Below, piece after piece: positions 1 through 64,000 of a stretch of 64,000 nt of DNA. The DNA comes from Sarea resinae. Its lineage: Eukaryota. The notes beneath the pieces were generated by a model. The model worked only from the letters and a program-made list of their open reading frames with translations, ran no database searches and was not told the origin of the DNA. Location of the stretch: positions 1-64,000 of the forward strand of contig JAPEUD010000103.1 in NCBI GenBank assembly GCA_026026165.1. The letters are read 5' to 3'. Within the stretch, counting starts at the first letter, position 1. The number at the start of each line of letters is the position of its first letter. The position numbers were made by a program, and so were the translations under genes.

Positions 1-286
1 GGGGGGGACAAAGGTTTCGAAGTGGAAGAATGTCTGTCGTAGTTGATTTGGATTTGGATTGTATTGTACGGGCTGAGGATGCTGGAAGTAGGATGGTGGT
101 GGTGGTAGGAGGAGGGGGGGGGAGGGGGGAAGGGGGAAGGGATTGTCCGTCTGCGCTTTCATGTGTATCATTTCATGCTAATATAAAAGCAATTTTTGGT
201 CGTATATGAAATGTATGCCATCATGTGAAATTGTGAATCCTCCCCATCAACGTCAACCTTCCAATCCGAAACGAGACGACCCTAGA

Positions 287-1719
287 CTAAACCTGCTCGT
301 TGACAAACAGTCCAGCCATGCCCATGCCGGTGCCGATACACATACTCGTCAACAGGATCTTCTTCCCCTGCCTCCTGCACTCGCTCAACCCGGTGACGAT
401 CTGCCGGGCCCCCGTGCATCCCAAGGGGTGTCCGAGGGCGATGGCGCCACCGCGCGGGTTCAGCTTCGCGTGGTCGATGCCCAGCTCCCGCAGACAGTAG
501 ACGGCCATGGAGGCGAAGGCCTCGTTGATCTCGATGACGTCGATGTCGCGCGCGAGCGAGAGGTTGTATTTCGTGAGGAGCTTGGGGATGGCGAGAGAGG
601 GGCCGATGCCCATGATTCGGGGCGCCACGCCCGCGACGGTGGCGCCGACGAATTTGGCGAGGATGGGTTGGTTGAGCCTTTGAGCGGTTGAGCGCTTCAT
701 CAGCAGGACAGCGGCCGCTTGAACAAGTGTGAGCATATGGCCCTCGGCGGTGGCTAGGGAATGATGGAGTAAGTAAGAGACATACCCCCGTCAGTGACTT
801 GGCTGGAGTTGCCGCCGGTGCTCTTATCGCCATGCGGCATAAAGGCAGCCCGGAGCTTGCTCAGACTCTCCGCAGTGGTGCCGTATCGTGGACCTTCGTC
901 CTTGGTCAAGGTAACATCTTTCTCCTCGCCTGTCTTGGGGTCCTTGATTGTGGCCGTAATCGGCACGATCTCGTCGTCAAACAAGCCCGCCTTTTGGGCT
1001 CTCTCGGCCCGCTGATAGCTCTCCGCAGCATATCGATCTTGCGCCTCACGTGAGATGTCAAAGTCGTTGCCGACGTTCTCCGACGTCTGACCCATAGGCT
1101 GCATGCAATCGGCTGCTTCTTGGTGAGCGGTGATCTCGTCGACGAAGGGTCGGGTCAGGCGGTCGCCGCCGGCCGTCATTGATTCGGCGCCGAGCGCGAG
1201 ACCGATCTCAATGCTGCCGAGGCTGATTTGGTCGGCGATGTCTTGGACGGCTTTGAGACCAGAGGAGCAGAATCGATTGACCGTTGAAGCGCCCGTGGTA
1301 TTGGGAAAGCCGGCGGCGAGGGCGGCAGCTCGCACGTAGTATGCTGCTTTGCCTTCGCTGACCTGTTGGGATTGTCAGTTGCCTTTTCGCTTCTCTGATC
1401 ATAGAGGATCTCACGTTTCCTAAGCAAATATCCTCGACTAATTGCGGATCTAGTCCTGACTTCTCGTTGACCTTCTTCAGAATCTTGACGAGGATGCCAT
1501 CGAGCGGGGTATCTTTCAGTCCACCTTTGCGGGCCTTGCAGAGCGGCGTCCGGATAGCAAGCGTAATCACAACATCATCTGGATTTTGTTGGGTGCTGAA
1601 TTGTCTGATGAGTTTGATCGACGAAAAGGGCAGCAGTTTACTCACATGGCATCCAGCCCGCCACTGTTACTGGTCGGCCTCAGATGGTTCAAGATGGAGC
1701 TGAGACGTTCGGTAGCCAT
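287..1719 (-). CDS. POT1: Peroxisomal 3-ketoacyl-CoA thiolase (3 introns)
   Basis: N-terminus [13 protein letters not shown] contains a PTS2 (RL-x5-HL). Thiolase motifs NRFCSSG (catalytic Cys), [14 protein letters not shown] and SMCIGTGMG are joined across GT-AG introns. Confidence 0.93.
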
Positions 1720-1922
1720 GATGCTTTTGTTTCTGAAAAAAAAAATTTGAAAATACAGATAGGAAGAAGATGCAATCTGTTTTAAATGAGAAAGAGGGAA
1801 AAAATGATATGTGGGAGAGGCCAGAAGATGGTACGGTGAAGCTCTCCGCTGTTTATGGGGTAATCGATGCAAAGTGTGGGGAAGCTATGCTTGGATTGCC
1901 GTCCGGCATTTGGGAGCGGGGG

Positions 1923-1944
1923 CCGAGGCACCGTCTCGCCGAGG
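1923..1944. promoter_or_regulatory. Two CCGAGG (CCTCGG) FarA/FarB-type fatty-acid response elements
   Basis: CCGAGG at 1923-1928 and 1939-1944, about 200 bp upstream of the thiolase ATG. CCTCGG is the known FarA/FarB core site of beta-oxidation genes in filamentous ascomycetes. Confidence 0.7.
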
Positions 1945-2392
1945 TCGACAGCTTGACATGTCAGAGTAGAAGGTAATCAGAAGGGAAAAGTACTTTTCTC
2001 CCCATAGAAAAGAAGCGGGCAAACATGTCACTCTTCTTTGCGACGGACTTGGGTCGTAGTTTGAGGTTGCACTCTGATCCAGGAAGATATCTAGGTCGAA
2101 TTTCTACCTGCAATGTCACCAGCGGATAGCTTCACCTTTTGCATACATCGCAGGCTTCGGTTTTGCAAGCCACGTCGACATTCAACATATATCATTGTCA
2201 GAGCGCTGTCTTCAAAAATGGAAGTCAAGCCAATGACAGATACGGCACCCTGCGCGCACCAAGACTGCAGCTGACAAAATACGTCGGATCCATTGCAACT
2301 ACATTTGTAAGGCAAAAATAGCCATCCCGAACTGTCTCGACTTTCCTCCCTTCTGCCATTCCTCCCTATCCCACGCGGCGATTCTTCTCAAA

Positions 2393-3515
2393 ATGTTCAG
2401 ACCGGCATCAAGAACGCTTCTCCAGCGCTCATTAGCCCCTCATATCGTCCGGCGCTCGGCTCAGCCGGCCCGAAGATTCTTGAGCACGGCGCCACCGGCC
2501 CAAAAGGCGCGGTCATCATGGAAGGGCACGGCGCTGCGATGGGGGTTGGCCGCCGGTGCGGTGTACTACTATAACACGAGTAGCGTCTTTGCCGATGAAC
2601 CATGTGAGTGTTTTCTATCGCGCCCAGGCTCGAATTGACGCCGTGGTCTCCGCTCCGGAACATCAGCTTCTAATAAATCTCATCACAGACGCCGTACACA
2701 AAGCCCCAGAGATCGAAGAGGAGACGGTCGAGCTGCCCGACCTCGAGACCATCTCGGCACAACGTCGTCAAAAGCAGATCCAGGACAGCAAAGCCGCCCA
2801 AGCGACCGGCTCGGAAAGCGTAAAGGTCGGCAGTATTGGTGGCGACGAGGATGAGGGAACAGAGGGCGGTCCACGCACGCCAGAGGAGTACGAGGAGGAG
2901 GCAGGGCAGCAAGGCGCGTTCAACGAAGAGACGGGCGAGATCAACTGGGATTGCCCCTGTCTTGGCGGCATGGCGCATGGGCCCTGCGGTGATGAGTTCA
3001 AGGAGGCCTTCAGCTGTTTTGTCTTCTCAAAGGAGGAGCCGAAGGGTATGGACTGCATTGACAAATTCAAGTAAGCCATGACTGGATCCCCCCTACGGTT
3101 GATCGTCCAGACCCCGGCAGCGAGCTTACAGCGATGGAATCACAGGGGAATGCAAGATTGCTTCCGACTGCACCCCGACGTCTACGGCTCCGAGCTAGAA
3201 GACGACGAGGAATACGAAGACGATGCGGACCAGGTCGAGAGCCCGGAACTCGGAGCAGCGACATCCTCACCGTCATCATCATCACCACCCTCCTCCCCGT
3301 CGACCGCATCAACACCCCCTCCCACGCACGGTGAGAAAGTCACCCATGTCCGAAGCAACCACACGCCCGCGCCCGCCGAAGAAGTCTCCGCGAAACGAGA
3401 CCGCGCCAACGCAGCTTCGCGGCAAGTGAAAGAGGAGCACGCCCCTCTAGACGAGAGCGACGAGCTGGTTCCGAAGGCCGCCCATGACTCGAGGTCGATG
3501 AACGATGGGAAGTGA
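2393..3515 (+). CDS. MIA40: Mitochondrial intermembrane space import and assembly protein 40 (2 introns)
   Basis: Arg/Ser-rich presequence and a short hydrophobic segment, then [16 protein letters not shown] (CPC motif) and a twin CX9C completed by splicing of ~3071-3145. Confidence 0.95.
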
Positions 3516-3972
3516 TGAAAAAAAAGAAACGAAAAGGAAAAAGGGAAAGGAAAACCAACTGGAAATAGAGTGTATTCTAGAGCGAATGATATCTGTAACT
3601 ATACTACAGCATTGGCATGGCACGGCACGGCACGGTGTGGGCTTGTGGAGCAAAAAGAGTGTATCATAGTCAAATTAGTACAGCCGGGCTCAAGCGTTAC
3701 CGTTTGTCCGTCTCAATATTCAACTCCAGCGCATATAAAGGAATATAGAGACTACTTGGAAACTTGAGCTCACAGCACGTTTGTTTTCATCTGAAAATAT
3801 TTGTCGTCCTGTTTTCCGATATCAAGTCCAATCTAATCGTGGCCGTTTGATGTGGCAAAGCGGGACATTCTACTTTCATTTCTCATTATAAGTTTAGCGT
3901 ATCTTTGAATTGGCGGGGCCTATGTTGTATTCCATTGACTGAGACTTGGACAATGAAAGCCTATCGCCGACT

Positions 3973-4899
3973 TCATTTACTTTTGGCATTCTGCACCTGC
4001 TTCTCCGACCACTGCTCCAGGGTTGTGGCTTTCTTGCCCAACAGCCACTCCAAGACGTTCGGGTTCCCGACTAGACCGCGTCGATTGTAATATAGCAGCA
4101 TACGCTCGGCCGAATCGCGTGTATACGGGTGATGGGGACCCGGACCAAACAAGATCGTCAAAAGCATGTTGACGCCTTCTTCGAAGGAGTTCTGGTGGAT
4201 GGCGATGGGCTTTCCGATCGCTTTGCTAAAGGTAGCCACGACGTCGTGGGTGTTGATGGGCGTCGTGCCGACGAGAGGATATTGGGCGTAGTAGTGATGC
4301 TCGCGCTCTTCTACGATCCGCGCAACGACTTGGCCGAAATCCTCGAGAGCGATGTATGAGAAGGGGACTTTGGGGTCCCAATTGGCGGGGTAGACTGGCT
4401 TTTCCAGTGACAAGAGGTACGAGAGGGGGAGGTTGGTCATGAAAGCGCAGGGCTGGACGACGGTGTAGGCGAGGTCGGATTCGAAGAGGTATTCTTCGAC
4501 GAGACGCTTGCAGTCGTGGTTCTTCATCTTGCTCAATTGGGTGCTGAGGGCCGAGGACAGGACAAAGTGCTTAAAGGTGCCGTCTTTGGCACCCTCCAGG
4601 GCAGCTTCGATCATGTTGTAACCGATCTCGGTCTCGCGCGGATGGTACGTGGGCCCAATGTGGAACACGGTGGCGACGCCTTTGAGCAGGCGCTTCGTCT
4701 CATGAGGTTCCTCGAGGTTGGCCCTGATGACTTCGGCACCTGGATATGCCTTCTTGAGACGTTCCTCGGAAGAGGGCGAGTTGACTGCCAAGCGGAGACG
4801 CTTCCATTTCCCGACCACGATGGGAAGTAGATGGGAGGCTTGGGCGCCGCTGGCACAAGTAATGAGGACGAGGTCCTTGGCTGGGTCGAACGACGACAT
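3973..4899 (-). CDS. NmrA-like NAD(P)-binding (atypical SDR) protein, intronless
   Basis: 308-aa ORF with a Rossmann-like start (LVLITCASGAQA), HFVLSS, and KRLVEEYLFESDLAYTVVQP typical of NmrA-family proteins. Confidence 0.8.
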   Translation of the reverse strand: MSSFDPAKDLVLITCASGAQASHLLPIVVGKWKRLRLAVNSPSSEERLKKAYPGAEVIRANLEEPHETKRLLKGVATVFHIGPTYHPRETEIGYNMIEAALEGAKDGTFKHFVLSSALSTQLSKMKNHDCKRLVEEYLFESDLAYTVVQPCAFMTNLPLSYLLSLEKPVYPANWDPKVPFSYIALEDFGQVVARIVEEREHHYYAQYPLVGTTPINTHDVVATFSKAIGKPIAIHQNSFEEGVNMLLTILFGPGPHHPYTRDSAERMLLYYNRRGLVGNPNVLEWLLGKKATTLEQWSEKQVQNAKSK

Positions 4900-6038
4900 G
4901 CTGAGCTGTGGCTGTGCTGGACGGTTATGAGAGGGAGGTCTTCTCTGTTAGTGAACTGACATACGAGCAAGCAATTGAAGGTTCATGAAGGACCGGTCTT
5001 CTTTAATGAATCTCTGATTTACTCTGTTCTCATTAATCAGCGGGGGACAGGTGGTGATAACAGCACGTCATATGCAATGACCCCGCAAGATCGGACGGTC
5101 TTTAAAAGCTATCGCCGAGTAAATCCGTCCGAGGAGGGCTCATGTTCTTGCGCTCGAGGCAGAAGATATCACCAACATGGTCCATAGACGACCAATGCAG
5201 CAGCTGTCTCCCGCAAATACATGGACCAGAAAGGAGGTCAGCCTGCGTGCACGAGGTGAGGTCGGCCAGGTCGATCGAATAGATGGGACGCTGTCAACAA
5301 GGAGTGAGGCTGGGGGGATTCGGTTGACGGCCTTACGCTACAGGTACCTCTAGGGAGAAGGACGAGGTGGTCTCGGGTCAAGACTGTGGCTTGCAGACGA
5401 TGCGTGTGTGTGTGGCACGGCTATGGTGATGTGCTGTGGATGGAGGTACGGGTATGAATGTACGGATTCCTCATAGTACTGTCATGATCATGATGATATC
5501 AAAGTCGTCAGAATGCTGCTGAACGTCAAGATGAAGCCGATCATCGGTGTTGTCTGTTGCTGCGGTCGGATAGGGAGGGAGGCCATTCAGGCTGATCCAT
5601 CGGGGAATTCCCGGTCGATTTGTCCTCGCAGGTACCGGCGACGCAGGTACCACTTACTCGGTGCGCCCGCTGCAAAATACCTCCCGTCAGGTACTTCGCC
5701 CTCTCTGGCCGGGAGCTTTCCCCAGTGATTTTCCTGATGGATGGGTTGGGGTCAAGGCTGATCGCCCCAAAGTGACTTTCGGCGCGGTAGTCACTGCACT
5801 ACTCGGTCAAGTACCTTACCTAAGGTAGGTAGTTACTGAGTGAGGTACCTTCCTTGTTCGTGCTACTGAACCCTCCTTCGCATCATCCTCTGCTCCGAGA
5901 CCGACATCCATACCGGTCACATCTCGTCCTCGACAAGCTTTTTACCTCTTCATTCGCTGCTCAATCTTTTCTCATTCTTTCATCTTCAACCCCCATCTTG
6001 CGCTCCATCTTTCTTCTCGCATCAACTCCGCAGTCACC

Positions 6039-7416
6039 ATGTTTGCCTCCCGTCAGATGTTCGGCGCCGTCCAAAGACGAGCCTTCTCGGCTTCGGCCAG
6101 CCAGGTAAAGCTCTCATCTGCTTCCAAATGCTTCTTCCCGGCGCCGGTAAGGACCAGGAGGCTAACAACTGCCTTCCACAGTTATCCAAGGTCACCGTTC
6201 TCGGTGCCGCTGGTGGTATCGGTCAGCCGCTGTCTCTCCTGCTGAAGCTCAACCCGCGGGTCACCGAGCTGGCGCTTTACGATATCCGTGGTGCACCAGG
6301 TCAGTAGAACTCCGGTGCTTTTCCAATGGCGATTCGCGACAAGAAACTCATCTGCAAACCCAATTAGGTGTCGCGGCCGATATCAGCCACATCAACACCA
6401 AGAGCACTGTAAGCGTAAACGGACCTTCATCGAAGATGTTGATGCTAATATCAAAAGGTCACCGGCTACAACCCTACCCCATCAGAGCTCAAGGAAGCTC
6501 TATCGGGTACCGAGATCGTTCTCATCCCCGCCGGTGTGCCCCGGAAGCCTGGCATGACCCGTGATGGTAATGTTCTTAGCTCGTCAAAGCTCGGTGGACC
6601 AGATCTGACTGTCATGCAGATCTCTTCAACACGAACGCATCCATCGTCCGTGACCTAGCCAAGGCCGCCGCCGAATCTGCACCGGATGCCAACATCTTGA
6701 TCATCTCGAACCCTGTAAGTCAATCTTGCTGTCTCCTTGCAAAGATATAAATCTGATACACCAAAGGTCAACTCCACTGTCCCCATCACTGCCGAGGTCT
6801 TCAAGTCCAAGGGCGTCTATAACCCTAAGCGCCTCTTCGGTGTTACCACCCTCGATGTCGTTCGTGCTTCCCGCTTCCTCTCTCAGCTCAAGGGCACCGA
6901 CCCGGCCAACGAGAACGTCACCGTCATTGGTGGCCACTCGGGACACACCATTGTTCCCCTCCTCTCGCAGTCCACCGCTCCCGAGGTGTCCGGCCAGAAG
7001 CTCTCGGACTACATCAACCGAGTGCAATTCGGTGGTGATGAGGTCGTCAAGGCCAAGGATGGCGCTGGCTCTGCTACCTTGTCCATGGCTATGGCCGGTG
7101 CCCGATTCGCCGAGAGCTTGTTGAAGGCCTCCCAGGGCGTCAAGGGTGTCATCGAGCCCACCTTCGTTGACAGCCCTCTGTTCAAGGACCAAGGCATTGA
7201 CTTCTTCGCTTCCAAGGTCGAGCTCGGCCCGAACGGCGTTGAGAAGATTCACGAGATTGGCAAGGTCACTGAGGCGGAGCAGAAGCTTATCGACACCTGC
7301 TTAGTTGACCTGAAGAAAAACATCGAGAAGGGTTTGTCGCCCTTTCATCCTTCTATGCGGGTGCACTTATGCTAAAATCCTCCGCAGGTGTTGCTTTCGC
7401 CAAGGCGAACCCGTAA
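6039..7416 (+). CDS. MDH1: Mitochondrial NAD-dependent malate dehydrogenase (6 introns)
   Basis: Presequence [20 protein letters not shown]; motifs [47 protein letters not shown] and [13 protein letters not shown]. Confidence 0.96.
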
Positions 7417-8009
7417 ATCAGCTTTTCAACAAAGACGGCAATGAGGATATCGCACTAGAGATTTATAATTGGAGGGTAGGGTATCGCGCCGGCTGCAGGT
7501 GTTTACATTGCCCATGTTTATACCTCATTTTGGCGCTTCCTATACTCCGAGAATGGACAAATTTTTGAGATATGGATGACCGACCCATCTATCCACAGAC
7601 AGACCTGTCAAGCTTTCTATACTTGTATCCTCGTTGCATTAAAGTAGCAAGGGATCGAAGACTTTTAGAAATATTGTAATGTATCGAGACCATGTGCCCT
7701 TGGACATTCATCACAAGGTATATGTACTGTAGTGTTGTTGTATTTATGTCGATGAAAAACAAAAGCTTCTAGCTTCTGATGCCGAACTATGTCCAGTGAA
7801 TGCCCTTACATATCGTATCCCACAAGGATTTTCCAAACGACCCTGCTCATGCACACAAGAAAGAATATCCCCTCAGCCTTAAAAACGCCAATCTAGATGC
7901 AAAGACCAGCGACCCAAAAACGCAAACTATGGAACCCACAGGGGGAATCCGAATCCATCTACAGGACATCACATCTCACACGCGCCCCCCCCCTCCCCCC
8001 CCAAAAATC

Positions 8010-9700
8010 TCACAAGATCCACGCGGGCTCGCACGGTCCCATGCGCTGCTTGAACGCCTCGACGCGCTCGACCATCCAGCCGGACATGACCCTGCCGCCC
8101 TGGTCGGCCGGCTTCGGCGCCGACGCGGTCCCGCGCGAGATGGCGCGCGCCAGACTGCAGGTCTGGTTCTGGAACTTGAATTGCTTGCATTCGGGGTTGT
8201 CGATGCAGGCGGCGCGGCAGTGCTCGAATGAGAAGGACGCTTCGCGCTCGGGTGGGGTGAGCGTGTCGTAGGATTTGCCGGCGTATGTGGCTTCTTCGCC
8301 GGCGATGGCGGAGGCGGAGCGGTAGATGAGATCGTGCGAGAGGTTGTCCCAGTCCTCGCGCGTCGGGGCGATGATGGGCTGGACGAAGTGGTCGAAGATT
8401 TCGGAGAGGAGGAGGGGGCCCTGATGTTGTTATTGTTAGATCCGTGAGCAAGAGAGAATAGAAATGGGATATCTCATGATAAGCTGGGGGGTGGGAGGAG
8501 TATGAGGGAAGATGAGGGAGGGCAGGCAGGCAGGCCACTTACGGCGCTCTGATTCCGCTGAGCTTCGAATTTCCACACGCGGTGGATCTCTTCGCTGGAC
8601 ATGTGATGGAAGGTCACGACTGGATGGCACCATTGGAGATGATCGAACGGCTGCGTGAATGGCGTCTCGCCGTTGATCATCGGCCAAGACCGCATGACTT
8701 GGATGTCGCTGGTCTCTTGAAGGGCTTTGGCGAGGACGAGATCGCCGCAGCATTCATGGGCGATGGCCTCGTCGTAGCGAGCTGCCAATCCTTCATCCTG
8801 GCCGACAGTCTTGTTCATCGCTCCCTGTGAGAGAATGAAGCCGCTGCCGCCGTGGGCGAATGATTGTCCGCCTATCGACACCGGTGCGCCCAGGTAGTAA
8901 GGCTTGGACGGATCGAGCTTCGCCACCCATTCGAGCAGGCCATGCCATGAGAGATAGGTGTCGGCCTCGATGAAGACATACCACTGCGCGGCGGGTCGCA
9001 TCCGATACGTCTCCTGCAGCATGTGGAGGAATTTGTATTTATCCAGGTCCCAGGCTGCTTGGCCGTTGAGCGGGCCCACGTCGTCTCCTTTCTTTTGAAA
9101 GTCTTGCAGCTTGCGGTAGAGGTCGAAGTCTTTGTGTCCCGAGATCATTTCCTGCTTGACGTTTGCTAGAACATCATGGAGGTGATACGGGCCGATATCT
9201 TGGTCCAGGTCGGAGAAAAGGAGGTAGTTGCGCGTGCAGCGGAGGGTGGTGAGGAGATGTGTGGGGACTTTGGCCGCCGCTTCAGTGGCCCCGGTTTTCA
9301 TTACTACCAGGACGTCGTCGTTGTTGGGCAAGTCCTGGCAGCCATCGATTATGGGAGATTTCGGGGAGCTCGAGGTCTCTTTGTCTGCCGGGGAGAATAT
9401 TGGGGTCGATGGGCACGGAGACTGTACAGGTGGACTTGGACATTCTTTGGTTGGCGTTAGCGGTCTTGATATCGAAGATTGTGGCCAAGGAGTCTGACTC
9501 GAGATAGGTCCTGGTGAGGGCTTTCGATCTGATGCGTACGAATCCGGGACCACTTGGTGTGGCGATTTCGACGTTTGACCCTTGGTTCCACCTCTATCGT
9601 GTAATGAAATGCGAAGCTCGGTGAGAGTGACCAGCGCAGCAAAGACGAGCAACCCGATACAGATATACTGCGAATTTAAGCGCATGATTGAAGAGAGCAT
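8010..9700 (-). CDS. Glycosyltransferase family 31 (Fringe-like) type II membrane protein (intron 8421-8542)
   Basis: N-terminal TM segment; motifs VMKTGATE, WDLDKYKFL, WYVFIEADTY, FAHGGSG, CCGD, PVVTFHH; C-terminal WDNLS and SGW segments in the last exon. Confidence 0.88.
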
Positions 9701-10704
9701 GATGATGAGAGACTCGGCGCCGGAATGCGTGCGACCGTCCAGGAAAGGGCCGTAGAACTCATATGATCAATCCCCGAGAAAAGAGCAGCAGAGGGCGATT
9801 ATCTCGTGCTGGCATCGAGCACGCAGCGACGAAGCACATACAGACCTCATCCGTCCGTGACGGTCGCCGAGAGCAAAAGAGTGGCAGCGCTTCCTGTAAC
9901 CGTTAGTGCGTTGGTATCTCGACTGTTGCGATCAATGACAACAACCGCCCGAGTCCCGTTTCGCACCCAGGATCGCTGCCGTTTCCGTGACTTCTCTGCA
10001 TCGTGGAGACGGGCGCCAATATGGACAGCCTTGATTGGCGGTCGAAGCAGCAAGCATCAGGGACCAGCCATTGATTTGCTGAGGTGCTTCGGCTGGGCGG
10101 CTGTAGTACTACTGCGGCAGGCGTTTAGAGGACCGGGTCGGCTGCAGATCAGCCCCTGAAGAGGTCAACTGCATCTCAACCACCATTTATAGGTCTTGAT
10201 GCCAACTGTCCACCGAGACGGTTGCGGCGCGCTCCTTTCACTGCAATGGAACCTCCTGCAGCTGCTCCAGGTGCTCCGGGGTCGCGAGAGAAACGTAGCA
10301 TGGCCCGCGGAAGGCTGCGAGCAGAGAGAGTCCTTGCAAGAACTCCATCTCCTGAATGGCTGACTGCGCTCCCAGGAAATGCATGCTGCTTCCATCGACC
10401 CGTCTCTCTGACGAGAACAGCCAAGTATGCCCCAGGCTGGCCATGCTAGCTGCCAAGCAGTTTCATCTCCGTGCAGTACTATCTATGTGGACAGATACAG
10501 GGGCGGCTTGGTGGGAATGCCAGTGCGATAGCCTGACGGGCCAAGCGCCCAAGACATACTCCCATATGGGACCGAATGTCTCTTTTTCCTTTCTCTGTCG
10601 ATATTATGTCCTCGCACGCGTCTACCTTTGAGCATTTCTGAGCTTCGTTGCAGCTGGACTTTACAATCGTTAGACTTAATTGCTCGTTGCGAAAATCAGC
10701 AGCT

Positions 10705-11723
10705 ATGCTGCCATTATCCGTCGTTTTTCCTTCTATTCTTCTCCTTGCGGATCTTGTGTCAGCCGATGGATTCACTTACCCTCCACCGGGGATCGAGGAT
10801 GATCCTACCATCGCCTTTAGTGTCTCCATGGACCAAGAAATGACCTTCACCTGGGATACAACCTTTGAGCCGATCGAAGTGTCTCTCAATCAATATCAGT
10901 CAAATGCCGGATGTGCCATCGTCCGTATGAAAATCCCTGGACGGCCATTAAAATTCAGGGCTCACCAGCTGACTCTCGCACAGATCAGCAAACCAATCCG
11001 GGAACGTTTACTTGGCGAGTCAGCACCGGATTCTGGAACGACACGGACTACCCGACCGAGAGGCGCTTCCAGCTCTTCATGCAACAGCCGGGCAACAGCT
11101 CCGCGGAATCGTTTTACAGCCAGGGATTCCGAGTCCTACAGGACGAGTCCTCGAGCAGTACGAGCACGGCTCGAGGCAGTTCCGCAACGTCTTCACCTAC
11201 ATCGGCCGCGTCCACCGTCTCAAGCAGCTCGACCGTTTCCAGTAGTAGCAGCAGTGCCACAGCTAGTACCACTCCCACCTCCGCCTCTCTCCCCGCATCC
11301 AAAACCACCGGGACCCCCATCCCCACGACGCAAACCACCTCGCCGACCTCTTCTCCCTCATCAACAGCGGCCCCGCATTCGTCTGGCCTCAGCACCGGCG
11401 GCAAAGCCGCAATCGGCGTGGTAGCGGGCGCGATCGGCGCGGCCTCGATCGTCGGCCTGATCTGGTTTTTCAGCCGCCGCGCCGCGCGGTCCGCCATCCA
11501 ACGTCTCCAGAACGCCAATGGCGCCGGCGGTGTCGGGCCCGTGCATTTGTCTTCGCCGGGAAAGTGGGAGAGCTTTCAGTCGGCGGCAGCGGGAGCGGGA
11601 GCGTCGTACTTTCCGCCGCGGCACGGGCCGTACGTCGAGATGAGTGGCGACTTGCCATCACAGAATGAGCTGCCGACGCATCGGGATCCACAAGAGCTGG
11701 GCGTCAATAGCTGGCATCGATGA
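10705..11723 (+). CDS. Single-pass cell-surface Ser/Thr-rich protein (Mid2/Wsc-like architecture; intron 10925-10983)
   Basis: Signal peptide MLPLSVVFPSILLLADLVSA, small beta-rich ectodomain, Ser/Thr stalk, GLSTGGKAAIGVVAG TM helix followed by RR, and a tail with EMSG/ELP motifs. Confidence 0.75.
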
Positions 11724-11725
11724 AA

Positions 11726-11729
<4 letters not shown>

Positions 11730-11760
<31 letters not shown>
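11730..11760. repeat. (CT)n microsatellite
   Basis: About 15 CT units immediately after the stop codon. Confidence 0.95.
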
Positions 11761-11762
<2 letters not shown>

Positions 11763-12333
11763 AGTCTCATCGGGCGGAGCGAATAGAAGAAGCGGAACAC
11801 GGTCTACTCATTCAGACTACTCTTGCAACGAGACGGACGCAAACCCACCCACCCACCTACCTTACCATTCGGAACGCCCCAAATGCTCATCTATCGTCTC
11901 TTGCGCTCTGCCTCATTTGCATTTCCTTCTTATCATTTACTCATATTCTTGCTTCTCTCTTGGTATCCCTCCGATCTCTCCTTGCGCATACCCCGAATAA
12001 AGATAATCACATACAAATTCTATACATTAGTTCCGTGTATCAATAGCAATAGCAAGCACATATCCATGTCCAACATAATTACAATCAGGGACGCTTTATG
12101 ATATACAGACGTAGACAAGCAGCGGCTGATACAAAGAAAACACAGAACAGGGGCGATGGTGCGTTTGCACGAAGCAACCAAAGGGGTTCCCTCTACGGAA
12201 ATATGCGCACCGAGGACAACATCGAAACCTAAACACAGCACGCCTTTACGCCCAATTCGTCGCCCTTCTTGGGGCTTTCCATCCGTGCTAAGCCTCAGCT
12301 CTTCCATGCCGCATGAGAGCCATTTCAGACCGA

Positions 12334-13318
12334 CTACCTAAAAAGCCATATCACCAACCAACAGAAGCCAAAAAAGCCCAGCACGCCGCCCCAGAAGATC
12401 CATTTATCCTGCTTCGCCCTTCGCTCGACCATCCTGATCGTATCTCCGCTGATCCCTAACGTATTGGCCACACTGTATAGCCGTCTCTGCGTTCCCTTCA
12501 GCATCTCGCGCTGCTGGCCCAGATCGCCCAGCACGGCGCGGCCGCGGTCGAGGAACTCGTCTAATTGGGTCGACGTGTTGGAGATGAAAGATTGCTCTCG
12601 GAACGCATGCGATTCGCGATTGCTGTCGGAAGGGGAGGCGCCGAGGAGAGAGGCTCCCGCGCCGCCCGAGGACGAGGAGGGCGCGAAAGGGGAGGATTGC
12701 GCCGGCGGGTTGGCATAGGGGTTTTCGGGCGTGGAGGTGTGGTGAGGCCGGCGGCCTAGGAGTTCGGTACGGTTGATGGTGGTTTGCTTTCTCATCAGTT
12801 AGGAGGGATGTTGGTGGGCTGGAAGACGCCCCTTTAGGGGGGGGCTACTGGATAGAGAATACGACGTACCGAGTCCTCTCGCTCCTTCTTCAGTCGTGCA
12901 AATTGCTGTCGGTAATCAACTAGCTCGGCGCGGAAACTCTTGACGCGCTCGAAGGCCTTTTCTTGCTTTGTGGGGATGAGTTCGCGCTTGGCCATGCTGT
13001 CGTAGTCGTCGATGGTGCGAGAGAAGGAGGTTAGGGATGCGGAGATCTGGCCTGTGGGTTTGTGAATCTAGCATTAGCACTTTGGAGCTAGCCACTAGAG
13101 CATACGGGATTCTTTATAGAAGAAGAAATTGGGGGTGTTGACCTTGCAAGGCGGCTGATGAGCCCTGGGGGCTCTCGGCGAAGGCATCGAGATCGCGTCG
13201 GACGGAAGAGGACTGCTTGAGTGCGGAGTTGAAGAGGGAGTTCTGCTGGCTGGTCAGTCCATCTCGCCTTTCCTATGCATGACGGGAAGCAGAATGCGGG
13301 AGCAGTCTTGCGTACCAT
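12334..13318 (-). CDS. BOS1: ER-Golgi Qb-SNARE Bos1/membrin (ATG-only first coding exon, 3 introns)
   Basis: Spliced sequence M|NSLFNSALKQ...QISASLTSFSRTIDDY...RTELLGRRP...LDEFLDRG...QREMLKGTQRRLYSVANTLGISGDTIRMVERRAKQDKWIF plus a C-terminal TM anchor. Confidence 0.92.
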
Positions 13319-14113
13319 AGCTCCGGGGGGGGTCGAGGGCGTAATAGAGAGGTCGCAGCAGATGTCCTGGTCAATTGCGCGGATGGAAGACTGATTCGAT
13401 GGGGGCGGCCACGGAAGCAAGGATGCTAGAATCTATGATGATGGCAGCTCACTCCTCCGATGCTTCTGTTATTTGGGTAGTTCGAGATGCAGCAGTGAAT
13501 TCGTCGCGAGCATTGGGTAGATGTTGTGATTTGTGCTTGTCTACCCATACGTGGCTCCTTTGCGAGGAAATAGTCCTACTACATTCTGGAGGTGCAGTCG
13601 TGGGTAGGTATCGATCCCTACGGAGACGGTATACAAAGAAGAGACGAATGAGAAGCCATGGTTCGCTTCACCGCCTTGAGGCGTCGTTGCTAATCACTCG
13701 AAGATCGAGGTCGATCAAAAGTGCGAGGAGAGCGACGAAAGTGGCTCATTCATGGAGCAGTCAAAGAGGTCAGATGTAGCATCTGCTCGAAGGCGGATGT
13801 CAAGATCGAAATGATCACGAACGAGACAGCCCTGGAGCGCATTGGGCCTTGAATACTCTCCATACTCTCCAACACAAAGTGAAGTACCAGGCGCGTACTG
13901 TACGGAGTGGTAGCCTCGTGTGGGGTTACCCGCGTGGCATTGTCGTTGTCACAGATCCTCTATGATGGTGGACGAAATACTCGTGAATATCGCCGTCTAT
14001 CATCCTGACCACCACAGGCACTGGATATGAGATGAATGGGGCGAGCTACTCTGGAGAGTCTGGAGAGTCTGGAGAGTCTGCAGAGGTCCGACGGAGCCCA
14101 CGCTGCTCATGGC

Positions 14114-16859
14114 ATGGCTGACATCGACGACGATGACTTCTTCACCGACGATGATCTCGATGCATTGCCCGCCAATGCCCTCGAAGATCTCGAGCAAAAG
14201 GCTTTCGAGTCCACACAACAGAGAGCAGTAAATGCGCATGCCACTTCCCTGCATTCTCATCACACGACAGACAAGTTCAATGCATTGTCCAGGGATCAAG
14301 CGTCTCTGCAGCCTCCCCACCGTCAGCCACACGCGGGTCAATCCGGTCTCCATGGGCGATATCAGCCACAGGAGCCATCTTCGGACTACGGAGAATTCGA
14401 GGACGAGGCTTTAGAGGCAGGCTTTCTGGATGCCGCTGAACCTGTACGAGAGGCCCCGGCGCCGTTCGTGGGCGGAAATATTGGTGATGTTAATCAGAGA
14501 GAGCAATGGCCACAACTGCGAGATGCTGGTAACGAAAACCATCAAGTTCTCCAGCCACAGCAGGGGTATCCAACACCACACCAGCTGAGAGGAAATCATC
14601 AGCATCATCTCAAAGACAGTGGGTTTTTCCAAGACTACGATGCAAGGCCACTGGACGAGAGACCGAATGCCTTGGATACGCTGGATCAGCGGCAGGGCGA
14701 AGAACCCGTCGAATTGCACAATGAAGAGGTCTCTTTATTGCAAGCACAATTGCAAGAGGTGTGCCTGTTCGTTCCCTCGGGTGGATATATTAATTGACTT
14801 GAATAGCTGCTTGAAGAACGTGACGCCTTGCATCGAGACCTGGAGGCCGCAAATTCTACAGCTCTCAAGTCTGCTGGCGAGATCGCCATCGTACGAGCCA
14901 ACCAAGCAAAGGCTACCAAGGAATACGAGCAGAAGCTACTTGCACTGCAGAAGCTTCATGCCGACGAAGCCGAGAAGCAAAAAGAGGCCATTTTCGAGGC
15001 GAGACAGGCGAGAGAGAAGGTGAAAACAGAGAATCAATTCCTCAAGCAAGACCTGGCTGAGGACAAGCTTTTCAGAAAGACTGCCAAAGACAATGGGAGC
15101 AAAAGTGCTTTGACAAAGTCTGCGGGGAATGTGAGTCCTTTTACGACCCCGAAAAAGGCGAAACCATTAGCCTATCGAGACGGTTTCGACGATGACGAGA
15201 TTACTATCGTGTCTCCTTCAAAGGTTGGCGGAAGGTCAAAGCCAGTAACTCCACGGGCTGGAGCGAAGAGGAAACGTCGAACCGTAGATGACAGCCCTGT
15301 CAAGGAGCTACAATTCACTCAACCGCGAATTGATAACGAAAAACAAGTCTTGAGCCAGCATTCCGTCGGTGTGCGAGATGAGGGCTGGCTGCAGCAGGCC
15401 TCCAGGGACGACGGTCGATTCGAAGTAAGCTCTTGCGGAAGAGCGCCCAGGAAGCGAGCTAACGCCATGCAGTTTGTTCGGGATATGCTTGTCCACCGGC
15501 CTCGAGATGACCACGAACAGACCTTTGAAGCATTTACAAAATACAGCTTTCCATCTAATCCAGCGCTGTCATTCTCTTCCATAATCTTAACCAAGATGTC
15601 GGCGCTCGATGCCAAAAAAGACATCGAAAACTTCCGAGCCGCTTTCTGTGAGATTTTCATGTCTATTTGGTCGCAATGTCTCTTTGAAAAATATGTCAGT
15701 GCCAGGCTTTGCTTGATGCTTTTTGCCGCAGCTCACACAAGGGACACTTTAGTATTCTCCCCTTTACCTAATACTAGATCTCCTTCAATTTGCTCTCGTC
15801 ATCGATACCTCATCAACAATACCCTACATCCTCAACGATCTCGTCGTCCTCATTCAGCGTACCATCGATGTAAAAGCCGTTCCTCGCTTCCACGGCGCTT
15901 ACCATCCGCCTCCCACCGCGGGCAACAACAATCCCAATGATGAAAAGCGCAATTACAACTACGTCAACTGCGAAATTCATCCCGACAGCGGCTGCATTAT
16001 TGTGAACGACTACATGGTATTCCTGCAGATGATCGCCACCAGCTGTTTGCACAACGAAGCCTATATCCGCCGCTTCTGGCAACTGATGCGCCACGATTTT
16101 ATTCTGATGATGCTCCACACCCATCAGCTCATATCTGATGTCCAACTCAACCTCCGCATCCTGAGCACATCCTCGCTTTCCATGACACTCGGCCCCATCC
16201 TCGGGGGTCCAGAAGCAGATGACAGCATCCAGGCCCTGAACGAACGGTACATCATCTCTCGATTCACGGGCCTCTTGATCGAGCCTCCGTTTGCAGCCAT
16301 AGGAGAGGAGCCCTATGATGAGATACAGATCAAGAGATTACGCATTGATGTTCTGGGAGTGATAGGTTCGATTTGTAAGACTGAACATGGGAGTCAAGCT
16401 GTAGCGTTACATTCGCATGTCATCGGCCGACTGGTCAAGACCATGCACGACGAGCTCGATGTCTTGTACGACCACCGCGCCGGCTATGAGTTGAGGTTCG
16501 TAATGTCTTTTCTTCCACCCCCAAAGGTTTGATTATCTAACATTTCCAACAGCGCAAACCTAACCACCCTATCCACGCTGCTCCTCTACCACCTGCTGAT
16601 CCCCGCGCCACACAACGCGGCCTATCATCACCTCATCGACCTGCAAGCCCGTCTTGCTCTAGTGCCAGGCGGCCAACACAAATACCTCGTCGCGCTTACA
16701 CGATTGGCGTTCAGCGAGGGGATGGTGCTGGACAAGGACATTGACATTCGGGTGGTGGATGCCGCCCATCGCTTGCTGGAGGAGAGGGTCACGCCCGAGG
16801 AGGGCGACGCGTTGGATGATGTTTTCGGCGGATCTGTGGGGAGAAATAGGGGAGGGTGA
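14114..16859 (+). CDS. ATRIP/Rad26/UvsD-like DNA damage checkpoint protein (4 introns)
   Basis: Acidic N-terminus (DDDDFFTDDDLDALP), coiled coil containing GEIAIVRAN, TPKK...YRDGFDDDE motif and a helical C-terminal domain. This matches my recollection of fungal Rad26/UvsD. Confidence 0.75.
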
Positions 16860-17213
16860 TTCGCATGTGCTTGTAAGCGGGATTTGTTCGCGGTATGACA
16901 GGCGTTTATGCGTGTCTGAGCCGGGGCTTGGAATTGGCTTGGGCTTGGGCTGGGGCTTTGGCTGGCTGGATCGATTTTTTTGCTATCGGGCTAGATAGAT
17001 GGACAGAGCGGGGTGGGGCCTGGTAGGATGGGCGTTTGATCTTTTTTCATCTTGCTAGTCTCGATCGGCTTTTCTTCTCCTTTTGTTTTTCATGGTGGCA
17101 TATATGTTTTCTTGCATTTGCATGCATTTCAAGCAAGCAACGCGTACCAAGCATATTGGCTGGCTTAGCTAGATGAGTAAATGGCTAGAGGGCTAGATGG
17201 CTAGAAGATATAT

Positions 17214-17220
17214 CTATATA

Positions 17221-17259
<39 letters not shown>

Positions 17260-18530
17260 CGTATTAGAAAGAAGAAGAAGACGAAGAAGACGAAGAAGAC
17301 GAAGAAGACGAAGGCATAGCCTAAACGTACAAGACGAGTTGACATCCTACCTAAGGTAGCTAAAGACCCTATCCACTCACACACACACACAGAGCATAAA
17401 CACACACAGCATACACACACACAGCATACACACATACACATATCCCTTCCAAGAAACCCTCCTTCCCTTCCCCTCCCCTCCCCGAATCTCACCTCACTTC
17501 CCCTTTCCTGCCCTCCCCTCCGCTCTCCTCTCTGCACCTCCTCTCTCTACACCTCCCCTCTCTACACCTTCACGAGCACCCACCTGTATCTACCTGTACC
17601 TCTACCCAACTACCCAACTACCCAACTACCTAGCTCATCCTATCCTATCCTATCCTATCCGAGTCACCCTCCCTATACTACCCACCTCGCCCGACTCACC
17701 GTACCCTACTCTCACACCCTGACCTACCCACCCTGAGATACATACATATATACATGCATCCAGGCACCAAATAACAATGATATGTCCCTCGCTATAATCC
17801 GGTCCAGGCACTAATGTAATGCCAAGGAGTATTGCTGGTTGCTGAGCCAGAGGATTGCTGGTTGCTGGTTGCTGCTGCGGAAGGAAAGGGGCAACGGCCA
17901 AGGGAGAAGGGGAAAAGGGAAAAGGGAAAAGCGAAAGGGGGAAAAAAGGGGAAGAATGAAGGGTTAGGAGCGGAGGCCAGGATTCTTTTAGGTTCAGAGA
18001 GTCTGAGATCTAAAGTCTGGAGTCCTAGAGTCTTAGAGTCTTAGTAGCCAAGGCGGGTTGGTTGGACTGGATTGGACAGGTAGAGAGATGTTAGGGCAGA
18101 TGTTAGATGTCAGGTGTCAGGAGAGATGTCAGATGTCAGATTTTATGAGCGAAGGGAGCGAGGGGAATGAGGAAAGAAAGGGAGAAGAAGAAGGGGAGGC
18201 GAGAGAGAGAGAGAGAGAGAAGGGGGGGGGGAGCGGGTTTAAAGTTCTGGGCCCTGAGGCCTGAGATCTGAAGTCCTAGAGTCCAGATTACGGGTGGCTG
18301 AGGCGGATGGGTTGGATCAGATGGGTGAATAGATGTTAGGGAATATGTCAGATATCGTGAGTGAGCGAGGAAGCAAGAAGGGCAGAGGGAGAGAGCTGAA
18401 GGGATAGATGGAGCTAAAGGGCTAGATGGATATAGACTAGAACACCCCAGGGAGACAGAGACGGACGCAGAAGATAGCAATAAAAGGGATAGGATTAGCA
18501 AAAGCCATCAGGTCCAACGTTTCTGTCCTG
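17214..18530. repeat. Low-complexity microsatellite-rich spacer between convergent genes
   Basis: (CT)n, (GAAGAAGAC)n, (CA)n, (CCAACTAC)n, (CCTAT)n, (GA)n and other short repeats; no credible ORF. Confidence 0.85.
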
Positions 18531-18534
18531 AAAC

Positions 18535-20375
18535 CTAGTAGCGATACACGGGCCTCCCCTGCGCCTGCCCCTGCGTCTGCCCCTGTGAATGACCCCAAGC
18601 CTCCTGTACCCGTTGAGCCTCAGCTTGTCCGTCACCACCACCACCACCACCACTCACCCTACTGCCGCTATTGACATTCACATCATCCCCCAGAAGCCTA
18701 TCCTCGTAGATTCCCTCTGCCCCCGCTTCTCCTTCTCTTCCTTCGCCCACGGGAGCAACGGCAGACGGGACGGACGCGCCGTGCATGTTCACGTGGTCGA
18801 TGGCCGAGTCCTGGCGGTGAATGTACGATGGCGTACTCGTCGTGAGCTGGGGCGGGTGCGGTGGCGCTTGCGTCTGTGATGGCGGCTGGAGTGGTGGTTG
18901 TTGTTGTTGGTGGCCCGGCGGAGGGAGCGAAGGGGGCGAGTACTCAACTTCGGGACGGATCACGGGCTGGAGCGGCGGCTGGGCTGGCAGAGATGCTGAG
19001 GGCGGATCACTATAGTCCCAGGGCAGAGGCTCTTGCTCCTGCTGCTGTTGCTGTGGATGTGCGGCAGATGGTGGTGATGCCAGCGGGTGTTCGGCTTGCG
19101 AGGAGGCTGACGCGTCCAGAAAGGGGTTCTTCAAGAACGGATTCTTCGAAGTCGTCGTGGTGCCGTTCGTGCGCTGTGGAAGGCGTGGGAGCGGCGCAGC
19201 AGACGCCGGCACTTGCCCCTGCTCTTGTCCATTTACTAGAGACGATGGTGACGGCGACGGCGACGCGCTCTGCGAGCCCAGTGCTTTTCGCGCCTGCAGC
19301 ACGCCGCGCTGATACTTGCTCACGGCCACACTGAGCAACTCGTTGGTCTCAATCAGCGTGAGCATGGTGTCGTCGTCCGGGGGCGGGTCATCGGCGCCAA
19401 TGTACCCGTGGATCGATTTACTCGCCGATTGGCAGCGTTCAGCGAACTCCTTGAGGATATCACTAGCAAGAATCTCCGTGGTCGGAGTCGACTGGAGCAC
19501 TTGCGTCAGCAATTTGGCCGACGTTCTGGCTTCTTCGATGCGCGAGGCGAGTTCGTCAGGGTGGGGGAGCCCGGCGCGGGCCCTGTGGCGGCGGGCAAAG
19601 TAGTTGGCACTGTTAGGGTCGTAAGGAGGAGCATTGAGGGTGCGAGGAACGGGCGCCATGGGTTGACTCTGAGCAAGACGCTGCACGCCGGCTCGATTCT
19701 TTGCCTTCAATTTCTCCTTTTTCCACATCTCGCGCAGGCCCGTCAGCGTCTCATCATCTGGCTTCGACACCTCAAACGATTCCAACGTCTCCTGCAGGAT
19801 CTGCTGCACGTTCGCGTCCTTGGGATCCTTTAGGATTTCCTTGATGGTCGCGACAAACTTGGCATCGATGTTACGTGTGAATGCTTTGCCCGGATGGTCC
19901 GCCAGGATGCGGATCAGCATGATGGCGTTGTAACGAACGTGAGCTTTGCTGGGGTTGTCTTTGAGGCATTTGCGGATGACCGTCGCGGCTTCCTTTTGGG
20001 CCGCCGGGCTAGACTCGGCGGCATCCACGATAGCGGGGAGGTATAAGACTTCTTCATCCTATTGATTGATTGCGCCTTGTGAGCTGAAGCCCTATCTCAC
20101 GGCGCATGGTCCGGGGTTCCATACCTGATTATCTGGACCGCCGGATTCGCAAAAGAGTCTCTAGTCCTCGCATCAATAGAGTCCGGATTCAATGGATGAT
20201 CATGCCTACTATATTTCTGCCGATATTGGCCTCCGGGGCGTCGTCGTTAGGTGCTCTTGCATCTGGGTCTGTAGCCGCCGTTAGCTCCAGAGCTCTCGAT
20301 CTTGAAGCTATGATCTCACGTACTCTCGCGCTTCCTGCGAGAGCCCAACAACTTCGACATGACTTTATCAGCCAT
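18535..20375 (-). CDS. VHS/GAT-domain endocytic adaptor-like protein (3 short 5' introns; start 20375 or 20360)
   Basis: Spliced RLFCESGGPDNQ|DEEVLYLPAIVDAAESSPAA...YNAIMLIRILADHPG (VHS-like); ELASRIEEARTSAKLL...TLIETNELL (GAT); Pro/Gln-rich tail with two NPF motifs. Confidence 0.8.
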
Positions 20376-21177
20376 GGCGCTCGCAGCTCGTGCTACGGGG
20401 TAATGGATATAGGTGAGTAATCAAGCAAGCCGAGAAGGTCAAAAATACCGTGCTGGTTGACGTGCGAGGCAACAACTCATGGGCAGCAGTCTATCGTGGG
20501 GAAGTTGTTATTGCTTGCAGGCTGTTTGTTTGGCAAGGGTCCGGGGTCCTAGCGAAATGATATAACAGATCTCGGGCGGAGATGCGCAATAGAGATCAAC
20601 AGATATTGATGACGAACCGCGCCCCGCACATTCGCACGCCAGTCTTTGAATCATATCATAAGTTGCCAGCACGAGGTCGAGAACTGCCGTGCAAAAACCA
20701 GCCAGATCCCTCCGGCGGCTGCACAGCCACAGCATCAACGTACATGGATTCATCACATGCGCTAGCCGCGTCAACAATGAGATCATATCGGCCATATCGG
20801 CCTCGAGCGACCACGTTGTAGGGTTCGAAGATATTGCTCTAAAAGCTCTTAGGGGAGAAAATGCGAAATTTCGGGTCATTACAGTATTCTCAGCAGCAGC
20901 GATTCCGAGATTACGTGACTGGGTCTAGCCTGATGGTAGTCTCATTCAGAAATTCAGCACAAGGTACTTCGCACGAGTGGAATCACCACACCAGACAAAG
21001 CTTCAGTGTCTCGAGAGGAAGTTTTTGACAAAAGAAGTGCTAACGGAGCACAAACATCCCACGACCTCCCTGCGTGCTCTGGGCGAAGAATGTGAGGGGA
21101 AAAAAGATCTCGAAATCCCAGACGCCTGCCGCACGCCAAATCTAAATTGGATATACAAAAGAATTCAAATGCCTTTC

Positions 21178-22480
21178 TCAGCCGCCTGTGCTCGAGTCCG
21201 GGCTATTGTCCGATTCCGCAATCGAATTTGACTTCAAGCCGACGCCCGCGGCCTTCATGGCTTCTATGGAGCCAACTAATCGCTCTCTCGCTGTCGTCAC
21301 GGCCACCATTCGGTCGGCCTCTGCTTCGATGGCATTTCTCAAAGTCCAATACGCGTCGTTGACAGCGACTATCGCTGCATCCTCGTAGTCGGGAGCAATC
21401 TTCTCGGCCGTAATCAACGCCTCCCTAGCATCGCGCAAGTCTTTCCAGTAGTTGGAGATGAGCTCCGGGTACGTCGTCTTTTCCAACTCCATATCCCACT
21501 CGTGGGGCTTCGTCTCGACGGTGGTAAGCCAACTCGACATGTGTCTCCAGCGATCATCCTCCAACCCAGGGAAGTGGACCAGTAAATCACCCTTCTTTCC
21601 TTCGTATCCGTGATGGAATTCATATGTGTTGAACCATGGCCGTGGCTGGTACAGAACACCGGAGCGGAATTCGGTCTCATTGAAAACGTATGCCATGGCG
21701 ACTTGGTCCATCGATACGCCGAGATCGATGTCTGGGTGGAACATCGGAAACGCCATTGCCTTGGTCAACATCCTGACGGACCATTCGTGAACATGAATAA
21801 AAAAGATGCCAGTGTTCAACCCATTTTGGTCCTTGTTGCCGATAAAGTGAACATTCGAGAAGTCCTCGGGCGGAAGAAAAATCTCGACGGGAAGAAGTTG
21901 ATTGATTATAATGGAATCGGCATCGACCCACCTGTTGCACACCAGATGTCAGCGTCACCCATTCACTCTCAATTGCCGCCAGTACGCCTACATGAGCCAT
22001 TGGGTCCTCTCGCCCGGCGGCTTCGCCAATTCATTGACGACGAGCGACAGTATATAGGCGGGCTTGTTCCAGTACCCCCCCGTAATCTCCTGGCGCAGCA
22101 CATGGACCGGATAGCCCAGCTTCTGGCCATGTTTGACATGGGTCCGGACGGCGCGTTCGTAGAGCTCATTGGGCTTGCCGTAGAGCATCGAGATCTTTCC
22201 TACTCTCGCCCCACCCTCGGGGCTGTATTGGCCCACAGAATACCGCGAAGCGCCATGGGTCGAGGACAGCGAGCGGAAGATGGCGATGGTGAAGAGGAAG
22301 ACAACGAGAGCGGCCAGCAGGCCACATGTCGGCGAACGCTGTCGAGGGAGTCAGCAATGGCTTGGGCCGATGTCTTGTAGAAGATGGATCATCACTATAG
22401 AGTTTCGGTTAGTATTCGTGTCTCGTGGTGAAGATGCAACGTGCGATGCAAGGAGGGCATTCCTCACCCTTGAACGGCAT
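21178..22480 (-). CDS. Glycosyltransferase family 34 (GMA12/MNN10-like)
   Basis: TM segment GLLAALVVFLFTIAIF; motifs WNKPAY, WLMWVDADS (DxD), GLNTGIFF, DQ and LLVHFPG. The 5' end requires a complex intron (see findings). Confidence 0.85.
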
Positions 22481-23611
22481 GTTTCTGAGAAGAATCCGGG
22501 CAGCGATAGGCGAAGACGCAGAGCGCCGAGACAACGAGCTGCAGCGTCAAAATGAAAGTTTGAGATTTTGAGACAGAGAACGGCGGCGAAAAGGGGAGAG
22601 CGGTGGGATCGAACATCTGGCGGAAAGAAGATGGGAGAAAGCGAGCGCACGGGAACGAGTCGGTGTCGTCTTACGGTGGTGACACCATCATCATCATCAT
22701 CCGAATCGCAGTATATGAGGGGGACGGCAGTCTGCTGGAAAGCGTGAAAGAGTGGAGGGCCTTAGAACGAAAACGTCTGTATCCAGCAAGAAGCTGCACC
22801 GCATCACAGCAACACAAAGCAACCACCTTGCCATGTCCGTCCCTACTAGTACCATTGGATGGTCAGGCCCGTTCCCATTCCCATTCAAGCCGACCCTGCA
22901 GGTGGTCGATGGTCTGCCCGCGTACCGTGACCTCCTCCCGTAGCCCGGGATTCTGGAGAGGTAGTGGCCCAAGTACCGTGTGCTGCGACGCCCCATACGA
23001 AAGCGACTTCGCCCGCGACCCTGAGACAGCGCCGCGAGCGCAAACGGACACGAAACACGACGAGACACGAGGTACCTCTACCGGGATACGTAATGATCTC
23101 GCGCGCCGCCCGTCAGAAAAGAAGAACCGGAGAGACGAAAAGGAGAGCAGCATACGCAGTGGTACTCAGGACTACTGCGGCCTGCCGAGGGGCGCGCCTG
23201 AGGGAGGTACTGCAGACCTCAGCTCGATACCTGACTCTACCGAGTAGAGTGATACCTCCCATCAAGCCTCAAGCAATGCTGGCATAACAATAGCATCAAT
23301 GATCCATCCTCTATCGATGGTGGGGGCTATCAATGGTGAGAGCCCTCGATGGCATCTCAGCTAGACCGTGGCACTGCCCTATGCCCTGTCACGCATCTTG
23401 ACAGCTCGAACCTCAGACAGGTACAGGTACCTTACCTCCAGCTTACTCTTCTCCCGTAGACGCGCAAGTCGGACTGTATACGAGGTATGCGAATACGACC
23501 ACCAGCGGCGTGGACCCGAAGCAAGTGCAATTCAGCTACTGGACGACAGCCATTTTGCCTAAAGCAGCCCGAGGTCATATGCTCTTCTAACCAGCTAGCC
23601 CGGGGATCACG

Positions 23612-23646
23612 ATGCGTATGCGTATGCGTATGCGTATGCGTATGCG
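23612..23646. repeat. (ATGCGT)n hexamer microsatellite
   Basis: About 6 tandem units. Confidence 0.9.
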
Positions 23647-24060
23647 TGCTTGGTTGCTTGGTCGTTCCCGAAATGCCGCCTAGTAGGCTTCAATGAGAAT
23701 CCTCTTTAGCAGTCTAGTTGTTCATTTGGCCCTCATCTCAGGTACCTATTCAGGTGGGCCTGGCTAGCATGTTGAGACCAATTGTCAACGCGTGCTCCAG
23801 AAGCTCTCGATAGAGTCCGCCACCAGAGTCGCACGGTCTCCAAGAGCGGGCAAGTATTGCAAGAGAAAATGAAGGACTTGATTTGAATGATGCGAATTCG
23901 TGATTCGTTTCATGTGCAAGAATGCGAGGAGTATATGTTTATACGCAATAAATCAACCCAGGAAAACCCAGCCCCCCCACTCAGCGCAATGTGGATGCCG
24001 CCACTATGCAACGCGATACAATGCAATCCCATCGCAGACCCAAAGACTCAAGAACTCCGT

Positions 24061-25981
24061 CTATTTTGTGCGCTCCGCCGATACCGACAAATCCGGCTCC
24101 TCATCCACCATATCTATACCCCCGTCCTCACTGCCCTCGATCGGGCTATGAATGAAGACACTGCGCGTCCACCCGTCGGCCTCGAGTCTCGTCTCCTTGA
24201 TCAGGCGATATCCCCCAATCTTCGGCAGCACGACAGCCCAGCCAACCCAGTATATCGCACCCGCCGCAAATATGCCCAGCGCAACAACACAATGGAGGTA
24301 GTATGGGAGATGTTTGTAGACGTTCTGGCCCGCGTCCGGGGGCACGTAGGGTGAAGCCACAAGGTAGAGGTTTGAGAGGAAGAAGAAGATGACGACGGGA
24401 AGAGTTGCGCGGATAGGAGGGTTCCAGTCGTGGAACTTCTTGCGGTTGAGGTAGATGTAGATAAGGCCGGCGGAGACAAAGGCGTTGACGATGGAGAGAG
24501 GATAGGAAATCAGGCTGTAAGGACATGTCGTTAGCAAGAGCTGAGATTGGAGCACGGCCAGGAGGGGAAACAAACTTGACGAGGAAGTTATAGGCGTCGC
24601 CAGGTGGAGGAGCGAGCAAAATGATCATGGACACGACCCAGTGCTCAAACAGACCCGCTGCGGGCGATTTGAAGGGTTTGTTACTGGCCCACAGCCGCGA
24701 CAAGGGTATGATGCCTTCACGGCCAAGCTCTTGAACAACTACAGCGGAGACAAGGTTAGCCAAATCGCCAAACCCTTGACGATCAAGATAAGCTTACTTC
24801 GGCCCTGGGAGAATATGACCGCCAAGACATTGCCAAATGCGGAGAGGGCCACGAAGACAGACAGAGCTCGCTCTGCCTGCTTGCCAAACACGTTTCGGAA
24901 GAACAAAGCTGCCACTGTGCGGCCCGAAGTCATGATGTCGGCTTTCGGGACCGCGGCAAAGTAAGCGATGTTGACCAACATATAGAAGATCCCGACAGTG
25001 ATGACGGCCAGTGGGGCAGCTATCTTGAGGGTTCGTTCTGGATTTCTGGTCTCGCTCAAAGCCTGTCCACAGTCAGCGGCCGGCTATAACTTAACCACGG
25101 GAGGGTCTCCGCACATAATTCGCGTTCGAGTAGCCTATGTAAGACCAGATGACGTTGTAAAGAGCCGTGACAATTCCATAGCCACTTCCTTTGGTTCCCT
25201 CGAAAGCGTTTGTGAAATTGTGAGGCTTGTCGATCTTCAAATGGCCTCCAAGAGCTGCGAACCCGGAACAAATAATGAAAATGATGATGACTAGCTTGAA
25301 GGTTCCGAGGACGTTTTGTAGCCGCAAGCCCCATTTCACAGCAAAGGAGTGAACCAAGAAGGCTGTCGTAAGGCAGGCCAGACCGATACCTCGCTGATTC
25401 CACCGGGTGACGTCTTTCTCTGCTGCCAGGAGGATATACTCTCCAAAGATCACGCTGTTCGAAGCGGCCCAGCCCAGCAAACACACGTAGGATGCAAACA
25501 TCGCAGTCGCGAGATACTTTGGTTTCGTGTAGACAAACTCCAGGTAGTTCTTCTCGCCCCCATTTCTTGACACTGTCAGCTGTCGTCTTGTCAAAGTTTC
25601 GGATGCTCAACATACCTTGGTATCGCGGTTCCAAACTCGAGATACACGGCCGTACCAGCCAGGGAGATGAGCATCCCGGCCACCCATATAAACAACGCAA
25701 GACCAACACTTCCAGTGAGAGAGAGAATAGTTCCAGGTGTTGCGAAGATACCAGTTCCAATGACCCGATTGAAGATTAAAAAGGTCGCGCTGACAACACC
25801 AATTTGCCGGCGGTCCTCAGGGGCCTGCATCAACAGATCCCCATCATCTGTAAAGCCATCAGCGGGGTTCTTGCAGATCGTAGCCGGTGTTCGTACGTGA
25901 ACTGGTCTCAATGAGGGAGGTTGCCCGATGTGAAGAAGGCTTGGGGGCGTGGCCAACGGCCACATCATCATATGTTCCCAT
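24061..25981 (-). CDS. APC-superfamily amino acid permease, high-affinity methionine permease (Mup1-like; 5 introns)
   Basis: Motifs FLIFNRVIGTGIFATP, YLEFGTAIPRNGGEKNYL, WSYIGYSNANY, QELGREG, LAPPPGDAYNF; about 12 TM segments. Confidence 0.88.
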
Positions 25982-27248
25982 TGCAAGGTCAAGAGGATGT
26001 CTCGTCGTATATTTGCTCGATGAATAAAGGTTCAACGGAGAACATGGGGCATCTTATATAATTCAACTGCATATCGCGTGCTCCGGAAATTCTCAGGTCA
26101 CGGTGGATCTTGGCTGTGGTGCGATCTGCCCAGGAGGATGATGCCTTGGTCCAAAATCCTCGGGCCAAATCTTACAGATGTCGTCGCTCCAAGAAGAACC
26201 TGACGATGAAGCGACTCTAACCGCTCTCCCGCTCCTTTGCACACCATTTGACGTTGCGTGGGGAGGCCCCAAGATCTTGTCGAGTCCATTTCGATACGCT
26301 GCAGACAAATCATTGCGCGCTTGCCATTGCATGTTGCGGGCTTCTAGAAAAAACATTTGAGCACCCTTGCGCATGCTTGACCGCAAGTGGCAGACTTGGT
26401 GCTGGACAGACGGACTTTTTACGTTTAGTTTGATCGTCACGGCCTAGTTGAAGCTTTATTCGGATCTTGGTCTCGTGGGGTCTCGATTGCGTGCGATTGC
26501 GAAGGGTTGACAACATGCTGCGGATTAGTCATCCACCGTGTCCCTGAATTGGGACCGAGGGACCTCAACCTTCAATGCCAAATGCCACGATCATAATCCA
26601 ATGGAAGGCTCCTGAGGGACGCAAATCACCAAGACTAGCATACCTTACCTACTATAGTAGACCCTCCCCGAGACCCTACTAGGATGACCCAACGTTACAT
26701 CCGGACCGCTTGCCCCTACTATCCCACGTCTCATTGTTGAGTCAACTTCCATGCCATCCATGAATATTTACCATCTCGTGCTTGAATCCTTCGAGGCCTA
26801 TCACTCCACGACTGCACTCCAGGGATCCAAAGCGGTCAACCTTTCATTAGTCGTAGTCTTCTGGGTCTCTCGATCCGAGTATTTGTCGCGAATGGCAGAA
26901 AACCAATGAGTCTGCATCAGACCATGAATGCTTGATCGTCCCGAAGCTGCATGTTGTCTGGCTTCTAGCCTTCTAGAGGCTGATGGACACCCCTGAGTGG
27001 CTTTCTAGAAGCTCCAAAGATGAGGTGAACGCACGTACTGATAGTACTTCCGTTTCCGAAGAGCAGAGCCCGGTGACCATAGACCGACCCTAAGCGTCCC
27101 GCCGCTGCAGGCTGCAGCCCTAAATCCAACAAGGAGGAAGGTGCTCCGTGATTCTCGCTCATGAACATTCTCTCATGCATCTTGGTAACCACCATGGGTG
27201 AAAATTTTTTCTGTCTTACAACAATGGTAGAGCAGGCTGAAAGCAATT

Positions 27249-28340
27249 TCAGTCTACATCCGGCACAGGAAGGCCATCTAACAATTCGACTTTTCGCCCC
27301 AGAGCTCTCAAAGCCTCCATAGATCTCTCGCACCGCAAATCAAAGGACTCTTTCTCCGAGATCAAGACGAAGTCATAAGTAAGCAGTGGCGAGCCCGGCT
27401 TCACGTCGTACTTCTTTGCAGTCTCGGCGTCTACTACTGAATAGTCGACGATTAACGAGTTCTTGACGCCAAAAACTGCGTCGGACGTCTCGTATGGGTC
27501 ACCGCGGATGTAGAGGGCTCTATTTTAGATGCGTTCAGAGGGAAGATCTTTTGGAAGAGTGACGGGAGAACATACGTGATAAGATGATCCCAGCCAGGTT
27601 TTTGGAACATGAAATGCATATGGGCCGGCCTGTATGCATGTCGGTGGAGCTTCAGTAGAAGCTTACCCACAGGACCATCGTGCGGAATGGGATACGAAAC
27701 GGGCTTGATGGCTTTGAACCAGAAAATACCATCTTTGTCGCTCTTCATCACGCAGCGCCCATCTGGTCCCTCCCTATCTGCATACTGGACGTCATAATGT
27801 CCTGAGGAATCCGTTTCCCAGATGTCGATCTTAACCCCTTCAATCGGTTCTCCGTGCTTGTCTTTGACATTGCAAACAACCAGACATGGCTCGCCTTTTG
27901 GATCATGGGTCATCGTTTCTCCATTTGCCATATCTTCCGCTTCATGAGAGTGAAAGGGACCAAGGACTGAGCCTTCAGTGGAGTGTGGGGGCTTGGGGTG
28001 GTCGATGGAGTCAACGAGTAGGGAAAGGCCAAGGATATCAGATAGGAGAATGAATTCCTTGGGCGAATTAGCTCCTGCAGCGTACGAGCTGAACGTCGCA
28101 TACCTGTCGAACATCGCTACAGATCTGTCCAGTCGCCGTCAAAAATTCCAACGCCGTCATCCATTCCTTCGTGCTCAAGCGGGTCTCTCGTGCAAAATCG
28201 TGAAGATGAGTAACCAGCCTTTCCAAAAGATACGTAAGCCGTCGATCCGGACTTTGCGAGTTGATGATGATAGTGTTCTCGGTGATATTGTCAATATTCA
28301 AGTCCTTCATAGGAGGAAGGTTGACCTTTGAGGGATCCAT
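27249..28340 (-). CDS. Intradiol ring-cleavage dioxygenase (catechol/hydroxyquinol 1,2-dioxygenase; 2 introns)
   Basis: LHDFARETRL, RQEFILLSDILG, TEGSVLGPF, GHYDVQY, YPIPHDGPVG, RPAHMHF (Fe ligands), SDAVFGVK. Confidence 0.93.
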
Positions 28341-29045
28341 CCTTGATATCCGATGAATTCAGCACTTTCGTCTCATGCAGTTCAAGACGATTTTGGGACT
28401 GAAGGGTCGGGAGAGAGTAAAGTTTTTATAACAAGGGCCGTTCGGTCCATCGATCCCGCTTCGGATCCCAAAGCAGACCTTGCAGCGGGGAAGCGTCCGA
28501 TAATTGAATGAACATGATTGAGGGCGCCTAACAATGCTCGAGGCCATAGAGAGAGCTCAGGACTAATTCGAGAAGCCCCAAGTACCGCCCGAGATATGGC
28601 TACCCCACCCTCGTCGGACGCCTGCTCGGCACTTGGTCGTTAGTGTACGGAGGAGGGATCGCGGGGAACTTGCACCCATGGATAGGGCGGAAATCGCGGG
28701 CAGTTTAGCGAAAACCCTCCCACCGCTCGCGAGTCACTACCTTACTGTACTCCGGAGTGGAAGCAATGTGGGGAGAATCATCGAACTGACGACGAAGGTA
28801 TGTAGACTTTGTACTTTATTGAGCTACATATGGTATATTGGAACCACTACCTAGCACACAGAATAGCCGTCTGCTGATAGAAAGCGCTCACTCTCGTTTC
28901 ACCGTCGCTTCAGCTAAACAGAGGTATCTAAACATGTCAAGGAGGAAATAGCTATCGTACAGCACGGGGGTGCTAGAGATGTGCAAATGAAAAGAACTTG
29001 AATGAAATCGATGCGGCCGCGCGTCTGAAACATTGCGAATGACGG

Positions 29046-30795
29046 TCATTTCTTTGCTTTGGAGTCTCCGTTGCTGATGGTGTTGCCGTTACCGTGGTGC
29101 ACCTCCTCGTTTCCTTTCGACTCACCCAGTGCTCCCTCCTCGCCAGGTTCTTTGTCGGCTTCCTGGACAGCCCCAGAGCTCGTCAGGCCTACAGACGTAT
29201 CCCTTGCTTCTCCTGGCTCATCCTGACCGTCTTCATGGGCCTCTGAATTTGAACCCTCGTGCGGCTCTTCCTCTCCATCGCCAGTCAATTCTTCTTCTTG
29301 GACATCCTTCCAAGAACACTTCGCATGTTTCTTCGTGCATCCAGTACAAGCAGTGAGATTCTTCAAGCAGTCCATATGCAGTCGCCTGCAACGGTCACAC
29401 GGAGGAATGATCCGATCTCCCCTTGCCAAATGCTCCATCCTTGCTACCATCTCTACTTTGAATGGTCCGCCGTCGTCTCTCTCGACGACCGGCCTAGGGG
29501 GAGGCGGTAGAGCCGGTGGGGTAGCCGAGAGAGGGACCGGAGATGCCGAATTAAGAAGAACTGTGGCGTACTCACTGGCGTCAAAGCCTTTCGAAGGAAG
29601 TGCTGAAGTGGATGTTACAGGGGCCGGATCAATAGAGAGACGCGACGAGAATGATGAGCGTCTGTGATCGACTTCCGGATTGCCGATACTTCGACCCCTT
29701 GTAGCGAGAAACTTAGTTAGAAGTTCGGCGTGAGTAGCCGGAGAAGCTCCACTCGTTGCTTCCGCATGTGCCATGTCCGAGCCATGACTGATATCATCGA
29801 GGTTACTGAGTCGTCGCGTGTTCACAGCTACAAAGCCGGACGGCGGAGTATGAGAACGTCGAGATGTAACACCTGCAGAATGGCCATTTGAGCGGCCCGG
29901 CGCTGGGGGGCTGACAGAACGTGCCGGATTTCGACCATTGTTGAGGGCCTCGTTCGTGCGTCTGCTCATGATGGCTATTTTTCGGTTCTTGAGCCGATGA
30001 TTCAACTGCCTAGCGCGAGCGGAAACTACCAAAAGTTATTGTGATGTTCATACGCTGGATACCAGATTCTGCCGAGTGCTGCTCATGAAGAACTCCGACA
30101 TGGAGAAGGACGGGGAACCAACCTTGATCCGCTAGCTGAACAATATGGGACAAGTTTTTCTCCAATATCTCCAGCGTGCCAAGTTCTTTCTCCTCGTCCT
30201 CCGTAATGGGCTGCGGAGGGATCAGTTTCTGTGGCATGCCAGAAGAGATCAAAACATAATCTTCCTCGGAGATTTCTACTCGACTCTGTTTTGTGTAAAA
30301 TTGACAGACCCGCACCCCGTCCCTCATTTGTCCAAGGGTAAATTGCTCGGGTTTGCTTCTTGCGAATTCCACCACATCAAGCCAAGTAACAGCTATGCCA
30401 TCTTTTCCATGACTTTTCAGTACTTTGGGAGGACCATCAAACAGTCGTTCGAAACGCTTGATGAGAATTGGTCCAAGTGGGCGAGCCCCCATGTTGACGG
30501 CCATGCTTTCATGCCTCTGCAGCACTCCGTCATATTCGCCGATCAACGTCAAGATTGTCTGCAGATTGTCCTCGCCAGACACGAGAGGCAGGTCGTCGGA
30601 GTATTGCCGCACCAGATAATTTATCTGTAGGTGGTTTGGCTGCGTCTTTATCGTCTTTGTTGGAGGCACTGTCTGAGCATGCTGGTCATCGCATGGACTT
30701 CTTTTGCGTTTCCCAGCTGAAGAAATACTAGCAGAAGGGCGTCTTCCCTCGGATAGTCTTTCATTGCTGGACTCCATTGTGACTGACGCGGACAT
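29046..30795 (-). CDS. Conserved fungal protein with C-terminal Zn(II)2Cys6-like cluster (intron 30026-30122)
   Basis: CDRCRRLHMDCLKNLTACTGCTKKHAKC fits C-x2-C-x6-C-x6-C-x2-C-x6-C; NLS-like KRKR near the N-terminus. Confidence 0.75.
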
Positions 30796-31323
30796 GCGGT
30801 TGGCGCTACATCAGTCGTACAGCGCGGCAGCCGGTGGAAGGGGACGGCGGAACGCGTGGCGGCGCGAGTCACCAAATGTTGCTGGAGCTTTGGATTACCG
30901 CACTAGAGCGGGTAATCAGCACGTTGAATGCGGCTTCATCTGACAGAAAGAAATAAATCATCGACCGCCTTTCAGAATATTGAAGCAGTGAAGACGAACT
31001 GGTCCGGGGCACCGCCGGCGGAAAGGCGAGGTGGGGGGTGGAGAAGCACGGGATGGGGAATGGAAGCGCAAGTTCCGACGATTCGGAGGACTTCCGTCGC
31101 CACGGCGCTGCTTCCGTTCGCTACTGCGCGGCCGCCGTAGACGGATGTACTCCGTACCTCCCTCTGACGGCGGGGGCGAGATCCTTCCGTCGCTTGACGC
31201 TGGACGGGACAGAGTAGGGCGGATCATCAGAGCAAAAGAAACCAAACCTGATTTGCAGAACCGAACAGCGACCACACACCGACGCCACATCTTGTTGACT
31301 GACGCGTCGCCGCATGCTCTCAT

Positions 31324-31839
31324 ATGTCCGAACGGGGTAGCTTTCGCGGCGGTGGCCGGGGTGGTGGTAGGGGAGATGGAGGGCAGAGGGGCGGACGTGG
31401 AGGAGGAGGACCTCGCGGTGGAGGTCACGGCGGAGGCCAGCAGGAACGTCCGAAGAAGGAAAACATCTTGGACCTGACCAAGTATATGGACAAGGAGATT
31501 ACCGTCAAGTTCAATGGAGGCAGAGAAGGTATACTGAGACGATTTCGGACCACGCATCGGAGACTGGGCTAACTAGCTCGTTCAACACAGTGATTGGCAC
31601 ATTGAAGGGGTACGACCAGCTGATGAACCTGGTATTGGACGACGTGAAAGAGTTGATGAGAGGTATGGCGACGGATCCATCTTGCGCACTCGAAGCTAAC
31701 GGGATCGCTAGATGACGAAGGTAATGAATCATCTCGTCCGCTTGGGCTCATTGTCGCACGAGGCACGCTCCTTGTTCTGATCTCCCCGGTCGACGGGAGT
31801 GAAGAGATTGCAAACCCTTTCGTGCAGCAGGAAGAATGA
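31324..31839 (+). CDS. LSM7: U6 snRNA-associated Sm-like protein Lsm7 (2 introns)
   Basis: RGG-rich N-terminus, then KKENILDL.KYMDK.I.VKFNGGRE|VIGTLKGYDQLMNLVLDD...LGLIVARGT...EEIANPF. Confidence 0.96.
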
Positions 31840-32175
31840 AGACGATGGCTCGCAAGAACATCGGGAGCACTACTATCACTGGACTTGGCTGAGCAGGGAC
31901 TGGCTGCTTATTCAGAGGGATGCGGGTGTTTCCAGTGAGCACTTTGATCTGGCAGCTTAAGCTGTGACGGAATAGCCAGACGCCTCTCTTGAGAATGGCC
32001 TCATGATCAATAACGAACAAAAAAAGAGAAAAAGTTGATTCCAATTACAGTAGCGTTCCACCGATCGACTATCTAATTAAACTCATGCAAACACCCAGGG
32101 TATTGGGGTTCGAGTTGATGATCATCTCTGAAGCTTATCCCATTCCATTCTAATTCCAGTGAGACCTGCCTTAGT

Positions 32176-33637
32176 TCAAAGCTCCTTCTTCCAGAAATGC
32201 TCCTGCAGCTCAAAATCAGTGGGCGTTATGCGAAGCGGACTCTTCTAACTCACAGGCTTATGGCTGGTCTCGTAGTCCACATGGACATAGGCCCTCTCCA
32301 CCAGTGGTAGGCTCTCAAGCTTGATTTGGAGCTCTTCAGCGACATCATGGGTATCTTTGAGTGATTCACCAGGATTCATGACGATGTCTACCTCCACAAT
32401 CATCCGCGGTCCGCTATGATATGCTCGGACTGTGTCGATGGCGGAGATCCTAGGAGAGTGCGTCATGGCTGCGACGTATTAGTACTGTCTCTTCATACAG
32501 GCTCTCAAGCTTACATATATAAGTTATCAGCTGCTGCGTCTGCGTATCGGCACTAACACCGATGAGCAGTTGGAATTCGGCATATGCTGTCCGCAACCAG
32601 AGTACAACGATCAAGCAAGATAAGATGATGGCCCCCATCGGATCAATCCACCACCGGAGCTTACTCCCTCCAACAGAAGTGAGGATACCGAAGCCGTTGA
32701 TGAACAGATCGTTACGATGATCTTCCCACAATATCCGCACCTGAGAATATATATCGCGCAAAGCCCAACAGTAGCAAAATAGAGCCAACTTCGTGACAAA
32801 GGCGATGGCGACTGCGATAACGGACGGCAAGTGAAACGAACTTGTGGCACTATTGGACCCATCTGCCAACTCCTTTGCAGACATGACAATCAAAATCAAA
32901 GAGACGGCAGTCATGAGGAAGCAGAAGACGATGTTGCCAGCTGTCTCAATTCTGGCCTTGCCGGACGGGAATTTCCTCGTGTCCACTCTGTTCACGGCGC
33001 GGTTCGAGAGAATGAGCGTGACGTTCGAAAGCGGATCAAAAAGAGCGTCAGCCATGGTCGTGAAAAGGGACAGAGATCCCGAAGAGACGGCTCCGTAAAC
33101 CTGCAGCGCAGCTAGTAGCAAGTTCGCCGCGAAGCTCGCGTGAACGGCGATCTTGAACTTTAGCTGTGTATCATCTTGTCCGGCCTTCGCCTCGCGTCTG
33201 TGCTCGTCGACGGGTTTGAGTAGCCGCTCGATGTTCTCATTTTGAGATTCGTAGAATCCTTGGATCTTCTTCGCCTGTCTGGCCTTCTGGTTCGTTAAAA
33301 CCGGCCCACAGCCATCTCTCTTGCGAGATGTATTGGCGCGAATGAGATCGATCTCGCTTGGAGATTTCATCTTCGCTGAGAGGTGATACGGGTCATTCTC
33401 CGGCGTATATCGTGGAGGTCGCTGGCCTTCGAGGTCAGCAGACTCCGAGTGGAGGGTCGGATATCTCGAAATTGGTTCATCGTCTGGAAGTTGCATGGCT
33501 TGAACCCCCGTGCTCTTGGCGTCTCTACTGGTACTGGAGTCTGCTTCGGGAGTGACGGCCTCTGACCGCTGCGGATGAAGATGAAAGGGGTGAGGATGAA
33601 GGCTGATGGCAGTGCTGGGGTCTGGTTGAAGTGCCAT
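32176..33637 (-). CDS. Cation diffusion facilitator, Mn-CDF (MTP8-like) clade (2 introns)
   Basis: FYESQNENIERLLKP, SLSLFTTMADALFD, WEDHRND, WWIDPMGAI, RAYHSG, HDVAEELQIKLESLP.VERAYVHVDYE. Confidence 0.92.
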
Positions 33638-33977
33638 CGTGAACGGATATTTATGCAGCGAGAGATATAAAGGACAGGTATGAGGATGTGCGTTCAAGAG
33701 AGTGTCCGGGAGTAGTAGCAGAGCGCTGCAGTGCTACTGTACACAGGGTATCAAGTGTACAGCGACTGCGAAGGATCGAGAGTGCATAGAGGCGCCATAA
33801 TGCCACGGAGAGAAGAGGTTCGGGTAATTATGACGGTTGAGATAGCTGAGCTACTGATGGCGAGTCTTCGTAAGCTTCTAGGCTGCCAGGAAAAAGGAAT
33901 GAAAGCGGGCTAAGAGTAGGCCTGGAGAGCACTCCGAATAATGGTGGGCATGGTTTACGGAGTAGAATGCGTGGTGG

Positions 33978-34036
33978 GGAGAGAGGGAGAGGGAGAGGAA
34001 GAGGAAGAGGGAGAGGGAGAGGGAGAGGGAGAGGGA
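33978..34036. repeat. (GAGAGG)n purine hexamer repeat
   Basis: About 9 imperfect units upstream of the CDF gene. Confidence 0.85.
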
Positions 34037-34958
34037 GTGGAAGCGTCAGTGGCAGTGCCGTGCCAGTCGCGCGAGAGTCTTACATAAGGTCAAAAGGATG
34101 GTGCCTACCTTAACAATGCAAACATGACGGTTGACAGCTCAGGCCAGGTAGTAATTAATAAGGTAACTGCCTCCGGCCTGGAGGTGTGTGCTGGGCTGGG
34201 CTCCCATTGATAGCTCTTGATCAAAAAGGGAAGCGAGCTCTCCCTCCAGGGCGCGCTACTTGGATCCGTACTGCGTAGGATCTTTTCACAGTCACCGTGG
34301 GTGCCTTCCTTCCAGGTCTCTTCCGAGCTTGCCTGATCGCCTCTTGCCTATCGCCTATCGCCGAGTACCTTAGGTCTTCGTATTTGGGCCCACGGCTTGC
34401 GTAGATCCGGGTACTCAGGTACTGGATTAGGTAATACTAAGGTACCCAGAGAACCCCCATGCACATCTGGAGTCCTCAGACCGATCTACCACGACAGAAT
34501 ACGACAGTATGAATACCCCGTCCTGGCGACGACGGGAATAGGCAGCAGCATCTTGATGGATATCTGCACCAGGTTGGGCAAAGAGACATCCATGGATCCA
34601 TTGCTTAGATGAACCAAGCACAAGGTCATGACTCAATGAGCTTGCGCAAGACGAGGCTCTGTAGAGTACTCTATGGAGGCAGTAGGTAGCCAGCGGCGGT
34701 GCATCTTATCCCGCACTATGACGTTGCATGCTAAATGCATACAGTACCTAGGTAGGTACCTACCTGGTAGCTAATGTGTAAGGCACCTACTCCGAGCACA
34801 GCATCTGTCAACGACGCGACGACGCAAATTCTTCGACTGGGTTGCTATTCATTCAATGCGAGTCCGATCATCAGGGACAGCCCCAGCGCCGTGATATCGC
34901 TCAACGCCATACAACGTAGTAGAAATCCCCAAACCCCCAAACCATCCTTTCATGCCAA

Positions 34959-35960
34959 TCATAACTGTTCTTGCAACCTGTACTGTTCATCTTGAAGCAT
35001 GACTTCCTTGCCCGTCGGCCCAAAATATCGCCGGAATGTCTCATTCAGCAACGATTCACTCAGTTCCATGTGATCACCCTTTGCGGTCAGGAACTCCAGT
35101 CTGCCCTCCTTGTCCAGAGCCTTCAGCCCGAGCCAATCCTCTCCGTAAATATCCCTTTCCCTCAAAGGTGTCACCTTGCCCGTCGTGGCATTGACCTCCG
35201 CAAACCACGCCGTCTCTTTCGGGATGACCGTAGTATCCTCACTGAAGGCAAACATCACGAACCTCTCCAATGTACTCAGATTTTTCTTGTACGTCGTGTT
35301 TTTCGAATTGCGCTCATTGTTGATGTCAGCCAGAAAATTGGAATGTTCCAGGTATGTCTCCAGATCATCAGCGTCACGGTAATACTGCGCAGGGACTACA
35401 CGGCTCTGCACAAAATCACTCCAAGTATTCGATTTCAGCAGACCCAAGGCCCCGCGACAGACAAAGTCGGTCGCGCCGCACGACCTGAAATCCCGGATCC
35501 CGTTATGCTGGCTGCCGAATGTGACCAAGGTGCGTACCGGGGGAGAATTGCAACGCTCGATATAGGCACGCAGGAATTGGCCACCCTGCGAGAAACCGAG
35601 GGCATTGATGGCGGGCGCTCTGGACAGGATCGGATTGGAGGCGAGGTCAGAGCATACTTGGTCAACCTGGAGCGTCACGTTGCCGAAGAACGTGGCGGTT
35701 CGATCAGAGCCAGGATCGCTATCCAGGCGAATATTGTAAACGAAGGTGTTAGGATAGATTTCCTGCGCGAGGTCGCCCACAGCGAGAAGACCATCTGCTT
35801 GGTAGTTGTCACCTAGACCGTGCCAGATTACAAGCGGCAAGGGCGCTTCGGAGCTGGAGGTGATGGGGTGGCGGGATGGGAGGGCGGAGGCAAGGGCTCC
35901 GGTGGCCAACGTCAGGCAGAACAGCACCTGCACCTGCACCTGCACCGAAGACAGCATCAT
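34959..35960 (-). CDS. Palmitoyl-protein thioesterase (PPT1-like), intronless, with signal peptide
   Basis: PLPLVIWHGLGD, GFSQGGQFLR (nucleophile Ser), FGSQHNG, FLADINNE, DWLGLK.LD, GDHM. Confidence 0.93.
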   Translation of the reverse strand: MMLSSVQVQVQVLFCLTLATGALASALPSRHPITSSSEAPLPLVIWHGLGDNYQADGLLAVGDLAQEIYPNTFVYNIRLDSDPGSDRTATFFGNVTLQVDQVCSDLASNPILSRAPAINALGFSQGGQFLRAYIERCNSPPVRTLVTFGSQHNGIRDFRSCGATDFVCRGALGLLKSNTWSDFVQSRVVPAQYYRDADDLETYLEHSNFLADINNERNSKNTTYKKNLSTLERFVMFAFSEDTTVIPKETAWFAEVNATTGKVTPLRERDIYGEDWLGLKALDKEGRLEFLTAKGDHMELSESLLNETFRRYFGPTGKEVMLQDEQYRLQEQL

Positions 35961-36597
35961 GACGAGCACTGGACGATACTAGGTAATGAGGACCTGTCGT
36001 TGTTGGTTTTGTTCTTTGTACAAGACGCGCTCGACGTGTACGAGAAGACGGATGTTGGGGTAGGCTATGATGTCTGTGAAGCCCTGACATCCATCTGCTG
36101 GCGTCCACGGTTCACGGTTCTCGGTTTAGGGTGTTCGGGGTTCCTTGTTGGGTCGAGCCCTCAGCCAGTGACATTTCGATTACCCGGCACGGACAACTTT
36201 TGGCAGCATGACGTATCGAAACACAAGGCCGAGGGACATCGCGTCGGCCTGAAAGCTGTCGCAACCGTTCTTTGTTGAGTGTATGATATGAGCAATTCAA
36301 CCTCAGGGAAGTTCGGCGATGGAGTGGTTGAGGGTAATCTGTATTGATCATTCTGAACGTCGTGGTGGTGCATCTATGCTTGAAAGTTCATGTTCTGACA
36401 TCTTCCGTCAAAAAGACCCTAGATGTCGTGCTTATGACCCTAGAACTCTCCTCTACCTTCGAGTACCTTGCTGCGCTGTAAGCTAAAGACGTTGATCTAT
36501 GGGGTTCGAGTCGAAGCAACGTGCTTCCGATGTCATTTCTAGATGTTTTGCCAATGACTTGATTTCCTGAGGCTCTCCGATTCCAGTCTCATTTGAG

Positions 36598-38650
36598 ATG
36601 AAGCTCCTGCGACATGCGCTCTCAGCGGCCGTCGTGAGCGGACTCGCAAGCTCCGTCTTTGCAAGCGAACCTCAAGCTCCCCTCGCCGCCAACACAGGCC
36701 ACAAAAAGGCCTCTGATAGACCAAATATTGTATTCATTTTGACAGATGATCAGGACCTCCAATTGGACTCGCTAGCGTATCAGCCTCTGGTCAAGAAGCA
36801 TCTACTTGATCGTGGCACATTCTACGCGCATCATTACTGTACGATTGCTGTATGCTGTCCTTCACGGGTCAGCTTGTGGACAGGCAAGGCCGCTCACAAC
36901 ACCAACGTCACCGATGTCAATCCGCCGTATGGTAAGTAGATGAGCGCAAACAATCCGTTGTGATCACAGAGATCAGGAACTTATCCTCGGCATTAATAGG
37001 CGGATACCCGAAATTCATAAGCCAAGGACTGAATGAAGATTACCTTCCAGTATGGCTACAGCAGGCAGGATATAATACCTACTATACCGGAAAGCTATTC
37101 AACTCGCACAACGTTCAAAACTATGATAAACCGTTTCCTGCCGGATTCACGGGCTCGGACTTCTTGCTTGACCCTTTTACGTATCAGTATCTCAATAGTA
37201 CCTTTCAACGGAATCAAGATACGCCCCGGAGCTACGAAGGCCAATATCTTACAGATGTTTTGGCTAGCAAAGCATACGGCTTTCTAGATGATGCGGTGGA
37301 AGATGGGAAGCCTTTCTTCTTGACTGTTGCTCCGGTCGCACCCCACAGCAATGTGCGGTTTTCGGAGGTAGGAGATGGCCCCATTAAGGAACTGATGTTC
37401 CAGATGACAGCCCCTATTCCTGCAAAAAGACATGAACACCTGTTCGATGATGTCGTTGTGCCACGAGGTGCGAGTTTCAATCCAGAAGAGGTATTAAACT
37501 TCTACCATTGCTCTCTAAGTTTCTTCCTATTAATGACCATTCAAGCCACATGCTGTGAACTGGATTCGAGACTTGCCACGCCTAAATCAGACCAACGTTC
37601 AGTACAACGATCATTTCTACCGATCCCGTCTCCGCACGCTGCAAGCAGTCGACGAAATGGTGGAAGGCATTATTGAACGCCTAAATCATCATGGCATTCT
37701 AGATAACACCTATATCATTTATACCTCGGACAACGGATTCCATATCGGACAGCACAGACTGCAGCCCGGAAAGGAGTGCGGCTTCGAAGAGGATATCAAT
37801 GTCCCTCTGATCATTCGTGGCCCGGCGGTTCTCGAAGGGGTGACTACTGATGTAGTTACAACACATACTGATCTGGCTCCTACTATATTAAGTCTGTTCG
37901 GCATAGAAGCCAGAAAAGATTTTGATGGCATCGCTATTCCCCTCACGAAGAAAGGACTCGAAATTGCCACACAACAAAGACATGAACATGTGAACGTAGA
38001 ATATTGGGGATTTGCAATGGGAGAAGGGGAATACGGTTTCCGTAAGCAGGGAAACTTCTCCAGTACCTACAATCATTTCTTGAGGGTCGAAAGTTCTGAA
38101 GCTAATGTTGGATAGCGGGTGTCCATCTCAACAATACATATAAGGCTCTTCGCGTTGTTGCTCCTCGATATAGCCTCTATTATTCAGTGTGGTGCAATAA
38201 CGAGCACGAGCTCTATGATCTTCAGGTAGGCCTCTCGCCAAAGCTGGAATGCTTTACTGGGGAAGAAGTAATCTGACTGTAGGTGATCATTAGACCGACC
38301 CTCATCAAGTCAACAACCTCATACCCTCTGGGGGTCAGTCTTGGCACGCGACCAATGTCACCATCCTAGATCTACCCCTGCATACGGTCGTTGCACGACT
38401 CGATTCCTTACTCCTAGTCCTCAAGTCCTGTAGAGGCGAAAGCTGCATCAAGCCCTGGCAGGTGCTTCATCCTGCTGGAGATGTTTCTACGTTGGAAGAG
38501 GCACTGGATCCGCGGTTCGATATGTTCTACGGAATGGAGCAGACCAAAGTAGCATTCAGTCGATGTGAGCAGGGATATATCCTCGATGCAGAAGGTCCGC
38601 AGGAAGCGTTGATGTATCGGGACGGATTGCGTTGGGATGAATGGGTTTGA
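36598..38650 (+). CDS. Secreted arylsulfatase (Neurospora ars-1 type; 4 introns)
   Basis: Signal peptide; RPNIVFILTDDQD; CCPSR formylglycine motif; YTGKLFN; YTSDNGFHIGQH; NNTYKALR; ELYDL. Confidence 0.93.
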
Positions 38651-38786
38651 TATCATAGCTTGGCGATGGCGCAATAGTCGCCATGCTCGCAACATCCCCG
38701 CTGTTGATAGAAGAATAGGCGTGGAGGATGCACATGCCGGGTGCCGCACACGGTCGTAGCAAGGAATAGGCAACATAGCCGAGGGG

Positions 38787-38822
38787 CCTCCAGCACCTCC
38801 AGCACCTCCAGCACCTCCAACA
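38787..38822. repeat. (CCTCCAGCA)x~4 tandem repeat
   Basis: Direct 9-mer repeats in the intergenic DNA. Confidence 0.85.
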
Positions 38823-39040
38823 CGGCGAAGACGGTGATCCGTCTGCCAGCCCCTGCAGCTCTGTAATTCCCAGCCAATTGGAGAATCCGGGTTGCGACAC
38901 TCAGTAGAATGCAGTGCGCTCTTGCTTGCCGATGTCGTGCTTTAGTTTGCGTGCGGTGGGCTGAAGCATTGTCCGCGATGGGTTGACTCCATGGGGATCA
39001 TCTCTCTCGTTCTTGCGAGCAGCTACCTGATTGAGCCAAT

Positions 39041-41571
39041 ATGTCTGAAGATACGACCGAGGTTGCGAATCCCCAGGACCAGAGTCACGAGAGAACGCCC
39101 TTGTTAGTCGAAAGCCGGAAGGATTCCATTTCGGCACGAGGCTCGGTCAAGAGCAGCTCGGACCCAACCATCCATGTCGGAGAAGACGTCGAATGCAATG
39201 CTCCCAAAGCCAACGGTGAAGATGAAGCTGAAGCGGAGTCTCAAGGCGGTAGCATTGCTGGATTGATCTCGATATTACTCCTTGGTCAGTCTAATTGATA
39301 TGGATGTCTTGCTCGATCATGACCCTCCCGGATGGTAAGCTGATATCAAACAACCACACAAGGCGTCTTTGTATCCAACGCGGATGGCTCAATTGTTTTG
39401 GCAACCTACGGCATCATCACATCAGAGTTCAACGAGCTCTCCGAGTCCGGATGGCTAGTAACGAGCTTTGTCTTGGGCATGTGTGCCACCATGCCTCTTG
39501 TTCGTGGCCCCTTCCCGTTTCCGATCATCCTCTTGCAATCGATAGGATGCTGATGTTGACGTTTTCCCTGCTTGATTGTTCAGTATGGCAAATTGAGTGA
39601 CATTTATGGACGTAAAGCTCTATTATTAGTGGCCTATTTTTTCTTTGCCGTGGGCTGCGCTATATGGTATTCCGAGCCCCTCCGTTCATCAAGTGCTCTT
39701 CAAGATATAAATCTGATGCCCGCGAAGTGGATTAGGCACCTCACTATGGCAAGTCATCCTAGGCCGGGTAGTCGCTGGCATTGGTGGAGGTGGAATGTCT
39801 TCTCTGGTCTCGATCTTGATCACAGGTATTAGGATCATATCTCACCTGGCTACACGGGCACTCTCCTGACTTCACTCACCAGATCTGGTTCCCTTGCATC
39901 AGGTAGCGGCCTGGAGAAGCTACGTTAACGTTGCGGCAACACTGGGTCGAAGTCTAGGAGGACCAATAGGAGGCTATCTGGCCGATACGATCGGTTGGCG
40001 TTGGTATCTATTTCCCACTTGACTCAGACTCCTTCATAAAACCGCGATGTTAACGTGTCTCATTTTGATCAAAGGTCGTTCTTCGGACAATGTCCCGCAA
40101 CACTCCTTGCAATGGCCCTCGTAGCCCACAAACTCCGGTCAACGGCACCTACACCCCAGGCATCATCGTCTCCTGAGCTACAGCGCTCCAACCTCTCCCG
40201 CATCGACTTTGCCGGCGCAGCAACGCTGGCACTGACGATCGTAGGGTTTCTCTCAGCTATTGACCTCGGTGGCCAGAAGTATGCCTGGACGGACCCGATC
40301 ATCTTAGGGATCTTCGGTGCCTCTCTAGTATGCGGGACTATTTTCGTGCTGGTCGAGGCGTACTGGGCGAAGGAACCGATCCTACCCCTGGGGCTGGTTA
40401 CGAAGCGTGAGGTAGCAGCTAGCTATGCGGTTGTAGGATTGCAAATAATGGCGCAGATGGGGGTGAGCGATCTGGTTTCTCCGTTTCCTTTTTTTTTGCT
40501 CGAGCTTATATGTTCATCAACACAGATGATGTATACCGTGCCGTTGTACTTTCAAATCACATCCCACGCCTCCGCCTCAGTAGCAGGAGCGCATCTCTTC
40601 CCCGCGGTAGCTGGCAATGCTATCGGCGGGATAATCGCCGGAATAGTCATCAAACGGTCCGTTTTATCAAGACTCCCCTACCTTTGTAAAACGAAACTAA
40701 CGACCGAATGGCAGAACCCGCACCTACCACCCCCTAACCCTCCTATCAGGCCCTATTTCACTAACTGCCTACATCCTCCTCATCACGCGCTGGCACGGCC
40801 ACACATCCACCCTAGAGTCCCTCTACATCATCCCGGGCGGTTTCGGCACCGCCCTCTCGCAAGCATCGGGCTTCATCGCACTGACGGCATCCATCGACAC
40901 CGCGCACATAGCCGTCGCCACATCGGGCATGTACCTTGCGCAGAACGTGGGCGTGGCTCTGGGCATGAGTGGCGCGAGCGCAGTCTTGCAGGCCAGTTTA
41001 CGCGTGGTATTAGAGGGGAAATTAGAGGATGTGGAGGGCAAAGCAGAGGTATGTTTGATCGTGCTTGTCTTTCCCTCCATCCATTTTCCACCATTGTTTC
41101 TCTTGAGGGGCTTTCGTACGACGTCTTGATTACGCCTTTCACCAATCCTTGCTAACCTCTGTTGCGTAAACAACGAGAAGATCATCGACCGCGCCCTGTC
41201 AGACGTCCAGTACGTCCAGGCCCTGAAAGGCCGTGTCGCCGAGCTCGTCATCAGCGCCTACGTCCAGTGTCTCATGTATACGCACCGTAAGTTCTGTCAT
41301 TCCTCCTCTTCCTCCTTCCCAACATCCCTTCCCACAATCGCTTCTCCGTCTACATCTCCCCCCCTCCATTCAAGCCTCCCAGCCCATGGTGCCCAACCCC
41401 TTCCATCCTGTTCACTGCCCAGGCTCCGTCACACACACACACACACACACTTAGGTATCCCATCTCACTAACACGAGCCCCCTCTTCCCGCGAAACCCAA
41501 CAGTCCTCTCGGTCATCTGCGCCGTCCTTACCTTCATAGCCGCTCTGTTCCTCAAAGGCCGTCGATTATGA
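39041..41571 (+). CDS. MFS transporter, 14-TM DHA2/Vba (vacuolar basic amino acid) type (~9 introns)
   Basis: ERTPLL dileucine sorting motif; GVFVSNADGSIVLATY, YGKLSDIYGRK, GGPIGG.LADTIGWRW, RIDFAG, AKEPILP, VPLYFQ. Confidence 0.85.
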
Positions 41572-42423
41572 ACGATACTCTCTGCCCCTTTTTCTCGCCT
41601 CGCCTCGCCTAGGGTACCAGGCTACCTCTCTATCTGCATGCCCGTATAGTAATACCTACCTGCTTGCCAACCAGCTGGCCAGCCAGCCAGCCAGCCAGCC
41701 AGTCTAGCTACCTGGCTTCGCACGAATACAACGATAATAACTCCATCCCACATGGTTCATCGACCGGCAAGATAGAGGGAAGACCCAGAACGAAAAGAAA
41801 AGGAAAACGATACAGTTAGAAGAGCGGCATCAGACAGCAATATAGACCATTAGAACCTAGATGAAGGTTGTTCATGACATTAGCTCTATCCTCCGCCTAC
41901 GCCTACGTATGGACATGATATAGAAAGACAGAAAGAGGGGGCAGAGTAGTATTACATTACATGCACACAGCCCAGCCCAGCCCAGCGATAGAAAAAAAAG
42001 AACCCCCCACGCGACCACCATAGTAGAACAGATAGATGGGACGCCGGGAGCCTGTATGCAGCTGATCAGGGGGCCTAGGGCCATAGAACACGGGATAGGA
42101 TGACATGATGATATGAGATATGAGGATGAGAGGATATGAGATGCGATGCTATAAAACATGACTGTGACCACGGCGTACGCATACATGAGCCTTTTCCTGG
42201 GAGGGAGGGGTAGAGATAGATAGATATCTGACAAAACCCCCGCCCCCCTTTTCCCCAATAGCTGCGCTAGCTAGCACGCGTTCTGCGCCAGTCTTATATA
42301 AGTCCTAGGTCTCTGATCCGGTCTTTCTCTCTCTCATCTAAGATCAAGTCCCTCCACCGACTCGTCTTCATCATTGATTCGTTCTACTCGTGCGTGCGTG
42401 CCCTGCCTCACTCATTCGTTCGA

Positions 42424-44013
42424 TCAGACGTCCTCCTCATCGTCCTCATCTTCATCCTCGTCAGCGATAAGCTCGACGATTAGATTACCGCTCCGGCCAA
42501 CCTTCTCCCTGATCAGGCCCCCGTCTTGGATATCATACACGGTGCGTGGCATGGGCGACACGAGATGGAAGCCGTACTCGTGCTTGAAGTCGGCATCGGG
42601 AGCCTCGGTGTCAGACTTCTCGTCGAGTACGCTATCAGCAGCACCAGCAGTGTCAGACTTTTCGTTGCTAGAGGACTGCAGGACGTCGTAGCACTCGACG
42701 AAGGCGTAGAGCTCTTCCATGGGCCGATCGGCATCGAAGCGCCGGACGACGCGCTCGCCGTCGGGCATGCGCACGCTGATGCGTGTGACATCTTTCTGGT
42801 CGGCCTCGGGCTCGGGCACGATGGCCGCGGCACGGACTCGTTTCCAGCGAGCCAGGTTTCGAGCCCGTCGCTGGGCGGCCTCTTCCTGGTCCCGGGCCTC
42901 CTGCTCGGCGCGCGCCTTGGCGGCCTCGGCCTCGCGCTTCAGACGCGCACGCTCGCGGTCCTGCGCTAGCGAGCGTTCGTAGGCCGAGTTCTGCTCTTCG
43001 CGCAGCGAGCGGGTGGCTTCTTGCTCGGCGCGAGTGTTGCGGGCCCGTGCCAGGGCCTCGTTATTGGCGGAGATGGCCGTTTGCAGTTTTGCTATGAACG
43101 CCGTCGGGGGGGTGGGCCCCGAGATGCGCGCGACGACGGACATGGCTGTCGAAGAGATCTGCGGCGTGTGCGTGATCAGTGCCGCAAAGGGGAATTTGGT
43201 GCACCGCAAGGCAGTGGAGATTTGGTATGCTTCGGAGTCCTGGACGGAGCCGGCCCAGAGGAGGAGGTTGTTTTCAGGTGCGTTGATGAAGGATGTTACT
43301 TCGGGAGAAAGGAGGGTTTGCGTGATAAAGGTCGACGTATCGTCGTGCTCGGGGGAGAGGAGGATGACGAGGAGGAATTTCAGGTCTTTTTTGGCTTTGT
43401 CAAGGGCCTGCGCGTAGCCGTTCTCGAAGAAGGGGAGACTGTTGGCGCCGTATTCTTCTTCGAATTCACGAATGAAGCGCGAGGCGCCATCACGAGGATT
43501 TAGAGGCCGTCGGCCTGTAGTATCTCTTCTGGAAGAGCCTTGGCCAGGACTTCGGGGGGCTAATAGCCTTGGGAGGAAGGGGAATAGGTAACCGAATAGG
43601 CTGAAGGCACTGGAGAGGAGACGGTACAGGAGGTTGAAGGGTGTGAAGACAAGAGAGAGTATATATGGCGGACGATAGGCGACTTGGTTGTCGGGCTGTG
43701 GCACAATTCGAGGTGCGGGATCCATGCCACGTGCCGTTGAGGGAGGGTCGAAAGCTGAGGAGCCGTTGAGGAGAGTTTCTGCTCGTGAAGACTGCCGTGG
43801 TGGAGGTGCCCTGGACGACGCTAGAGCCTCTGCAACCGGGTCTGCAGTCTCACCATCGAAGAACTTGGCGATTGCAACCTGGACGTTCCACTGTGATCGC
43901 CGCAGTATTGGTATGGCCGCTCCGAGCTCCTGGTCTGTCACCGAGGTGAACTGCTGGAGGGCCAGCTGCTGGCTCTCGCTGAGCTGGCCGAGATCCACAT
44001 CGGCGCTGGCCAT
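42424..44013 (-). CDS. UBA-UAS-UBX domain Cdc48 adaptor (Ubx2/Ubx3/FAF2-like), intronless
   Basis: UBA-like start (LQQFTSVTDQE...WNVQVAIAKFFD), membrane hairpin, UAS (FIREFEEEYG...LLWAGSV), coiled coil (LREEQNSAYERSL), UBX with RRF and SPMPR. Confidence 0.9.
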   Translation of the reverse strand: MASADVDLGQLSESQQLALQQFTSVTDQELGAAIPILRRSQWNVQVAIAKFFDGETADPVAEALASSRAPPPRQSSRAETLLNGSSAFDPPSTARGMDPAPRIVPQPDNQVAYRPPYILSLVFTPFNLLYRLLSSAFSLFGYLFPFLPRLLAPRSPGQGSSRRDTTGRRPLNPRDGASRFIREFEEEYGANSLPFFENGYAQALDKAKKDLKFLLVILLSPEHDDTSTFITQTLLSPEVTSFINAPENNLLLWAGSVQDSEAYQISTALRCTKFPFAALITHTPQISSTAMSVVARISGPTPPTAFIAKLQTAISANNEALARARNTRAEQEATRSLREEQNSAYERSLAQDRERARLKREAEAAKARAEQEARDQEEAAQRRARNLARWKRVRAAAIVPEPEADQKDVTRISVRMPDGERVVRRFDADRPMEELYAFVECYDVLQSSSNEKSDTAGAADSVLDEKSDTEAPDADFKHEYGFHLVSPMPRTVYDIQDGGLIREKVGRSGNLIVELIADEDEDEDDEEDV

Positions 44014-44690
44014 CCTCGTTCGGACAGGCGGCAGCCTGCTTTGCTCCAGGCAAGACCCTACCGGATGGGTTCAGAAGTGGTGATGTCCGAGGTAGATCGA
44101 GATGGTGGTGGTGGTGAGCTGGGGCGGTAGGTGGTGGTGTTGAGTTGTGAGGGCCAGGTACCTACCTTACCTTCTAGGTATGGGAGCTGGAGGATCGAGG
44201 GCAACTGACATCAGACCGATCGATGGCGACGGGACCTTCATCATGTGGGAAGAAGGCTGACGGAACATGCCGGAATCAGAGGTACCTGCTCCGGTGCGTG
44301 CGGCCAGAGCGCAGAAGTGGTACTCTACTCAGAGCATCTCTAACCACTGTCTCCCATTGCTCGACGAACGCCCTACTTGGGTCGTGGATTCGGACGAAGA
44401 CCACGCTGGCTCCCCCCTCGATCTCCCTATTGCTTCTTCCTGACATCTCCGGAAGCTCTCCTTGGTCTGCGTGCAATCTTTGCGATCGTTCGTTTCTCGT
44501 CTACCATCTTCGCTATTCAGTACTGGCACGCTCATATCACGACGAGGAATGGCTGCTGGGGAATGCGCCATGATCTTGAGATAACGCAGTAAGCTCGGCA
44601 TTGACCATCCGCCATCCGCCAATTGCTGACATCCGCAGCTATTTCCAACCATCTATGGAGTCCCCCAAAGGATAGAATTGTGTGGAGGAA

Positions 44691-47363
44691 ATGGCATCCC
44701 CACTTGGGGCATCTCCAGGCCAAGGGCGCAGGGCTGTGGCTTCCCCGCGCCCCCGGACCCGCGGTATGTCGTCCTCCAGAGGGCTCCAAGCATCAATGCC
44801 CGAGTAGACTGATCGCGCATGCTCATGGGGGATAGAAAATGCAAAAGATACCCTTTGCAGAAATATCACCATTTATGGACACTGTCGATACGAGGACAAA
44901 GGTCATTGCTTCGCGTCTCATATCCCTTTCGCGCTTGCTGATCTCTCACAGGATGCGTCTTCAACCACGACCCATCCAGAGCAAATATACCATCAACACA
45001 AGCAGACAGGTTCGTGAGGAACGTATTCGGGTGGAGCAGTTGACTGACCGCGCCGGCCTTTCAGCTTGAAGAAACGACTCAATGTTGATTCTCCAACTTT
45101 TACCCCTTCATCATTAACCAGTAACGGGACCAGTATGAAGAGTACCATCATATCACCCAAGACCGCCCACGCAGCGCCTTTTACCCCCAAGGGCTCCAGT
45201 ACAGGTCTGTTTGATAACTTGATCAAGGCGTAATTTGAAAAGTATTTCTGCTTACGTTCAATGGCAGGCTTATCTACTCCAGTGCAACAAGAAAGTAGCG
45301 GCGGCTCAGAATGGCCGTATCAGGAAGTAGCGGAATTCGTCCCCCAGGCTTTTGACACTTTGCAAATGGTACGTATTGACATCTTTTACTTTCGCCTTAG
45401 TCAATCCCCTTAGTATTGCGGTCACTCGCTGGTCATTGTTGTTCTCCATACGCCAATATCAGCGTATTTGACGCGCTGTGGTAAATCCTCAAATCTTTTT
45501 CCTCTTTTATTCATGGAATGGCGAAGTCGGAAGGAAGACAGTGGCGCAGCCGTGGGCACCCGCGCTCCCGACTTTTCGGCTTCTACAACGATGATCTTCA
45601 GGGTGCTGGCGCGTCGAGAGTGTTTTCTGATCCATTGTCTTTGAGACCAATCAACTCAATCCCTGCACCTTCTTTCGGGCTCGACTCCCATGACCAGCGT
45701 TACGATCTAACGCATCATCAGGGCGATGCCAGTGCGACAGGGAACTTTGCCGACCCATTCTCCTCAAACGCTCCGGCGGCACTGGGCGGCATTAATACGG
45801 CCAATGCTCAAGCTCATCTCAATCCGTACGCACAAGATGCCGCAGGCCTCGGTGGTGCCGCGTATTATCAAGGGCAAGGCACTTTCACACAGCCGGTATG
45901 GACATTGCCCTCCAGGACTATCAGGTACAATTCTAAGGCATACAGCTTCAATACCATCTATATGCCCCCTTGGGTCCTCATCGAGAAAATCTACCAGCTT
46001 ATCAACGAACTGCTCATGACTTCTTTATCTCCGACAGCCTCAGAGAGGAACTGCAACGCAAAGCCGAAGCTTCTCACCAAGTATTACCAAGTATGGCTGC
46101 TCCAGTGGTTGAAGGCCAGATCTGACAAGTACTAGACTCATCGCTTCCCCAACTTGAGCATTTTCATTCTCTCGTGCCTCTGGATACTACCAATCAGAAA
46201 AGTGTGGCCGCTTTTGGATATCCCAGCTGGATATACAAGGCTACGTCTAGCAAGGACGGCAACTACTATGCTTTGAGAAGGCTCGAAGGTAATTCTTATG
46301 GCATTTTACAAGAGGGATCGCTAATCAGGTCACAGGCTACCGATTAACCAACGAGAAGGCCATAAGGTCCGCGCAATCGTGGAAGAGAGTCAGCAATGGA
46401 AGCATCGTCACCTTGCACGACGCGTTTACCAGTCGTCAGTTTGGAGACAGCTCGCTTATATTTGTCACCGACTATCATCCGCTATCGAAGACGCTTGCTG
46501 AGCACCATTTCCCCTCTACTCGATTCCAAGGTCGCCCCGCTGGAGGTCACGTACCGGAGCAAGTATTGTGGAGCTATGTCATGCAGATATCATCCGCACT
46601 CAAGGCAATCCACGATGCCGGCCTCGCTGCCAGGATCATTGATGCAAGCAAGATTCTACTAACCTCAAAGAATCGCGTCCGCCTCAACGCATGTGGCATC
46701 CTCGACGTTGTCCAATACGACACCAGCGCCACGATAGCCGACTTGCAACGTGAAGACCTCATGCAGCTTGGCCGGCTCCTCCTTTGCATCTCCACCAGCA
46801 ACCAAGGAGCGCTGCACAACATACCGAAAGCGCTTGAATACATCAGCCGCTCCTACACGGCTCCTTTCAAGGATTGCATCTTCTGGCTGCTTGACACGTC
46901 CGCATCCCAGGGTACAAAGGACATCGACCGGTTTATGACAGGACTCGCCCCTCAGTTCCTCAAAAGCTTCGACCATACTCTCCACCTGGATGACCAACTC
47001 AACACCGAGCTAAGCCGTGAGCTTGAGAATTCCCGACTCCTCCGTCTGACGATGAAACTTAATTTCATCACCGAGAGGCCTGAATTCGAACACGATCGCC
47101 AGTGGTCCGAAACGGGGGACCGCTACCTACTCAAACTGTTCCGCGACTACACGTTCCACCAAGTTGATGCGCAGGGAAATCCCGTCGTGGACCTTGGGCA
47201 CGTTTTGACCTGCTTGAATAAGTTGGATGCAGGGATCGAGGAGAGGATTAGTCTTGTCAGTCGCGATGAGCAAAACTGTTTCATCATCAGTTACCGCGAG
47301 CTGAAAAGACAGGTGGAGGCCGCCTTTCAGGATTTGTTAAAGGCAGGCCGGCGGACGGCATGA
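44691..47363 (+). CDS. PAN3: PAN2-PAN3 deadenylase subunit Pan3 (~8 introns)
   Basis: C3H zinc finger LCRNITIYGHCRYEDKGCVFNHD, PAM2-like LNVDSPTFTP, pseudokinase (YALRRLEG, FVTDYHPLSKTL), ELENSRL and WSETGDRY knob domain. Confidence 0.96.
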
Positions 47364-48460
47364 TTGACCGATGGACGCGGATGACGCATAGTCTCCTCGA
47401 GGGCAAATGATGACGGTACGGGATTGGGATGGAGAGGATAAGCCACCTTTGTTTAGACCCCTATGACTGGATTGGTTCCTGTTGATCATTTTTGTTTTTC
47501 TCTGTTTCAGACAGACGTAATACAGGATACAGATGCGATTGCAACTGCCAACAATGATACAAAGATTCTTTTCCTCGGACTCAAGTCAGGCGCGCACGCC
47601 AGGATGAAGCCACCTGAGGTTGGGTGCTGCTGTGTAGAGGGCTCGCTTACGGATGACGATGTCCGTGTACTGATGTGCATACCTTGATGAAGCCGTGCAT
47701 GGAAACAACCGTGAAGAATAAGGGGAATGATGAGGGGAATTGAGGCATCACCACCGACGAACAATACGTAGTTCAGCCCTACTGAGGAGGAGGTGAAGCT
47801 TCAACGGTAGGCGAAGATCCCCTGTCCCAATGGCGTTAGCGTCGCGGTGAAGCTGAGATAGAGCTGCACATTGCTCTACAACTGCCCCAGATGTCGGATC
47901 AATATTGATCGTTGCTATGCTATAAAGTAACACATCCCATCCACAATCAATACGTGCTTCCGAACTCAACCCACCTTTCAGCTCACCAAATCATCCCCTT
48001 TCACAAAGAGAAATCAACTCATAACATCGCTTTCCATTCTTCTTCTACTATCCATCTAGCAAAATCTGTAGCTTCTTGCTGTCTGATCGCTCAGGAATAG
48101 AGCTCAGTTCACCACTATTCCGCCTCCTAAAGCTTCCGATCAGCTCGTCACAGATCAGTTAGACTCAGCTCAGTCGGCTCAAACTCCGGTCAGTTAATTC
48201 TTTGCCAGAGTAGGGGACCTGAATACGCCGTTCAGCAGAAGCTCATGTGTATAACAGATATACCGTCTCTTGTAACAGGCCGCCCGAAAGACTCAGTTCA
48301 ACTGAACTCGTCGTTGCAGTATCGGTGAGTCTGCATGATTGTTGATAGCAATAGACTAAGAATGTAGGCACGCAAAAGCTAATCAACTCACCAGGCGTAT
48401 TGTACCTTCATGGGATTTAGCTCTATCTGTTTCGTTTCCTCGTAGTTCTCCGCTTTCACC

Positions 48461-51335
48461 ATGAATTCTCACGAAGATCCGGGTGAAGCTTTGGCTAGGC
48501 TTCAAATTGCTGCTATCGAGAACGAGCGTCTCCGGCGCGAATACCTCGACTCTCTGGATGAGGTCAGCTCGACAGCTGATCTTGAGGCCCATGATGAACA
48601 GGTCATCTCCGAGATTACTTCCACCGCTTTCGACCCGCAAGGTTTGCACCGTCTTTTCCCCTAAGACGTACAAGAACTGACGGATCCTCAAGTTCACGAA
48701 GAATTAGACGTTAGCTTCCTCGGTGCTGCCGAGACTTCTAGCAACACTGATTCATCATTCTACGAAGACGGTTCCCACAATAACACCGCTGGTGCCGACG
48801 ATGATAACGTGGTTGTAACAGGAACTGTTGATCAGACTCATACTACTCCTCCAGTGGCTACAGCTTTGATTCCATTTTCTGCCTGGCTCAAAAAACAGGC
48901 CAAAGAGCAGGCCATGGCACCTCTTAGTTCTCTCCAAGATGATCCAACGCCACACGTCCCAGCTCAGATATTCAGGCATCCGCTTGGGCCCCATGGACAA
49001 GGCTGGCCGGTGAAGACACTTTCTGTCGAGCTCTTTGAACGAATTACTTCACATCTTCCACGCGACGATGTTAAAACGTTGCGCCTTATTAACAAGGAGT
49101 TTGAAGCTCAGATCTCGGGAGCATTCTTTCGCAACATTGTCGTCCCCTTTAGCTCGGAGATATATTCAATGTTAGAGTCAACTGACTCGGAAGACAAGAA
49201 GAAAGGCCAGCCAGTAGCCGAAGTGAGCAACGAAACGGGAACGACCAGTCTGCCGCCCGACCTGACTGCCGGTGAAGCCACGATGACCAACAAATTGGAG
49301 GCCTATTCCAAAGAAATCTATCGGCCAAGTCTCTCGAACGGCGGACTCAGTATCGAATACCTTACTAGTCTGAAGGCAGGTGTACGCCGAGACTTTGGTA
49401 TGAAGATCTTTCAAGGATTTGGCCCTCATGTTCGACGCTTTGGCATGAGTTTTGAAGTCGATGAAGGTATGTCATCGGGTCTTTTATACGATGATAGATT
49501 GCTGACTTCGTGCAGAGCAACTTCGTCAAGTTCCCGAAAAGGTGGAATTCGAGACCCAGACAAGCTTTTGGGGCATGTATCAGTGGCCTCCTCAAACATA
49601 CCGTCGTTTCAAGGACTGTGCTGGTCTGGAATATGTCGCCGATGAGACAAGCTCCATGAAGACGGCGTTCTCAAATCTATCTGAGGTCACTGAGCTGGCC
49701 ATCTCGGTCGATAACAAACTTGGCTTTTTGTCAGGCCCAGATATCTCGGAGCGCATCTTTGCGCAGAAAGCTTTGCCGCCAGTCTTCGGTCGATCAATGG
49801 TGCCCGATTCTAAGCTTCAAAAGAAACTAGATGAGTGGGTGTCTTGGGCTGAGCGCATTCTGGCCAATCGCACTTCTGATTATGAGCTGCCTCAAATTCG
49901 AGCTTTCTTGCGCGACATTATCTGTCCTTATAAGATTACTGTCTCATCGCTCGGTTATGCTGGCCGCCGTTATGCCAATATTCTTCCTCTGGGTATGAGT
50001 ACTTTCAATAGCAGTGCTCCTAATCCTCTCCCAGATCATTGCCCTAGCATGAGTGACCACACAGGGACCAAAATCGACGAGCTTCCCCTTCGCCCTAACA
50101 ATCTGACTGGAGGCCAGCAAGATTGGCTACTCGAGACGGAGTGGGCTCAACGAGCTTTCTTGACAAGTTACTGCATTGCCGTCATTGATAACGGAACTGC
50201 CTTCCAGAATGTTCACACCTTCAGCGTTGCAAGACTTTCCAGTCGGCACGTACCCCTCATCGGTCGCCGCGACTTTTGGGATGCTCTGCCGAACCTCAAG
50301 ACGATTAGTCTTGGCGTGATCCCTGATTGGAGAGATGTCTACACGGGAGCGTCCGGAAAAGTCATGACGCCTAGTGTTGATCCGTCTGACGCTATTCTCA
50401 GAGTTGCTCCTGTGCTATTCGCATACATCTCGCGCTTGAAATCCGTCAAGACGCTGAAGTTTGGCTGGGTCGGTGGCGGCGAGTGCGCAGAGGGCACATA
50501 TTCTCGCAATCAGCATATCCTTGCCGCACCCATCGTTCACAGCGCCTGGGAAATGTTTGCTGAGAACGACATCACCACGCAGATTCTAGAGCTCCCGCAT
50601 GTCGAGCATCTTACTCTGTCCAACTGCTGGGCAAGTCCCCAGGTCCTAGCGTCGTTCATCAAGGGTCTCAGCGCTGCATCCCTGAAGACCTTGACGATGG
50701 ACTCCGTTTCTTTGACCGCAGTCTCCTATCTTAGCTCGGATCCGCCCATCGAAGCGCGCAACATCAGCCACATCTTCCCCAGCGTTCCACGCATCCCCGT
50801 CACAGCCCATGTTGATTCGCATGTCTTCCCCCCTCGGCCTCTCAGTCTGTCAGCAATCAGCTTCCTCAACCCTCAGCGCTTACGCCCTGGATCTTGGGCC
50901 GACACCATCGACCAAATCACACCGGGCCAAACACTAGCACAGATGCGCTACCAACGCGGATTAATCGATGATGCGGCCGCGGAAAAGGACACGGCGTCCT
51001 CGCTGAAAAAGATCTTTTTCAAGTCCTGCGGCTACGTCTATCTGCCCTTGGATTTTAGCTGCATGGATCAACGCTCCGTCGCGCCGCGTTTCATGACCGA
51101 ATTGCCGGATTTTCTCAAAGCCTTAAAGGCTTGCCTGAGGACCTGCATGATGACGACAGATGATCTCAGCCTGGGCACGATCATCCAAGATCTTAGCTCT
51201 GTCGAATTGGAGGTCTTGGAGCAAGGCTTTGGTCTATTTGAGGGCTGGGGCGACAATCCCAAGCGCTATATCAACCGTGAAGATGGCTTCTTTGATGGAG
51301 GCACCGGCCGCTTTTCCGGCATCATTGTCTCTTAG
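48461..51335 (+). CDS. Large uncharacterised F-box-like / LRR-like protein (2 coding introns, probable 5' UTR introns)
   Basis: Splicing ~48642-48692 and ~49467-49515 joins three ORFs. F-box-like LSVELFERITSHLPRDDVKTLRLINKEF and LxxLxL repeats (LPNLKTISL, LPHVEHLTLSN, LKTLTMDS). Confidence 0.65.
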
Positions 51336-52220
51336 ACTCTCTATTGCTTGTCTCTGTCTCTTACCCTAACCTACTGCCTGAGGTGTGTGGCTTTGCACCA
51401 CTTCCACAGGTCAGCAGGGGCAAGACGGGCCAACTAGGGAGTCTTTGACATTTTCTGTTTCCTCTGAGTGTCACTTTCTCCTCGCGGTATGAGCTTTCAG
51501 TACGGTATGATACGATACGATGTGACACGATACGACGTGATACGAATAAATGAGCCGCAGGGGTGTAACGTTGTTCTCACTTCACGCAACCATGATTGAC
51601 GGCTACTTATCTCTCTATCTTTCTTGAGCATGGCATCCTTCCCCAATTCCGACCTTTCTCTTTTCCTCTTGCCTTTTTCTTTTGTCGTTTCTTCTACGCC
51701 ATGAGGCGCCGGGTATTCGCAACTATGGGCACTGGAGTGAATAGCGGCTTTGTTCATTCTACTACTTACATGCGTACGTCATGTGCATGCATACAACACT
51801 GGTTGATTGTTTGTACTGTACTGTACTGCGTCGTTTGCTATCGTACAGTGTCATGACACGAAGCCGCACTCACCGCTATCCATCTCCTTCATATTCCCCA
51901 TGTTTCCCTTTTTTTTCCCTTTCCAAGTCTTTATTTGCGACGTATCAGTACTTGTGGCAGACTCATTCGCCTCGAGTGATCGTCCATAAGTCGAGTCGAG
52001 TCGGGTACGATGAAACGCACCCCCATCATCCCTTTCTTTCATTCTTTTACTTCTTTCATTCCCTCCCGACGGCCACACATAGGATAACAGGTGGCGGCCC
52101 CGCTATCTACAGCCTACCTGCCCCTTGGGATCGAGTCGAGGGTGTTGTTGCACAGGAAGGAATTCAAGCTCCAATCTTTCTTTTTTTCATCCAGAGAGAG
52201 GGGGGGACGGGGCATGGTAC

Positions 52221-52481
52221 AGATCGCGGGCAATCCGCTTGATCTAGACAGGGGTTCCAGGATCGCGGGTAATCCGCTTGATCAGGAGAACATTACAGAT
52301 CGCGGGCAATCCGCTGGATCTTAGATAGATATAAAAAACACCCAATAGGCAGATCTTGTTGCCTACCTAGCTAGCCTAGCTTAGCTGGGGGCCGAGCTAG
52401 ATGGAGTTCAGGTAGAAAGATAGATAGCCACTCAAAAAAAAAAATGGAAAAATCATAGATCGCGGGGAATCCGCTTGATCT
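52221..52481. repeat. Four copies of a 23-bp self-complementary unit GATCGCGGGNAATCCGCTKGATC
   Basis: Copies at 52221-52245, 52261-52283, 52297-52321 and 52457-52481, separated by unrelated spacers. Confidence 0.92.
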
Positions 52482-53159
52482 CTATCAAATCAAACCTACC
52501 TACTCAGTCTTGTAATCTCGGTATCGGCATCTGTCTCGATGCCCTACAATAAACTAATAAACTACCTATAGTATGGCTCGCGATTTCATTCACTTGACTC
52601 AGGTAGATAGATAAATAGATAGATAGACTGATAGAGAGATAGATAGGAAGACCCTCGATTTATTGGATTTGACTTGATTCGATTCGACCTAGATAGCACA
52701 CAGAACGACAGAAACAAAACGAGCATCTATATACACCGATTTCGAGCAAGAACTCACGAAACGGGACAAAGGAAAAAAGGAAGAAAGAGGAAACTATGAA
52801 AAAGGTGGCCCCGGGGGGAGAATAGTGAGATGATTGATTGGACGGATGGAGGGAGGGAAGGGATGGATGTGGGGATGTGGGTGGGGGGGAGGGAAAAGGC
52901 GATTCGTTGCATCAATGCTAGCCGTCTTTTGATGGTACATTTTGCGGTGGTGGTTGAGGGTGTGAAACCCGAGGGGATGAAGAGGGTGGGTGGATGTTGG
53001 TGTTGGGGGTTACTAGGCTGGCTTTTGATCGTCTTCAGGGTTTTTTTTAATCTTGGTCGGCTGGCTTTTCTTCATGCACAGATAACCTAGGATACCGGGG
53101 GGAGCGGAGGAAGAATCATGGTAATGGTGGCGATGGTGGTGATGAGGGGTGTGGGACAA

Positions 53160-54418
53160 CTAGGCAGAGTCGCGCGTGTATTTCCCGACGACGATGCAAT
53201 GGTCTCGCTCGAAGGGTTCTGTAAGGCAGAAGTGTTAGCGGTCTTGAGAGCGATAGAAGAGAAAAGGGTAAGGGGCGCGAGGGGTGGAGAAAAGAAATAA
53301 AACCTACCCAGCGTAAGCTGTTCCAGGGGCTTGATCCGATCATCGCGCATCTTCTGGACCTCCCGTGCAAAGACGGCCTCGGGAGCCGCTGTGCTGTCGA
53401 TACAGTTCGCCTTGATGGAAATGACGACGCCGCCGTTGTTCTTCAGGAACAGATGCGCGTTCAAGGCCACGATACGTGCTTGATCGGGTTGGGCCACATC
53501 AGCGAAGATGACGTCCACCATGCCGACCAGCATGCGGTACTTGAGCGGGTGACGGGCGTCCTCGATGATGGGGATAACGTTGGTGCGGTGCGTCGCCATG
53601 TTGATCAAGTCACGACCGGATCGGTGGGAGAACTCGACAGCGAAAACGGTGCCCGTGGGGCCGACAATGTCAGCAACGTGAGAGACCGAGGTACCGGAGG
53701 CGGCACCAAGATAGAGCACCTTGGCGCCGGGGCGGATGTAAATTTCGTCGAGACCGCCGAGGATACCGGCTGCAAGCTTGCTGCGGAAGGGATTCCACAC
53801 GCGGTATTCGATCTTGGTGGCTGGGGGCGCGGCCTCGCCGTTGGTGGCTGCGGAGGATTCGATGGCGATGCGCTTCTCGCCGTAGACGGATTCGCCAGGA
53901 GTCAAATTCTTGGTGACGAGGAGATCCTCTTTGCCGTGGGCAACGAAGACGCCGGCATGACGATGAGGTTCCTAGTATTGTCAATCATTGGTTTTTGGAG
54001 ATGGACTCCTGGCTTAAGAGGCATACAATGACGGTTCTTTGACCTCCCTTGGCTCCACCACGACCTCCTCGGCCTCCTCCACGTCCACCGCGGCCACGGT
54101 CACCTCCTCGAGGAGCTCCACGGCCACCACGTCCACCTCTCATTGGGGCACCGCCTAGGCTCAGTCAGCTTCAAAGCTCGATATCATTTCTCTGATAGCG
54201 ATCTCGAGAATCGCATGTTTCGAGATGGCGATTTCGTAACTCTCAAAACAGAATCAGTGCCGATAGAGATGAGAAAATGGCTAACCTCTTCCACCACCAC
54301 GACCGCCTCTGCCTCCAAAACCACCACGATCGCCGCCTCCACGACCTCCGAAACCACCACGATCACCCCCTCCACGGCCTCCAAAACCGCCGCGGCCTCC
54401 TCTAGGTGTAAAGGCCAT
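53160..54418 (-). CDS. NOP1: Fibrillarin, rRNA 2'-O-methyltransferase (3 introns)
   Basis: GAR/RGG N-terminus; [64 protein letters not shown]. Confidence 0.98.
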
Positions 54419-55047
54419 TCTGAATAAGCGTTCCTCTGATGATGTTGATACTGAGGTAAGGGACGCTCTGTGGTGACGATGCTTGTCCTGGTGTCGCTCA
54501 CTTTTCTTCCGTAGCAGCAGCAGCAACAAGCAACGACTTTCTTCACTTTCACTCTTTCTCGCGCTAGTCGATGTTCGCTTATGGCAACTTTTCCTCTCGG
54601 CTTTCCTAGCGAATGGCCTAAGCGAAGAGCCGCATCGGCCTCGACCTTAGCCTACGGAGTACAGCGAGGAGAGATCGAGACAGTATCTGGTGACTGGAGC
54701 GTGAATGCTGGTGAGAACATGAAGGCAATTCGATCAATTACAATCATTTCAGTATTCAACCCATTTATGATACTTTTACGAAAGAGTGATGAATGACAAA
54801 GCATGGATCAGCTTGTAGACAGACGGAGAATTTGCATATTGCTGTAGAAATGGATAGGTCCTCGTGCAGACTTCGTCCTCCTTCAGGGCTACAACCCTAC
54901 CTCCACTGAGATTCTCGCTTAGCCACACTCGCTCACCACCACTACCGGGGTCGGCCAAGATTGAAGGAAGTTCGCAAGAAACGAACGAGTCGACTTGACA
55001 ACGACCTCACACGACGACACGACAATCACCATCACCCAACAGCCAAG

Positions 55048-55993
55048 ATGGTGAGTTCTGATCCTGCGAAACCCATTTCGAATATAGAATCCCCCGCCGT
55101 CCTTTTCGTGCCCACGATCTTGTTTCCAGGGCTGCCTCAGTTGTCTCAATGTCCGGATCTTCAAAGACGACCTTGCTAACACCACGGCGCTCCTCAGGTT
55201 CGGTACGCCGCCACCTCGATCGAGTCCTCGAAATCTGCCAAAGCGCACGGACAGTACCTGAGGGTTTCCTTCAAGAACACCCGTGAGGCATCGCGCGCCA
55301 TTGCCGGAAAGAAGGTCGACCGCGCCATCGCTTACCTCGAGAATGTCATCGCTCACAAGGAGGCCGTCCCGATGAGGAGATATGCCGGCAGCACTGGCCG
55401 TACCGCCCAGGGTGAGTTCCTTCTTGAGAGAACTCAGAAGCGTACCGCAAGGATGGGAGCTGTAGAGAAACGGGGAGGACTGCGCATGGAAGGGATTCAA
55501 TATGGCAGAACAGTGCTGAGATGATTTCGTGATTACAGGCAAGAACCTCGGCGTCTCCAAGGCCCGCTGGCCCGTCAAGTCCGCCGAGTTCCTTCTCGGT
55601 CTCCTCCGCAACGCTGAGGCCAATGCCGACACCAAGGGTCTCGACACCGGTAACCTGATCGTTAAGCACATCCAAGTCAACCAGGCACCCAAGCAGCGAA
55701 GACGCACATACCGTGCCCACGGCCGAGTAAGCGGACCCCATCTTCCGTTGTTTTGCTTGGATTGGCACAGCATGTGTCAAGGCTCAAGACGAGCTTTTTT
55801 GGCTATCTGTGGACCGGGCTAATCCACTTGTGAACAGATCAACCCCTACATGTCCAACCCGTGCCACATCGAGCTCATCCTGACTGAGGGCGAGGAAGTC
55901 GTTCAAAAGTCCCCCCAATCCGTCGAACGCGCCGTCCACCTTAGCTCCCGACAGCGTGGTGCCCGCCGTCAACGCGCCATCACGGCCGCTTAG
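55048..55993 (+). CDS. RPL17: 60S ribosomal protein L17 (uL22; ATG-only first exon, 3 introns)
   Basis: M|VRYAA...[11 protein letters not shown]...[21 protein letters not shown]...[25 protein letters not shown]. Confidence 0.98.
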
Positions 55994-56532
55994 ATTTTCT
56001 TTCCTCGCGGGATGAATTGAATTTGCGGTTGTCTATTTTGACGTGTTGAGCGTTGTTGCTGGTCCATGGAGAATAAATGGTGGAAGGGGGGGGTGTTGTG
56101 GTTTGAGGAGGGAGGACGAGGTTATGACGCTGCCAGGTCGTTATATTACTCGAGACAATGAAACGAGCATCTCTGCCTCTGGGTCTGGTGTGATCCTGAG
56201 GATTGGCTTCATAGGGCAGGGGCAATTTCCAATCCAAAACAAATTCCTACGTTCGAGATCTCTCGATCCGCCCTCTTTCTTGGAACTATACTCGTAATCT
56301 TGACATTTGATTGAGACCCATGCTATTTCATCCGTGACTCTAAACTTTTGGCTGTCCCTCACCAGCTTCTCCCTTTCTCCCCTTTCCGCTGCCTTTTCCC
56401 TCCATACGACCGTAAATCAGCCTCTGCAAGCACTCCTCACATCACTCCCAAGTCCCCCCCTCCCCTCATCTTATCCTCCGGCCCCTCTCCCCACCAGCCT
56501 CTGAACCAGAACCACCTTCTCCCTCCAACATC

Positions 56533-57401
56533 CTATAATTCCCGCAGATACTTCCCCACCACCTCAACAACGACCTGATGGTCCTCCTCCTGCTTGAGCC
56601 CGCTCACGACGATGACCCCGACGACTCCCTCGACGCCCTTGACCTTGACGGGGAACCCGCCACCATGGATGGCGTATTCGCCGGCGGCCGACGGGGACAG
56701 CATGTATTTGGCCGCAAAGGCGGCTTCGTTCCCGCTGAGCTTGTTGTGCATGTACCACGTGGACACGCCCCAGCGCAGCACGGTCTTGCGCTTGCGCGAT
56801 ACCCAGGTGTCGTTGTCGGGGGTTGTTCTAATAGGGGTGGTGCCGTTGGGCGGCCGGCGAGTTAGTTTGGGGACTGGCTGGGTCTGGGGGTGTGATGATG
56901 AGGATGGCCGGGGGTGGTGGTTGTTAAGGGTGGTTGGTTGGTGGGATGATTATGTGTGAGGGGGGGAGCAGGGGAGAAAGAATGTGGTTAAGGGGAAGTA
57001 CGGCGGAGAAAAAAGCACGAACCCAGATCTCGAACAAGCATGATAGAGCAATTGATTCCCGTTGGCGAGCGAGATGTTCACGACGGCCGGCGCGTCGAAG
57101 TCGAGGAGGCGCCGCCGGAGCTGGCTCCCGATGTTGTAGGCATCGTCGGCCGTGAAGTGCGGGAATCGCAGGCTCGATTCAATATGGGAGATGGCGTCGA
57201 GCTGTTTGTTTGGGCTCGTGCGATGCCCGATGGCGTTAGTTTGGGTTATGCGTTATGTAGGCATGTATGTATGGGTCATGTATAAGGTGTGTATGTATGA
57301 ATGGGCAGGGAGAGAGAGGTTTGTTTTGCATATTGATTGAGTGTAAAGGGGAGGCTTTTTGAGACTCCACGCACTTCTCGCGGCGGTTGAGCTAAGGCCA
57401 T
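56533..57401 (-). CDS. UPF0303/YBR137W-like (GlcG/HbpS haem-degrading fold) protein (2 introns)
   Basis: Spliced FPHFTADDAYNIG...SG|TTPDNDTWVSRKRKTVLRWGVST...YAIHGGGFPV.V.GV...VSGLKQEEDHQVV. Confidence 0.85.
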
Positions 57402-58279
57402 TTTTTCCCTTTCTCTCTCTTGCTATTCCTGAAGAGCGGAGTCAAGTTCGACGCAAGGGATCGAGAGGTCCTCAAGGGCGGGAGAGAGGTCCAGTAGAGT
57501 GATTTCAGAAGAGCGGTATTGGGTCAGGGGGTGAGGGGTGGAAATGGGGATGTGAGAGGTGAGGAAAATCGCGCCGGACTGGACACTGCGGAGTGGTGGG
57601 GTCCAGTGGTGGGGTTGTTTGTTTTCTTAGTTCCGAAGCACCTCGTTTTAAGTCCGCTCTGGGTACTGTTGTGCGCTATTAATGGAACGACGGGGGGGTT
57701 GGCAGCTGGAAGATGCCCCCAGAACATTATTTTTATTGTCTGACTATCTGCTTTATTCTTTATATTTCGGTCAGCTTTGGTTGTAGAAACGGGAGATGGA
57801 AGGTGTGCATCTATTTAGATGCAATGGATGTGATATTGAGATCGATACAGGATCGGCATCTGACGTCGATGTGCATGGAATAAGTCTTGCGACCTAGTAT
57901 TCTCGTTTCAGGCCTCTCGCTGTGACCGACTTCACCTCACTTTCCTTTTTGCGCCTTCGATTACTGTCATCTATATTCCTCTCCTTTGATTTACCTGACC
58001 TCTCTGATTCTCTTCTTCTATCCCATACACAAGGCATTGGCTATAGAGCTCCGAGTCTACCAGAATAATTATTTCTCTTATATATTATTGAGTCACTATA
58101 CTATTGTAGCTACTTCTCTATGTCTTACAATCTAATTGCAGACTATTTGATAAGACTTAACTTATCATCAGCAGTACACAATTGATCATAGTTGTATCAC
58201 GTCCAAGGACATCCTGACGCACACACTTAGACGCAAATTTTACTGACAAGAGCATTGTTGCCTTGTAAAGCTTCTATAG

Positions 58280-58640
58280 TCAGAACCCCTGCAATAGACA
58301 TGATCCTACTAAATGTCCACTTTGAGTCAGATCTTGTAGAACGGCGTCTGCTACTAGAGTCTTGATTAGATTGCATAGCACTATCACTGTGTATCTCATA
58401 TCTATCGAGATCCTGATAAGACTGCTATCAGGAGAAAGTGACACAAGACAAGTCAGAGGCAAGGAGGAAAAGGCCCCTGAAGAGATATTATAGAGCAAGG
58501 CAGTCACCACAATCACAGCCGGGCTAGACAGAGTGACTAGGGCAAATATCAACGCGCCATAGAAGATAGTGAATCGAAGGAAAAGATGGAACAGACCAAC
58601 CTTATTCACGAAGATGTTAGGCATGCGATAATAGCCCGTT
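58280..58640 (-). pseudogene. Degenerate C-terminal fragment of an MFS monocarboxylate (MCT/Mch-like) transporter
   Basis: Translation PNIFVNKVGLFHL...LLYNISSGAFSSLPLTCLVSLSPD..LIRISIDM...LIKTLVADAVL resembles recalled MCT motifs (LADKxGPFN, LYGFFSG, IGTRxGM, IGTPIAGAIL). No N-terminal half is present and the flank is AT-rich. Confidence 0.72.
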
Positions 58641-58747
58641 ACAAGAACTAAGTCATTGCGCTGCAACGGTTTTGAACTCTTTTCTTGACGGTTCACAACT
58701 AAACTTGGTCAAGTTCAGAGTACCAAAAGGGACCCTTGTCTTTCATC

Positions 58748-60751
58748 ATGACATCCAGAACTCTCCCACATACAGTCTTCCAAACCCGTCGCACCGATGT
58801 TATCATCGTAGGTGCTGGGCCCGCTGGGTGCATGGCCGCAGCAACCCTGCAACGATATGACATCGAGTGCTCTCTGATCGACAAGCGTCCAACGCGAACG
58901 CAGACAGGGCATGCGAGTGGTGCGTAGGACGGCCCTCTATGTCTCCAGATAGGGTTGACAGCCAGTTCTGATTCATGCATATTGTCATCTAGCTTTCCAA
59001 CCTCGGACTCAGGAGATCCTGCAGACGATGGACCTGCGCCACGACCTTGACTGCAAGGGACACCGTCTCACCGAAACGTCATTCTGGAGGCACAATATCA
59101 TCGGCAAACTGATTCGAACCTTTGTGGGTGCTGAGGTAGTTCATCGTAAGTGCTGGACCCCTTAAAGCCTGCTGTGACCGACACCTAATCCAGCTGATCC
59201 GTCACAACAGCGACCCCTTATAAGTACCTGTTCAATACCGATCAGGGAATCACGGAAGACACGTACGAAAAGTATCTCTCCTCCAAAGGCCAGAAGGTGC
59301 ACCGCTTTATGGAGCTGGTCCATTTCGAGTACAACGACAACCATGAATGGCCGCTTACCGCATATATCAAGAACAACGTCTCCGGTGCCATTGAAGCTTG
59401 GTTGACTAAATATGTACTGGGCTCCGATGGTGCGAGAGGCACCACGCGCAAGGTCACTGGAGTGCAGTCATCTTTCCAAGGCGGCGAGGATGTCTGGGCA
59501 GTGGCAGACGTTTACGTTGACACGGACTTCCCTGATTATCGACGACGGTGCGCCATTCGCACCCCCCATGGTGGCTGCATGTTGATCCCTCGTAAAGATG
59601 AGGGGCTTCGAATCTTTTTACAGCTTGATGAGATCAATCAAGCACTCTTGAGCCCTGCGAACAGTCATCAGGGTCGAGATGCCCTTTGCGAGGATCGGGC
59701 CTATAAGCTGACCCAAATTGTCCAATCGCATATCCACAAAGTGATTCATCCATTCAAAATGAACATCACGAAAATCGTTTGGATCAGCCAGTATCATGTC
59801 GCCCAGCGCGTTGTTGACCACTTCCATGACCAACGCCAGCGTGTTTTCCTCCTGGGGGACGCATGCCATACCCATAGCCCGAAGGCTGGGCAGGGAATGA
59901 ACGTCAGCATTTCTGATGCATACAACCTCACTTGGAAATTGGCGCTCGTCATGAAAGGGGTCGCGAGCCGCAGTCTGCTCCTCACCTACGAACAGGAGAG
60001 GCTTCGAATCGCCCAGCAGCTGATCGAGTTTGACGCCCGCTTTGCCCGTCAGTTCGGACAGAGAGACCAACTCGACAGTCAAAACCTCCGTGATACATGG
60101 GAAGAAGGCCACGGCTTTACCAGTGGATGTGGTTATGAATATCCTGCCAGCCCGATTGTTGACCCAGTGGTCCGGACAGAGATCAATAATCAAGCAGCAG
60201 AGCCACTGAAGCCAGGGAAGCGTCTGCTCCCAATTGATTTGATCCGGCACATTGATGGTACCCATGTCGGTCTGCTAGATGTCATGCCGTCCAATGGCAG
60301 GTTCCACTTGTTCGTCTTCGCCGGCAAGCAGCTCATTTCGTCCACGATCAAGGTACTGGCAGAAGCCCTCAATTCGCCTCAGTCCCCTCTCAACCTGTTC
60401 AATGGACTGCCGGTGGATCTCATGGGACCCTTCCGTCACGAGGATATAACGACGGCATCGGTGCCCGCCACCAACAAACAATATGTTATCGACCTCTTCT
60501 TGCTCCATTCGTCTGATCACTTGAGCGTACGACTTGAGAGCCTGCCAGCGCCATTCTCTACTCACTGGCCGACGAGGGTGTATCACGATGTCGAAGGTGC
60601 GGGCCACAAACAGTTGGGCGTTCCCGAGGAATCTGGTGCTTTGGTTGTGGTGAGGGCAGACGGCTACGTTGGAATGGTCACGGGCTTGGATCAGCTCGGA
60701 GACGTGATGGTTTACTTCCAGAGATTTCTCATCGCACGTATTCTGGCGTAG
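58748..60751 (+). CDS. FAD-dependent aromatic hydroxylase, phenol 2-monooxygenase family (2 introns)
   Basis: DVIIVGAGPAG, YVLGSDGARG, TDFPDYRRRCAI, RVFLLGDACHTHSPKAGQGMNVSISDAYNLTWKL and a C-terminal thioredoxin-like domain (VVVRADGYVG). Confidence 0.92.
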
Positions 60752-61355
60752 TAGGTAGTGCAAAAGGTCGCTTCCATGGTTTCTCTGTATTTGAAATTGC
60801 CTTCTCCAATAGTCTTTTCTGGTTCCAACCACAACAATGTAGGCCATCTTCACCGTAGCGATCAAGTGTTTCCTACCTTACTACCTGAGTAGTATGTAGA
60901 TGCTGCCTCTTCGGGTACGAAGATACCTACCTGATCCGATCGATGTTGAGAACCAAACCGTCGAGGGCCAGTACTCGTACGAAGTACAGTGGTTACGCCT
61001 GTCCGATGGCGCAATCCGTTCTAACCTCTGATGGAGGCCATCGAGGCCATCGAGGCCATCATTCTCCGCATTAGCTCAGGGCTAGAACTTCTCTACGCGG
61101 TAGACCAAAGCTATCTTTCGGCCGTGGAGGGGGCCCTGCCAGGACAACATCATGATCACACTGAAATTGTGGGCATCATCTAGTACGTCACGGTAAAATC
61201 GGCATGGCTCTGGTCAAGTCGAATATTGGCAGATGGCCTTGACATTTATGTGCCTCTGTCGCCTCGTGAGAATGGCATCAATTGAAATTCCGTCAAACAG
61301 CCTACGGACAGCCTTTCTGTGTCTTTTCTGTGTGTTCGTGGGCCACATGTGAGAT

Positions 61356-63104
61356 ATGCAGTCCGTCCGGCAATACCGCCAGCTGCGCGACCGCATTGAA
61401 GACGAGAGCAGGACTCTCCCTTCTCCCCATTCAGCATCTCCAAGTCCAAGCCCAAGCCCTGGATGGCTAGAAAGCCAGTCTGATGCTCATGCTGGTAACG
61501 TCGTGCCGTCCAAGGGCAACGTGGAAAACGACCAACCCATTCCCGTTGAATGGGACGGCCCTAATGACCCCTTGAATCCACGAAACTGGACTTTGGCGCG
61601 GCGCTCGTGGGTTTTCATCATCCTCTGGATCAACGTCTTCGCTGTCGATTGGGCATCGTCGGCCGACTCGCAAGCTGGCAAAACGATTGCCAAAGAGTTT
61701 CATGTCAGTGAGGAAGCAGAAGCGCTCTCGCCGAGTCTCTACACGTTTGGCATTGCGTTCGGAGCGCTGTTTGCAGGCCCGATTGCCGAGACGGTGGGAC
61801 GCAATCCCATTTACGTCTTGTCGAGATGTCTACATGTCGTCTGGCTTTTAGGTGCAGCGTTGGCTCCGAACTTTGGGGCCCAATGCGTCTTCCGTCTTTT
61901 CGCGGGCCTTTCTGCTAGCATCCTGCTGGCGATTCATGCTGCCAGTATTGCGGATATCTTCGGTCCCCTGGAACGGACGGTGGCGTGGCCTCTGATCGCG
62001 CTGGCCTCTTTCTGGGGTATGTGTTCTGTATCACTGCTGAGAGCGGCCGCAGATCGGATCGACTAACATTTTATGGCAGGCACGGCTTTCGCGCCCGTCG
62101 CCGGTGCATGGATAGAACAATCGGATATCGGCTGGCGCTGGACAGAGTGGATTGCATTAATACTGTCCGGCTCAACCCTGATACTAACTCTCTTCTGCCT
62201 TCCTGAAACATTCTCTCCGATCCTCCTCTCGTGGAAGGCTGCACATCTTCGTCGTGTCACGGGAGACAACCGTTACAAAGGAGAGCTTGAATTTCAAGAT
62301 ACTCTTCAACAACGTTTCAAAGTTGCTCTTGCCCGAGCATTCCACATGCTCACCCGCGAACCTGTCGTGGTGCTACTCGGCGGATGGCTAGTCGTCGAGT
62401 ACATTGTCGTCTTCGGATTTCTTCAGGGGTTCACTTTCATCTTCGGTGACACCTATGGCTTCAAACGTGGTCTCATAGGGACTTCCTTTTGCGCTATCGC
62501 CATTGGTTGCGCATTATGGACGAGCTCTATCCCTTTCTACTACCATTACTACAAGAAGAACGTCGCCAAGATCCACGACGAACGGACGGGCGGGTGCGAA
62601 AAATCGGAGATGAAGAAAGCCAACTCGCCGGGGACAGATCTTCCACAACCGGAATATCGCCTCTGGTCTGCCGTCCTTGCTGCTCCTGCTTTTCCAATCA
62701 GTCTTTTCTGGCTCGGGTGGACGAACTACAAGTCGATATCTCCATGGCCAGATCTCGGCGCTGTGGTACTACTCGGATTCTCCTGGGCTGGAATCTATGT
62801 CACAGTCTACCAGTATATTTTGGACGTCTACGGCATTTACGCAGGTAGCGCCCTCGCGATTATCACTTGCTGGAGATATCTGGCGTCTGGCGCCATCAAT
62901 ATGATCTCAAGGCCGATGTATAATGGCATAGGTGTGCATTGGACAGCGACGCTGCTCGGGTGTCTTGCATTGCTCTTGATGCCGGCTCCGTTGGTCTTCT
63001 ATCATTTTGGACCGACTATCAGAAGGAAGAGCACGTTTGCAAATAGATACAGCCGGCCTGGAAACCCCAGACTTCGGGTTGGGGAAGCTACAGGGTGGCG
63101 CTAA
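61356..63104 (+). CDS. MFS drug:H+ antiporter, DHA1 family (1 intron)
   Basis: WDGPNDPLNPRNW, GPIAETVGRNP, GWRWTEW, LPETFSP.LL, PEYRL, YQYILDVY..YAGSALA, PMY..IGVHW. Confidence 0.92.
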
Positions 63105-63574
63105 GTAATCAAAATGCCGTATATGACTATATGAAATCTTGGAAATTACCTGAGAGGCCATGGTCACATAATCCAGCAACTAAGGCTACCAAATGTGGCG
63201 GGCCTTTGCGTCTGAACCTTGGTTTTAAGTGTAAACAAAGTTCGACGTAATCATACCAGTATCACCCTCAGTGGTCCTTCAGTATAAATATAATTGTTTC
63301 AGAACATTGGTCTCATGGCCATAGCAAGTCATGACGACGGTAGACTATATCTCTTTGGCCCTTTTGAAGGTCTGGAATGATTTCGCGAAATTCAACCCCA
63401 ACTACCTATAGATAGCCCCGCCCGAGTCCTGACGCCAAGAAGCTCGAGTGCCATCCATGATCGAAGAAAACACATCCTGAGATATTCTTCGTCTTTCATG
63501 TCAACGATGAATTTATCTCGATAGTCCCCCGCCATCGACTCTCCTTTCCGAACGGGGGCAGAACACGAGTGCAC

Positions 63575-64000
63575 ATGAACATGGATCCATTCGTTGAGGC
63601 CGAGAAGCTCGACCCCGCGGTACCTTTTCGCGCCGTCGCAGATCACATCCATCACACCTGGGCCCTCACCTTCCACTCACATCCAGAACTGCTCATTCGC
63701 CCTCGGAATACAGAAGAAATAAGAAAGATTGTCAACCTTGCTCGCAGATGTCGTCGTCGCATCGTCGTCGTCGGCTGCGGCCATTCGCCCAGCGATCTGA
63801 CGTGCACCTCGTCATGGGCGGTCAATCTCGACCACTTCAATCGCATGCTCTCGGTCGACAAGAACACGAACACGGCCGTGCTAGAGAGTGGCATCCATCT
63901 TCATGAGATAGGGAAGGAATTGGCAAATGTCGGGCTGGGCATGCCAAATCTAGGAAGCATTGATCATCAATCAATCGCTGGAGCGATTGGCACAGGCACC
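63575..64000 (+). CDS. ALO1: D-arabinono-1,4-lactone oxidase (5' part; runs off the window)
   Basis: HHTWALTFHSHPELLIRP, VGCGHSPSDLTCTS (covalent-FAD His), PNLGSIDHQSIAGAIGTGT; frame open to the window end. Confidence 0.88.
   Translation, partial: MNMDPFVEAEKLDPAVPFRAVADHIHHTWALTFHSHPELLIRPRNTEEIRKIVNLARRCRRRIVVVGCGHSPSDLTCTSSWAVNLDHFNRMLSVDKNTNTAVLESGIHLHEIGKELANVGLGMPNLGSIDHQSIAGAIGTGT

Follow-up and report, generated by a model that had tools for sequence, protein, structure and literature searches.

A very probable [D1,2] spliceosomal twin intron ahead of the membrane-anchor codons of a GT34 gene in Sarea resinae

Spliceosomal twin introns (stwintrons) of the [D1,2] type, in which an inner intron splits the outer donor after its G1, are well described, with more than 100 in one Hypoxylon genome. 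Among the best comparable cases are the ancient one of lipS (A. nidulans AN7524; PMC5639578) and that of dhaoS (PMC5587772), which according to these reports have short constituent introns, keep their position across distant fungi, were missed by annotation, have been lost in some lineages and were verified on cDNA. For them, published fates comprise complete disappearance, loss of the inner intron and a shift between [D1,2] and [A2,3]. The unique [D1,2] stwintrons of Hypoxylon sp. CO27-5 (PMC9024468) share a five-element layout, are present in single copy with the position conserved without sequence similarity, and range from 114 to 313 nt; in the same report it was pointed out that annotation software misses [D1,2] stwintrons. 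On the other hand, the propagating sister [D1,2] stwintrons of Xylariales (PMC12403724, PMC8469720) occur as sequence-similar copies with near-terminal inverted repeats, and may be misspliced in one step, leaving one G. No stwintron in a GT34 or other glycosyltransferase gene was found in the literature, where the tables of PMC12403724, PMC8469720 and PMC6616335 could list one; likewise, a term search of the Hypoxylon stwintron table (PMC9024468), which is possibly incomplete, gave no GT34 gene among the entries searched. For the classes of the fungal group to which Sarea belongs, the stwintron literature named Xylonomycetes once among the matches listed. Here we describe a locus of Sarea resinae that probably contains a further [D1,2] stwintron of this known but uncommon arrangement, for which one more example is unsurprising.

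The window analysed comprises 64,000 nt of S. resinae (assembly GCA_026026165.1, contig JAPEUD010000103.1, positions 1–64,000, forward strand), and the gene is read from its minus strand. The coding part of exon 1 (22469–22480) encodes Met-Pro-Phe-Lys, ends in AAG and has an A at position -3 of the ATG. It is followed by a single G (22468), by a complete inner intron of 73 nt (22395–22467) with the donor GTGAGG and the branch site ACTAAC (22413–22408) placed 10 nt before the acceptor TAG, and by a remainder of 56 nt (22339–22394) that starts with TGATG and carries the branch site GCTGAC (22355–22350) 8 nt before the acceptor CAG; counting G 22468, this outer segment measures 57 nt. All these elements had been reported in a first-pass annotation, and each was found on the minus strand at the positions given there. 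Exon 2 (21992–22338) encodes the membrane anchor (about 22326–22276), the stem and the start of the GT34 fold, and includes an internal ATG at 22188. An ordinary phase-2 intron of 60 nt (21932–21991), located just 5' of the W-V-D-A-D motif and shared in position by 13 of 16 metagenome loci compared, separates it from exon 3 (21178–21931), which encodes the GT34 catalytic domain (PF05637, E 9.5e-09; 155 homologues) and the stop codon.

The 130 nt from 22468 to 22339 very probably constitute a phase-0 [D1,2] stwintron of a Golgi-type GT34 gene, removed in two steps. This reading, already put forward in the first-pass annotation, is built on what is observed of the layout, the reading frames, the U1 sequence, the use of donors in the window and the layout in relatives, and it draws its support from a unique in-frame model, the recurrence of the layout in relatives and the use of this donor type in the genome. 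As in lipS and dhaoS, G1 and T2 of the outer donor are separated by the inner intron and both constituents are short; as in the unique stwintrons of Hypoxylon, the layout has five elements, and the total size falls within the Hypoxylon range. The element starts with GGT (G 22468 plus GTGAGG), and the inner U2 intron, with 73 nt, has the length of at least 42 nt that goes with the type. According to the proposed route, the spliceosome would begin with the strong donor GTGAGG and the branch site and acceptor closest to it, and by removing 73 nt would join G 22468 to TGATG; the donor thus formed would stand behind the exon end AAG, which matches the genome's own U1 at positions -3 to -1 and would compensate for the absent +5G, as in the AG|GU class of donors. 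With the second splice 57 nt would be taken out and Lys4 fused to Arg5, which keeps both the anchor and the catalytic domain in frame. The order would be set by intron definition, and failures would end in early stops; we infer both splices and their order, as well as the degradation of the dead-end products left by inner-only or one-step removal.

Translation of the different RNAs agrees with this proposal, and here too the effects on the frame had been correctly anticipated. The unspliced RNA would give 23 aa. Removal of the inner intron alone gives a product of 18 aa that stops at the TGA at 22353–22351, a codon that sits within the outer branch site GCTGAC; one-step removal of 22467–22339 leaves one extra G, which shifts the frame and gives 61 aa; complete removal, together with the second intron of the gene, yields 370 aa with the anchor helix and the GT34 domain. 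Therefore, the frame is restored by complete removal only (370 versus 18 and 61 aa). Models consisting of an ATG with zero introns, a single GT-AG intron or a single nested pair were enumerated over the 700 nt upstream of the internal ATG; the nested pair was the only in-frame anchored model with standard-like GT donors, and ATG 22480 was the only start codon yielding an anchored in-frame product. From the in-frame TGA down to 22250, a stretch that runs up to and through the anchor codons, the AG at 22339 is the sole one, so that any spliced anchored protein must use this acceptor. From these results two-step splicing appears to be necessary for the membrane anchor. The first-pass annotation had also described the outer donor as newly created by the first splice. 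It is the putative donor of the second splice; however, the hexamer GTGATG is already present in the pre-mRNA, where, as in any [D1,2] stwintron, it borrows its G from the inner TAG (22395), with ATA as exon-side bases. With this pre-mRNA donor and one intron, the enumeration found no ATG in frame.

A different possibility is that the 129 nt of 22467–22339 are removed in one step and that translation begins elsewhere: far upstream in another exon, at a codon other than ATG, or at the internal ATG 22188, in which case the protein would have no anchor. The frame is open from 22761 to 22351 and contains six near-cognate codons, one-step missplicing of [D1,2] stwintrons is documented (PMC12403724), and the NCBI model for this locus (P0001) does start at the internal ATG. 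Nevertheless, no ATG lies upstream of the donor in that frame, and the codons for the anchor are undamaged and can be aligned to those of relatives. When the enumeration was loosened to admit GC donors and two introns and extended back to 24060, the two-intron models that rescue the frame through the donor at 22467 or 22395 required introns of 361–383 nt with GC donors. This explanation is consequently regarded as very unlikely.

The looser enumeration added one further model, a single GC-AG intron of 106 nt from the donor ATC|GCACGT at 22444 to the acceptor at 22339, with a first exon of 12 residues in frame; once GC donors are allowed, it is the sole one-intron in-frame model. GC donors that lack AG on the exon side are poor. 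The candidate is of this kind, and PMC11732430 describes such sites as poor in human genes; moreover, its use would bypass a strong donor 23 nt upstream as well as the branch site and acceptor in between, and a GT donor is retained at the inner position in all relatives that have the nested layout described below. We consider this model extremely unlikely.

The strict [D1,2] motif published for Hypoxylon, with its 24 donors (PMC9024468), has no match at the Sarea site, because neither GTGAGG nor GTGATG is among these donors; this fungus belongs to a different class, and both Sarea donors are beyond its search model. Likewise, AAG|GTGATG is outside both the GURWGY consensus and the 24 hexamers, a list that serves as a search model and is not a definition of the class. 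A relaxed nested motif, written after this site had been seen, gave one match in the 64-kb window, compared with a mean of 0.017 matches in 60 Markov resamples, and none of 300 shuffled versions of the 400 nt that end at the outer acceptor gave a frame-aware nested model. The one RNA run found (X1), analysed as contigs of a closely related strain, covers exon 3 and a neighbouring intron and has zero depth from 21876 to 22643, which speaks neither for nor against splicing. Elsewhere in the window, a contig of the same run confirmed a 56-nt intron, GTATGT..TAG, at 27520–27575 of the minus strand.

Another aspect of the outer donor is its pairing with U1. The two U1 genes of this genome (L029 and L030) both begin with AUACUUACCUU, for which the ideal donor site is AAG|GTAAGTAT and position -3 of the donor pairs with A; CUG is the more familiar ending. 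The donor formed by the first splice, AAG|GTGATG, has eight Watson-Crick matches to this U1. Its computed duplex energy was -6.5 kcal/mol, compared with -1.7 when the hexamer is taken in the unspliced RNA and -9.7 calculated for the inner donor. It had been claimed that other donors of the window also lack +5G. The type is confirmed by two introns of the plus strand, whereas the three hexamers offered as examples are not: GTCATT appears once in the list of donors (9939), and GTAATG and GTATTA are absent from it. The first of the confirmed introns belongs to Lsm7 (31529–31590), with the donor GTATAC after the exon end AAG and its ends fixed by Pfam positions 2–20 and 22–44; the second belongs to Pan3 (46289–46335), with GTAATT after AAG, and is fixed by residues 40–89 and 91 onward of 4cyi. 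Both fit the AG//GU class of donors, which PMC11732430 describes mainly from human, plant, worm and yeast data. These cases support the view that AG|GTGATG-like donors are of a type that the Sarea genome uses. A donor without +5G after exon AG was also seen in an intron at 6105–6181 (plus strand) of what is probably a malate dehydrogenase gene, with homology support on the downstream side only.

Judged on its predicted elements, the Sarea stwintron has every sequence-level feature of the [D1,2] type except the consensus at +5, and in this it departs from lipS and dhaoS, whose stwintrons are cDNA-verified while the Sarea case is known from sequence and comparison. If the reading is true, a donor of the AG|GU class without +5G can act as the outer donor of a stwintron, and published motif searches would therefore undercount these introns.

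A metagenome scan provided 21 loci with 44–54% identity to the window's protein, values that suggest deep divergence. Left out of these were L015 and L021, whose printed 5' sequence is the same as that of L014 and L020, L016, which has no 5' end, and L023, a distant fragment; L005 and L019 offer just 154 and 95 nt of upstream sequence. The first-pass annotation had suggested aligning orthologues to look for a phase-0 intron at this position; the layout does recur there in three of 17 loci, L008, L010 and L020. With the same enumerator, a nested phase-0 model directly before the anchor was obtained for 4 of 18 sequences, i.e., the window and these three loci, all with G at the position of G1; L003 has the nested layout with T in its place. 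Shuffled sequences gave such a model in 0 cases for the window, 2 for L008, 0 for L010, 1 for L020 and 0 for L003, each out of 300. All five sequences fall within one clade of 24 rows (SH-aLRT 99) in a quick tree on which orthology rests and whose midpoint root is for drawing only. Among the 10 loci of the other clade, one of them with only 95 nt upstream, none yields a nested model, and in L006 and L007, of the same clade as the window, both this intron and the second intron of the gene have been lost. No similarity of intron sequence was found between these relatives and the window. From this distribution the position of the stwintron is probably conserved, and probably old within one GT34 subfamily.

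The relatives admit more than one reading. L008 gives the single match to the strict [D1,2] motif in the 78,300 bases of the 21 loci, and its outer segment has 59 nt, so that inner-only splicing would shift its frame; this locus can also be read unspliced in frame, and there is an in-frame ATG within its outer segment. The outer segments of L010 and L020 are multiples of three, stop-free and have weak donors (GTTCGG and GTACTT), so an ordinary phase-1 intron suffices there too. In view of these alternatives, the relatives show a common layout and not splicing. In L008, L010 and L020 the outer intron is possibly optional; if it were retained, or translation began within it, the cytosolic tail before the anchor would be longer. 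A second ATG is kept 8 nt upstream of the likely start in L003 (L003:2701) and L010 (L010:971); with this start codon, taking out both segments in one step would keep the frame.

A trace of the outer acceptor region was also looked for in proteins. The motif L[TI]-x-x-[QK], which a branch site, a spacer of 7 nt and an acceptor would be expected to encode at phase 0, stands just before the anchor exon in the exon-2 open reading frames of 8 of 21 close relatives and in none of 47 others. This signature was defined post hoc, and two of its eight carriers, which are 52–78% identical among themselves, are the L008 and L020 genes themselves. In a further set of 121 proteins, 58 were scorable and none was positive; being more distant, these give background only. 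The sequence marker used for grouping is not specific to the clade, and none of the 26 distant proteins with the marker carries the signature. An ordinary phase-0 intron of 54 nt before the anchor of L012 (2773–2826), a long branch of the other clade, was not counted; it may or may not be at the same position as the stwintron.

In one clade, formed by L003, L010, P0124 and P0125, the outer segment is predicted to code for a tail of 22–23 codons, with the inner intron as an ordinary phase-1 intron. A comparison of L003 and L010 revealed 44/69 identical positions in the outer segment, versus 22/49 in the core of the inner intron and 27/59 in that of the second intron. By codon position, 16, 18 and 10 of 22 sites of the outer segment are identical, and of its 14 identical residues 6 are kept through a silent change. 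P0124 and P0125 retain the same outer-segment peptide, P0125 with Met at the Gln codon of the acceptor. An Arg codon precedes the acceptor in all five DNA sequences, a different codon in each, and Arg is found there in 4 of the 8 signature proteins, which may hint at lasting or recent coding use of the segment.

These data bear on the possibility that in Sarea only the 73-nt intron is real, as an ordinary phase-1 intron, and that the 57 nt are exon, with the TGA being a nonsense allele or an assembly error; the gene would then be broken or its tail 19 residues longer. The segment is indeed exactly 19 codons with one stop, the matching segments of L003, L010 and L020 are multiples of three without stops, coding constraint is seen between L003 and L010, and run X1 has zero reads over the TGA. 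However, this triplet lies inside a consensus branch site 8 nt before CAG, where relatives keep branch site and acceptor, the gene shows no damage elsewhere, and no second member of its subfamily was found in the genome. Such an explanation is judged to be highly unlikely for Sarea, where the nested intron is retained as the preferred reading.

Because the outer segment is under coding constraint in one clade, it would have switched between intron and coding exon. In Sarea it would have to be an intron, in L008, L010 and L020 it may be optional, and in L003, L010, P0124 and P0125 it would be fixed as coding sequence. This scenario is put forward tentatively, with slightly less than even confidence. 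The finding that the segment length is a multiple of three in four of five sequences is weak evidence, since L003 and L010 are close kin. Two routes can be envisaged. In the first, the stwintron decayed through exonisation of the outer intron, by which the intron moved one base and a tail was added; in the second, stwintrons arose by intronisation of the start of an exon behind a G|T junction. Given that the twin layout is present in Sarea, outside the subclade, and in L008, inside it, exonisation in one clade is the simpler reading, with repeated intronisation as a possible alternative. Repeated recent intronisation as the sole explanation is further weakened by the fixed-phase signature of branch site and acceptor, because it is common to relatives that are 52–78% identical.

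The intronisation of adjoining exon sequence has been named previously, as have cropped introns whose G1 was exonised (PMC8469720), and intronisation around existing twin introns is discussed in PMC6616335 and PMC7138796. The published fates of stwintrons are those mentioned above for lipS and dhaoS (PMC5639578, PMC5587772), in contrast with a GT34 clade that keeps the inner intron and is predicted to code with the outer segment; in the passages of the stwintron literature that deal with fates, no case was found in which the inner intron stays and the outer segment becomes coding, and a search combining spliceosomal twin intron with exonization had no literature match. The relatives thus present several states at one position, namely a needed twin intron, a possibly optional outer intron, a coding outer segment and no intron, which makes it a small testable case of exchange between intron and exon and bears on how introns are gained and lost.

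Compared with the sister stwintrons of Xylariales, the Sarea stwintron shares the splice type and the possibility of one-step missplicing that leaves one G, and shows neither of their other features. A search of the genome for similar copies, which may miss diverged ones, gave one match, the element itself, and no terminal inverted repeat was found in it. Its folding is no better than that of shuffled sequences (z -1.26); in the predicted structure, not significant overall, the first 8 bases, which include the inner donor, pair about 30 nt downstream (22468–22428, minus strand). A genome-wide burst of [D1,2] elements with GTRAGT, the commonest type, as outer donor received no support, with 13 central motifs against 21 in the control and none of the 13 complete. 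The shift between [D1,2] and [A2,3] was excluded as a route at this site, as the base after the acceptor is C (rule taken from PMC5639578).

With regard to the product, the window's gene belongs, by its predicted sequence, to a divergent GT34 subfamily and encodes a putative glycosyltransferase. Like other members of the family (PF05637, GMA12/MNN10), it has a Pfam match above the cut-off, an N-terminal hydrophobic helix and a D-x-D motif; the match is weak, at 35.8 bits for a cut-off of 23, versus 147–154 bits for the other two GT34 genes of the genome, and no paralogue of the subfamily was found elsewhere in that genome. In the 370-aa product, hydropathy predicts a type II membrane anchor near the N-terminus, i.e., a hydrophobic helix at residues 9–25 with a 17-residue mean of 2.81. 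The database protein identical to the product of the locus, M1819_000513 (P0001), has 316 aa, begins at the internal ATG 22188 and has no hydrophobic anchor, which full-length homologues carry. The nested intron would explain this mis-annotation, because the public model is the one that lacks the anchor. Two annotated homologues, P0023 and P0028, also start without anchor at an internal methionine (MLYG), and may reflect the same annotation failure; P0023 bears the label of a tree protein and is positioned in the tree with fungal sequences.

Upstream of the GT34 start, an (ATG)5 run is followed by a strong GTAAGA donor (22700–22539, minus strand). A possible intron of 136 nt, GTAAGA..TTTGAC..CAG (22539–22674), is inferred 3' of this run. 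It may belong to the 5' UTR, or else its use would extend the protein by 28 in-frame codons, and the stwintron would still be required. The gene is flanked by a VHS/GAT-domain gene (18535–20058) and an amino acid permease gene (24061–26031), both on the minus strand. Neither adjoins the GT34 gene in the 21 metagenome loci, where no gene neighbours shared with the window were found. Also upstream of the gene, at 23612–23647 of the window, there is a hexamer repeat with six perfect copies.
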